From Trichodelitschia bisporula (Eukaryota): a stretch of 64,000 bases of DNA. A model generated the notes under the pieces. The model did not search any database, had not been told where the DNA came from, and saw nothing but the letters and a program-made list of their open reading frames with translations. Shown here piece after piece: positions 1-64,000 of the stretch (its first letter is position 1; each line of letters opens with the position of its first letter). Both the position numbers and the translations under genes were made by a program. Location of the stretch: the NCBI GenBank assembly GCA_010356995.1, contig ML996688.1, positions 620,001 to 684,000 on the forward strand, given 5' to 3'.

Positions 1-1
1 G

Positions 2-403
2 CGGTTTGCCGATTATGGTCACGGGACCACTGGATCGTCCAATCCGAATTTGACCTCGACCACGTCCTCCATGGCTGGTCGGGAAGAGAGCCTGCTCGTT
101 AATGGTCTTGGAAACATGAGCATAGGCGGCGGCTTTGGTCAAGGCGGCAGTCCACGAAGCTTGCGTAGCGCCTGGGAGCGTGAAACTCCTGGCCCCATCG
201 GCGGCCATCGCTCCTTCAGCACTGCGACCTACGACGAGCAAAATCGGGAGCGGGGTCAGGGCCTTCCTTCCCGCCAGCCGCGCGGCCCTATTCCGGAACG
301 GGGAACCGGTTTCACGAGCCGTGCGAGGCAGAATGGCGGCCACAGCGGTCGCGGAAGCGACGAAATCTCATCTCAATCAGGAGTCGAAATCTGTGTCGAG
401 TAG
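2..403 (+). CDS. 3' end of a gene truncated by the window edge; low-complexity C-terminus, tentatively a Cip2/Pin4-like RNA-binding protein
   Basis: Open frame from position 2 to TAG at 401-403. The motifs 'PGPIGGHR', 'RQPRGP' and 'RGSDE' resemble, from memory, tails of fungal RRM/R3H Cip2/Pin4-type proteins. No folded domain is visible, so the product is uncertain. Confidence 0.55.
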   Translation, partial: RFADYGHGTTGSSNPNLTSTTSSMAGREESLLVNGLGNMSIGGGFGQGGSPRSLRSAWERETPGPIGGHRSFSTATYDEQNRERGQGLPSRQPRGPIPERGTGFTSRARQNGGHSGRGSDEISSQSGVEICVE

Positions 404-1714
404 AACTAGCCACCACCCCACCTTGGAGAGGGCTGGCAGGAAACGAATACACGAGCGGTCCGTTCGGACATCGGATGCCCCTCATGACGAATACGAAGAA
501 TGATGCCACGACAGTAGAGGTTCTGCGTGGGTGAGCGCTCGCGCTCGCCCCCCCACCATCGCATATCTGATCTGGGTATATCACACAAAAGCATTTGACG
601 GGGAATGGGATAGCGTTGGTGGTTTTATCTCTTTGTTAATGACTTGCATTGTATTACTGGAACTTTGTTTTCTCATTTAAGCTTCGAAGCTGGCTTTTCG
701 AGTACCCTTTGTTCTTTGCTCAGCTTCTCGGCCAACCATGACCAGCATACCTGCGACATCAACTTTATGACCCCACGATGAGATGCCTGCACGAAGGAGC
801 GATATCGATATGAATCAGCTACGCTTCACGAAGACGACCAGTGGGCAACCACACCCTCAACCCAACACCTACGCCCGTCACGAATCGAGTCCGCCGACAA
901 CTTTTGTGTCATTGCTCATACAGGCATCACTTGTTCATCACATGGTCAAACTCTCACCTGGACGGAGTTTGGCTTTCCTCTGCTTAGGCTGGCGTCCCTG
1001 TTTTGCATGAGGTATTATCATTGTATCCTCTTCACTCTCCATTCATTTCGCAGCCAGTACGCTCCTCATGTTCCGAGCAGCCCTATGTTTGGATTTGGGA
1101 AGGTTTGTTGACGGAGGAGAAACGGGGCTATTTCTATTCGATTATGATTTGGATGCACCTACGCATCAAACCAGTTGTAATTCCACCCTTCTGACCTCCA
1201 GGGATGTGCGATTTTGCGCTCGGTCTGTTCGTTATCAATTCGCAGCGATCGTTGTTAGCTAGTAGGAGATTATAATACTCATTGCCGTCGGTTTCGCGGG
1301 TGCATGTTCTCCACCTGGACGTGAAGCACGGGGGTTTGACTTGGTTGCGCGCATTCAAAGGGATATTTGTTTGATACAACATCCCATAACCGTGATCCGC
1401 CCCCACCCCGAGTCCACCCGAAAACACCGAATCCCCGAAATGGCAAACGCAAAACATCAGAGTAAACCATGGACCATCGCGAGCACTTGCCTATCCATCC
1501 TCAGCACGTTTCTCGAGAAAGAAAAACCCAACCCCGCAAAGCGTCCAACCCTGTCCACTATGCCCCCCCCCCCCCCCAGATAAACCCCGTGAACATGAAC
1601 CTCGAACACGTAACACAACATCGCAACGCACATAGCCGAGCCCGAGCAACAAAACCTCTGCAGTCACAGGGATTCCAATATTTAACAGAGAACCGTGGCA
1701 GGCCTCCCTGTCGC

Positions 1715-2360
1715 TCAAGTCTCCAGCGTCTTCTTGCCCTTCTTTTCGACCTTGAGCAGCAGCGCGCGGTTGATGTGGGGCAGGACACCACCGAAGGCGA
1801 TGGTTGCACGGATGAGCGTGTCCAGTTCCTCATCGCCGCGAATGGCGAGCTGCAGGTGGCGGGGAGTGATGCGCTTGACCTTCAAATCCTTGGCTGCGTT
1901 GCCGGCCAGCTCGAGAACTTCTGCGGTGAGGTATTCGAGGACGGCGGTGAGGTAGATGGCTGCCTTGGCCCCAATGCGAGTCTTCTGACGCGTTATGTTG
2001 CGCAGATGGCGCTTGATGCGACCGCAGGGGAACTATGCGCAATTACCTGTCAGTCCAGGAACATCTTATCATTTCGCGCATGACGCGTCAGAAGGCGTAA
2101 AAGGTGCGTGAAATGATATGAAGTCGGAGTTGGGTAAACATGTCGTGAAGCTTGTGAACGATTAGACGATAAAGGTACGTACCTGGAGGCCTGCCTTCGC
2201 CGAATGCGACTTGGGAACCTTCTGGGACGCATCCCCTTTACCGCCGGTCTTGCCGCCGGTCTTGCCTGGTTTTTGTAGAAGCATCAGTAAAGCCAGAGGA
2301 CACTTTCGGATGTTTTGCGACAACGCCAGAGGGGGTGTGCGCACCTTTTCCGCCCGGCAT
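1715..2360 (-). CDS. HTZ1: Histone H2A.Z variant (3 exons: 2360-2345, 2265-2183, 2032-1715)
   Basis: Spliced translation MPGGKGKTGGK...[20 protein letters not shown]...[59 protein letters not shown] carries the H2A.Z-diagnostic sequence; GT-AG introns. Missed by the ORF track. Confidence 0.97.
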
Positions 2361-5300
2361 GTTTGTTATTGCTCGATATGCAGAACAAGTTGAGGGTGCT
2401 GAAGGATGCTGATATGAATGGCGACCAGAGACTTGCTTCTCGAACGGCTACGCGACGGTTTTGCGGGGGGTAAGCGATGGCGGGGCGGTGTGGTACTGGT
2501 GGTGACGTGATGTTGTGAGAGTCGCGTCGGCCACTTGATGTTGTTGGATTCTTCTCGGATCGCCAAGGCGTGAGGGCTTGGCACCTCAGAAATGCAAGAG
2601 TCATGGAGGGTGGTAGGCACGTGATATTGCTTTGAACTCGGATACTCGACACGCCAATCTGGAGGATTTCGGTGTGGTCCCTTCGTCTGATCTGCTGCGG
2701 CAGGCGAATGGAGTGTGCTGGTTTACGAACCATAACTTCGAAACCGGGATCGGTAGGCCGACACGTCAAGCGGTCAACATTTCCTCCGTCTCATGTCCTC
2801 CATACTGTTGACGAAGGTAATATCTGGTTCTTGAAGTCAGCAATGCTCAGATGAGATGATAAAGAGAGCTACTGTAGAGACACTGAATGGGCGTTTAAGG
2901 CGAGTGTATCAACTTCTGCAGCGTATCGTCCGCAGACCGGAGATGGGGACGCTACGAGCCAAACTGGAATATGGGACCTCTCAACCAACCTCTGCAGCAT
3001 GGTAATAGCACCCGTTCCCACAGACTTCATTGCTATACAATGTGCCCATATGAAAATAGTTCGAGGTTGACAGAGTTCTGGTGCTCTCCAAAGCTTGTTT
3101 GTAAGAGAATGCCAAGCTGCGGGTCAGGCGGCACACTCACCGGCCAACGGGAAGTGAGCTTCCCGATGTCGAGCTTCATCGACTTTCGGCCCGAAAGAAC
3201 TTCAACTTTCCGAGCACGGGCCACAACGTAAACGATATGTCGAAGCGTAGAGCGTGGAGTTGATAGAGCTATATTTACGGCTGTAATGAGAACCGATGGA
3301 TCATACTCTTCCACAAATCACCAAAATAAGCCCCTTGCTCTCAAGCCGACTCCGCCGGAACACGTTGGGCGGGACAATTGTGAATCTTGATACTAAAGTT
3401 AAGTCTCTAAACTATTTAGCCATGCTTGTATAAGAACTCCCACTTATGCAGACCCTATTCGCCGCAGTCACCACCCAACCCCATACGCGCCCCAGAGGCA
3501 CGCCGATATGCCTAAGTTCAGAGGGAGAGACAGAGCACCGCAACGAAACCATTCAAATGAAGCCATGGTTCGTTAGAGTGTATTTACGTCCTCCCAGGTC
3601 TAGTGCCCGCATGTCTAGGTCGCTGAGTGCTTCCTTGGCCTCGGTAATGTAGCCTTGTGAAGGATCGCGCACTGACGACAAGAAATGCAATGTTAGAAAA
3701 AGCTGCGGCCCTGTTCTTTTCTAAGCCTGCAGTATACACTGGTCCTTTTTTATACGGATGCACGTATTGCAGCACTGCGGCTACCGGTGATGAGTTGGAG
3801 CAAGTGAAACCGAGAGGCCGGAGGGACGCACTCGAGCTCATGACTAACGACTGATCAGGCCGAACCGGTGGCTTCTGGGGTTACGCTGGGGTTGACGAAT
3901 GCGGCTCGGTGGATAGCAACCGGAGAATAAGAGTTGATCAGAACTCTGAAGGGTTGGACGCATCGGGCTTCACTCTTGGTGGTCTATGCCCCTCTGATTT
4001 TGGCACATGTCCCGTCCAGGCTAACGAGGCTTGCGATTTTCTGTTACCGACCTTCTTTTACTGCAGCTTGCTCGACAAACGCGCGTGGTCATCCGCGGAC
4101 CTAGTGCAATTCCTCCCCTCTCCAGTTGAAGTCGTGGGAGACGCTCAGTATATGTCGCTAACGGAGGCTTCAGCTAGCCATCCGGTGCCGGCAGCAGATA
4201 TCTGAGACCCTTCCAAGGCAAAACAGAAACCATTTAATAAGGATTAAGAGTTAAGGTGTCTGCCGGTCCCCTGTTCATGGCTTCGGGAATGGGTAACTTG
4301 ATATGTGTTCATTCGGGGCCTACAGTGCTCTCTGATTCACACAACTCGAATTGCAAATCTCGGGTTCCACCTGCAAACGCTCGGGTCTAATTTCACGGTA
4401 TGGCGAGCAAGCCGTGGGAGGAAACCCGCCGACTGAGGGTTTTAGCTCTGGGAGGGGTATGCCGGGGCGGCCAGAGGAAGAGAGCAAGCAACGAATGAGC
4501 AAAACATTAAGATGCTATAGCTATTAAGGCCGCATGACGACTTACAGATGGGTTTTCCAAATCCACCCGTGAAACATATCCTTAGAAAGCCACTGTGCCC
4601 TGCTCAGGCATCTGCCGGACTGCTAACTTTGAAAGCAAGGCACCGACTAGGCTTATTAGCGAGGCCCCCAACCAGCACTTAGAGCGTTGGTCGACTGACT
4701 GCCGCTTGCCTTGCCGAGAAATAGTGTGAAGCATTCAAAAACTCTAAACCTCCCTGCCAGGCTGTGCAATTATACACAATCACGAAGTTGGCAAGCCCCA
4801 CAGCATAGCTCCGGGCTTAGGGCAGAAGTTTAAACTACGATCGATCCGATTTCGCCATCACAATTGGCCACTATACTCCGATCTCAAGGCCAGGTTGATC
4901 CGCCCGCCCGCTCTCATATGGCAGGCTAATTGCGAGCCAGCTGACTCTCTGTAAGGAGACCGCATCGAACCAGTACTTCCAGAATATGAATCCGTAGAGT
5001 TGTAGTTAGAACACTATCCGACGGGGCAACATTAAGCGTAGGCAGCTGACAGGCAAGGTACGCGCAAGCGGTACGTGAAGTGAGACAAATGAACCCTTAC
5101 GATGCGTATGGCAAATTCTCCGATGTCCGACAACTTGTTTGCGAGCTGGATTGTACAGCCGGAGCCTGCGATAAAGCGCTGACAAGCGATGACCAGATGA
5201 ATGCTCGTAGATCGGGCCTCCCTTAGCGATGTCAATGCTTGCCGAATCCTAATTCTGGAAGCCTGCATCGGACCAACCTACCTTGCCAATGTCGAATCCA

Positions 5301-5807
5301 TCGGTCATTTCAGATGCCCCAAAACTGGTCCAAATAGAATATAAGGATCGGAGATAAGTGCCGGTTCCCTATGCAACGCATTGCGAGCGTACACCCAAAA
5401 CATGGTGGAGGAAGTTGGGAGGACAAGGCTGCACACCCTCGCCAATTGCAACGCGCAGGGATCAACGGCAACGGTGTTGTGTCACATATACACATTACAA
5501 GCAAGATACCCGCAAAAAATGCGGGGGATCGCCCCTACTCGCAAGTGGGGACGCCTTGGTGAAGTCAAGTCTTGCGCCGATCGCATCTCTGAAAACATCT
5601 GACTTCGGCTGCATCACCGCTTGGGGCCAAGATAGCGAGCAAGGCTGCTGTTGCGTTAGCAGGAGGTTACATGAGAGAAGCTCAAGGGAAGGTGGAGGCG
5701 AACGTATAAGTCGTGACCCCTCCTGAATCCCGCCATGGCTCTTTGTTCGACAGCTCGCACCACCTTAACCCTCGTTCCAGAATTGTCTCGAGACAGCTGA
5801 AGACGCC

Positions 5808-6062
5808 ATGTGGACCCCGTACATCCTCCTCCTATTCGCGGCAACCGCATTCGCGCAAAAGAGCTGTCAACCAAACTCGTTGGAGAAGGTTCACCTCGGA
5901 CATGGCCACGACATCAACACTGGCGACCTCTACCAGGGGGGACGGGTAGTCCACGCGGGCCTGAAGCTTCCCGGTGGATCTGGATGCTTGCCGGATTGGG
6001 AGAAGGACGGGCCCAAGACCGCGCCAAAGAGCTCCTCCAAGGGCCCGGCCGGACCGAGCTAG
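5808..6062 (+). CDS. Small secreted protein (84 aa, 2 Cys)
   Basis: GACGCC-ATG start context; signal peptide MWTPYILLLFAATAFA/Q with an A-x-A cleavage site; single exon. Confidence 0.6.
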   Translation: MWTPYILLLFAATAFAQKSCQPNSLEKVHLGHGHDINTGDLYQGGRVVHAGLKLPGGSGCLPDWEKDGPKTAPKSSSKGPAGPS

Positions 6063-8552
6063 GGTGGCTTGCCGTTGAGACCACCGTAAGTGTCACCGTG
6101 AACAAGCACCGAATGGTCTGACGATTGCAGAACGGCCTGCAGCCCTAAGGGAGCGAAGCCGAATGGGGTAAAAATGTGGCTGGAAAGCTCTATGTGGAAG
6201 GCTTGTGGCGCAGGCTGTGTTCCGGTAGTTGCGGGGCATCTACGGCTGCCCCTGTACATACCTTCATTTCTTGTTCATAGGTCTAAACGAACTTGAAGTG
6301 TTGAGGAACATTGCGAGCTGGATTGTCTCATAGTGTGCTGCATGTACCAACGTAGCTTCGCGTCTTGACTCCAAAGAAGCTAAAGGCCTGGCCAATGGTT
6401 GTACTCCGTACGTCGATGTACCAGCTTTCAGCCCAACGACCTCCATTGCCTTCCGACCAGTACGGGTAGGTGGAATGAGATGTGACTGCAGACAAGATAA
6501 GCTCGGAGCAACTGATGGCGAGAGTTCGAAGCGTACGGCTGTAGATATGTCCAGAGCAACGAGATATTACCATAGAATTCAAAGGTGCAACGACAAGAAG
6601 AGATGCAACGTCGTTGAGTTTCCCTTTCGCCGTGGTCCGTCTCCACACTACGGTAGTGGCTGGATGGGGGGTCGGCGAGCCCTATCGGCAGTGCTCGGCC
6701 ACAACCGCTTGGCGAATCAAAATACGTTAATTAAGCGAAAATAGGAGGGGAAATCGGAAGGGCAAAACGACGATTGGACGACGCTGTCGAATCAACAACA
6801 CATCCCGCCAGAAGTGAGGGGCACTAACCAGCCACGTGTGGCTGGAGCTTTCAGGTGGGCAGTTCTACGGTACTACCGTACATGCGGCTACTTTTAGGCC
6901 GAGTGCTAAAACTTTATCCCAGCAGCCACGCGTGCTTGTCCTAGCGTATAGTGTATGTCGTTCGTGGGTTCGCTGCGACTGTCAGGGCTTCTAGGGCCCA
7001 CACGGTAGCTGTCGAGAGTGGAGCTTGACTGCTGTGGCTGGCGTGGAACGGGCGGTGCTGTTAGTGATGCTATTGGGGACTGAGGCACAACGGGTGTCGT
7101 GAGAAATGATGTCTGCCTGGCAAAAGAAACTTACCACGCCCCACCCAAGCAAAGTCAGCCCTGCCCTTCCGCATGCGTGTGCAGTGCAGTGCAGCGCAGT
7201 GCAGCGCAGTACAGGACAAGTATGGTGTAGCAAAAACCTACACTCTGGCCGTTTTAGGTGACCGACATTGTTGCGATACCGCTGAGAGCTATTCGATTTG
7301 ATGATTTGTGTGCCTTGCCGTGATATGTATGGAGGCATGTATCTACGTCAGTGCAAATGACTGTGTGAATAAGGAGGTAAGCATGCAGAGAGTTAGGAAG
7401 AAATTGAAGGAAAGAGAGCAAGGGATTTCGAAGCAACCTTTGAGACTTCGACTTCTAGACCGAGCGACCTATAATCGAAATCGTCGGTTGCTGGCAGCAT
7501 TGTACACCTATTTGCCTGCTTGCTGCCGTAATCCGTTCGTGTGAGACGCATACACGACTACCAGGTACGACAAGCTTTCTCTCGTTCCATCGTGTTGCTG
7601 GTCTTTGTCCGACATCACACGCCGCCCAGCGGCACTTCACGGCTTCACACAGCCTTCAGCAATCCTTTGTCCGCTAAGAAAACCGTCAGATTCCTCCTGG
7701 CTCCTTCTTTCCGCAACTTACACTACCGTTTCTAGCGCTCAATGGCTTCTCCGAAGCAAGTAATCCCAATTTCTCATCCAAGCTGACTCTGCACGCTTTC
7801 CCCTCTTGTCCATCGCTTGTAGCCTTCAGCGGCCACATTTTGATGCTTGGCTGCGCCCCCCTGTCCGTTTCTATTCCAATGCGCAGCTCCAACAACCCCC
7901 AAGCAAACCCAGCCAAACTCCACCCCCCACCGGCAACAGCCAGCCTCGCACGCATAGCGGGTATGCGGAAGCATCCGGCAGCCGTTCTCGAGAGCTGCGA
8001 ATTCGACACCTTGCCGTGTGGGTATGAGTTTACGGATTACACCTTTCCCTTCTTCCTCAATCTTGCTTAGGCCGTATCAGGTGCGCCCTGATCCCCCCGC
8101 CCAACCTTAAACTTGTCAGCTCCATTGTGTGGCTCAGAGCATGCCTCTCTCTCGGCCCTGTATCCCCCCCCATCGCGCACTCCGAAAGTGACTCGTCAGA
8201 GCGTTATACGGATCTTGTCTTGACCTTTCGAGTGCTCCCTTGCGCTCTGGTAACTATAAAGTCCCCCGATGTCATGTCGTTGCCTTGTAAGCTACCGGTT
8301 CTCCCATCCCATCTTTCGTCATTCATTCGCCCTTTCCCTTCACCCATTGCGTGTTTCTTATGGTTTCCTTATTCCACTTGCCTACCTTTTGACTACTTTA
8401 ACCTCAAGTCCGCATACCTTCAATCCTCCTCTGCAAAAGGGTCTGGCGGAGCCTTCCCCCCCACGCTTCCATTCAATAAACTTTCGACGTCATTCCGAAG
8501 TCATACCTCACATCGGCCCAGCAACCCCCCCTCGGTCGCCTCTTACTTCACC

Positions 8553-8699
8553 ATGTGCATCCGGGTGATCGAAGTTTACGCCGTTTGTGGCTGCACCTAT
8601 CATGTTCATGGCGTCGACGCTTGTGCCGCATACGGACAGCACGCTGTGGCTGACAAAACAGTCCAAGTTGGCTATGCCTGCCCTCGGCACGCGAAATGA
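8553..8699 (+). CDS. 48-aa Cys/His-rich microprotein of unknown function
   Basis: TTCACC-ATG start context; MCIRVIEVYAVCGCTYHVHGVDACAAYGQHAVADKTVQVGYACPRHAK resembles a recurring Pezizomycotina small-protein pattern (MC..V.E.Y..C.C.Y..H..D.C...G.H.V..K.V.VGY.C..H). Confidence 0.75.
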   Translation: MCIRVIEVYAVCGCTYHVHGVDACAAYGQHAVADKTVQVGYACPRHAK

Positions 8700-9622
8700 G
8701 TTACGATATGGAAACTTCACGCTCTACGAATTCCCTTCCATCGACGATGTCTACGGTCTTCTTTACTCCCTGCGACCCGCTCACGACCCCTCCGTTCACG
8801 TCCTCACGCTCATCCTCTCGCCAAAATCACTTCTCTTCTTCTCAAGCGCTTTAAATCTCCTTGGTCCTCCGGCGCCTTCACATTGGGTCTTTCTTCGCTT
8901 GATACCCCCGCCAACCTCATGGCATTTTCGAGGCACGGCAGTCTTCGGCATCACAACCGCTCCATGACGTCTAGAAGCGAGCGCAATTAGTTCCTGCAGC
9001 GCTGGGCACGGCAGCAATGCCTTTTTTCGGTCCTTTCCCTTTGGTCCACTCTGTGTAGATGGGCGAAAAAAAACCTTTGTGATGGGTGTTGTTGGGAGCT
9101 TTGGTGTTTTCCTAATATCTTTGTCGGCTTTGGATCTCATTTGGTATGAGTATCACGGCTTTCTACACTCACATTTTTGGTAGAGTGTGCTTTGCGCGGT
9201 ATGATATGGGACATGTTGCTGCGCGACAACCCTTGAAGGCAGAATGAATCGTAATTCTTGGCAAATACTCCTCCCTTGGGACTCAGTGTCGGGGAATATG
9301 ATGTTCTGCGCAATCTCACATAATTCCTTCTTGCACTGTCCGATGTGCGAGCGAGTGTCAAGCCCGATCGCGCCACCTAAGCCACAGAAAATGATGCAAG
9401 CAGCTTATATATAGCACAAGGCTGAACGGCAACCTCCACAGCCATGCCGGACGACGCCGAGGGTTGCCAACACCGGCCCTGCCACACAACTGAACTCCCG
9501 AAGCCCGAATCCCGAAGGCCGTATACCGAACTCCATGTAACAACCTTAAGGATACACTCAGAGGCCCACACCATAACCACACAGCAAAAAGAAAAGCCAA
9601 GGGTCAGCGGTGCTGCTCTCAG

Positions 9623-10888
9623 CTAGAACCATCGGCGAGCCAAAAGATCGGGATCCGTGCTGGCTGGGTGCACAACGGGGCCATGGCCTCTTTCGGCGTG
9701 ACGTTTGTGCCGGTATATCGCCTCGTAAGATTTGGCTTCGCTGTCGGTTGCACTTCCGCTGGGATATCCGTTGCTGGGGTCTTCGCTCCAGGTGGTTGAA
9801 GAGCTCCGACAGGGATCAGTATCGATAACCGGAGTGTCGCTTGCCTCAGCGACATCGGAAATCCCGCCGGGCGGTACAATATGTTTTCTCAAGACGTCGA
9901 TAACCTCCGTATCACGGCTGGCCCGTCTCTGTTTTTCCCACGCTTCAAATTCCTCCCACCACCATTTGCGGGTGGAGTTGTCACCGTCGTCTGGATTGGC
10001 GTCATCTTTTGATTGAGGTTCAGCACTCCACGGGTTGTCGTTTAGATAGTGAATACAGATGACCGCCTTGTCCTCCCACAGATCCGAGTGGTGGATCCGC
10101 ATTGTCGACTGTGCACTATACTGCCAGCCCACATGAACCCACTTACCATGAAAGAAGTCGTTCAAGAATTGGTGCACGCTCTGCACCTCATGATCCGTCA
10201 AATATGACAGCATCTGATCGTAAGTTGTGGAACTCCGCCGCAAAACGAACATGCCGGTGTTGAAGGTCTGCGGAGCGGACTTGCCAGTGAAGAACGTCTT
10301 CGCAGATGTCCGAGGGTCGGTCAACCCATGTGGTTGCCTAAGGTAATGATACGGGCAGTTCTCCGGCTTCGAGTTGATGGGAGAGGGTGCACCGCCGTAG
10401 TCGAGAGCGGAGCAACAGCACATGTAGTTCGCCACCACCGAGGCACCGAGAGAACAGGGCTTAAGATCGAAGACCTCGTCCATCCCTGTGTTGCAGATGA
10501 GCATATCGCAGTCTAGCCAGCATACCATCTCGAAGGACGACAGAAGTGGCGAGAAGGCGCGTAGCTTGGGGGGAACGGTGCCTTTTGGCGTGTCGCTTGT
10601 GCTGCCACGTTTGCACAGAGCATTCAGTGTCTCCGGAGTGCTGACTGGAGTGAGAACGAGGTTTGACTGGGGCGATTCAAGCTCGAGGGCTTTCAATTCA
10701 GGTGCCGGAAGGTCCCTGGGATGCAGAATGACAAATGGGTGTTGGGCTTTGTATCGCCGGAGGGAAAATGCAAGGATAATGGCCCCGGGTATTTCTGAAG
10801 GCTTTGATATGAAGGTCGCATACGCATAGCCCTCGTCCATCTTGTCCTCATCTTCAGACACATCGGGGGAATGCTGCTTTTCAGCCAT
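9623..10888 (-). CDS. Glycosyltransferase family 8 (glycogenin/galactinol synthase-like), divergent, intronless
   Basis: N-terminal AYAT strand, 'KLRAF', DxD motif 'WLDCDML', 'FNTGMFV', 'IHYLNDNPW' and a C-terminal WWW motif. Confidence 0.85.
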   Translation of the reverse strand: MAEKQHSPDVSEDEDKMDEGYAYATFISKPSEIPGAIILAFSLRRYKAQHPFVILHPRDLPAPELKALELESPQSNLVLTPVSTPETLNALCKRGSTSDTPKGTVPPKLRAFSPLLSSFEMVCWLDCDMLICNTGMDEVFDLKPCSLGASVVANYMCCCSALDYGGAPSPINSKPENCPYHYLRQPHGLTDPRTSAKTFFTGKSAPQTFNTGMFVLRRSSTTYDQMLSYLTDHEVQSVHQFLNDFFHGKWVHVGWQYSAQSTMRIHHSDLWEDKAVICIHYLNDNPWSAEPQSKDDANPDDGDNSTRKWWWEEFEAWEKQRRASRDTEVIDVLRKHIVPPGGISDVAEASDTPVIDTDPCRSSSTTWSEDPSNGYPSGSATDSEAKSYEAIYRHKRHAERGHGPVVHPASTDPDLLARRWF

Positions 10889-11738
10889 GTCGTCAACTGT
10901 CTTTACGTCATTCTTTTTCTGACTACACTGTCAAAGTCTGGAACCAGATACACCGGTACATACCTGGTTCATGCCAATGCACCGAGTTCCGGAGGGGGCG
11001 AAACCCGAACCAGGTGATACTTTGGTGCGCTAAGAGGTGTAGCAACCTGAGTTCAAGTTCACGAAGGGGGTGTCCGGTATCTGCGATCTGGCGACTGACA
11101 GCTTCCCGAGTGGGATTTAGGGGCCTCTCCACTGATCTGAATGTCGACCTGACCTCCCTCGCAGTGATATCACCGAGGGCTGTTGCTGGAACGACGTTAG
11201 AATAAAATGTGGAGATCAAAGTTGCGATGTGGTCATGCCGGTGTCGATCGTCGATGACAGGCCTCTAGAACTAAGAGAGAAGTTGATGGGCGGACCGGCC
11301 CCTCCCGATGAAGTAATGGGATCGCTCCCGCAGATCAATCAAATCCCAAAAAATCCCCGCTCACCCAGTACTCACCCAGGTTCTGGTTGGTTTAGGAGCT
11401 ACCCTTAGCCTGAAAGCAAGAAAACCGGCGGGTTGCAGTTCGGACAACATGGATTTCAATTGGGGTATGCAGAATACTGTGGTACCTGCAGCCCCGCGTA
11501 TGATGACAGACTGGCTATCGTGAGTCGTGATGGTTCATCCTATCCCCGCAGTGGTAGTTCATCGGCCGTCTTATTGTACCTTTGATCGGCAGCGCCGAGC
11601 ATCGCCAATTAGTTTGCCAGCCAGCGGCCACTCCATCTATACATTCTCGCCTCTAGTACACGCAAGAAAGTACTTTCCCGGACCCGCTGCGTCCCAAGCA
11701 CTTGGTAATATTGCACAAACAGAAACTTAACCAGAATC

Positions 11739-13487
11739 CTACTCCTGTGCCGTAGCTCGGCCCCATGCCGACTCCATGTCCAACTCCGGTATGGTATCGA
11801 GCCCGTTTACAGTCTCTGGCACGAGCTCCTCCACTTCGGCCGCCCGACCTGGACCAGCTGGCGTTGCGCCGGCTGTCGAAGTGGCAGGGTGGCTCGACGT
11901 TGATGCATTGTGCTCTAAGCCCTCCGTTGCAGCACCGGCATCCACCGGCTCGAAATCAAAATTGCTGCTGTACACGACAGCGGCAAACGCCTCGAGATCC
12001 TTGACGCCCTCCATAGCCGTCAAGTATTCGTTAGAAGCTCCACTTCCTATGATGTGAGCCTGCCGGCTGAAAATTGCCAGCGTGCTGGCGACCTTTGCTT
12101 TTGCTTCGGAACCAGGCCCGACGATTTCATGTACGCGGGCAGGATCGGCGGATGGCGGAGGTATCTTGTACGCCAAAGCGGCCACCTTGGTGTCGATGAG
12201 GAGAGAGAAGGCCGAATCGAGGATGAGGGTGAGGACGTGAGTGAAGGCCGGAGAATCGATAAGGTCAGAAGTTTCATCCAATAACCGGCGGAGGGCTGGA
12301 GAGCTGGGCGACGCTTCATTCGGGCCCACCATCCCAGAGGCTTGCAGCACATAATCTTCCTGATCAGTGGGAGGAAGAAGGCAACTCAGCCACTTATGGC
12401 TCCTGGTGTGCGGTTAGCCCCTGCTCCTGACAACAGATGATGCACGAACTTCCGTTCCTCCTCGGTGAACCCTTCGACCTTCTTGCGGACCAAGACCGTA
12501 AGCTCTGACAACCGCTGCAGCGTGATGTCCTCTCTCGGATTCAGAGGTCCAAACACCTCCTTGACTGCGGCAGTCACCTTCTCAATGATGTCCTTGCACC
12601 CCCTGTGGAGCAGCCACCAGCTGAAGGACAGGTATTTCCGATTGGTATCGAAATCGTTGCCATATGCTTGGTCAAAGTTGTCGTCATCATGGTTCTCGAG
12701 ACTGATGCCCGACTCCTGGCGGGGGGGCGAGGCAAGGGAGACGACACTTGCAAGATAGTTGCGGCGGCCCAGAAGATTAAGCTGGATCCGGGTCAGGAGC
12801 GCGAGAAGGGCCAAAGTATAGACGAGGCTGAAGGCGCGAGCGATTGCTAACGGGATGAGCTGTGCGAAGTGCAGACGGGGCGAAGAACTCACAAGTGATC
12901 TTCATATCATTCCACAGCTGTGCCTTGCTCTTCTTGGACCGCAATGGTGGGGGTCGTAGCGAAGCATCGCCAGGTGCAATTCCAGCCTCGGCCAGTTGGC
13001 TGGCATGGACGTAGCTGTCGCTCTGGAAGCTTGTCAAGCTCCGTTGATCATCCTCGGTCACGCTAGGCGGCGCTGATGGTTGGTCGACGGTTGACACCTC
13101 TGACGCGCCGACGCTCTTTGACAGCCTCTCGGCCTTTTGTCTCTGCAACTCCCCCAGGATTTGTTCTACAGGCAACGCTTCGAGGACATTCTCGGTGGCG
13201 GTAGGAAGGATGGCGAGCACGGTAAAGGTGCAGTCTTCTTGATTCTGCTCGAAGCGGCGACGAAGGCTAGACACGAGCATCAGCATTTGTGAGAGGACAG
13301 CTTCGGACATCAAGTTTCAAATGCCATACTTTTCCTTTGCAATGCGATCATCGCTCATGCGCTGCCTCGTCTCCACCACCTTTCCCAACACATAGTTGGT
13401 GGCCAGATAGCCAGCACCGAGGACACCAGCGCCGATGGCGAAGTTGGCGCGATTACGCTTCAACCATTGGCGTGCGGACGCGATCAT
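11739..13487 (-). CDS. PEX3: Peroxin-3, peroxisomal membrane biogenesis (4 exons)
   Basis: N-terminus MIASARQWLKRNRANFAIGAGVLGAGYL (basic stretch plus TM); 'LRRRFEQNQEDCTFTVLA', 'LLTRIQLNLLGRRNYL', 'LSFSWWLLHRG', 'LLDETSDLIDSP', 'FAAVVYSSN'. Confidence 0.95.
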
Positions 13488-14137
13488 TGTGATAGCTCAA
13501 CACGGGGTCATTAGACGCGCCAGGGTTTAGTGAGGAGAAGTCGTGAGGCGCGGGATGTGGAGCGGGGAGGAGTTCGTGGAGGTTTCTTTGGATGAATTGT
13601 GCTGTACAAGGGGGTTGGTTGGAGGTGCGTTCGAGTCGATAGTATAGGGCTGCGATTCGTCGAGATTGGGCGTTATTTTCTACTGGATGCACTGGATGTT
13701 GTTTGAGCCAGCCTCTTCTTTTCGTCTCGTTCGTCACTTTTTGGGGGGGGCGAGCTGTTGCTCAGTAAGGATTAGGACAAGTCTGTCCCATGCGCCGGGG
13801 ACCGATAGGTAAGGGTATGTGTGTGTGCGTGTGTGTGTGGTAGGTGGGCGATGCGGCGGTGCGGCCGAGGCCCAAGGGAAATGCGCGTGAAGGTGACCGG
13901 CAGCCCATTACTGGGCCACAAGCCGCTTCATACTCTCTGGGAGAGGCTATGGAGCTTCGAGAGCGTGGAGCTTCTCCAGCTCTGCCATGAACCGGGGGGC
14001 ACGAGGTGCATTTACTACGGTACGATTGCGTCCATTCTGTGGCTGGTGACCTTTTTCCCCATTATTCCAAGGAATCGGAGATCGTCTGCTTCTGCTGCTT
14101 CGCTTCTTTTTGCGGGGGAAGAAAAAGACACCGTGGG

Positions 14138-14304
14138 AGACATGCAGACATACAGACGTACAGACATACAGACATACAGACATACAGACATACAGACATA
14201 CAGACATACAGACATCCAGACATCCAGACATCCAGACATCCAGACATCCAGACATCCAGACATCTAGACATCTAGACATCCAGACATCCAGACATCCAGA
14301 CATG
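14138..14304 (+). repeat. 8-bp minisatellite (AGACATAC/AGACATCC), about 20 units
   Basis: Directly visible tandem array; it produces the repetitive 'TDIQTYRH/PDIQTSRH' spurious ORFs. Confidence 0.95.
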
Positions 14305-15181
14305 CTTCTCGCCAGCCACGACGCTTCTTCTGCCTCGTGCACCGCGACAAAAATGTCCAGTCCATTCCTACGGTAGCGGAGCATACCGACTCCCCTACCT
14401 CACCACCTCATCCCCTCATCCCATCATCCCCTCATTTCGTCACTCCGTCACCACCTCACCACATCGTCACCTCACCACCACTTATCATCTCACTACCGTA
14501 CCGTACGGTATGGTACCTGCCACCTTCTAGAAGCAGGAGGTGACTCCAGAATAGATAGGATGCTCCTTCTTTGGCGGAGTAACAAAGTACAAAAGGTTAC
14601 CGTAAGAGAGAGAGGAGTACGGAGTAGGAAAGCCCACAAACCTGCTTTGTTTGAAGGTGCAGCATCATCAATCATCTCGACCTACCGTACGAAGGTAGGT
14701 ATATATATGTCGGTAGCTGCAGCATCATCTCACCGCGCACAGCCAAACCCTCCAACCCCTCCCCCTCTACCTTTCTCCCCCTCCACCCTCTCCCCCTCCA
14801 TCCCAACTTCTCCAACCCCCCCTCCCCCTCCACCTCCCCTCCTTCTCTTCCTCCACCACCCCCACCCCCCCGCCCCGCCGGCCACCATTCACCCCGACGG
14901 AAAGCACCGCCACCCCGCTCTCTAGACCAATTGTCATCTAGTATTTGAGATCTTGGCCGAAAGCCCACCCCCCACTTTCCCTACGCTTTTCCCCTCCGTC
15001 ACTGAACTGACCACATTCCCGCGTTTCCTTACAAACCACCACCACAACCCCCCCTCACCTCATCCTCCCAATTGCTTCAGTTTTCGCCTGCGCCTTTTCT
15101 CGTTTTGGTCGCCTTCATCCTTTGAGTGGCCTCGTAAAAACGTTGAGCGACCTGAGCGACGCTCAGCCTCATTGCGTGGCC

Positions 15182-15910
15182 ATGGACCAACGCCGGCTCC
15201 CCGTCCCAGAGTATACGCTCGACATTTTCGCCGACCCCACTTGTGTCAAGGACATCGTCAAAGGTATCTCCCGCCCTTTTGTCTCGTTCTCCGTAACTCA
15301 AACTAATTGCGCTCTGCCTTCAGCTATCCTCCACACAATTTTCTTCCACCGCTACTTCATCCCGACGGTGCCCCTGACGCGCGATGTGCTGGACCAAACC
15401 CTCCCTGCCATCGATGATGTCGATCTCGAGACCCTGATAGACCAACGCGCCACGTCCCTCGTCCGCGCACTAGATACCTCTGGAGCCGCTGTCGGTACCG
15501 TTCCGCGTGCGGGTCAGAGCGGACGTGCTCAGCTCGTCGTTCAGTTCTTCGAAAAGAAGCGAAGAAAAACCTACTTCTTCGGGAAAGCGGATGAAGAGGT
15601 TTGCTGGGAGCAATGGGCCATAGACGTCACGGCTGCAGCTCCGCGAACAGAGACCGGTAAGAAAGTGGCGGATGATGACTCCCGGCCGGTTAGCGTCGGG
15701 CCCAGCTGACATTTGCGCCTAGATCGGATCAAAGTCCGCAAAGCCATGGAGAAGAGCCTGCACAAGGCAGCCATCAAGATTGTGACCATTGTCAACCAGC
15801 ACAAGGAACACATTCCGCCCATCACCACTACCGAAACCAACCCCTTCCCTTATCAGATCTTGATCAACCCCAAGACTGATGGCTGGGGCCCGCGCATGGG
15901 CATCTTCTAA
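15182..15910 (+). CDS. ATG101: Autophagy-related protein 101 (HORMA domain), 3 exons
   Basis: 'ILHTIFFHR', 'VQFFEKKRRKTYFFG..EEVCWEQW' (WF-finger region) and 'KEHIPPI....NPFPY'; two GT-AG introns (~15264-15323, ~15657-15722). Confidence 0.92.
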
Positions 15911-16291
15911 CAATGTGCCGCCCCAAAAAAAAAGTATTTGAACTGGCCGGGGCTCCGCATTTTGCTTCAACATCTTGCGTGCGGTGGATGCCTGCCCTGA
16001 AAAAGCACGGCGTTCTGGTGGAATTCTGACGACGACATGTACATGAAAAAGATACCCCATAACTCATCAAAAAGATTCTTTGATTGTGGTTCCAGATCCT
16101 GTTGGATTGTGGCAACGGTTCGGCGACTGTTGCGTGGGGTGGACGAAGCTTAGCATCACAATAACATTCGATGCTTCCAGATGACTAGGAAGATGCAGTG
16201 CTTCGTTTTCACCTTTCCCAAGATCTCGCTGTACAACAATTATCCACGTATACGCCAACGGGATCCGCATCCCAGTCGCTTTTGCGCGTCT

Positions 16292-17742
16292 CTAGGTCCG
16301 GTAGTCGCCGTTGATGGTCACATATTCGTGACTGAAGTCGCACGTCCAGTACACCGCCTCCTCGCCGGGCGTGTTGCTCAGCTTCACAAGAATCTCCAGG
16401 TCCTCGGCCTCCAAGATCTCCGCCGCCCGCTCTTCGTCCACCTTCTCCGGCTCGCCGTTGACGAGCAACTTCAGCTCGGGGCTGCCATCCGTGGGGATGA
16501 AGCTCACGCTCGTCTCTGTCGGCACCACGCTCTCAACCCCTTCAGCATAACCAGTTGCGCAGAGAATGCGGCCCCAGTTTGCATCCTTGCCGTAAAGGGC
16601 CGTCTTCACTAGCGGAGAGCGCGCGATCGATGCCGCTACCCGCTTGGCGTCCTCATGGCGCTGAGCATTTATGACCTTGATGGTCACGAACTTGGTGGCT
16701 CCTTCGCCGTCACGGACGACAAGCTTCGCCAGGTCCTCGGAAAATGTCGTTAGCGTGTGCTGCATCTCCTTGTACCCGAGACTCTCGGGCCCAGTGATGG
16801 CAGAGCCGCCTGCCGCACCGTTGGCCAGGATGGCAACGGTATCGTTGGTACTGGTATCGCCATCGATGGATATGCTGTTGAAGGACTTGTCGACCGCCGA
16901 CTTCAGGAGCGAAGACAAAGCCGGGGGCGCAATGGGGGCATCGGTACAGAGAATTCCGAGAAGGGTCGCCATGTTGGGGTGGATCATGCCTGCCCCTTTT
17001 GTCATGCCCACGAGGCTGTATGTGGTATTTGGGGACGAAGGGAGGGTGAACTGGCGCGAAAGAAGCTTCGGGAAGGTGTCGGTGGTGCATATCGCACGCG
17101 CAGTACGGAGCCAGTGCGAGTGGGTGGAGCCGAGGTTGGAGTAGGCAGACGGGATCTTGTGGACAATTTTGCGGATCGGAAGCCTGTCAGCCAAAGGCCT
17201 TGAGTCAACATCTAGTCCTAAGTAGCAAGGAATCCATACCTCTGACCGATGACTCCCGTGCTCATGACAAGCGTCCTGCTGCCCTTTCCATCCGAATCGT
17301 ATTGCTCGTCAAAGCAGCGATCGGCCTCCTCACTCATGCGGATCGCATCCTCCACTCCGCCCTTCCCAGTAACGGCATTGGCGCAGCCGGAATTGACCAC
17401 CACACCGCGGATGCCGCCGCCGACTCTGCGCACCAGCATGTCTCGTGAAACGGTGACCGGCGCAGCCTGGAACTTGTTGCGGGTAAAGACGGCAGCGGCA
17501 GCGCAGGGCCGGTCTGAGGCCACGAGCGCGAGGTCATCGAAGCGGGTGTTGGATGCCTTGACGCCCACATGCGCTGATGCGACGACGAAGCCTTGTGGGT
17601 AGGTCCCGCTCGTGGGGACGTACTTTTGCTTTGTGGGGGGAATTGCGCCCTCGCCTGGCGCTGAATATGCCCGCGTCGTGGGGCTCTGGCGGAGGAGAGA
17701 GCGGGGGAGGAGGGCGCGGGGACTGGGGGGTTTGAAGGCCAT
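16292..17742 (-). CDS. ARG7: Ornithine acetyltransferase/ArgJ family, mitochondrial (2 exons)
   Basis: Arg/Ser-rich presequence; '[12 protein letters not shown]', '[10 protein letters not shown]', 'STGVIGQ', 'TTDTFPK', autocleavage motif '[12 protein letters not shown]', 'DGDTSTND', 'RDGEGATK', 'ANWGRI', C-terminal 'INGDYRT'. Confidence 0.97.
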
Positions 17743-18183
17743 TGTGGAGAATTTTTGGGGATGGAGGGCTTGGGTCGGGTACGTATCTATGCTGCTGCGA
17801 TGTGGAGAGGCCCTGCTTTGCGGAGGGGAGCTACTCGTATCTGTCGGAGAAAGGAATGTCCGACTCAATGCGGGGCAATTCGCCTGAGAAGAAGTGACGA
17901 GAGAGAGATGCACGGCTCGATTGAAGAGCAGTTACTGACGGCAGGTATGGACCTTGACCTTGAGGGAGTGATGAACTGGAGGGAAAGCCCGTTATCAGGG
18001 CGTGACTGGATATATGCGGCTCAGAGGCAGAAAAGCTTGTCCTGCAAGGCTGACTCTGACTTTTCCATCACATGTTCGAATTGACTCTTTCATGCTTAAA
18101 CTTTTGCTATGGATCTTCTGCTAGGCCATAATTGGCTAGAGAATACTGGAAGCTCTCCAAAGCGATTTCGGGGGAAGAGAATG

Positions 18184-18250
18184 TGTGGCCCGATCGAGTG
18201 GCCCGAAAGTGTGGCACAGGTCCGTACGGGTAGTTGTGGCGCCGTGGCGC
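18184..18250 (+). promoter_or_regulatory. Cluster of five GTGGC motifs upstream of RPN11 (possible Rpn4/PACE-like elements)
   Basis: GTGGC occurs 5 times within ~70 bp, about 210-280 bp upstream of the RPN11 ATG. The yeast PACE element is GGTGGCAAA. Function is inferred. Confidence 0.35.
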
Positions 18251-18461
18251 TTGCTTTCTGTTACACTTGAGTCCTCAGGCATCAAGTGACTTCAGGCACC
18301 GTTATTCAACTCCATAGCAAGCATCCCAAGCTCACCATCAACACCGCCACCACCCATCAGTCCCATCTCCGCCACTGCCGACCTTAACACCGTCGTATAC
18401 ACCATAGTTTCAACCTACGAGTCCGCCCATCCCCCTACTTTTACACGTCTCGGCCGCCACC

Positions 18462-19669
18462 ATGGACGAACGGTTCAACCGCATGCTGCAAGCCGCGCAG
18501 AGCATGCGCTCTGGAGGCGCCGGAGGTGTAAGTCTCCTTCCCACACCAAGTCTTTATGCTCCATCTCGCGGGGCAGAGCTGCGGTGATGAGATAGGGGTC
18601 TTGAACGTGCGTACAGTGCTAACACCGACAGGACTCCAACCTGATCGACAACTCCGAAACCGTCTACATCTCCTCGCTCGCCCTGCTCAAGATGCTGAAG
18701 CACGGCCGCGCCGGCGTGCCCATGGAAGTCATGGGTCTGATGCTGGGCGAGTTTGTGGACGACTACACGGTGCGCGTGGTGGATGTGTTTGCCATGCCGC
18801 AGAGCGGAACGGGCGTCAGCGTCGAGGCGGTCGACCCCGTCTTCCAGACCAAGATGATGGACATGTTGCGGCAAACGGGACGGTGAGAAAAACAGCGGTA
18901 TCTCGCTCAAGGCTCTATATACTGACGACTGAACAGGCCTGAGGTGGTGGTTGGCTGGTACCACTCGCATCCCGGCTTCGGCTGCTGGCTGTCGTCCGTC
19001 GACATCAACACCCAGCAGTCATTCGAGCAGCTCACGCCGCGCGCCGTCGCCGTCGTCGTCGACCCGATTCAGTCGGTGAAGGGTAAGGTGGTCATCGACG
19101 CCTTCCGCCTCATCAACCCGCAGACCATCATGATGGGTCACGAGCCGCGCCAGACGACGTCCAATGTCGGCCACCTCAACAAGCCGTCGATACAAGCCCT
19201 CATCCACGGCCTCAACCGCCACTACTACAGCATCGCGATTAACTACCGGAAAACGCATCTGGAGGAGAACATGTTGATGAACTTGCATAAGCACGTCTGG
19301 ACTGAGGCGCTGGAGATGAACGACTTCCGGGTCGAGGGCGGGAAGAACCGCGACAGGTTAAACAAGCTTGTCTCGCTGGCTGAGGGCTACGAGAGGCGCG
19401 TCAAGGAGGAGTCAGAGCTCACCAAAGATCAGCTGAAGACGCGATACGTGGGCAAGATCGACCCTAAGAAGCGTACGTTTTGTGTTTCTCATGGCCACAG
19501 TAGCTAACAAGGCTCAGACATCGAGGACATCAGCCAGCAGCTACTCGAGGACAACCTCGTCGCCGTGTCGAAGCAGATGATCGACAAGGAGGCGTCGGTG
19601 CCGTCGGCCAACGCGGCGGGCAACGGGCACTCCAACGGCGGCGAGATGGAGATTGACGAGGAGCTGTAG
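18462..19669 (+). CDS. RPN11: 26S proteasome lid deubiquitinase Rpn11 (JAMM), 4 exons
   Basis: '[31 protein letters not shown]', JAMM motif '[14 protein letters not shown]', '[12 protein letters not shown]'. Confidence 0.98.
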
Positions 19670-19812
19670 AGGGGACGATGCCAGCAGATGCGTGGGTTAG
19701 ATCGACCGCTGTATAGTATCTAATGGCTATTCGGGTCCGGCTAGAACACGGTTGCATGGCGCTCAGGGCTGGGTTGTGGATAGCATATCAATGCGTGGTG
19801 AGTGTTTCCCTC

Positions 19813-21800
19813 TTACAGGTTTGCCTGCGTCGCTCCCCTCCCGTCCTCGCCCATGGCGATCTTGCGATCCCACGCCGCGCTCTCTGTCCACAAGCGCTCC
19901 AGATCTTCCCTCTCAGTACTCTTCCCCCTCTCGTATGCAACCCACCGCCACGCCACCTCCCGCGCAACCCCGTTCCCATCCCGCCGCGCGTCTTCCACCA
20001 GCAGCACCGCCGCAACGACCCACTCCAGTCCTTCTAGTACCCTACGACCACGATACTTGATCTCCTCCTCGCCACGCTCCCAAATCGCCTCCAAGAAGCG
20101 CACCTCGTGCCCAAGGGCCGCGCGAATGCCCTCCCACTCCGCCTCCCACGTGTCCGTATTCTCCTTCACCCATCTCACAAACGTACGCTTTGCCAGCGGC
20201 CCTTCTCTCCCACACACAACCCGCGCCACATCCGCAGCCATGACATCCATGGTGCCCTCCCAAATCGCATTCACGATCCCATCCCTCAGAAGCCTTGCCA
20301 CATTGATCTCCTGCTCATCTTCCACATATCCGACGCCTCCCATCGCCTCCACCGCTTTCACCAGCCCCGCAACCGCCCTATCCGCGCACCTCGCCTTCGC
20401 CACAGGGGTCAAAAGCCGGAGCAGCAAGCGAGCCCCCTCCGTACTTCCGACCAGACCTTTAATACCTGCCCTCCCAGATACAGAGTGGAATGACACCAGC
20501 CGCTCCACCACGCCCAGCAGCGCAACGACAAAAAAGGCCAGCGCCATCGCCCCAGCGTAGCGCACGCTCTCCGCCGCCAGCGCGCGCATATGCGCCGGCA
20601 CATCGACGAGCAATTTACCCTGGACCCTGCGCACGCGCGCCCAGGCGCGGTTAATCGCCAGCCCGCGGCCCCAGCCGCCGCACGCGCCGATGGCAGTTTG
20701 CACACGCGTGATGGTGAGTACGGTGGCAATCTCGCGCACGCCCGCGCCAAGCGCGCCGATGCGCCATGCGCGCATGTCCCGTAGGACTAACTCTGCGGTA
20801 GGAAGGGGCCGGGTGCCGAGCTTGTTCTTCAGGCGTTGGATGGAAACCCCGTTGGATTCGATGCCGCCGGCGGGGGAGGCACGATGCAACGGGGCGTAAA
20901 AGGCGCTTATCACGCCGGGTGCTTCGGCGGCGAGGAGAATGGTCATTTGTGCATCGGTTGCGCTAGAGAACCACTTGAACCCGCTGATGAGATACGGACC
21001 TAGGGCGTTGCCGTCGGCGTCTGTTCGCGGGTCATTTGGGCCGAAGGGTGCGAGGCGCGCTACTGTTTCTGTGTTACGGACGTCGCTGCCGCCTGGGCGC
21101 TCGGTCATCCACTGCCCGCTGGTCCAGGCGACTTTGGGATCCAGGTTGGTTAGGCGGGAAAAGGCGTGGGCGAAGACGGCACGTTCGAGTGAGGGGAGGG
21201 TGGGGTCGGATAGATGGCAGGAGAGGAGGGCGGCGGCGCCGTCAGCCATGGCTAGCGGACAGGAGGTGAGTGCGCACGAGGCGGCCCAGAGATGGTTAGC
21301 TAAGAACTGACTTGTGCGTGCTATGTATGTCGCGAAGGGGAGGTGGGGGGCCGCGACTAGGCCGCTACGTTGGGCAAGGCTTTGCAAGATCTGCCAGCCA
21401 GGGGGGGTGCGGAGGGTTTGCGTCGGCGCACCGAAGGTTGTGTGCGTTGCGAGAGTTGGGGGATGGGCTTCGGCGTTTGAAACGTAAGCGAAGATTTCCG
21501 GGGTGAGGATACTAGCGGCGAAGGGGGCGAGAGTTGAGTATAATGCCGGTTGCTCGGCTTTGGGGATGTAGACTGAGGAGTGTTAATTGTCTTCTGTGCG
21601 CGAGGAAGATGACACTGACACTCGAAGATGCGGCGCAAGAAGCGGTCTTCGTGTAATTGATTCTCAAGCTTCGGAGGTGTTTGGAAGAAGCCCTCGGTGC
21701 CGCTGGAGGGCTTCAATTCGCGAGGTAGGGCCATGGAGGCTTCCATGGTGGCCTTCAGTTCGGGAGGTGGGGTCATGGTGGCCTTCACGGTGGCCTTCAT
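19813..21800 (-). CDS. Acyl-CoA dehydrogenase, AidB-like (2 exons; start could be 21800, 21776, 21746 or 21734)
   Basis: 'SCPLAMADGAA', 'WTSGQWMTERPGGSDV', 'GFKWFSSA', 'RLKNKLGTRPLPTAEL', 'EAMGGVGY', catalytic 'IWEGT'; C-terminal ANL. Confidence 0.92.
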
Positions 21801-22368
21801 GGTGGCCTTCAGTTGGGGAGATGGGTCGTGGAGGCTTTCACGGTGGCCTAAGATTGCGGAAGTTGAGCTGTTGGAGGGGGGTGTATGGCTTTATGTATGA
21901 AGCGCTCGAGAGCAGAATCGACGGAAAGTCGGCGATGGCCATAGCTGACGCGGCTTGGTGACGTTAAAAGGCACGGGATATCGGAGGTGGAAGGTGGAGG
22001 TGGAGATGTGGGGGAAGTCCTTCGGCCTATCCCCCGCGTGTTCCTACCCCCGCACGCCGCCACCAGCTTGGCATCGTTCACATGCAAACCGACAAACATC
22101 ACCACATGGACACATCAGTGATCGCCACAGGCATTATTCCATTATTCTATAATTTCCCATTAGAGACATATCAATGTCTAGATTCTGTGGCACAGCCAAT
22201 TTTCCCAAGATACCAACCATATCTTAACGCCTGAAAGTGCAGAGAGAGTAAAGGGAAAAGCGGGCTTGCTCGAGCAACTTTGATCCGCCCATCTTCAGGT
22301 CTACCACCATCGATTCACTACTCCCGTCTTGAATCTTGCACTCAGCGAACTGGCGCCGAGGACACAGT

Positions 22369-23051
22369 TTAGACGGTCGACTTGACGTACGAACCGGCTT
22401 TCTTGTTCTTGAAGTGCAGCGTCGGCAGGAGGATGGACGAAGTCGCAAAGAGGATACTGGAACTAGTCAGCGACATTCCCACCACAGCCAGGAGGAGAAA
22501 CTTACGCAAGTGCAATGCTGAACCCCCAGATGGTCTTCGTCTCAAAGCAGTTGGACTTGCTCATGCCGCTCCAGAAGCGCAGGTCGAGCAGGCTGCCCTC
22601 CTTGTTCCAGTTCGCCTGCAGGTCGGCAAGCACGTCACCAGGGAATGCGTAGGTGCGGTTGTAGCAGTTGAGGTACGACACGGGCTTGCCGATGGACACG
22701 CTGACCACGATGAAGGCGATGAGGATCAGGAAGTCGGCGCCTGCCATGACGAACAGGCCCAGGTTGGCGTTGGCCCAGTAGAAGGAGATGCTGACCAGGG
22801 AGTAGAGCGTCGTGATGGCCGTCTGTGTGCGATGTTAGCGGCAGTGAAGATGGGGGTGTAGGATGCAGCAGGGAACATACGATGCTCAATGCGCCTACGA
22901 TCTCCTTGGATGGCTCATGGCTCGCCATGACCATCTCATTGATGAAGCTGCCCGTCAAGCCGAGGATGATGACAAGGAAAGTGACCTGCATCACGCGGAT
23001 CCCGAGAAAGGTCGCGCTGATGGGGGCGGCGCCGTAGCTAGGGATAGGCAT
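22369..23051 (-). CDS. MARVEL-like four-TM membrane protein (3 exons)
   Basis: Spliced product has four hydrophobic helices, an 'R..Q' motif in TM1, and a Cys pair (LNC...SNC) before TM4, as in fungal MARVEL proteins. Confidence 0.8.
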
Positions 23052-24907
23052 GGTGATTGAAGAGTTGAATGAGCGGGAAGCTGGAAAAGGCTGAGTGAAG
23101 GTTGCGCGAGGCTGAAGAACTTTTGATAGAGGCCGAAGGACAGTCGGTAGGATCTGGCCGGCAGATAAAATTCAGATGACAGTGAAAGACGGTGCAATTT
23201 TGTCAAGGAAATGAAACCCAAAGGAAAAGACTCAAGGAAAAAGACTCAAGGAAACTCGTAAAGGAATTGGTTGTGAGGATGTTGTAGCACTTGATGCCAT
23301 GTCAACAGACGGCCGTCCCCTCCAGTTTAAGTATCTCTCGCCCTTCGCTGTGCGCCAGGTACATGGGTACTTTTTTTCCTCTCATTGCTAAAAATTGCCC
23401 TTTCTCTCTCTTTCTCTCTCTCCTCCATCCTAATGCACCAGACTTGACGCTCCATCTCCCAATGAGCATGCAAACCATCACCAGCGGAGCTTCCCGCGGC
23501 GCGGCGAAGTGGAGACGTTCCTCTAGGCCAGCGGCTACAGAGATTCGTCCTAACAAAGCATCCAACCCCGGCCTTGCCAGGGCCTGGCTGAAACGACCAC
23601 TCAGCATGCAGAACGACACACCAGCGCGCTCCCCCAAACATGAGGCTCAACCGCGTCGACAACCGCCAGCCAGCCGTTGCTCTCTCATCGACTTCGAGAG
23701 GCATGAAGGCGGATGTTTCAGCGCGGTCCGCTGCCGCTGGCGTCATGGCGACCCGGCGCCGCGGCGGGAGCTATGTCGCTGCTGTTGGAGGATGCGAATA
23801 GCAGCGTGGAGCCGTCCATCGCAAACCTTCCCTGAAAACTTCTTCTTGCCAAACTGCATTGAGATTGGGCGAGGTGGCTGTGCTGTTTGAGGTAAGTCGT
23901 TGAAAAAAGTTTGACGTGCATCGTTCAGGATGCAGCGCCTGCTGAACTGCGAATAATAGCCATTGTGGTAAAGTCGTTCGGGGGGCGTGCGCATTGTTAC
24001 CAATGGCGCCTTTTGCCATGCATTGATTCTGTCTGGATCCTCTGTCTGGGATGGTTCATCGTCCTATGCTATGTCTGAATGGCTTTGTCTGCTTTCAATC
24101 TCGACGGTGAGTTGGGGAACTCGAGCCGCGTTGGGAACTGCCCAGAAAACGGAGGGGCAGATTGAAGCGAAAGATGCTCCTTCCGCTCAATGAAGCTTTG
24201 TTCGCCTTGATATGCTCACAGCTGACGTGAAAACGCCATGGAGACTGCACTGCATCCGTAAACAATACAGATATACGACAAGCTCCATGTCATAGCAAAA
24301 GAGACAATTGTGAGCAATCCTCAGTCCTCAATCCTCAGTCCTCAATCCCTCACGAAGGTAAACTGCACCACCGTCTGTTCTCTGACGAAAAACCTCACCA
24401 CACCCACCCAACACTAGTTCTATCAACAGTTGGCGTCAGCTGTCGCCGGTGCGGAGCGGGATGGGTGTAACCGTCGTACATGGCCAGCGGAGATAGCAAC
24501 GGCAGACGGGTTAACGGTTATGCTGTCCCCTCCGTCCAAAAACCTACGCGAGGTCGCTGCTAACCAACAATACCTCAACTACCGCGTCATCACCTTACTG
24601 GGACGTGCGAATTGAATAGCCCAACCGCAACCCCTACAGCATCCTGTATATTCACCATCTTTTGAACATGCTGACACAAGATTCATCACTGGCACTGACA
24701 GCTCCCGTAGTACAACCCACCCCGGAACTATGGCCCCTTACATACTGACCTACAGCCCGCTTCCCGAGAAATTGCCTCACAGATGCTCCCACACCTTGAA
24801 GTCAACATTAGAGAGATCACTGCTTTCATTGCCTACACATCTAGATCTACATGCTAGAGATGCCTCACAAGCTCATCTGTTCGATACCAACCCCATAATG
24901 ACAGCAC

Positions 24908-26892
24908 CTAAGCCATCCTGCCATCCACACCGGTGATCCCCTGCGGCGGAACACTCTCGTAGCCCCAACCACCTTCCGGCGTCCTGGCCACCCCGACTTT
25001 CTCTCCTGTCGGAAGCAAGTCCTCTACTCTGGCAACGGGCATCCCAAGGTTTCCCCCGAAACCCCTCGCCAAAGCCCCTGTCGTCCCCATCCTAGCCTGC
25101 ACGTCTCTCGTCCCAGCATTTGAAAGACAGTTCCGCGCCGCCGCAAACCCGAGTGCCAAAGATATAAGCACGTACAAAAAGTCCAATGCCCAGAGGAGTA
25201 ACAGCGCTGCCTTGGGGATTGCGGACACGATGTGTAATGGCTTGGGGCCTGTGTCCGTGGGTGCTTCCTTGACGATACCCACTGCACTGCTGAGTGCGAC
25301 CTTACTGAAGAGTGGAGCCCATGTGTCCGCCAGTCCATCCACTGACAACACGGCACCTCCTTTGGCAGACTCGTCGTGGATCATATTGGCGAGAATATCG
25401 CGACCGAAGCCAGGATAGTTGGGCACCATGCCTGAGGACATTAGTACAGCATGCTAGCGGCCGGAGGACTACCAACCAGGAAATGCAGGCCCGATTATCA
25501 ACCGCGTGGTTGCCTCATCAGCGGGTGTAGCGCGGAGCACGGTGTACCTTCCGCCTTCGTACAGATAGGTTACGCGGTAGACAGCGGTCTCGCAGTGATC
25601 GACGGTGAACACGGTCCCGCCGTCGGGAGTAACGCGGACCGTTGTGTTGGGGGCCAAGGCACTGAAGGTGCCGTTGCGCTCGACGGCTTTGGCGGCAATG
25701 ACCCACTTAACTTCGTTGTCCTTGAGCAGAATATTGGCCGTTTCGGGGATCTCCACTGCCTTATCGGCCAGAGACCCACTGAAGTGGTGATCCTCGCAGT
25801 TCCACGAGAACACCGAACTGTTGAGATCGCACCGTTCGCCAATATTTTCAAAATAAGAGGCAACACCGAATGTCGTCGCTACGAAGATATTGTTAGAGGA
25901 GTGGGCACGTGCGTCAACCAAGAGCGAAAGGGGGACATTGTGGAAGCCTTGCAGCGGATCGTGCGGCGCGACATTAACAATCTTATTCAAAGCTGATTTG
26001 TCTGTGGCTGTCGCCTTCGCTTCTTCGTCGTAATCCAGATCTCTACGACCCTGGCACCCATCGTAGTCCAAGGTTAGGTTTGAGTCGCCGTAACAGTCGG
26101 AGGACAAGACCCGGCCATAGAGGTCTGTTGCGTTTCCGCCGGTGCCTGGGACAGGGATGTCAACTGCACGGGAGCCGGCATGCAGGCACAGGTCACAGGC
26201 GACAACCAACAGGCTGCGGGGGGTTGTCAGAACTCCCCGGAAGAGCAAACGGATGGAAGAACAAACCTCAAAAGGAACAGAAGGGTGGAAAAGAACACGG
26301 CGCGTCGGAGCATGCGTGGGGCCCGGTTGCGCTTGATGAAGCAGTGCTTGATGGTTTGGACATACGCCGACAGACTCCCATTGACGAGACGAATCAACAA
26401 GGCAAGCTCGAGCGGCGTTGGCAGATCGGCGATATCCTTGTACTCAGATGAGCGGAGCCAGTCGTGAGCATGAAGGAAGCTCGTCAAGGTGAGAAGGCTG
26501 GGAATCAAGCAGATGCTGAGAAGGGCCGAGACGGTGGTAAGGGTTAATAAGACTGGAATTCCGACATTGCGAATTTGGAAGTAGCCCTTGGCGTCATCGT
26601 CATCCAAATGCGGGATACGGGTGTTGAAGGGGACCACCAAGACAAGGAAAAAGACAGACAGTGCGAGCATGGGGAGGACGCAGAGCAGTGTATGCAACAA
26701 AATGCGCCGGAGTTGGCCAGTGACACCCTTTGGGTGGTCTAGGCTGTTAGTCGTATCAGTAGCCGGCGTGGAAGCGTCCTGGATGGTGGTGCCCTTGGTG
26801 GTGTCGTCATCACGGGATAGGTCCAGCTTCCCACCAAGCGACATAACGCCAGGCGTATGGCCATGGGAGAGAAGAGCATTGTTCTCCACCAT
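24908..26892 (-). CDS. Hypothetical multi-pass membrane glycoprotein (3 exons)
   Basis: Three ORFs (26892-26227, 26248-25469, 25441-24908) join through GT-AG introns with branch points. Three N-terminal TM segments, 'LPTPLELALLI', a lumenal region with N-x-S/T sites, and a C-terminal TM. Confidence 0.8.
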
Positions 26893-28049
26893 GATGGGGA
26901 TGAAGCAGAAAGCTGAAAGACTTTAGAAACCAACAAGTGAGCAAAAGAGCAACTATGGACACCGAGATGTTGTGGTTGAAGTAAGGTCGTTAACTGACGC
27001 TGGAGATTGCGACGTTTGAACGCTGATGGTGAAGTTTGGTTGTGGGATTGAAGAGCGGGGGAAGAAGCAGGAAGCGTCCAGTACATATACTCCCCGCTGA
27101 CGTACCAAGACCCGATGAGGGTAAGAGCGAGGGAGGGAGAGGGAAGGTACGTTACGTACCGGTGGTTATGGCAGGAGCCTTGCGGAGTGAGCCGCCCTCA
27201 AAGGAGTGGTGACGATGGACAACCTTCCCGGCCGCACCGTCCTATTTTGTTATCTGTACCTGGAAGCAGCTGGAGATGTCCCATGCCCCATGCCCCATGC
27301 CCCATGTCCAATGTCCAGTTTCCCTGGCAAGCACCAGCTGCTGCAGATCAGCAAAAGAAGACGGTACTGTAGTATATCTGTAATCAGCCGAGCTGCTTTC
27401 TGTCTCGACCCGTCGACGGGGATTACTTTGAGCGGTGTATGGACATAAGCAAAATTGGCATCGCAAGATGCATGCTATCCCAACTTCCGTCATTCAGACA
27501 CCACAATACTCCCGGAAGCTCGCTGAAGTCGCACCCGCCTTCGAGGAATGCTCGCCAATTGGCCCAATTGCTTCGTTGTGGTCCATCTGCAAGGCTGATG
27601 TTGCCTTGTATCAGCCTGCAAGGAACACTCTTGACGGGCCTGGTGGTACAAGGTGGCTGCGGGGAGGCATGTCAACCAAACTTGTGCTCATCCGAGACGT
27701 GTACATCGTACAAAGGTCCACACGTCTTGTCATCCTTTTGTCGCAAAGGATCAGCTATATGCGGGGGCGGAAAGAGGAGGAGAAGGGAGGAGACGGAGGC
27801 TATACTAACTTCACATATCAGGCCAGGACACTTTCACTTTTGGCTGCTTCCGAGCTGCTGATGGTTAAAGGCAGGGGATGGACGGGTCTCCATAGGATGC
27901 CGTCACGTAATAAGATACTGCATCACGCAGATGGACGGGCCTGGCGTTTGCAAAACAGGGGACCCCAGCATGAGCCATTTGCTCCGACATTCAAACACAA
28001 GCCTGCACTATGTAAAAATATGGATTCGGATCGCACATACCCAAGGTCA

Positions 28050-30518
28050 CTACACCGCAGGTGCGGGCTTCGTCTCCAACATCTCAACCGCATCAATCAC
28101 CAACCCAGTGATGATGCCTCCCCATTTATACAGTCCCTTCAAACTGACCGCGTCAAGCGCCTCCACCAGGCCCGGGAATGTTGCTCCCGCATACCCGGTC
28201 CACAGTCCCGGTGCAAACACCACGTGCTTATACCATGACCGCCCATCCAGGCCCTTCTTGTAGATAAACTGCCGCTCCAGCGTCTTGTACTTGTTGTTCA
28301 CCTTCCTGACTGCCTGCGCAAGATCCGCATCCCACTGCCACCTTCCAGCGCTGGCGGCCACCTTCGCCGCGAGGACTTCAGCCTCGGCGTCCAGCGAGAT
28401 GGAGGCATTGAGTAGGCGGCCTAGGCTGATCTCGAGGCCCGTGAGGGCGAACTTGCCAGCGGGATTCTCCAGATCGTCCGCCCTTTCCTTGACGGGCTTG
28501 AGATAGCCCTGCAACGCAATTGCGTAATCAGTTGCGTTGAAGTCGATTACGGGCGTCTCTACGATACGTGCAGTAAGCAGGGCCCAGATGCGCGCGATAG
28601 TGGCGTGATAGTGGAAGCCGGGATCACCATACGTGTTCATCCAGTAGAAGCTGTCGTAATTGGAGTGATAGTGATACACCGGGCTGGTCCTGTCGCCGGC
28701 GAAGCCCATGTCCACTGATGGAATGCCGACGTAGTCTTGGAATGCGGTGAAGTCCGAGCCGGAACCCATCGTGGAGATGTGCTTGCTCCACGTGTCGTAC
28801 ACCGTCTGACCAGCGACAGTCTGGTTGGGTGAGAGAACGAGCTTGGTAGTCTCGATGAGCGCCTTGTTCAGGAGTGGGGCAGCCGATGCCTTGAAATTAG
28901 GGCCTACAGACCCAACGTCGACATTGAGGTACGCAACGGCAGTGGCGTTGAGCCATGGGACATACTCCTCAACCCATTCGGTTGATCCGAGCAAGCCGTA
29001 CTCCTCGCCGTCCCAGCTGGCAAGCACAATAGTGCGTAGTGGCCTCCATCCCTTCTTCAGAGCAATGCCCAGGCTGCGGACAACCTCGTTCATGGCCGCC
29101 GAGCCGCTATTGGGATCTCCCGCACCACCAGCAACCCATCTAATATTGTTAGTTAGCGACCGACAAGGAAACGTGATGACTTACGCATCCCGATGGTTCC
29201 CAAGTATCACAACTTCATCAGGGATAGTGCCGTTGATGACGCCAATTACGTTCCACATGGGCGTGATAACATAGTCCTGTTCATTGACGAGATTGAGCGC
29301 GAGCTCTGGCGGAGACGGGCCAATGTTGTACTTGACACCTTGCTTCCGAAGACCCCCCTTCATCCAGGACTCGCCTAGCGTCGCCGCTTCCGGTCCGTAG
29401 CCGTTGAGCGCCTTCAAGAGAGGCAGCGCATCGGTGTAGGAAATAGGAATCGAGGGAATTGAGGGTGTGCTGGCATTGGCAGGCGAGCGAACGACGCCAG
29501 GCTTCGACGGAACGCCAGGTGTCGTAGGATCACCAGGTGCAACGGAGAGGAACTGCACGCTACCACGCTGAACGCTCGAAGGCTGGCGCGCAGGGCCATC
29601 AGGATACGCCTCATCGCCTTCGTCTTCGGTGACGGAGCCGTCATCACCAGGGTCGGTGTAGATGACGGCACCAATCATCTTCAGCTCCTGCGCGCGCTTA
29701 ACTTTTAGGCCGCGGAAGATTCCGCCATATTTGATGAGCGCAATATTGCCCTCAAGGGTGACGTTTGCTGCTACCAGGTCTTCGAAGTCCTTGAGAGTTC
29801 CGTAGTTGCAGAACACATAGGAGGCTGTCACGTTGCCAGATGCACTGTATCCGTGGAAGGTTGGAATGCGATCTGCAAGTCCGCTGGTAGCGTCCTCTTC
29901 CAGAACGTCCTCCTTGAGACTTGCTTCGTATTTCACCTTCCATGCTTCGTTTTCGCTCTGCTCCAGCAGTGCAAGGCGCGAGCTGACAGGGTAGTTGACG
30001 TAGATCTCGTAAGTTACGATCTCCGATTGCGGGACGCCGAACTCGACCCATTTATCACGGGTCCACTCGGCCTGCGACAGATTCTTGCCCGCAAGATGTG
30101 GCCCGGAGGTGTAGTACTTGCTCCACTCCATCGCCTTCTCCTCATCGGGCGTCGAGGAGAGGATGGCGATAAGGTCATCGTAAGTGACGTCAGAGGTAGT
30201 TTCTGCAAATCCAAGAAATGGGTACAAAGCGAGGCCAAATGTACCGAAAGAAGTGCTGCCAAAGGGTCTCTTCGGAGTGCATGGCTTCTTGAAACTGCTT
30301 TTGTGTGAGCGGCACTCAGGAATGACGAAGACGAGGAGAATAGACACGGCAACTGTGGCGAGGAGTAGGATGGAGAGCACGCAAGAAAAACAGTAGCGTA
30401 CGCAGCTGCGACGTTTGCGCTGGTGTTCGTAAGGAGGATAGGTGTGAACTACTTTGATGAGCGGCGTGCGCTCACTGTCGGGGTGTTGTGCAATGACGTG
30501 GGGTCGAGGAGAGCTCAT
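28050..30518 (-). CDS. Glutamate carboxypeptidase II-like M28B peptidase (PA and TFR-dimerisation domains; Vps70/Tre-like), 2 exons
   Basis: Type II TM anchor; 'PHLAG', 'FRGLKV', 'SVQRGSV', Zn-ligand motifs 'GNHRDAW', 'DPNSG', 'WDGEEYGLLGSTEWVE', 'YLNVD', 'GSGSDF', 'YHYHSNYD'. Confidence 0.95.
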
Positions 30519-31142
30519 GATTGCAGCATTGAAGTCGATTGGAAAGGCGCGAGAACCGGAGCTTCGACAAAACGCCTTTTACAGACAACTGAGGATAAGA
30601 ATTTGAAAGTCATGTAAGCTCAAATCGCAGGCTAAGTGAGGATCATGGCCGTGAAGGTAAGCCGTGAAGACCCTTCCAAGTAAGTTGGGGACAACAGAGG
30701 GCGGGCAGGGCTGTCTGCCGCAATTCGGAGCAACCCCGCGTGCCCGCCACCCTCTCGAGGAACGCTAGCCTGAATAGGAAGCACCAAACCAGAGTACCCG
30801 TACATCGTACCGTATGGCTTTATTTACAGGGTCCAGCTTCCCTCTCCACCATTTTAGTGCGGGAGTCTGGGGCTTAAAGAATTTCGGAAGAGGGACCACG
30901 GGGACATCGCGAGGATTTGCAGCATGTACTCTCACATAGGGAGTACAAAAGCAGACATGCTAAACTAGTGATATTTTGCATTTCATCAGTGTCGTTCGCG
31001 ACTATCCGCAAGGCAGTCCAAAAAAAAACCCAACAAAAATATTGAAGGTAGGCGGCAACACGCTGACGTCAAAACACCCTCAACCTCCCGCACATCTTAT
31101 CTCGAGCCCCGCAAGGCGCTACGGGTAGCCTAGCTAGCGTTT

Positions 31143-31575
31143 TCACTGATCTCCATCTTCATCCTCGTTCCTGAAACCCCACTTTCCCGTCTGATCCAAA
31201 CCTAGTGGATTGTCGGCCGTTTGCTCCCTCTTCCCTAGACTGTCTTTGCCGTGGACATAGGAATCCTTGTTGTTTCCGCCGATGACCTCCATCTTTTCCT
31301 CTTTGTGGCCGGTAGCCGGCCCGATAACGGGCCTGGTAATGCCGCCGACGCCCTTCGCGATCGGCTTGGTGAGCACCCCGACGCCAGCCCCTACGGGGCT
31401 TAAGACAGTCTGGAGTCCTTTGCCGACAGGATCGAGGACGGTGCCAAGCGGTCCTAAGCGTTGTTAAGCGACTGCCTTCTAGTACTGGAGAAGACAACAT
31501 ACCTCGAGGGCCGTCATAGAGACCTGCCTCCTCTTCTTCCTCTGGCTGTGGGATGTGGTTTTGTTCGTCAGGCAT
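31143..31575 (-). CDS. Small hypothetical protein (2 exons, ~125 aa)
   Basis: A GTATGT...TTAG intron joins MPDEQ...DGPR to GPLGTVLDPVGKGLQTVLSPVGAGVG...QTADNPLGL; Gly-rich amphipathic repeats. Confidence 0.75.
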
Positions 31576-32095
31576 TTTGGATTCGAAGTACGTTGGATGG
31601 TATGGCTTGAAGGCTGAAGGAAAGGGAAGATCATAATGAGCAGCGCAAGGCAGGTTCTTAAGCCATCAGCCTTGAAGGGTCCTGGCCCTTGGTCCCTTGC
31701 CCACTCCATGACGTCAGGCGGAAGGGTCACGTGATGAGATCCCCTCTGTGCGGGTAATTTAGGTGGCTTGAATCAGTTGCACCGCCACCCGAATAGAACA
31801 ATCCGCGAAAACGCGCCTGCTGTGGCTGATTTCTTCCACCATCTCGTTGTCTTTGCGGGGAACAACTGTCTGTCCACTCCCTTTGAAGTTGCCTGCAGCC
31901 AGCAATGCAGAAACTGTCTGCATTCCGCTCTTTCAGTTTCTCCACTATATCACGCAGAGTTTGACCGGTGAGTGAAGCTACCGGCGCGATATCTTTTCCA
32001 CTAGTTCTAATATCCGCTTAGCATCATCACCCGGGGCGTTGCTGTACTTCACAACTCGTTAAACAGCGCGGCCGCTTTCCTACTACACCAGTAAC

Positions 32096-34054
32096 ATGTC
32101 GGAGCCAGGTCCGTGGGCGGAAGCCCTCGGGCGTGTCGCTTTCGAATTCGCCCAATTCCAGCCATTCCTACCGACCTTCATTCATACCATCGCTTCCGCA
32201 CTCTTCCCCATCGTCGCCGGCGCTCATGCTTCCCTCTCTTGTCCCTCGTCGGCGACCCGGAAGTCCAAGAAAGCCAACCCGCCGATCGACAACGATGTGG
32301 ATGATGAAGAACCAGAGGAGGTTCAGCCGTTGGAGAGCCTCGGCCTCATGGATGCCATCACCATCCCACTTGCTGCAGCTGCTTCGCTGGGCGGGCTCTA
32401 TTATCTGACACGCGTCCTGGAGGATTTCTCGCTCGTGAACAAGATTCTCAACTGGTACATGGCCATCTTTGCCGTCATTGGACTTTCTGGTCTCATCTCT
32501 GATGTTCTGATGCTTGGTCACTCGCTCGTCTTGCCGATGTGGTTTGCGTTCGACGGAGAATTTTGGCGCGTTGATGCCACCGCGAGGCAGGCGACAAACA
32601 TCACAGCTGCCGGCAAGGGTACTCGGGTCAGGCAGTCACCTCTGCCGGGCTTTCTTGGGGGCATTTGTCCTTCCTCCCTCAATCGCATCTTGTGGACCTG
32701 TCGCGATATGGGGTTGGCAAAGTGGACAGTCAAGTTCTACATTCGTGGGCTCTTTCGTACCCAGTTCCACTTTGGTCTCACGAACATCGTTGGGGCCATC
32801 CTGGGTCTTACAACCGTGTGGTTCTACAACTTCGTGTACAAGAACTGGGTGCTCACTAATCTCACGGCCTTCGCCTTCGCCTACAGCGCCATCCAGCTTG
32901 TGACGCCGACTGACTTTAAGATCGGATCGCTGATCCTCATGAGTCTTTTCGTCTATGACATAGTTATGGTTTTTTACACGTGAGTGTCTCCTCTGTTCTA
33001 TGCTTCGTACTCATTCGACACTAGGCCTATGATGATCACAGTCGCAAAGGCAGTGGAAGCTCCAATTATGCTCCAGATCCCCCGCCCTGCCCCAGAAGGA
33101 GCGCCCCCTGGTCGCCAGTACCATTCGATCCTTGGCCTCGGAGATGTCATTGTCCCTGGGCTTATGATGTCACTCGCCCTGCGCTTCGACCTCTACCTGC
33201 ATTATCTGCGCAAGCAGACCCCTGGTGAAAATGGCATGATCAAAGCGCAGTACGTCTCACCGTGCAAGAACTGGGCCAACTACTTTTGGACATCGACTTG
33301 GATCTTTCCGCGTGAGCTGCCTACGCCGCTGCGCACGGGCTCATTTTCTAAGACGTACTTCACTGCCTCGGTCGTTGGGTATGTTCTGGGTATGACGGTT
33401 ACCACGGCTGTCATGCATATCTACAAGCATGGTCAGCCGGCGCTGCTTTACCTGGTTCCAACCGTTCTCATTGCTATTTGGGGCACCGCTTTGGTGCGTG
33501 GCGAGATTGGCATCATCTGGAAGTTCACCGAGGAGTCGGTTCACCCAGAAGCTGCCGAGAAGGAGACGAAGGGCTCAAAGCGGAAGTTGGAGGAGGCATC
33601 GGACGAGAAGGAACTCACGTCGGACCAGAAGGAAGCCAAATCTGACCAAAAGGAAGCCACGTCAGACGAGAAGGAAGCCACGTCAGACGAGGACGAGAAG
33701 GAAGCCATGTCCGACGAGAAGGAGACCACATCCAAGGAAAAGGAAGCCACATCCGACGAGAAGGTGCCCACAAGCGGCGACTCCGGAACTTCTGAAGCGG
33801 AGCCCGACAAATCCAAAGCCAGCTCACCTCGTACCCCCACAAAGCAGGCTAGAGCAATGGAAGCCAAGATCAAGAAGCTGGAGCAGAAACTTCAAGCGCA
33901 TTCCGAGCCCTACATCCTGTTCTTCGCCATCGAGCGGCATGCCTCGCAGCGTCACTTGCGCGGCGACATAGGTCTCGTGCCTAAGTGGACGGTGCTGGAC
34001 AAGAAGCTCGAAAATTACAACCAAAGGTCAGGAAAGCGCCTGCGGACAAAGTAG
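32096..34054 (+). CDS. Signal peptide peptidase (aspartic intramembrane protease, family A22B), 2 exons
   Basis: Catalytic 'YD' (LFVYDIVMVF), 'LGLGD' and 'QPALLYLVP' motifs; multiple TM segments; intron ~32980-33024. Confidence 0.95.
33595..33775 (+). repeat. Coding 21-bp tandem repeat (KEATSDE) in the SPP C-terminal tail
   Basis: About 8 imperfect copies of AAGGAAGCCACGTCAGACGAG. Confidence 0.85.
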
Positions 34055-34148
34055 GCGTGATCTGGAGTTGGTACAACTAGGCGTTAGAGATGGGTGGGAA
34101 TAATATTACTGCGAAATGCTGCGTCGTTGACTGTTGAGGGTGAAGGTC

Positions 34149-34231
34149 AATGTTGATGTTGGAAGTGAATGCCAAATGTTGATGTTGGAAGTGAATGCCA
34201 AATGTTGATGTTAGAAGTGAGTGCCAAATGT
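34149..34231 (+). repeat. 26-bp tandem repeat x3 (AATGTTGATGTTGGAAGTGAATGCCA)
   Basis: Units start at 34149, 34175 and 34201; the third has 2 mismatches. No spacers between units. Confidence 0.9.
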
Positions 34232-34536
34232 AGTTCAACGTAACCGTTGACTGTCTCTTTAACCTCGGCGCTAGCCATGATCCTTGACCCTTTTTATGTA
34301 ACGGCCCGAATGGCGTACCGTCATAGGAAGGCCATCAAGGCACAACGTGGGCGGGGCATTGGCGGACGGAGTTACGTTATGAAAGACCCGACGACAGCTC
34401 CACCTCCCCCTCACCAACAACCCCAATCTACACCCTGCAGCATACTCCGCACGTCCTAATTCCGCACATTCAGAGACGCCCAAATAATGTGGATGCTTAC
34501 GTCCCATACAATCTATCTTTTCTCTCCGCCATCACG

Positions 34537-36128
34537 ATGCTAGCTCCCCGCACCGCTCTCGCCATCTCCGCCCTCGTCTCAACCTTTTTCTTTGGCACTC
34601 TCTTCTACGCCTACGGCAGCCCCTCCCTTCCATCACTACGCGCCTCAAAACCATACATTTCACCTGAGAAAGTCGCCTACGATTCCACATCCCCGTGGCC
34701 CTGGACCGCGCCATTCTCGTCTTGGTTCCATCCCCATGCGCACCTTCCCAAACCCCCGAAGTCCAAACCAGAGCAATGGAACCTCCTCTACCACCTCGGC
34801 GGCAACGGGCCTTGGGTGCCTCTCATACATCATGCCGTCCCTTATTCATCTCTCGCGCCGCCTGAGTCCTGCGAGGCGACTCAAGTGCACATGCTAGCGC
34901 GGCATCACGAGCGGTATCCCACCTTCTCGGCGGGAGGGAATATGGCTGGCGCGATGCAGCGCCTGGCTGCTGCGAATGCAACTTTCTCCGGCCCGCTGCG
35001 GTTCCTATCCAATTATACGTTCTTCGTGGATGATCCCGAGTCGCAATACGAACAACTTACGAGTACGGGGCCGTATGCTGGCACGTTGGGGGCGTTTACG
35101 GAGGGTGTGCGATTTCGAACGCGGTACCGGGGGCTGTTGGATGCTACGGAAGGGACGACGAAGATTTGGTCGAGCCAGAGTGACAGGGTCGAGGATACGG
35201 CGAAGTACTTCGCGACGGGGTTTTGGGGGTTGGGTTGGGAAAAGGACGAAGGGGGCGCAAAGCTGGTTATCATATCCGAGGGCGAGGAAAGAGGAGGGGA
35301 CACGCTGACACCCACAAATACGTGTGTGCGGTTCAATGAGGATGCCGAAGAAGGTCACGATCTGGGTGAACACAAGCAACTAGAGTTCGAAGCGACTTAC
35401 GATCCCAGCATCGCAGAGCGGCTTTCGAAGTTCGTTCATATTCCCAAGGGACAGAAGAAGTTCTCCTTCACTCCAGACGAGATCTTCTTCATGCAGGGTA
35501 TCTGCGGCTTCGAAACTACCGTCCGCGGGACCAGCCCCTTCTGTGCCCTCTTCTCACACTCCGAATGGCTGGATTTCGAGTATGGACGCGACGTCATGCA
35601 TTTCTACCGTTCGGGCCCGGGAAACAAGTACGGCAAGGCGATGGGCATGCTTTGGCTCAATGCAACAGCAGGGTTGTTGCAGGAGGGACCGCAGGCGGGA
35701 AGACTGTTCTTTAGCTTGTGAGCCCCTTCCATCCTGCCCAGAGTTGACTTGATGCTAACATCCGTAGCACGCACGACACCTCTCTCGCAGCACTCATCGC
35801 CGCACTCGGCGTCCTCGAAGACTCTGACCTTTCGACAAAGGCGCGCAACGACTCCCGCCATTGGCGCATGTCGCAAGCGCTCCCGATGGGCGGGCGCCTC
35901 ACGCTCGAGCGGCTTGAGTGCGGTACTGACGGCGACGCTTACGTGCGGCTCAATATTAACGACGGGATATTGGCACTGCCGGGATGTGACTCTGGTCCCG
36001 GGGCGAGTTGTCCGTTGGATGAGTTCATCGGATATGTTGCGCAGAAGCAAAATGTTGCAGGGGTGTTTGGGGAGGCTTGCGGCTTGTCTGATGATATGGC
36101 GAAGGGAATAGAGTTTCTGCATCAGTGA
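34537..36128 (+). CDS. Histidine acid phosphatase/phytase-like protein (2 exons)
   Basis: RHxxRxP motif 'ARHHERYPT'; HD motif 'FTHDT' created across the intron at ~35718-35767; N-terminal hydrophobic anchor. Confidence 0.93.
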
Positions 36129-36362
36129 TTATATGGGCTATGGTGCTGCGCTGCGCCTGGAGTTGGTGAAAAGTTGAATAGGACATGGTGAACATATTGG
36201 ATAGTTCAGGTACGTAATGCATTCACCTTCAACTCCACCGGTACACCCTCAATGTCATCACCTGACCGCCAGCTTCAGACCCCAGAGACAACATACACCG
36301 AAACCAAACAACCATCTGTCCATTCCTTATAATCCTACTCAAAAAGCCGCCCTACAAGCAAA

Positions 36363-37610
36363 TTAAGCGACCCTCGACCCGAAGTACGCCTCTAACGCTC
36401 CCTTCGCCTCCTCATTACTCGCCACCCCCCCACCACCACATGGACACGCATTGAGCGCTCCGTTCGTCTTAAGTACAGCCATAAGTGCCGCCTCCAACAG
36501 TCGGTTTTCCCGCTCCAAAACCATGATGCGCGCTTCGAGGGGCGAGCGGGGAGGTGTGAGCCGGTACAACGATGGCTTGGGGTTGAGTGAAGGCTGGGTG
36601 AAGGAAAGAGCAGACGACACTCGTGCCGAAAGGTGCGATGGCGGTGCCGGAAATTGCTCGAGTGCACGAATATCGATTGGCGTTTCCGCCTTGGACTCTG
36701 TATTTTCGGATATAGCCCGTGGAGAAGCTGAAGTGGACTCGGCACACTCCTCTCGCACCGCCTCCCGCGGCAGGTTCGACACCCTCCTCGGCCCTGGATC
36801 CGGCGTGAGCGAGTACCTTACTGGGGACGTGCGCTGCGACGACACACGGCGCGGAACGGCACGCGGCGGTGTTTGCGGGAGGGGCTTGTTGGCCATTGTT
36901 TGCGGATCAGGAGGGCTGGTCGGCGCGTCCTGGATTACCGAGTCGATGCGAGTCTGGTCATCAGTCGGGATAGGTTCATCCACTCGCGTTGCCTGCTCCG
37001 CGTCTCTGGGCCCCGCCAAGCCAGGAGCCGGCTCCATCCCCGCAATCCACACATCCAGCTGCTCGGAGCCAACCGACGAGTGCGGGAACGAGAGTGAGAC
37101 GTGATTCTGCCGCTCGGTAGATGCCGGTGCAGGCGGCGGCGAGAGCGAGAGGTGGTTCTGCCTGTTGGGCGCTGTGGGCGGGTGTTCCGGCAGCGTCGGG
37201 GTTATGATCTGGAAGTACTTCGTTCCTTCCACTTCTCAGCCTGATACACCATAGAGCAGGACAGGGATCTTACCAGCCTTCGACACCTTCTGCACTGCGT
37301 TTGGCGGGATGGGCACCGCCGGATTCTGCGGTCGGTCCGCCGTCTTCCTACTCCGCCAGAATGCACGCGAGCTCTTCGGGCGCCGCTGCACCTCGGGTGC
37401 GCTCGGGGGACCGGTGTTGCGTAGGAAGAACGCGATGTCGTATGTGGTATCCTCGGCCCGGGGCGATACCACGCGGGAGGTGGAGCCGCCTGACTCGTCA
37501 GAGTAGTCCGAGTCCGTCTCTTCTTCCGTGAAGACGGGGCCGGGCCCGGTGTTCCAGGTGACGGAGTCGAAGGGGACGGCGTTATCAATGGCAGAGTGGC
37601 GGCGGTCCAT
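36363..37610 (-). CDS. Hypothetical Pro/Ser-rich protein with a C-terminal coiled coil (2 exons)
   Basis: 'DIAFFLRNTGPP', 'KVSKAG/GTKYFQI' across a GTAAGA...AAG intron, and 'LEARIMVLERENRLLEAALMAVLKT...CPC'. Confidence 0.75.
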
Positions 37611-38954
37611 GGTCGTGATGCGGCGTTGCGGTGCGGGTAGGGAAAAAGTGAGTGGGGTGTCTGATCCGCGACAGGGCGAGATCGCCGTCTTATGCTCCTT
37701 AATATTGGGCTTATCGCCAGGGGAAGGAGGAGTGGCGGCGGGGAGGAGAGCTGTCTAGATCGCTACAGCCCGATACCCGCTGCAAGACATGCGCGTCTGG
37801 CCGACCTGGAAGGGCGGAGTTGTGCTCTATGCACAATGCAAGGGGTGGGAGTCGGGAGATGGAGAGTGAGGCTGAGGACTCTTCTTCGGGTCTGCAATAA
37901 TTGAAGAAACAAACTCCCTTAAAGACAACCGAAACTCGGAGGAAGAAGTTACGGATTTCAGCATCCCAATTTCCATATCCACGTTGCAGAACCGGCGCCC
38001 CCAATCCGCATCCTAATCCGCATCCCCGCCACCCGTCACACGCCAACGGCCGCTTTTCGTAATGAGACGAGGCGAAAAGGCTTTCGCATGGCGTACGCCC
38101 AGGAGCAATACGAAAAAATCGTGGCCTCCCTGCCAGGGGCGCTTTGCGGATGGGGCGGCTACGACCTTTTCTCGGGTGGCCCTTTTACTGCATCCAAAGC
38201 GGAAAAAGAAGCATGTGGGGCAGGACAAATGTGCGACGCGAGCGAGAGGGCGCCCCGCATCCGTACCGTAGTGCAGTCAGATAACTGGGCAATTAGCCCA
38301 ATGCTTTCAAATGGCGTCGACTTTGTTTTGCTAGGGAGTGGAGTCAATAAAGAGGCGCCGTGTGCTTGATAGGGAGATCGGCGGCTCGGCCACCAGAAAG
38401 GGTCGTGGCTGTTCCTGTCGGCAAAAGCACTTCGGCAAGGCGGCCACGATTTTTTTCGGGTGGCCCGTGGCTCTTCAGCCTCCCGCATGCTCGCGCTGGG
38501 GACGACCACTAAGATACCGTCGGAGAATAATGTCAGCGCGCGCCACCTGTCACGTTCATGGTGCTGTGCGACGGGAGAGAACAATGACATTCTCGCTGTC
38601 TGTCTGGAACAACGGTAAGTACAATAGAAAAGCACTTCCCCTACATCTAGATCTATGCAGATGACGTGGTATCGCAAGTTGCAGCAAAAGCTCCCATTGT
38701 ACCTCCGTAGACACAAAACGCCCCGATGGATAAGATTCCACCTACTATGTCCGAAAAAGGTAAAGTCGCAAAACGCCGACGCAAAATGCACCCATGTTCC
38801 GGTAGCTAATGCAAAAGCATTAGGAGAACAAAACAAATATTCTTCAGACCATGTCGGGGAAACCGGTCAACCCGCTACCCATTGTGTAAACGCCCTATGC
38901 CCAACCCAGATTGAGTAAGTATGCAGCTCTATGTACCTATCTTTTTATGTTCAT

Positions 38955-41900
38955 CTATTGTTTCTTCGGCCGGTTCGGCTGAAGAAGTGGGTTTGCAGGA
39001 CCCTTCGGCCTACGCCGCCTAATAGGCGGCCCGGCACCCGGTGGAGGTGGGACCAAGGAGCCAGGGTTCGAGTTCTCTAGGTCGACGTACGGATCCAAGG
39101 GCTTATTCGCTGATGCAGCAGCAGGTCCTTTCGAGGCAGCCTCTTCGCGCTTGATTTCAGGTTTTTCCTCCTCGATGTACTTTTTCTCAATCCCCGGTTC
39201 CTCCTTCACCCTCATCCGCATCTTCTTGACCTCAAAAGGATCCTTCTTGACTAGAGCTTCGGGAACGAGCTTTCCGGTGTCGGCTTCCACCATGTCGCTG
39301 TCGAAGTCCCCAGCCTTGCGCTTCCTTGGGATATTGCGCACGTGCACTTTGCGCTCGGCGTCCGACGACTTCGAAGACTTGTAAGAGACGTCCGACATCT
39401 CGAGATCGCCATCTGCGTCGATCTTTGGACGGGGCCCGCAAGGACCAGTTGGGATGGTGGACTGGACAGATGCTTCATTGCCAGGCAAGAAGGTCGCCCG
39501 ATTGAGCGCATCAGCCGGAGTATGAAGCTGGCGCGCCACGGAGTCTTTTATTAACTTGCCCCAGAACTCGCCGCGCTGGAGAGAGTCGGAATTGCCGAGA
39601 ACGAAGAGCGATGACTTGGCGCGGGTGAGACCGACGTTCATGCGGCGGATATCTTGCAAGAAGCCAATGCCTCCAGACCGTGAAGCACGCACGCACGAGA
39701 AGATGATGATCTCGCTCTCGCGTCCCTGGTAGGCGTCCGTCGTGTTGAACTCAATCATTTCAGTGATATCGTTGCCGTAGACTCGCGAGAATTTCTCACG
39801 TAACAAGCGAAGCTGTGACTTGTAGGGGGTGATGATACCGATTTTACCCGGAAACTGAAAATCCGGACAGAACTTCATCAAGGCTTCGTACAGCTGGAAG
39901 GCAACGTTGATTTCGGCATGATTGACCAATGAATGGCCACTGGCACTCTCATGTCGGCCCTTGACGTCGAAGAAGCGATACGGGCTGAGAAGCGGATGCG
40001 CATGCCACGGCTGGATGCGCAGGTTCGCCATACCATCACCATCGACAAGCTTACCGTCGTAGAATGTAGCGCTAGGGAAGCTGCTGATATCCGGATGCAT
40101 GCGGTACTGCGTATCCAGAAGGTGGACGCGGTCGGGTTTGTTCGATTGCATCCGAACAAACAAACTCTGCTCGTACTGGAACTTGGCAGCCTCTCTGGAG
40201 AATACGGTTGGCGGAAGCTGCTTCGGGTCGCCAACAAGAATGCACTTGACGCAGCCATACTTGAGCGGAATGAGACTGCTGACTTCCACACACTGTGCGG
40301 CTTCGTCGACAATGACAGTCTCGAAGACAACGTTCAGACTCCGGAAAATATCATGACCAGTTGTGTTGAGGGTGGCGCAGATGACATGTGCCTCGTCGAT
40401 GATCTTGTCCTGAGCCCCCATTCGATCCATACCGGCCTGTCGATCCTTGGACTTTTCATTATCTTTGATCATGTCGATTTCAGAGGAGAGCTGCGTGCGC
40501 CTCCGCTTTAAGGCGCCAATTTCATCTTGGAGCGCGTGGACATCCGCACCCTTTTTCTGGCCCTCCCTTAACTGCTCATATGCCTCATTGATACGCGCCG
40601 ACACGGACTGATGCTCCGTAAAAACATGCTGAGTCTCCCCCCGGGACGCCTTTGAGTCTGTTGTGCCCTCCATGCGGGCATTGACAAGACTCTCAAGCGT
40701 CACATCAGCCACCCCGGCACTCACGGCGTCGGTCCGACCCACGCGAATGACGTTAATCTTCTTGTGCGTACCGGTAGTTGTTGTAACGCCCTGCATCAGG
40801 CGCATGACGATCTCGTCAACGGCGGCATTGCTGGGCGCACACACAAGTAGCTTCTTCTTTAGAACTTGGTTCTGTTGCGGGATTTGAGCACCAGTAGGCA
40901 CCGCAATCGGAGTGGCTTTAGTCTCGCGGAGGACTGGTGTGAGAAGTGCACCCACGAGAGCAACAATGGTCTTCGTTTTGCCAGTGCCGGGTGGTCCTTG
41001 GATGAGTGTAAAGGCATCACTGTCAATGGCAGACTTGACAGCTTTAGCCTGAGCGCGGTTAAGCTTGTAGCTATCCATGATCGGCTGGAGTACGGTATCA
41101 GCGTACTTCAGGAGATGTGAAGGCACCGCCTGTAGGATCTCCTGACAGAGATCGAAGTGCTCCAAGGTCATCAGAGAGGCGTATTCACGCTCCATGGAGA
41201 TGATGGAATCAACCTTGACGGCATAGAGCGTTGCCTTGGGGCTAATGTACTTCACCAACGGGCTGCTAGGCGAAACTTTATACTGCACTTCAAGACTGCC
41301 TTTCTTCAACGTCGCCCTCATGACGTATGCTAGGCAGTTTGGCGCCCCCCGGTCTTTGTGGGGATTTTTCGAGGACGACAAGAGCACGATGTCACCTTCT
41401 CCGACCTGAAATGATTCTTTCAACTTCGCGTCAACGGTAGAGCTGACATGCATAAGGGAATCGACACTGCTCCGAGAGACGATGTTCACTTCATACGGCT
41501 TGAAGTTTCCCTCTTCGCGCTGTTGCACCAGCCCCTGCCAGGCTTCGAGCATGAGCAGCGGCTGAAAGACGTTCTTGTAGTCCTGTGGTGAGCGGAACGA
41601 AGTCGGTACTCTCGAGTAGATGTCTGGGTACGGGCCCGGTGGTGTATCACCCTCATGGAAGAAGTTCCAGGAGACAAATACGGCATGAAGGCTGGTAAGA
41701 TCGGGCTTGAGGCGAGCACGCATGCTAGCCGCTGTACGTGGTATCCGTCGCACCTTGACCGGCCCCAATGGGATGTCCGTGATGAGATTGTGGGGCTGCT
41801 TGGGGCCAGCAGGCTTAGATTTGGTTGGGCCACCGAAGAGTTCGACATCGAGCTCATTATCCGAATCGTCATCTTCTGATGATTCGGAAGATGAAACCAT

Positions 41901-44900
41901 CATACTTGACCCCTTCTGTTCAGACTCAGGCAGATAACCCGGGATACCCAAGCCTTTGATCGCCGAGCCCACATTTGAAATGCCAGCACGAGCAGCAGTA
42001 ATTGCCGCAGCATCACGCTTACGCTTAGCCTCCATCTCCGCAGCACGCTTGGCCTTGAAGGATTCTGAGTCGATGACGTTCCTGATCGGTGCAGGCTTGG
42101 GGGCCACCGTGGGCTTCCGCTGCTTCTCGGTTGCAGCTTTCCTCGCATCCATGAGCTTCTTGAAGCGATCGGCTCCTTTCGTGGCACCGCTGATGACTTT
42201 GTCCATCGCCTCAGAATTTGATTCGGAATCGGAGATGCCATGGCTGACAGAGCTGCTCCTAGGAGCAGGGGTGATTCCAGGCTTAGCCCAATCGCTGATG
42301 GAGCGCTGTTTGGACTTTTTCAAAACAGGCTTGGTGGTGGGCTCCGGAGCAAGAGAGCGGCCAGTATGTTTCTCAAATGACCTGGTAAGCTCGGCGATCT
42401 GCTGGTTGCTGAGATTTGCGCGTATTTGTCCGTTGATGACGCTCTCAATGTAGTTCAGGGTTTCCGTTGAGACCATGATTGAGACGCTTTGTAGCTTCTC
42501 AAGCACCTTTGTGACAAGATAGACGATCTTGTACACGAGGAATTCGTCGCGAAGACGCAACCACCGCACCATAGAGAGCATGGTCTCTTTCGGATGCTGA
42601 AGCATCTTGCCACGGAAGGCCTCGGTGTTGTCCTTGCCGGTATCCTGATCGATCTCGGCGACGGCATTGACAAAGGTATTGTATATGCCAAAGAGAGCGT
42701 CCGCGAACTGCATCACGTCTCGACAGAACTCCCTAAGGTACTCCTTGTCGTGTCCCACACCACTCCATCCTTCGGTAGAGTCGAAAACAACGGTTAAAAC
42801 TTGCCAGAAGACGGCCCATAGGTCCAGTGTGGCCTTTGCTTCGGCATCACTAAGTTTCTGGAGCATGAGCAACCCGTCTTGAGAGTTCCCAAGCAAGTCA
42901 ACAACATCTATGCTAAGTTTGACGAGGTGCGGCATAGGTGCAAATATTTTCTTTGAAGCCAACACTTTCATAGACTGAGTGAGCGCGGAGATGAAGTTCA
43001 AGTAGGCAAGGCGAATAACGTACGCCAAAGCCTCTCTACGCTCAGGTTGCGAGCTCATGACCTTGAGTACTTCCATTGCCGATTGGCGAGTCGCATGGTG
43101 CGATGAGACAAGCGTGGAGACGATGGAGATACTAGTATGTGGGGTCTTGAAAATACCGGCCAGATCAAAGGAATGGAAATCCTGAAGACGCTCCAGGACT
43201 CTGGCAACATTATTGCACAGCTGATCGTACTCCTTGTTAAAGCAAGGAGCTTGTGCGGACTTTCTGGTGGTGATGTACTTATCGGTGAAGCGCTCCAGAC
43301 CGACCAAACTGCGTGTGCCCAGTAAGATGTAAGTTGCTAACGCTTGATCCCCGTAGTCAATGGCACTTATCAGCGCGTTCCAAAGTGCTTCGGACCCGGT
43401 GCCATCTGTGTTGCGAATTGGCTTTCCGGCATGGATTGACTCCCGGCGCATGGACAGGGCTAAGCAGTCAAGCGCGATTGACCGCTCTACAACCGTTAAC
43501 GCCACAAGACCGGGTTGACCGCCATCCACAGGATTTTTCAGATTCTTCGTTATGGAGACGATGGCCTTGACATGGTCCTTGACTAGGTCAAGCATATCAG
43601 AGACCACCGCCGTTCCAACAAATGTCGCAAATGTCCGTTCCTTGGAGAGATTTTCCAGGGTGTGTGAAAGGACAAGCAGTGCTATGTTAAAGCAGGCCAC
43701 ACGAGCTTTGGTAGGAAGGCCGTTGTCTTGGTTGCGCGTCATCAACTGGTGGACCATCGACCGGCAAGCAGGCGTGATGTTCTGGGGCTTAATTGATGTC
43801 AGGAAGGGCAGGATCCACCCGAATATTTCACCGAGATCTGGTGCATCCTCCTGTCCCTGACGCAAGAAGATCTTCTTCAGCGCCGGACTATGAAATATCT
43901 GCTCGATGAAGGCGGAGGGAGGGATGGCCCCCATCGCATCCCAGAAGTCGGTGGGAGAAAGCTCTATGAGATGGCGCACAGTACGGAGTAAATCGGTAAA
44001 CCCTGGGGAGTCCAGTTGAAGATGCTCCAGGGCAAGGCGGTAGATGCTGATGTCTATACCCCGGAGCGAGTGTGTGACAAGATCCTTGTTCAGCTTCGAA
44101 ACGATTAACCGGGCACCGTCCCAAAACCGGGGGACAAAGCTCATGTCCAGAGAGGATATCTGCACGCGCATCATGGCCTCAAAGAGCGGACGCCGAATCG
44201 CCCATTCGAATTCCTGGCGAGTCGGCGACCGCCAAAGCTTCTCCCAGTTGAAAACGGCGAAGGAATATCGAGACTCGACTGATGAGAAGAAAAAGTATGA
44301 AAGGGCTGGGAGGAAACTATGCAACCTGAGTTTCTTCCGAGTCTGAACCAACTGAAAAGGAGAATCGAAGTGTTGTGCCATCAGGGTGGGATTGCGCAGG
44401 TACGGCTCGCAGCTGAGCACTTCGAAGAGAGAGTGGATACCCACTGAACCCAGGTTTGCGATCTTTCTTTCTGATTCGGGTAGCGAGGCTAGTTGAGCTT
44501 GAGCATGTTTAAGACCTTGAGTGATCCTCGTAACGTTGAGCTCGTCGAACGTTTTCATGAATTCTACTACTTGCTCGACATCGTATTGCTCCTCAAGGCG
44601 CTGTCTTAGGAGAGACCTCGAGGCATGGAACACGCGGATGCAGATATGGCAAGTGGTCATCCAGTGTTCGAGTCGCAGCTGCAGCCAGTCCCGGTAGGGA
44701 GCGGCTTCCGCACCGTTGTATGCCAGAATACGGAAAGCGTCGAGTACGAGATGTTTGCGCTTTTGTGCCTCCTCTATCTTACGAATGCGTTCAGCCTCGA
44801 CCGCAGGGTCAACGGTTCTGTCCTCTTCCAGAAGATCCTCTTCATAGTATCGGGTGTAGTCGTCAAGGCTGGTACATGGGCAGAACCAATGGGTTTCGGG

Positions 44901-44996
44901 AGGGAGAGCCTGGAGCTCGCTGGACCACTTGTTAGCAAAGCATGCCAAAGGTGGCGACTTGCAGACTTACTGTAAATTTTGGACAACTTCCGCCAT
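38955..44996 (-). CDS. SEN1: Sen1/senataxin SF1B RNA-DNA helicase (2 exons)
   Basis: SEN1_N start 'HWFCP'; Walker A 'IQGPPGTGKT', 'CAPSNAAVDE', 'IVDEAAQ', 'LVGDPKQLPPT', 'QYRMHP', 'DAYQGRE', 'RRMNVGLTRAK'. True ATG at 44996, then a GTAAGT intron. Confidence 0.96.
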
Positions 44997-45626
44997 GTTG
45001 CCGAGTGGGGTGATACGCTCACTGGGTTCTGTGGTTTGCTTCCGACTACCGAAATTCCATTCCTCGTGTAGTTGAGAGCGAACGACGAGGATGTGGGGTT
45101 GAGAGAGTGGGAAGTAACGTTACGACGGCAATTCAGGAAGGGTGTAGAATAGAGCAAACCAAGGAGCGTCAGGTTCTGCAAGCAGGAGAGCGTGGAGTGC
45201 TCTGGTGAAAGGCAGAAGCGCAAGGCCAAGACTTGACTTCCGTTCGCGGTCTCACGTTTTGGCGCGTCTATAGATCGTTCTGTGTGGCCGAGGCGTGCAC
45301 GGCCCACTCACTGTGGCTGAACTACCACTCGGACCCTTATAAGCGCTTCCCATCCGCCATTTCATGTATCAACGCGCCACGCGCGCTAAATCCTTTGGAC
45401 AAGCAAGCGGTGCGCCTATGCAAAAACACTTGGAGCTAAACTTTTTGAGACATGATATCAACAGATCCTTGATCATCATTTCAAGATAACTAAACTACCA
45501 ACCACCGACATCCAATCCATGAGGAAATAACCAAGTACACTATCACGAACCTAAACCCTTTACCCGCCAAGAAACTCCATATCGCATATCAGACAAACAA
45601 GATTTTGCAAAAACCATTCCCTCCTC

Positions 45627-47225
45627 TCATATCACGTCCCGTGGCTTGGTTGGCTGCGTAGAGTACGCCGGTGGGTCACCCATGGTGTGAAGTGCAATGT
45701 CGCTCCGGTTGCTGTACGCGTAATTGCTGTCCGCGGCATATGGAGTCGGCCCAGAGCCGTACGTGGCCGGCCCAGATCCATATGGCGCCGGAGCATACCC
45801 GCCCTGGGGGGGATCATAGGGAACGTTCGGCGCTTCGCCACCGAACATCGGTGGATTAACCTTGCGGCGGCGGTTGCCGAAGACACGCTTGAGCGCCAGG
45901 GCGACAGACATCAGGATCAGCATTGCGATGACGAGTGGCGCATAAATCAGATTGAATGCCGGGTTAACGGCGAGACGGAAGCCCAGGCCACCATTGACCA
46001 AACCGAGGAGCATGACAAGGGGACCCAAAATCCATTTGTGCGGCTTGATCATCGCGGTGGGGCGTTGCGTCTTGACGAAGGTACGATGGTGCAGGAACCC
46101 GAGAACCCATTGCGTAATGACGATAAAAACCACAATGAGGCCAATGATCTGGTGGGCCGTGTTGTACCCTTTGGACTGCGAAGGTCAGCCTTCGTTCGGG
46201 AAGAAAGGATCACACATACCCTGTTGTATACCCTGCTGATGTAAAGCCCACTGCCGAAGCCCAACAACACCAGCAGCAAACCGATGCTCTGAAAGACCAT
46301 ATGCAGCTTCACCTTGTCCAGCACACGTAAGGCTAGCACACCGAGCGGGAAGACGACCACGAAGGCAAGTCCCATGACAGCTGCATGTCCGGGGCTACCA
46401 GCGTCGTGATCAAGCGTAAGCTTATTGTTCTGGGTCACAACACCCTCAGACGCCGTCCCCAACGGGGGCATCTCTTTCCCTACTGCCTTTGTCATGTCCA
46501 GTCCGAAGTAGCCATGGCCACGGTGCATACGCAACGGCGCTTCGACGTCGTTGGAGCGCGGCGAGTGCCCCGGCGGGCCTAGGGCCCAGATGAAACCCTG
46601 ATTCTTAGACGTCGGGTTGATTCCGATCTGGTCTGCGCAATTAAGGCAATGCCAGGCAGCATAGTAGTACCCATCCCTAATGCCGTTGGGATGGGGGTCG
46701 TTGTTCACCTCCACTCTGTTCATGGACATTGACTTGTTTGCGATAGGTTCGACATTTCCGTGGCCGTTCCGAATGGACATTTGCCAATCTACCGCAACTT
46801 AGCAGATGTTAAGAGGCGAAGAAGCGTACGCACCGTCCGGCTTCGCGCCTTCATAGAATATGAACATGGTCGAGTCTTTCATCTGTGCTCCTGTTCCTAC
46901 CGCAACGTAGGAGTAGTCTGACGGTGCCGCCAGACGGAACCAGGTGTTACGTGTGACAGGATTGACAGCAATTGTGAACGTGAAGTTCCCAGTATCCACG
47001 GAGCCTGGGTTGCCATAGTGAAAGACGAAGGTGCTAGAGTTGGTGGAGGCGGGAGTGCTTGAGTTGTCTGCACGCTCGAGCAGAGGAAAATATGCCGACA
47101 CGAAGGCTGTGATATATTGTCAGTCGTAGCTCGATAACACATGAAATATCGCGATAGACTCGAGGCCACTCACAGGGACAGAGGAGGCCGATTGCGACGG
47201 CTAGACTGGCCCAGGGTCCGCGCAT
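45627..47225 (-). CDS. DOMON (CDH-cytochrome-like) plus cytochrome b561 membrane protein (4 exons)
   Basis: Signal peptide; 'AVGTGAQM..S.MFI.Y' (Met heme ligand), 'FIWALGP', 'LRMH' (His ligand); b561 His residues in 'GHAAVMG', 'LHMVFQ', 'AHQIIG', 'LHHR'. Confidence 0.9.
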
Positions 47226-48250
47226 GGTGCCACACGGGTGCTAATTCAACAGCTACGGGTAGAACTAGAGACTAGCCAGGACGACTACGATGAGGGACGG
47301 GTAACAGATGAGAGCAAGCAACAGCACCAAAAGCCTTTTGACGAGAACAAGGAAGCAGAGAAACAATAAGAGGAGGACACGCGATGATGTTGTAGTATGC
47401 GCCAACGGGCCCCAAAGCGTTTCAACAGCTCAGGCGCGCCGCCCCTCAGCCCTTCCGGTGCCAACATGCCCGAAAAGATAGGATAGGCCTAGACGCTTGC
47501 CCCGTCCCACTCACGGCTTGTTCACAAAGTCAGCTCTGCTGCAGCTTCATTTGATAGACCACTATATTTAGGCGCCTGCTGATGAGCGGTCTGGCACACG
47601 TCCCCATCGCATCATTTGACTTCATATATCAACTCCAAATTCCTCGCTCGCGTTTATGGTCTTTGCCAACCTAGCGCGTCCGCGTCTCAAGACAAGCTTC
47701 GTACAGCCAGCAAGCCAAGGTCTTCACGGCGGGGTTGTGGCTGAGTCCTGCAGAGATGCGCGCAGGGCTCGGCTCGGAACCTCCAGGAATCCCGATCCTC
47801 AACTGCGTTTCATCCTCCAACCTGATACTCAAACGTACCTCGGTGTCTCTTTGTGCGTTTCCGCACTTCACGGACCTTGGGACTTAGATGGCCGATACTA
47901 TTGTTGTCGATGTCGATCCTTATCTCACAGTGCGACTCTTCGGTAAGGAGGCTGTTGTTTTGGGCCATCGTTCTCAAGCCAATTTCAGCGAGCCCAGAGA
48001 TCTTCGCAGCTGAAGATTCGAAATCAAGGAGCTCTGATTGGTTGATCTTGGAGTTACCACTCATCTTCTACATATCGTACGATCACAACCGTCATAAGCG
48101 CACGTAACCCTGAACCATCGCCGTAAATCCCGCTCAACTCCTCGCTAAATCGCAAAGCATGCATGAAGCAATTCCGATAAGAATTCCCGAATTCGCTGGT
48201 GAAAGCAGTACAAGAGGCAGAAGCTTAAGTGCATTTCGGCAGCCAGAACC

Positions 48251-50524
48251 CTATATCTTCTCGAAAAGACTGAGGGTAATGGGGCCGAAAGCCTCTGACT
48301 GCTTCGCCTTGAGCTTGTGGCGCATCGCCAGCGTAAGTACATGCATGAGCGACTGCGCAGCAACGACGCGAGAGTTGTCTTTGGGCGGAAGCAACTCCTC
48401 GAATTCGATGCTCACAGGCTGACCCTGGTCACCGTCATCCGCAGCAGCAGCAGCAGCCTTGTTCTCGAGCGTCGTCTCCACGAAATTGAGAAACTCCCTC
48501 GCCTGGTCGTCAAGCCTCGCCATCTGCCACGCGTACTGGTCCGCCGTCTGTGTATCCACCATCGCTGCCGGACCGTACAGCTCGAAGTCGTCATCGGCAA
48601 TTGACCCCGGGCCACCGAAATCGAATCCGGCGACGCTTGAGCTGCGCCCGCCGGACGGCAGGATGTCAAGTCCGCTAGGTCGGCTATGGCCCATCAAAGG
48701 GGAGACCTCGGGAAGGCGGCTGCCGGCGCGGCTCCCACGGCCACCCGAGATAACGCGCGATGTGCTACCAACAGGGGCACGTGCAACTGAGGAGCCTCGC
48801 GCCGAGACACTCCAGGGGAGAGCGGAAGACACGTCCCCAAGGCCACCGGACTCAGCTTCACGTGGCAACTCAGGCTCATCATCATACCTCAGCGGACCAT
48901 CGTCGATCATGGCGTCGTCACCACGGCCCACTTGGTCTTCTTCGGTACGGGCGCGGACACGACGGTCCTCCTCGGCGGCTGGGTTATCCTTGTGAGCACG
49001 CTTCTGGCCAGTAATCTCGACGGTGTCACCAGTGACCAGAGCGTACAAGGACTCGCCGCTGAATTGAGCAAGAAGGGGATGAGCCTTGGGCAGACCAATC
49101 CCGCTCCCGATGTTGTTGATACCGACGCCGAGAGTCCAGTATTCCGCATTGATCTTGGCCTGCCTACCGGCCTTCATGGCGACCATGCGCTTACGGTTCT
49201 CCGCCATACGGTCCAGGTAGTCTTCATTCCACTTAATCAGGTCTCTGTTACGCAGCTCCACCGTAGTGTCCAGCTGGATGAGTTTAGGAGTGCGCGGCTT
49301 GCGACGAACTTCGGCAACAGCCTCCGCGTACTCCGATCCGGGGGAAGATGGAACCATTCCTTCCTCTTCACCGGGAGGGTGGTACACCTCGGAGGGCCGA
49401 AGCGGACTGGTATCGGCCAAGTTAAAGCCGTCCTCAACCGGCGCGTCAATGTCCATCTGGTCGCCTTGCTGGAGCCCGAATTAGTAAAAGATCCTTTCAG
49501 TGGCTGGCTGTTACGCACCATAAGATTTGCGCCAAGCTGACGACCCTCTTCATGCTCCCGGCGAACGCGGGAGCTCGCGTCACTAGGGAGCTGAGGTCCG
49601 CGCGGCGCGCGAGGGGTAACGTGAGGGCTCTGTCCCTGAGGATACTCGCGAATGTTGCCTTCATCATCAAACTCAAAGTCAATATCAGGCAGGCGATAGT
49701 TGTCTTCTCCACCCAAAGTGTCGCTATGGTGGTGGACGACACTCGCGGCGCGGCTATGAGAGCCCGCATAGCTGAAGGCGCCCATGTCGCCAATGCTCGG
49801 CGACGAAGCCAGGCCAAGTCTAGAGCCCGGAGTTGGAGAGGACCAGGTGTGGATGGACCCGGTGCCTGACATGACTCTATTGGCGAGCATTGGAGTATCA
49901 AGGTTCGTGAGCTCATCATCAAGCGGGTCCAGTAGCAGGTCCGGGAGGAAGCTGGGATCATCTTCAAGCAGCAGCTGGGGTGGTCTAGGTTGTCACTCGG
50001 TTAGTCTATGCCACAACCCTCTTTGCAGTTACGCACCGAGCCTTTTTAGGAGTCTCATCGATGTCATGCGTCTGTAGAGTGCTGAGCGAGATTCGGATTT
50101 GGTTCTGCGCAACTCGAGCATCGGAGAGGACGTAGTCGCATTGCTGCGCGTGCACACGCGCCACACCGTAGCTGAGATGATCAGCGCCGGACAGGTTGCG
50201 GAAGACGAGGATCCTACAGAAGATTGCTCTGAAGACGCAGCGCCATGGGCGCCTCAGGCTTTGAGATGGTTTCGCATGCCTTAGGTACATCCACTTCAAG
50301 GATAGCCTTGCGGGTCACTTTCTTGAGCGTCGACTTTTGACCGAGGGTGGCGACGAGCCTTGGGGACGTCAGTACATTCTCTTCGTAAACATCCTACTGG
50401 ACGTGCAACTGGTGCCACTTGCCAGATGGTCGCGACGCCATACTTGCGCGAGGTCAAAACTGGACATAATTAGACGTTTGATACTCCAGTTGACATACTA
50501 CTAACCCTCGTGGCTGTAAAACAT
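48251..50524 (-). CDS. REC8: Meiotic cohesin kleisin Rec8 (6 exons)
   Basis: Spliced N-terminus MFYSHEVLTSRKYGVATIWLVATLG...DVPKACETI..PEAPMALRLQSNLLYGVARVH; C-terminal winged helix 'FEELLPP..NSRVVAAQSLMHVLTLA....LKAKQSEAFGPI'; ExxR separase-type sites (ELPR, EEGR). The pattern fits Rec8 better than Rad21. Confidence 0.9.
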
Positions 50525-50587
50525 CGTGATCGGGCCGCAGCTGCAATGGGCTGTGGTGGAACACAATGGCGGACAATCAGGGATGTG

Positions 50588-50640
50588 GAAGAATGGGAAG
50601 AATGGGGGAAGAATGGGGGAAGAATGGGGGAAGAATGGGG
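50588..50640 (+). repeat. GAAGAATG(n) short tandem repeat just upstream of REC8
   Basis: Five copies of GAAGAAT followed by G runs of 3-5. Confidence 0.8.
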
Positions 50641-51053
50641 CAAACAGAGGTGAGAAAGATAAAGTCATAGGTCCCAGGAGGGTGTTGTGCGGACACGGCG
50701 TCTAGGATTGGTGCCTGAAGAGGTGCCTCACGATGGCATGAAAGTGTATCTGAGCAGCGTACCTGACCCCCTTGGCGACCACATGCGCAAGTATCTTCTC
50801 AAAATTGCCAATACAAGAGACAAGTCAAAATTGCAGGTGAATGATCAGTAACATTCATGTGTTCGCTGGCCCCTGGTGAGCTTTATCAAATATCGCCGCC
50901 GAGCATGCACAGACTTCCACAACCGACAACACCTACGCTAATTCATTACTTCATGCGTCTACCCACTCATGGGCCATGCTTCAGGTTGGGTCAAAAATCC
51001 TACTGTCAGCACCCAGGGAATGCTCGCATGAATGATCAATGTGCTTTTATCCT

Positions 51054-52948
51054 CTACGCCTTTTCGGACTCATCCAGGACGGGAAGAGGTACTGCGCGGT
51101 AGAGAAGGATGAGAGCAGAATGGCTCTGGCCTGCGGTTTCATCAGCATAAGTAATCTTAACGAAATCAGAGTTTGCGTACCGCCGCCAGCAAGAGACTCA
51201 ATACGATCGTAGTCGACCTCCGTGACCTTGTCGTCGTTGAACCACCACCACTTGCCATCCTCCTCCTTCAGCTTGCCGGTCTTGGGGTCCTTGCGACCTT
51301 GCTTCTTGATAAAGGCAGTGTAGTGACCGCTGTCGGCGCTGATACCCTGGTGAGCGACGACGCCACGCAGCTCATAGAGACCAGTCTGGTTGGCTCCCAC
51401 GTCCGCGCTCAGCTCGGGGTTCACAAGGCTGAGAACCTCCTTCTTGCCGGCAGTGACAGCGGCGGCACGCTCAGCCTCGGCTTCAGCATCCGTCTTGTAC
51501 ACAATATCGGGCATTTCGGTATCTCCACCAGCCGTAGTACTCCTCTCGCCCCCCTGCCTCTCTGCCGCGAGACTCGCTTGCGAGGTCGGTCCTTTGGCCT
51601 TGGTGACTCGCGCCGTGTCATTTTCCTCCCCATCACGGATGCGCTTCTGGCGCTTCCGAGCACGCTCAACATCTTGCTCTTCCTTCCGCACATCTCTGAT
51701 TTTATCGCGAACCGGGATAAGCATCTTTTTCAGGTCATCGGTACAGAACTCGACCGCGTCAAGCTCGGACGGAAAGGTAACTTTCCTCATGATCTTCGCC
51801 TTTTTGTTGGTCGTACGGCGCCAGTCGAAACGCATGAAGTGCACGGGGAGATATTTCGGGAGGCGCGAGATCTTGGAAGTCTTCGTGTAAAGAGCGTCAC
51901 GATCCAAAGTCTCAGAACGCTTCTCGATCTGCTCCTTTAGTCCAGCGGCAAGGCCATCGCGCAGGTGGTTCGTTTCGCCACCGATGTGGCAGTTCAGCTT
52001 GAAGAAAGTGTCTTGACCAGTGACAGGCTTTTCTCCGCGTTCTTTGGCGACCGGATCGTCACATTCCATGACTGTATCGAATTTGCCGGCCATGTACTTG
52101 CTCACGAAGGACTCGGTACTGGATGATCCGCCCTCCTCGCCCTGAAGCTTCAACTTCTGGTGAAGTTGTGAGACGATCTGAGACCAGGCTTCCTCGGCAT
52201 CCTGTTGAGCGTATCCCTGCCCCTCTCTCGACCGCTGAGCGAACTGCGGAAAGGCGCTCCGGAGCGCTTGTAGAAAAAACATAGGAGGAAATCCTTCCTG
52301 GGTCTCTGCCATTCGCTTGAATAGATCACGTAGGCTGGAAGTAAGATCGGAGGAGCCCCCCGAGAGTAGGCTACTGGGGCCTTGACCGAAGGTGAAGGTC
52401 GGAGCGCTGGTGGCGGTACTTTCAGACAGTTAGCATGCGCAACAGCGTGTAAACACGTCCCAACTGCCCACCTTCCATTGTATTTCGCAAGTTCCTCTTG
52501 TAGCTCGGGTATCGAACGCAAGGCCTGGAGTGTAGCGTTCATGTAGCATGTATTCCCCAGGTTCTGAAGCCCGGCCGGGATGGCTCCCTCAGTCTGCGCA
52601 ACCTCTGCCTCTGTCATGTCCTCCAGGAACCGTATAGCCTCCTTCGGCTTCTCCAAGGCCGGCCCCCCCGCAGGCGTACCCATCATCATGAAGGTCTGAC
52701 CAGGCTTCGCCTTCAGTGTCGAGAGATCGGTGTCATCCTTCAGCTGCCCGCCTTTGACCAGAATCTTCTGCCTGTCGGGTTCCACGCCGGTGAGGGAATA
52801 GAGCTGGTACTTGAATGTTTCACCGGTGGAGGTCGGGTCGAGCTCGACTTCATAGCGCTTGCCTTGGTGCTTGACGATGACTGAACCATGCGTTAGCTGG
52901 TAAATAAATGCATTCCATGCACCTGTAAGTACCTGGTATCGCCGCCAT
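51054..52948 (-). CDS. UBP6: Proteasome-associated deubiquitinase Ubp6/USP14 (4 exons)
   Basis: N-terminal UBL 'LYSLTGVEPDRQKILVKGG'; Cys box 'GLQNLGNTCYMN', 'QQDAEE'; His box 'HQGISADSGHY'; 'WWWFNDDKV'. Confidence 0.97.
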
Positions 52949-53050
52949 TTTGATTCTACACCGTGCAAAGCTATGGGAACCTTGGGGAAATGCTTGCAGG
53001 TGGAGGGGCGAATGTTTCGGAGGCAACTAGAACTACTTTGTAAATGTGGG

Positions 53051-53102
53051 GGAGCTTGCTCATGGGTCATTGATTTCTAAACTGGGGGTTGCCTTCGGAG
53101 CT
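53051..53102. promoter_or_regulatory. Two GGAGCT motifs in the UBP6/ARPC4 divergent promoter
   Basis: GGAGCT at 53051-53056 and 53097-53102. From memory, this hexamer is enriched upstream of proteasome genes in filamentous ascomycetes. Confidence 0.35.
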
Positions 53103-53244
53103 TGGGTTTTTCCTTGTGAAGGTCGTCGCCATCATCACGTGCGGGGTATGGGTGTGGCAGTCGAACCTCACCGGTATTCCCCTCATAAACAGTCTGGTAA
53201 CCAAATAACCAGTACGTCGGTCTGCGTGCTTGAGAACGTGCGCC

Positions 53245-53962
53245 ATGGTAACTAGTACACCTGATATGCTGTAGAACCACCGTTCTAACCCTCACAGTCG
53301 CAATCACTGAGACCATACCTGCAATGTGTCCGATCATCGCTCACCGCAGCGCTGTCGTTATCAGACTTCGCCTCACAGGCGTCCGAACGGCACAATGTTC
53401 CAGAAATTGAGGCTGCCAGCTCGCCGGAAGTTTTGTTGAACCCTCTTACGATCGCCCGCAACGAAAACGAGAAGGTTTTCATCGAGCCCAGCATCAACAG
53501 CGTGAGAATCAGCATCAAGATTAAGCAAGCCGACGAGATTGAGCATATCCTTGTTCACAAGTTCACCCGCTTTCTGACCCAACGTGCGGAGTCATTTTTC
53601 ATTCTCCGGAGAAAGCCTATCAAGGTAGCATTCAGCCAATGTGGTTTGAAGCCTTGCTAATATTGCCCTCAGGGCTACGACATCTCTTTCCTGATTACGA
53701 ACTTCCACACCGAGCAGATGCTGAAGCACAAGCTTGTGGACTTTATCATTCAGTTCATGGAAGAAGTCGACAAGGAGATCTCAGAAATGAAGCTATTTGT
53801 ACGCTCACATTTTCCAGGCCTAACGCCATCCTGTCCCGTCGAATCTCGATGCTGACCCCTTAATAGCTGAACGCTCGGGCTAGATTCGTTGCCGAGTCGT
53901 TTCTCACCCCAGTAAGTTAAGTGCGATGGTGAGATTCTGGCTAATCATTACAGTTTGACTGA
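53245..53962 (+). CDS. ARC19: Arp2/3 complex 20-kDa subunit ARPC4 (5 exons; first coding exon is only the ATG)
   Basis: [19 protein letters not shown]...ERHNVPEIE...[21 protein letters not shown]...[47 protein letters not shown]. Confidence 0.98.
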
Positions 53963-54334
53963 GTTTGGGCCTCCTATTCTCGTTTCCGGCGCAATCCGAT
54001 GTGAACGTCTCCATCTCGTGTGCAGATCAAAAGTCGAAAAGTCAAAAAATTCTCGGCTAACTGTCGAGTCGAGCGTCAATGCCGCCAGTACCGTTCGCAG
54101 CAGCGAATCTCAAATGGTTACTTATACCCAAGGGGTGTCATCAGCAATGAATCCATTATAAGAAAGTGCTTGAACCCACTAATGTGAATGTTTTGACAAC
54201 CCAAGTACCAGTGTGGCCCGTCCCTTAGCACATCTTTCAAGTCCCTGGCATATTAAGTTGCGTCCTATATAGGGGTCAAAGCTCGGTGACCGTTCAGACG
54301 TTCTAGAATGGTATGCTCTCATTGCCCCTAAAAC

Positions 54335-54459
54335 TGGGACGAATCATCATAAGCCTGATGCGTCGTTCAGCATCATCAGTTTATACCGCATTCGACATGG
54401 GACAAACCATCATAAGACTTATGAGTCGCTCAGCATCATCAGTTTATATCGCATTCGAC
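54335..54459 (+). repeat. 63-bp imperfect tandem duplication (2 copies)
   Basis: TGGGACGAATCATCATAAG...GCATTCGAC repeated with a period of 63 bp and several substitutions. Confidence 0.85.
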
Positions 54460-54848
54460 CTGCGGCGGTATCCCCTTTCCGATGCTAAGGCTCAGGAGGT
54501 TGTGTCACTTCTCGATATGGGACAACTTCCTCTTGTCTCGGACGTACATGAGATGCTATATATCAGCATACGCAACCTAAAGTACATCAGCCAGTGTATT
54601 CTGCCGCACGCCAACCTCGGGCAACCTTCTCGCAAACTGCTTCCAAGCAACGCAGTGGACAGTCGTGGAATTTACTAATCTGGCCATCCCCTTCAGCGAT
54701 CCTCTGTCAAACATCACTCTCACAACCCACCCTTCGTCTCCATACCGCAACATCATCCATTGAAATTGGGCTAGTAATCGCCACCATCACCACTACAGCA
54801 CGCTTCGCGTCTTTTTCCCTTTTCTCAAGAACTTTCAAATTCACAACA

Positions 54849-57800
54849 ATGGCGGCACTTGCTCAACCTGTCATCACCATCACGTCGCCTACGGGCAGGA
54901 CGAACTCTGTGAGTCAAACAAACCCTATGGCCTTCTTACTTGCCATGATTCCCTGGCGTGGATCATTGGGCGCAGTACATTTTACCATAGGCCTACCACT
55001 TCGCATATGAACTCGTTGCTGATCTCGTTGCATTAGGAATCCCCGGATACTGTTGTCGCGGAGTATGCGGAGGGTAAGTTATCATCAGCTTAGTTGCACT
55101 AAACTTCCACCAATGGTGACTTCCCTTAACCTTATACCATAGGCTCTATCTCTCTCGCTATACCACACACTTATGTCCCATTGGTGTTCGCTGACAGTAA
55201 ATGCAATCGGTCTCATGATGCTCAGCAGCTGGCTAACCTGCCAATAGGCCTCTTTGCAGATTCCGCACCCAGCACGCAATCGCGCCCTGGGTCGACCGAT
55301 CCGAGTTTCCGTTCGGAGAGCCCATCGCTTGAGCCGGAGTGGGGCAGCTGGTCGCCGCAGTTGAGCATCCGCTCCCAAATCCATGATGGTGAAGATATGG
55401 AATCGGAGCCGGGTTGGGAGCCCGAGGTGAAGGCGAGCAGCCACCGTGGCCTGGTTGAGGAATATTGCGACGCATCGGCGAAGCCTGAAGAGCAGATGGG
55501 AGTGGCGATCCCGCCCGTCAAGCTTGAGCAAGCCAACCGTGGTGTGGGTGTTGTGAAGCTCACTCATGTATCTCCCCTTTGTCCGTTGTTACACTGCATT
55601 CGCTGATGGTGCTAGATTGGCTGGGACGTGTGCAAGGCCCAGATCATCGACATGCTCGGCGCTACGGCGACCGGTGTCCTACAGTGGCCGGAGGGCTCGG
55701 GGATCTTCAAGATCCACATAATCCAAGACCGCACCGATGGCAAGACTCATGGTGCATACATAGAGCTCAAGGACCTGAAGGCCGCACTCCTCGTGGTGAA
55801 GCGTTTTGAGAACCGCTTTCTTGCCGAGAAGCGGGCGGCCGCGAAGTCAAAGAATGGATGGCTTCAGGTACCGGAAATGGCTGCTCCAAAGCCTCCCATC
55901 TCGCCCAAAGCGAGCATAGCCTCCGTCTCGGACATGATGAAGGATCTGTTTCCTCGGGCCAAGTGCGAGTGGGTCAACGGATATCCTGTGCGCTCAATCG
56001 ACTTCCTTTCGAATAATCCGGGCAATTGGGAAGGCTTCATCACTAAGGAGGAAATGTACAAGGTACAGACCATGTCAGAGAACCCGCTCAGCTTTAGCGC
56101 TCGCCATGCGCAGAAATGCCCCGAACGCCTTTACAACATGGCCATTAGCTCGCTTCAGCGCATGCCTTGGTCGGCCGACCGTGATTTCTTCCCGAGGCCT
56201 TGGTTGCATGCTCTCGATCGCTTGCTGTCCCGCGTTGCCGTTGCGCTGGTCAAGGCTGTTTACTCCGCAGACATGGAGCTGTCGCTTCTTCACAGCTTGA
56301 TGACGACGCTAATGGCCTCGGAGCTCTACATAGTCAACCGGCAGAGCTTCTCCAAGTATCTGAGGATTGTGTACGCCGTCATGAAGTTCCTGCGGCCGCG
56401 CCGCAAGCTCATCCAGTGGGAGCCCTGGATGTGCATCAAGCCGATGTCTTCGGTGGATCTCAAGGTCTGGCTCACAAAAATGCCGAAATACTACCCCTTC
56501 GAAGAAGGGCTCTTCCCTCGTTACTTCCCAGTGGTCTCGGCGACTCAGCAGGGTACGCTCCCGTCGCCTCTGGAAATTGCCCTAGGACAGCAGGGTGCCG
56601 TACAGTATCCGTTCTCGGAGCAACAGACCTCGCAGTTGGCAACTCCCATATCGCCGCAGGTTCCGTTTCTCGCACCCGTCGGCATGCTGCGGAACGAATT
56701 CGTGGATCCGATTAGCCGCGAGTCGGCTGTGTTTCCGTTTCAGCTGAACGCGGTTCATGAGCAAGCGTACGACTTGCACGGCAATCCCATCCAGGAGAAT
56801 GTGCCGGGTATCTCCGTGCCCGACTTGCCAGCAGACATGAATCTCGCGCCTTGCTGTATTCACGGTCCCTGCCCCGCGCACACCACATCTCATGAACCTG
56901 GCCGCGTGAGCCCGCCCCCTTTCACTGAGATGCAGCCTCGGATGCTGTCCCCCGTCCCAGAGGAGCAGGACGCGGCGTCCTTCTATTCTCCGCAGGTTTC
57001 ACATGCATCATCGGCCGAGTATGCTCCACAGGACTCGAACATGCCAACTCCGCAGATTGCCAGCGCGAATGTCGATCAGGATCCGAACATGGGCGCCCCT
57101 CAGTTTCAAAGACACTTCCTCTCTCAGGGATTCGATCCACGCCAGTTTTCCCGCTACTACATTCCCGCCGATAATCCATTCACTCAGATGGTTGCGAATC
57201 AAGCTGTCAATCAGTTCGCTCAGCAAGTGGCCAACCATGTGGTCAACCTGTATGCTCAGCAGGTCGCCAATCAGGGTGGACCTCCCGTCAACCACGCCGC
57301 GGCATTTGCGGCCCAGACGTACGCGCTGGGCTATAATGCTGCCTTGCAGAGCGTTGGCCAGGTGAACGGGAACAGTGCTTGGATGGGCCTTGATGTGAAC
57401 AATGCTGGGATGAACTTCGCTCCAGGGTCCTCTGTGGCTTCGGGCTTCCAGACCCCTGACTTTTCTCCATATCCCGGCTCCGGCGCGACGACTCCTGGGC
57501 TTGGTCCGGACTCCGGCGTCGGTGTTCTGACTCCTAGCTTTGTCCCTGCTCCCGGGCTTGGTGTCCCGGCTTCTGGCTTTGCCCCAGCTCCAATTTCCGG
57601 CGTCCCGAATCCCGGCTTTGCTTCGGGTCCCATCTCTGGCATCCCAAATCCTGGCCTTCCTTCCGCTCCCAGCTCCAGCATCCCGTATCCTGGTTTTGCT
57701 CGGGCCACCGGGCTCGGCGTCTCGGGTGCTGGGTTCAACCTCGGAGCTCCAGGCTTCACCTCCACTGTCCAGGGCCAGTCCAATCAGGATGCTGAGCAGC

Positions 57801-57979
57801 GCAATGGTAATGGTGCTGAGCAAAGTGGTATGCAATCCTCCGAGCCGTCTAGTGAGGGGAGGTCCCAGCAGTACAGCCAGACTGCCCCACAGCACAGCGG
57901 TCAGGGTCGGAAGCGCGCCAAGCGTGGTCGTCGTAACACCTCTGATGGGGTGATTTCACGCGACCTGACGGGCATCTAG
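54849..57979 (+). CDS. Divergent RRM-containing protein, SAD-7-like, with a long low-complexity C-terminus (5 exons)
   Basis: ACAACA-ATG start and four GT-AG introns. RRM-like 'GVVKLTHIGWDVCKAQIIDMLG...IHIIQDRTDGKTHGAYIEL', then 'MKDLFPRAK..W', 'GFITKEE', 'CPERLY...ISSL..MPW'; C-terminal basic NLS-like 'RKRAKRGRR'. Confidence 0.75.
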
Positions 57980-58386
57980 TCGAGCGTTCTTAGCAGATCA
58001 ATTAGTGGTTGTACGCTAGTGTGGTGACGGTGGTGCACGTAGCCAACTCTCTGAACTTCATAACAGATAGGCCAGAGTGGCTAGAATAAATAAAAGAATT
58101 TCCCCTGAACAGACATGACAGAGATCAATTGACTTGTGTCTATAGTGATCGTGAACGGTGATGAGCGTGAGCGATGAACGTGAGTGGTGTATAGTCTACT
58201 TTTGTACCAAAACGTATGAAGTTGAAAAAGCCAGAGAAACACACAAACCGCCACTAGATGCCAAAACCCGCCCCCAACCCCATGCCAAACCCCATGCCAA
58301 ACCGCTAACAATCATCAAAAGCCCCCCTACAGACCCCCTACAGACCCATCCAACCGCCAACAAGCAATAGAAAGCCCTCGAAGCCT

Positions 58387-60998
58387 CTACAAATCCTTCA
58401 GCGCCGCCCGAACCATCTTCTTTTGTCCCTCCCCCAGCTGCCCTTCGGGCCAAACCACATGCACCTCAAGCACCAAATCGCCCCTCTCCTCCGGGCGGCG
58501 GTAATCGCACATCCCCAGTCCAGTACGGCGCTCGATCCAACCCGTCGGCGTGGGACCGGGGTGGCTGACCGTCACTGCCTTGCCGCATATGCTCGTCATG
58601 GTCAGGGACCAGCCACACAGGGCGTCGGCAAGTGGTACATCGAGCGTGCAGTGCAGGTCGAGGGAGTGGCGGGTGAAGGTGGGATGGGAACGCTTCAAGG
58701 GCCGTCAGCACACATTCTTCGACTACCACTAAACGTCCAGGGTCGACTTACCTCAACAACAACGAAATGCAAGTCCCGCTCCACGCCCCCAGGCCCAATA
58801 TCTCCCTCGCCCCGGAACTTAACCCGACTCCCCGGCTTCAACCCCTTATATATAGGTACCTCAACATCATGCTCCTCCTCAGTCCACCTCCGCCTCTTCT
58901 CCTCCCACACCTTGCGCCGAAACGTAACCCGCACCTTCGTGCCATAAAACAAATCCTCCAAACTAACCGGCAACTGCTTAATCATCGGCCCCGTCTCCTC
59001 GCCCTGCGCCAGCGGCGACGGCGAATCCGCCATTCTCCCCCTCGGGCTAAACGTACTCGACGCCGCCGCCGGACTCGTCACCGGCTGATTCCCCTGCGGC
59101 GGCGGCGGGAGCGACCCAACTGACGCCCCAACCCCCGCCGGCAGCGGCGGAACAGGCGGCACCCCCCCCCCCGGCGGCGGCGCATACCCCCCGCGGCCCG
59201 AGCTACTCCGCGTGCGCGCCGGGGTATCAAATAACGTGAAGTCGCCCGCGCCGATGAAATCGACATACTGCGTCCCCGCCGCCGCGGGCATGTCGTATAA
59301 CCCCCCTCCTCCGGCCGGCAGATCGTCGGGGTATGACAAAGACGCCATGCCGCCGCGCGGACTCAACGGCATGGCGCGGCCGCGCTCAAGCACAGTCGGC
59401 AAGCTTGCGCGGGGGTCGGGTCCGTATTTCGAGCTGCTGCCCTGCACGCCGGCGGCGGATGAGGAAGAGGCGGAGGATGAGCGGCCCCATTCTCCGCCTG
59501 CTGTGGGTTCCGGTGCGTCCCAGTAGTTCGACCCTTCTGGGTATGCGCCGGGAATGGGTGGGTAGTGCGCGCTGGGCGAGCGGTGCGCGGCTACGTTCGA
59601 GCGCTGCGAGCTGCGGCGGGAGAGGGCGTTTTCGGGCCCGGAGCGCGGGCTGTGGCGCGGGGTGGTCTGGGCGTAGCTGCTGGTTCGGGAGTGGTCGGTC
59701 CGGGAGTCACGGTCGCGGTCGCGGTCGTGCGGGTCTCGGTCCCTGTCGCGCGGCTCTCGGCCCCGGTCGCGCGCTTCTCGGTCCCTGTCGCGCGGCTCCC
59801 GGTCGCGTAGGTCTCGGTCGCGCGGTTCGCGATCCCGGTCACGTGGCTCCCGGTCCGGCCGCTCTAGCCCACTTGCCGTGCTTGCGCGCTTGCGCCGCCG
59901 CTGGTGGTCGTCGTGCGGGTAGTCATCTGCGTGGGTGGGGGTTCCACGGTCGATGCTGGCGTGGTGGGCGCGCGGGGGACGGCCTCGCGAGGAGCCGGCG
60001 GGGGAGCGGGAGGGGGAGGGGGCGGAGGGGGAAGGGGTTTGGCTGGGGTGGAGGCGCTCGTTTATCGAGCTGGTTGGGGATGGATTTTGGGGTTGGGGAG
60101 TGGACGGGAGGTCGGATTCGGAGATGAGGGTTGCGGAGCGGACGACGACGGTGGGAGGAGGGGGTTGGGGGCTGTTGGCGTTTTGGGTGGGGCGCTCGCG
60201 GATGGTGGCTGCGTCGCTGTCGCTCCGGATCAAGTGGTAGTGCGCTGGTTGTGGCGCATCCTCGTCAGTGTCGTCGTCACAGTCTTCGACCGTGGGCTGG
60301 AACGGGCTTGCCGGCACGGAGACAGACACACGCGGGCTGGCATTCTCACTGTTTGAATCGCGGGCGCTGGACGGCGCGCCGCTGGACGACGGACCTGCGG
60401 TCAGGGCTAGCTGGGCGGGGGGCTCGCGCGGCGAGAGCTTCTGCCAGTCTTCGCGGCCTTCGATTAGGTCGAGGAGGCGTGCGAAGGCGTCTTCGTGTGC
60501 GAGGATCCGATCTCGTGATGAGCGGAGGCGGGATCGGTCGGGGGTTGCGCTGGGCTGGATTAGAGCGTTGAAGTCCTGTAAGTCGGATCGCGTTAGGCGT
60601 GCGATCTGGCTGATGCGCGAGTTGATGTGCTCGGAATCTTGTCGGGACTTGTAGCTCGGGTGATAGATGAGGATTTCGAGATCGACTACCACGTCGCGCA
60701 GGCGATGTACTGGAAAGGTTATTATTGCACATTGGATTCAGGAGGAAGAGTAGAGCAAGTAACAGGCGCTGAGCATAGTACGGTCGACACGATAAATCAT
60801 ATAGAAGGCAGAGATAAGGATATATCACACACTGTTCGGGTAATAGGCCAAGCAGAAGACGAAACGAAACAAGACAAGATATCCGCACTAGAAGCGAATG
60901 CACTCACAGTCATTGTATGCTGGTGTCTTCTTTGGTAGCTGCTTCAATGTAGACGAAATGTAGCTCTTGAGCGAGCCCAAACTGTCGAGGGTCGACAT
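58387..60998 (-). CDS. DnaJ C-terminal (substrate-binding) domain protein lacking a J-domain (3 exons)
   Basis: Proposed start MSTLDSLGSLKSY (60998), intron ~60907-60710. C-terminal 'LPVSLEDLFYG...KGLKPGSRVKFRGEGD...DLHFVVVE/RSHPTFTR..DL...VPLADALCGW...GLGM...RGDL' matches Sis1-type CTDs; no HPD motif. Confidence 0.8.
59700..59862 (-). repeat. Coding 21-bp repeat encoding DREPRDR (RD/RE-rich tract)
   Basis: About 7 imperfect copies visible in the translation and the DNA. Confidence 0.8.
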
Positions 60999-61442
60999 TG
61001 CGCGCGCCGATTGAGAGAGCCGGAGCGTTTGATATTCAGGGGAGAAGAGTCATATGCGGGAGATGCAGCTGAGAGGGAAGCGAAGAGCAGACGGAACGCT
61101 CACACACACGCGCACACACACGGACAGATAGACGAAAAATGAAGCAGTAGAGTGTTGTGACAACGATGAATCACACACAAACCCCCAAAATCTATATATG
61201 GCGACTGGGAAAAGTCGAGAGGCGCCCGAAGATGATCAATCGATGCCTGACAGCCACTCGTCTGCGCCACATTTTCATCCCGCACCGGTCAGGGCGCCGG
61301 TGGCGGTGCGGAGGAGCTGCTTGTGGCTAGTTGTGGCTGGTTGGTGGATTGTGTCATCAAACTGCACCTCACCACCATCGTCGACGGTTGGTGGTAGTTG
61401 TTCACTAAACTATCTGCACTCCCTAAATCCACCCATTGAGCC

Positions 61443-63421
61443 ATGGATCTTGTTGCTGTACGTCTGTTGTGGCTTCTAGTCTTCTCCAATTGACCTCTCC
61501 TAGGCTGTCTCCGGCTACATCAGCCGCATGGTGTCGGTAGGTGACAGCACCTCCGGCACCGGTGCGAAGATGAAGATCCTCCTGTATGTCTTTGTGACAC
61601 CCTCTCCTCCGCAAGCATAGCTAATACTCTCAGTCTTGACCCCGACACTGTAGGTTTGTCACACTGGCCACCTGTCCCCACCCCCGCTCATCACCCAGGT
61701 GTCCATCGTCTCAAGCGCGACAACACAGAGCGCCCTGCTGAACCATGAAGTCTTTCTGACGGACCGGCTTGACAATGCCTCGCGGGAGAAGATGCGGCAC
61801 TTGCGTTGCCTGGTGTTCGTACGGCCATCACCAGACTCTGTTCAATTGCTCATCGACGAGTTGCGGGAGCCCAAGTATGGCGAGTACAGCATATGTGCGT
61901 CGCTCCATCAACACTAGGGAACGTCTTTTACTGACCTCTTCAGACTTCAGCAACATAATCCGCAAGTCCTCACTCGAGCGTCTTGCCGAGGCAGATGATC
62001 ACGAAGTCGTCCGCGCCGTACACGAATACTTCGCCGACTACCAAGTGATCAACGCCGACCTAATGTCGCTGGACCTGACCTACCCCCGTGCACGCGTCTG
62101 GGGCTCAAGCCCCGACCTGTGGAATGCAGAAGCGCTGCAGCGAGCCACCGAAGGCGTGATAGCACTGCTGCTATCGCTGAAAAAGAAGCCGCTGATCCGC
62201 TACGCGCGGAACAGTCTGCTCGCCAAAAAGCTCGCGTCCGAGGTCCGCTACCACATGACGCAAGACGAGCAACTGTTCGACTTCCGCCGCACGGACACGC
62301 CGCCGCTGCTGCTCATCCTCGACCGCCGCGACGACCCGATCACGCCCCTACTCACACAGTGGACATACCAGGCGATGGTGCACGAGCTGCTCGGCATCCG
62401 AAACGGACGGGTCGACCTAAGCGAAGTACCGGACGTGCGACCCGAGCTCAAAGAGATCGTGCTCCAACAAGACCAGGACCCTTTCTTCAAGAAGAACATG
62501 TACCTGAACTTCGGCGACCTAGGCCAAAACGCCAAAGACTACGTAGAGCAGTACGCAAGCAAGCGCCAGGGCAGCCTGCAAATGGACTCCATCGCCGACA
62601 TGAAGCGCTTCGTCGAGGAATACCCCGAGTTCCGCAAGTTATCCTCCAACGTCACGAAGCACATCACCCTCGTCGGCGAGCTGAGCCGCCGCGTCGGCGC
62701 CGACAGCCTGCTCGACGTCAGCGAGCTAGAGCAATCCCTATCCTGCACCGACAGCCACTCCGCCGACGTCAAGAGCCTGCAATCCCTCCTCACCTCCCCC
62801 TCCATCCCACCAGACAACAAACTCCGCCTCCTCGCCATCTACGCCCTGCGCTACGCTAAACACCCCGCCAACGCCACCCACGCCCTAACCTCGCTCCTCG
62901 AATCCACAACCCCGATTCCCGCCCACCGCCTCGCCCTCATCCCGGCTTTACTCACATATGCCGCCTCCCTACACACGACCCCTGCGGCGGCTGCGCCCGG
63001 CCCCCTGCCCGACCTCTTCCAGTCCTCCTCCCTGCTCAATCAGGCCCGCAGCCGCTTCACGCGCGGCCTCAAGGGCGTGGAGAACGTATACACTCAGCAC
63101 TCGCCGGCGCTTGAGACCCTCCTCGCCGACGCATTCAAGGGAAAGCTGCGCGACACCACGCACCCGTTCGTCGATGGATCCCCGCAGTCCCGCGACAAGC
63201 CGCAGGATGTACTTGTGTTTATTGTCGGGGGGGCGACGTATGAGGAGGCGCGTGTTGTGGCGGGGATTAATGCCTCCACGCCGGGGGTTAGGGTTGTCCT
63301 TGGTGGAACCGGAGTGCATAATTCGGCGAGCTTTTTGGAGGAGGTTCGCGGGGCTGTTGAGGGGTGGCCGGCTGCCAGGGGGGACCCGGGGGAGAGACTG
63401 AGGAGGGAGGTTGGAAGGTAG
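61443..63421 (+). CDS. VPS45: Sec1/Munc18-family vacuolar sorting protein Vps45 (5 exons, including a 16-nt micro-exon)
   Basis: 'KMKILLLD..TVSIVS...TQSALLNHEV', 'MRHLRCLVFVRP', 'LERLAEADDHEVV', 'LLILDRRDDPITPLLTQWTYQAMVHEL', 'LKGVENVYTQH', 'VGGATYEE'. Confidence 0.97.
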
Positions 63422-64000
63422 TGTGGGTTAGGTTGGGCACGGGCGTTGGGGCGCGTGGGTAGGTCTTTGTAGCGTGGGAGGAGTAATCCGGAGTTGACGT
63501 GTCCCTTATCCGGGTGCTGGCTGGTCCAGGGACTGTCGTGATGCCGTTTGGCGTGGAAAATATGATTTGAGGACTCAAAGCCCGTGCGAGAGCAGCGTGA
63601 GTGTCGCCACATGGCAAATATCACAACGGCCAGCACGGCTTTAGCTAGCAGGGCAGTTTTGTACATTCTCAAATTATCCGTGTTTGCGCAGCAGTGCCAA
63701 GTGACTAACGTGCACGCCGCTCTTCTCAACCACCCGCCCTACACCTTATGTTGCACACAAACCAGCAAGCGCCGTAGCCCCGCAAAATCGAAAGAAGTTC
63801 AAATGACGCGCTCAAACGCCGTCCCATGCCATGAATCTCTCGCCTCCTCCCCTCCCCTCCCCTGCCTCCTCACCCCTAACCCACCCACAATCCCCTCGCA
63901 AAGCACTCTAATCCTCCCCTCCCAACCCACAAAACCCTGTCCCCAACCAATAATCCACACAAGCCCAAAACCACCAATACCACCCCGCAGCCACCCAGTC

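Follow-up and report, generated by a model that had tools for sequence, protein, structure and literature searches.

Judged by its position, the gene at 54849-57979 of the window, by which we mean the whole 64-kb stretch of DNA analysed here, is probably the Neurospora crassa sad-7 orthologue of this Pezizomycotina genome, itself probably that of a Dothideomycete. In its protein, an RRM, a conserved region and a helical bundle make up a core that sequence comparison shows to be homologous to that of SAD-7, and the gene fills the ancestral slot of the family, directly downstream of ARPC4 and on the same strand; its orthology to SAD-7 is a positional one. Neurospora SAD-7 is an RNA-binding protein on which meiotic silencing (MSUD) and sexual development depend, with expression that peaks during mating. 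Samarajeewa et al. 2017 (PMC5555490), who give NCU01917 the name SAD-7, report orthologues backed by synteny in Dothideomycetes, Eurotiomycetes and Leotiomycetes, and propose a conserved role in sexual reproduction beyond MSUD. SAD-7 orthologues in Dothideomycetes are therefore not new, and because their synteny was already published in 2017, the novelty of the window orthologue is modest. A first-pass annotation had described an RRM gene with SAD-7-type motifs beside ARPC4, UBP6 and a kleisin, and all of these features lie where it placed them (Table 1); its reading as a whole is partly supported.

Table 1. Coordinates of the SAD-7-like gene, its parts and its neighbours in the window.
Feature	Positions	Strand	Description or basis
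SAD-7-like gene	54849-57979	+	predicted CDS, 926 aa, one open frame after splicing
SAD-7-like gene, exons (n=4)	54849-54908, 55037-55073, 55248-55567, 55616-57979	+	
Third intron	55568-55615	+	48 nt, phase-0; two in-frame stops
Quasi-RRM-like domain, degenerate	55535-55927	+	profile and clade alignments, AlphaFold2; split by the 48-nt intron
Post-RRM conserved region and helical bundle	55928-56395	+	SAD-7 profile positions ~106-233
Low-complexity P/A/G/S/Q-rich tail, ~500 residues	56483-57976	+	composition
Basic cluster RKRAKRGRR near C-terminus	57908-57934	+	translation
ARPC4 (Arp2/3 complex 20-kDa subunit)	53245-53962	+	Pfam ARPC4 E 3e-48; 169 aa, four introns
UBP6-type deubiquitinase	51054-52948	-	Pfam ubiquitin-like and UCH; 579 aa, three introns
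Rad21/Rec8-family kleisin	48251-50524	-	Pfam; predicted 671 aa, six exons, one open frame

Membership in the SAD-7 family, as the first-pass annotation had proposed, is borne out by both pairwise and profile comparison. In BLASTP, the last exon matches N. crassa SAD-7 (P0284, EAA36312.1 = NCU01917) at E 2e-16, with 27% identity across 207 aa, and the spliced window protein matches a 368-position SAD-7 core profile, built from 113 Sordariomycete orthologues, at 73.5 bits (E 1e-21, positions 12-233). This profile matches the SAD-7-like gene alone among the 1314 ORFs of the 64-kb window, the stretch covered by the reciprocal search. Among 1.84 billion representatives, the forward search found 145 matches at E <= 1e-3, 144 of which are matched by the SAD-7 profile. 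The Pfam 38.1 families DUF8400 (PF28442), DUF8399 (PF28440) and RRM_11 (PF28441) are precomputed on Sordariomycete SAD-7 orthologues, and the Atlas clusters nearest the window protein also carry them, at scores of 0.87-0.90 that count as leads only (<= 0.90). A Pfam-A copy that does not include PF28442, PF28440 and PF28441 detects no RRM in the last exon, even with the threshold relaxed to E <= 10; the RRM assignment of the window protein comes from SAD-7-family homology together with predicted structure. In profile alignment, RNP2 reads V-K-L-T-H-I in the window versus V-K-I-T-N-L in N. crassa, and RNP1 reads T-H-G-A-Y-I-E-L versus T-Q-D-A-Y-I-E-F. The window RRM has no aromatic residue at position 2 of RNP2 or position 3 of RNP1, which PMC5555490 states as a feature of the SAD-7 RRM. 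All three SAD-7 post-RRM motifs (LFP.AK..W, GF.GF.T.EE and CPQR.YE.MIS.L.K.PW) are found in the window, where this region carries LFPRAKCEW, GFITKEE and CPERLY..ISSLQRMPW.

The homologous core that the window protein shares with N. crassa SAD-7 consists of an RRM, then the LFP.A...W / GF..EE / CP.R.Y..IS...K.PW region and helices, set within rather different surroundings. The RRM lies in the 875-residue N. crassa protein's C-terminal half, whereas in the window it starts at ~130 of 926, and the long disordered N-terminus of the former contrasts with a long disordered tail after the core in the latter. Loop 1 is N-L-P-Y in N. crassa but H-I-G-W in the window, and profile positions 234-368, the final third of the core, cannot be detected in the window.

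The position of the gene provides the second line of evidence. In the window, ARPC4 ends at 53962 and the SAD-7-like gene begins at 54849 on the same strand. The first-pass annotation had placed Neurospora sad-7 next to ARPC4, in agreement with Table 2 of PMC6455062, in which N. crassa ARPC4 is NCU01918, the locus number next to NCU01917. ARPC4 is directly upstream and on the same strand in all six metagenomic loci with enough upstream DNA (of 11 loci, the remaining five lack it), and UBP6 is also found in five of these six. Furthermore, three Aureobasidium gene models have a full ARPC4 domain fused to a SAD-7-family region, and PF05856 and PF28442 occur together in four Sordariomycete gene models. 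Within the REC8-UBP6-ARPC4-RRM block whose synteny had been put forward for checking, the order of ARPC4 followed by SAD-7 is widely found, while the kleisin portion is seen only in the window and its closest relative, L001, in which the gene order kleisin-UBP6-ARPC4-SAD-7 is identical.

The kleisin adjoins UBP6 only in these two loci, and no kleisin match was found in the other metagenomic loci examined. Its assignment comes from Pfam Rad21_Rec8_N matches of 46.9 and 30.2 bits in two exon pieces and a Rad21_Rec8 match at the C-terminus (E 1e-5), and the Atlas clusters that match it carry only names of the Rad21/Rec8-like type. Compared with RAD21 chains in the PDB, the N-terminal piece gave nothing significant (E 0.7), at most a weak hint against RAD21. 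The idea of a meiotic cluster is unsupported, since the adjacency is limited to the window and L001 and the kleisin could belong to either the REC8 or the RAD21 class. It had earlier been read as a meaningful meiotic neighbour, but its presence here is most likely a coincidence particular to this lineage.

In the gene model, the last exon is an uninterrupted 787-codon frame with neither stop nor frameshift, while exons 1 and 2 are placed by splice-site consensus only. The translation carries THIGWDV, DLFPRAKCEW, GFITKEE and CPERLYNMAISSLQRMPW. The third intron falls inside the first strand of the RRM, separating ...VVKLTH from IGWDV..., and its removal raises the match to the SAD-7 core profile by 11.6 bits, from 61.9 to 73.5. 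Its phase-0 position is common to 5/5 related loci examined that have a frame break there (L001, L008, L010 and L011, with L009 counted for its L008-like ORF layout). The low-complexity tail includes a 39-nt tandem repeat (57596-57704) and has AlphaFold2 pLDDT values <50 in its modelled part, and the basic cluster near the C-terminus is a candidate nuclear localisation signal. The public annotation, P0147 (349 aa), corresponds to the last part of this tail only.

Taken as a family, SAD-7 proteins have an RRM that most closely resembles the quasi-RRMs (qRRMs) of hnRNP H/F, Glorund and ESRP1. The four best matches of the SAD-7 family profile in the PDB are all qRRM proteins (Glorund, 6.6e-6; hnRNP H, 1.4e-4; Glorund, 4.8e-4; hnRNP F, 1.5e-3). 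A canonical family member, modelled at pLDDT 93.1 and pTM 0.91, has as its top four Foldseek matches Glorund qRRM2 (two chains), Glorund qRRM1 and ESRP1 qRRM2, and the top five matches by VIA-align against 48,161 chains are all qRRMs of Glorund, hnRNP H or ESRP1 (Z 7.6-8.1), although by structure other RRMs fall only a little behind (Z about 6-7 versus 8.1). The family has in common with the qRRMs of hnRNP H/F, GRSF1, ESRP1 and Glorund the ..IP[FY].. loop 1 and the motifs R..GK.T..A[FY]VE[FL] and R.G.R.[VI]E[VI]..SS. Where the qRRM consensus has the aromatic residue of loop 5 (the R-Y-I-E loop), the SAD-7 family carries P or H; moreover, unlike in qRRMs, the SAD-7 RRM and helical domain are predicted to form one globular unit (pTM 0.91). 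The window copy departs further. It retains the R..GKT..AY.E motif, but G replaces the proline of loop 1, giving H-I-G-W where the family has N-I-P-[FY], and P replaces the conserved arginine that precedes the last strand. In the AlphaFold2 model of the last exon, pLDDT is >88 for most of residues 1-260 and >85 across most of the RRM part, from which the first strand was left out. Among RRMs, this partial model matches ESRP1 qRRM3 and Glorund qRRM1 best, at Foldseek E-values >0.2, and a fold search with the post-RRM region gave no convincing match (best Smaug PHAT, Z 8.4).

The strong divergence that had been noted from the unusual HIGWDV segment is evident throughout the core. Of 45 conserved columns, 30 are retained in the window, against a median of 96% for 93 representatives, and P24 (in loop 1) and R96 (preceding the last strand) are among the 15 altered residues. 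In the tree, the window sequence groups with Venturia P0003 and P0002 (SH-aLRT 100) on an end branch of 1.57, compared to a median of 0.35, and the stem of this clade (0.94) sets it apart from every other member, four named Dothideomycetes among them. The closest relatives, Venturia nashicola TLD23565.1 (P0003) and P0002/L001, are 40% identical to the window protein (E 4e-41 and 3e-43) and have the clade signature IHIIQDR, FPRAKC.W and NP..W.GF.T.EE.KV in common with it. Sequence comparison thus places the window gene in a fast-evolving clade with V. nashicola and metagenomic relatives, in which 26 columns are invariant among seven sequences at 38-44% identity. The canonical C-terminal module (positions 234-368; CPGF..QK...WPF...Y..LI..T) is undetectable in all three proteins: its profile scores -0.5 bits (E 0.51) against the window protein, where the core profile does not align either, and finds no match in P0003 or P0002, while matching 5/5 Eurotiomycete members tested. 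The Venturia RRM, at ~150 of 664, is also not in the C-terminal half. What sets the window apart from these relatives is a 16-residue insertion ahead of the last RRM strand, and the tails are also of different types, with SPVRR repeats in Venturia and a P/A/G/S/Q-rich composition in the window.

The long stem of this clade away from other Dothideomycetes would also fit an old SAD-7 paralogue with a new function, the canonical orthologue being elsewhere in the genome, and the end branch, the changed domain architecture and the undetectable C-terminal module are compatible with such an origin. We nonetheless consider it unlikely, as the gene occupies the exact canonical slot downstream of ARPC4, a position seen in 6/6 testable loci that include both the canonical L002 (274 bits) and the clade member L001. 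The phase-0 intron position is also common to several canonical loci, the window holds a single family match, and an unsystematic check of the matches listed found no species with two clearly different copies.

Contigs from runs X1 and X2 raise a different alternative; a search for runs recorded as RNA from defined stages found none. Those covering the SAD-7-like gene hold all three predicted introns with no joint, so no spliced coding mRNA was seen in them, whereas the same runs join across 7/7 introns of UBP6 and ARPC4 (3 + 4) and, in the kleisin, across intron 49985-50036 only. Retained introns, one of them with in-frame stops, together with the loss of 15/45 conserved residues, the undetectable C-terminal module and a public annotation limited to the 349-aa tail ORF, are what might be expected of a decaying or non-functional sad-7 remnant, for example in a largely asexual lineage, that yields at most unspliced RNA. 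However, contigs show presence rather than absence, such that a spliced form may exist, and the unspliced contigs could derive from DNA within the runs. The 787-codon exon free of stops and frameshifts, the clade-specific conservation and the confidently predicted fold are signs of an intact gene, and they make decay improbable. The last alternative, that of an ordinary RRM protein with no relation to SAD-7 whose short motifs match by chance, draws on the missing Pfam-A family assignment and is refuted by the BLASTP and profile scores against SAD-7, by the 144/145 forward matches that are family members and by the nearest Atlas clusters, which carry DUF8400/DUF8399/RRM_11 as N. crassa-type proteins do.

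As a positional orthologue of sad-7, the window gene may encode an RNA- or protein-binding adaptor that acts around sexual development, as does Neurospora SAD-7, a function extrapolated from one species. Its binding specificity may have shifted, since two of the three family/qRRM loop motifs are altered in the window. A more far-reaching scenario, to which we give little credence, is that a Venturia-type clade of Dothideomycetes carries a remodelled SAD-7 whose gene here, like that of the kleisin, retains its introns outside meiosis and is subject to a meiosis-specific splicing switch. If so, the remodelled protein would have kept its qRRM-like core and its slot beside ARPC4 while losing the C-terminal module, altering two of three qRRM-type loops and gaining a long disordered tail, and a splicing switch in meiosis would govern a repurposed SAD-7.

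A full HMMER search of 1.84 billion representative proteins, with residues 1-345 of the last exon as the query (E ≤ 1e-3), returned 145 matches, led by a metagenomic protein (P0002, 3e-43) and a protein of Venturia nashicola (TLD23565.1, P0003; 4e-41, 40% identity). One of these matches, from Pseudoneurospora (P0064), provided the route to the Neurospora proteins, where exact look-up resolves the N. crassa relative (P0284) as EAA36312.1, "hypothetical protein NCU01917" (875 aa), an accession and a length that agree with those of SAD-7 in the available text of Samarajeewa et al. 2017 (PMC5555490). In BLASTP, the last exon of the window gene shares 27% identity with this protein across an alignment of 207 residues (E 2e-16) that begins at the third RRM strand and extends into the helical region. 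When the 1314 six-frame ORFs of the window are compared to a SAD-7 core profile (113 Sordariomycete orthologues, N. crassa residues 490-875, 368 positions), the window gene is the sole match, with the spliced model scoring 73.5 bits (E 1e-21, positions 12-233) and the last exon alone 61.9 bits. The SAD-7 profile is likewise matched by 144 of the 145 forward hits, the single miss being a 127-aa fragment. The first-pass annotation had proposed membership of this family from an RRM and a set of downstream motifs, all of which are in the window protein (THIGWDV, DLFPRAKCEW, GFITKEE and CPERLYNMAISSLQRMPW), and, judged from sequence, the assignment is secure. Pfam 38.1 names the family DUF8400 (PF28442), DUF8399 (PF28440) and RRM_11 (PF28441), as precomputed on Sordariomycete orthologues; against a local Pfam-A set lacking these three entries, the window protein has no RRM and no match even at E ≤ 10. 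A single-sequence search of the PDB gave no meaningful match, and word-indexed protein searches, with the window protein or a 48-sequence alignment, recovered only the window's own 349-aa annotated protein.

Features of the SAD-7-like locus and its flanks; the last column gives introns joined across by contigs of sequencing runs X1 and X2
Feature	Coordinates	Strand	Description	Introns joined
Rad21/Rec8-family kleisin	48251-50524	-	predicted CDS, 671 aa, six exons	1/5 (predicted)
11-nt tandem repeat	50587-50640		5.1 copies, upstream of kleisin ATG	
UBP6-type deubiquitinase	CDS 51054-52948	-	579 aa	3/3
ARPC4	CDS 53245-53962	+	169 aa; Pfam E 3e-48	4/4
63-bp tandem duplication	54335-54459		2 copies, 88% match; ARPC4-to-SAD-7 intergenic, ~400 bp 5' of predicted ATG	
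SAD-7-like gene	ATG 54849 to stop 57979	+	exons 54849-54908, 55037-55073, 55248-55567, 55616-57979; 926 codons open	0/3 (predicted)
Intron in first RRM strand	55568-55615		48 nt, phase 0; two in-frame stops	
Public protein P0147	56930-57979		349 aa; begins at internal Met (MQPRML...)	
39-nt tandem repeat	57596-57704		2.8 copies, in tail	
Downstream ORF	58695-60737	-	680 aa; DnaJ_C at C-terminus (E 2.4e-9), long RD/RE/P-rich low-complexity region	

The position of the gene beside ARPC4, which had been likened to that of sad-7 in Neurospora, is borne out by three lines of evidence. N. crassa ARPC4 is listed as NCU01918 in Table 2 of PMC6455062, the locus number adjoining that of sad-7 (NCU01917). 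In three gene models from Aureobasidium, a complete ARPC4 domain (residues 1-166) is fused before the SAD-7 family region, and PF05856 occurs together with PF28442 in four Sordariomycete models (Aphanocladium, Claviceps maximensis, Stylonectria and Colletotrichum karsti); because such mis-fusions arise solely between adjacent genes on one strand, these models place ARPC4 next to the SAD-7 gene. Finally, although a first metagenome scan with P0002 as the query found no relative, a second scan with alignment A3 as the query yielded 11 loci with a family gene. Six of these (L001, L002 and L008-L011) have enough upstream DNA, and in each of the six the gene is directly preceded by ARPC4 on the same strand, with UBP6 farther upstream on the opposite strand in five; the remaining loci (L003-L007) start within or just before the SAD-7 family gene and hence fall outside the ARPC4 count. 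The UBP6-ARPC4-SAD-7 gene order is thus widely conserved, with the kleisin outside that order, and the positional evidence for SAD-7 orthology is strong. The intron that splits the first RRM strand recurs at the same codon boundary in at least four of the metagenomic loci, namely L001 (~6840-6896), the locus of the closest relative, and L008, L010 and L011 (just before 7983, 7908 and 7989, respectively), and is absent at this position in the long-ORF loci L002-L005. One SAD-7 family member, Paecilomyces lecythidis KAL1881510.1 (P0113), is publicly named "Actin-related protein 2/3 complex subunit 4". We rejected this name as proof of adjacency, since Pfam detects no ARPC4 domain in the protein; fused ARPC4+SAD-7 gene models are the probable origin of the label.

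The available text of PMC5555490 reports SAD-7 homologues in many ascomycete classes and synteny of the sad-7 flanking genes in 14/14 Sordariomycetes and in a single species from each of the Leotiomycetes, Dothideomycetes and Eurotiomycetes. It also proposes for SAD-7 a role in sexual reproduction, apart from meiotic silencing, that is conserved. Our literature search for SAD-7 work outside Sordariomycetes found nothing beyond this 2017 paper. The central idea of the first-pass annotation, that a SAD-7 orthologue lies beside ARPC4, is therefore correct and already published there, and, apart from its clade, its quasi-RRM (qRRM) likeness and its annotation, the window gene is the expected orthologue in the expected place. 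Our analysis adds to that paper a remodelled clade, a public protein consisting of the tail only, a qRRM-like RRM in the family and the conserved UBP6-ARPC4-SAD-7 order without the kleisin.

The strong divergence noted for the window copy is evident in its core. The window protein keeps 30 of the 45 core columns in which conservation reaches 80% or more across 138 representatives, compared with 35 in Venturia, 41 in N. crassa and all 45 in Aureobasidium and Neodothiora; among 93 well-covered representatives, the median is 96% of conserved columns kept, and only P0061 and P0095 are as low as the window. The loop-1 proline is changed (N-I-P-[FY] to H-I-G-W), as is the arginine before the last RRM strand, and a 16-residue insertion precedes that strand in the window protein and in none of six clade relatives. 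When aligned to the SAD-7 core profile, the last third of the core is unaligned in the window protein, and a profile of the C-terminal module, which matches all five Eurotiomycete members tested (E 9e-15 to 3e-3), has no match in the window, Venturia or P0002 proteins. Relative to N. crassa SAD-7, the window RRM starts far forward, near residue 129 of 926, with a low-complexity stretch of some 500 residues, rich in P, A, G, S and Q, behind it. In the available description in PMC5555490, a variable N-terminus comes first in SAD-7 and the RRM lies in the C-terminal half; the predicted architecture of the window protein is reversed relative to this. What is new here is the placement of the window gene in a clade that evolves fast, has been remodelled and is without the C-terminal module.

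In a quick tree search (34 rows, 225 columns), the window, Venturia and P0002 sequences group together (SH-aLRT 100) on a stem of 0.94, while Aureobasidium, Neodothiora, Cercospora and Bogoriella, the other named Dothideomycetes, fall outside this clade; the end branch of the window is 1.57 versus a median of 0.35. The long stem and this separate placement count against simple orthology and would be expected if the divergent clade were a paralogue of SAD-7. However, L001, itself one of the divergent loci, matches the window in gene order, and on this basis we regard the clade as a probable lineage of fast-evolving orthologues; a paralogue appears unlikely.

Despite its divergence, the window gene looks intact: the last exon is an open frame of 787 codons, 26 invariant columns are common to 7 clade sequences at 38-44% identity, and AlphaFold2 folds residues 1-260 of this exon with confidence (pLDDT mostly > 88). 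Exons 1 and 2 were predicted from splice consensus alone. The public protein P0147 comprises only the low-complexity tail, and the conserved RRM and helical core upstream of its internal start appear to be unannotated in the public record, such that, for genome annotation, the conserved part of the gene is absent from the public protein. Two local repeats were observed at this gene, namely the 39-nt repeat, which gives repeated G-F-A-S-G-P-I-S-G-I-P-N-P-like units in the tail, and the 63-bp duplication upstream.

The region is also present in the two coded sequencing runs as contigs of uncertain kind, with neither run recorded as RNA, and these data speak to presence only, as their depths cannot rank genes. 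Joins across canonical introns of UBP6, ARPC4 and the kleisin indicate that the contigs hold RNA-derived sequence. Over the SAD-7-like gene, two contigs run from 54805 to 58041 without a joint and keep all three predicted introns; they could represent unspliced RNA or DNA in the runs. Spliced coding mRNA of the gene was not seen in the X1 and X2 contigs, which show presence rather than absence, and 54318-54668 is without cover in either run.

At the level of the family, a PDB sequence search with a profile of 55 SAD-7 sequences gives quasi-RRMs as its four best matches: Glorund qRRM1 (5uzg, 6.6e-6), hnRNP H (6dhs, 1.4e-4), Glorund qRRM2 (5uzm, 4.8e-4) and hnRNP F (2hgm, 1.5e-3), with an alignment that includes r.lGdRhVevelSsqe against RIGHRYIEVFKSSQE. 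The model of a canonical member (P0057, 401 aa; pLDDT 93.1, pTM 0.91) is one compact unit of an RRM, a small hairpin and a helical domain. With this model, the top Foldseek matches (E 6e-4 to 2.5e-3) are Glorund qRRM2 (two chains), Glorund qRRM1 and ESRP1 qRRM2, and the first five of 48,161 chains in VIA-align (Z 7.6-8.1) are all qRRM entries from Glorund, hnRNP H or ESRP1. As the margin over ordinary RRMs is small, we treat the predicted qRRM likeness of the family as a supported lead rather than proof. The qRRM loop consensus of the hnRNP F literature serves as a yardstick for comparing the loops: the SAD-7 family retains the central motif as well as loop 1, with P or H replacing the loop-5 tyrosine, while the window copy is altered in loop 1 and in the loop before the last strand. 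No paper in the library searched contains "SAD-7" together with "qRRM", and the available text of PMC5555490 notes the missing RNP aromatic residues and has no mention of qRRMs or hnRNP (0 occurrences).

For the helical domain, Foldseek gave no match at E ≤ 1e-3. Its best VIA-align matches were the PHAT domain of Smaug (Z 8.4; 126 residues at rmsd 4.8) and the D-PHAT of SAMD4A (Z 7.4), and Smaug PHAT appeared again at Z 7.2 with the canonical model, making it the best non-RRM match in both models. Because these Z values fall below the tool's stated level for helical proteins, a PHAT-like helical domain is a lead only.

The kleisin, taken in the first-pass annotation for REC8 and a meaningful meiotic neighbor, fared less well. 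Pfam assigns Rad21_Rec8_N to two exon pieces (46.9 and 30.2 bits) and the Rad21_Rec8 C-terminal region at E 1e-5. Its Atlas cluster names are generic and do not separate the Rad21 and Rec8 types, and its N-terminal piece has no significant match to RAD21 chains in the PDB (E 0.7). Of the block put forward for a synteny check, the UBP6-ARPC4-SAD-7 part stands, whereas the kleisin part does not: among the loci examined, a kleisin follows UBP6 only in the window and L001. The other metagenomic loci gave no kleisin match, some with 3-4 kb beyond UBP6, which is weak evidence given the poor conservation of the protein. No functional link between the kleisin and the SAD-7-like gene emerged. An X1 contig joins the kleisin intron 49985-50036 and keeps 50460-50505, 50359-50422 (a predicted GC-AG intron), 50172-50217 and 49469-49518, and the X2 contigs agree for the parts covered; the kept introns may reflect intron retention in a meiotic gene or wrong intron predictions. 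Upstream of the kleisin, the X1 contig has one unit fewer of the 11-nt repeat than the window (11 nt missing at 50595), a copy-number difference between sample and assembly. On the other flank, no J domain was seen in the downstream DnaJ_C ORF.

SAD-7 is the least understood factor of MSUD (meiotic silencing by unpaired DNA) and is also required for Neurospora sexual development. By analogy with Neurospora, the window protein would act in sexual development as an adaptor that binds RNA or protein, with a specificity that may be modified in the window/Venturia clade. The family-level quasi-RRM link offers a concrete, testable idea for what SAD-7 binds. As the clade shows, the C-terminal module can be absent while the qRRM-like domain and the first helical bundle are retained, and knowing what evolution can spare in SAD-7 limits the regions in which its function could lie.
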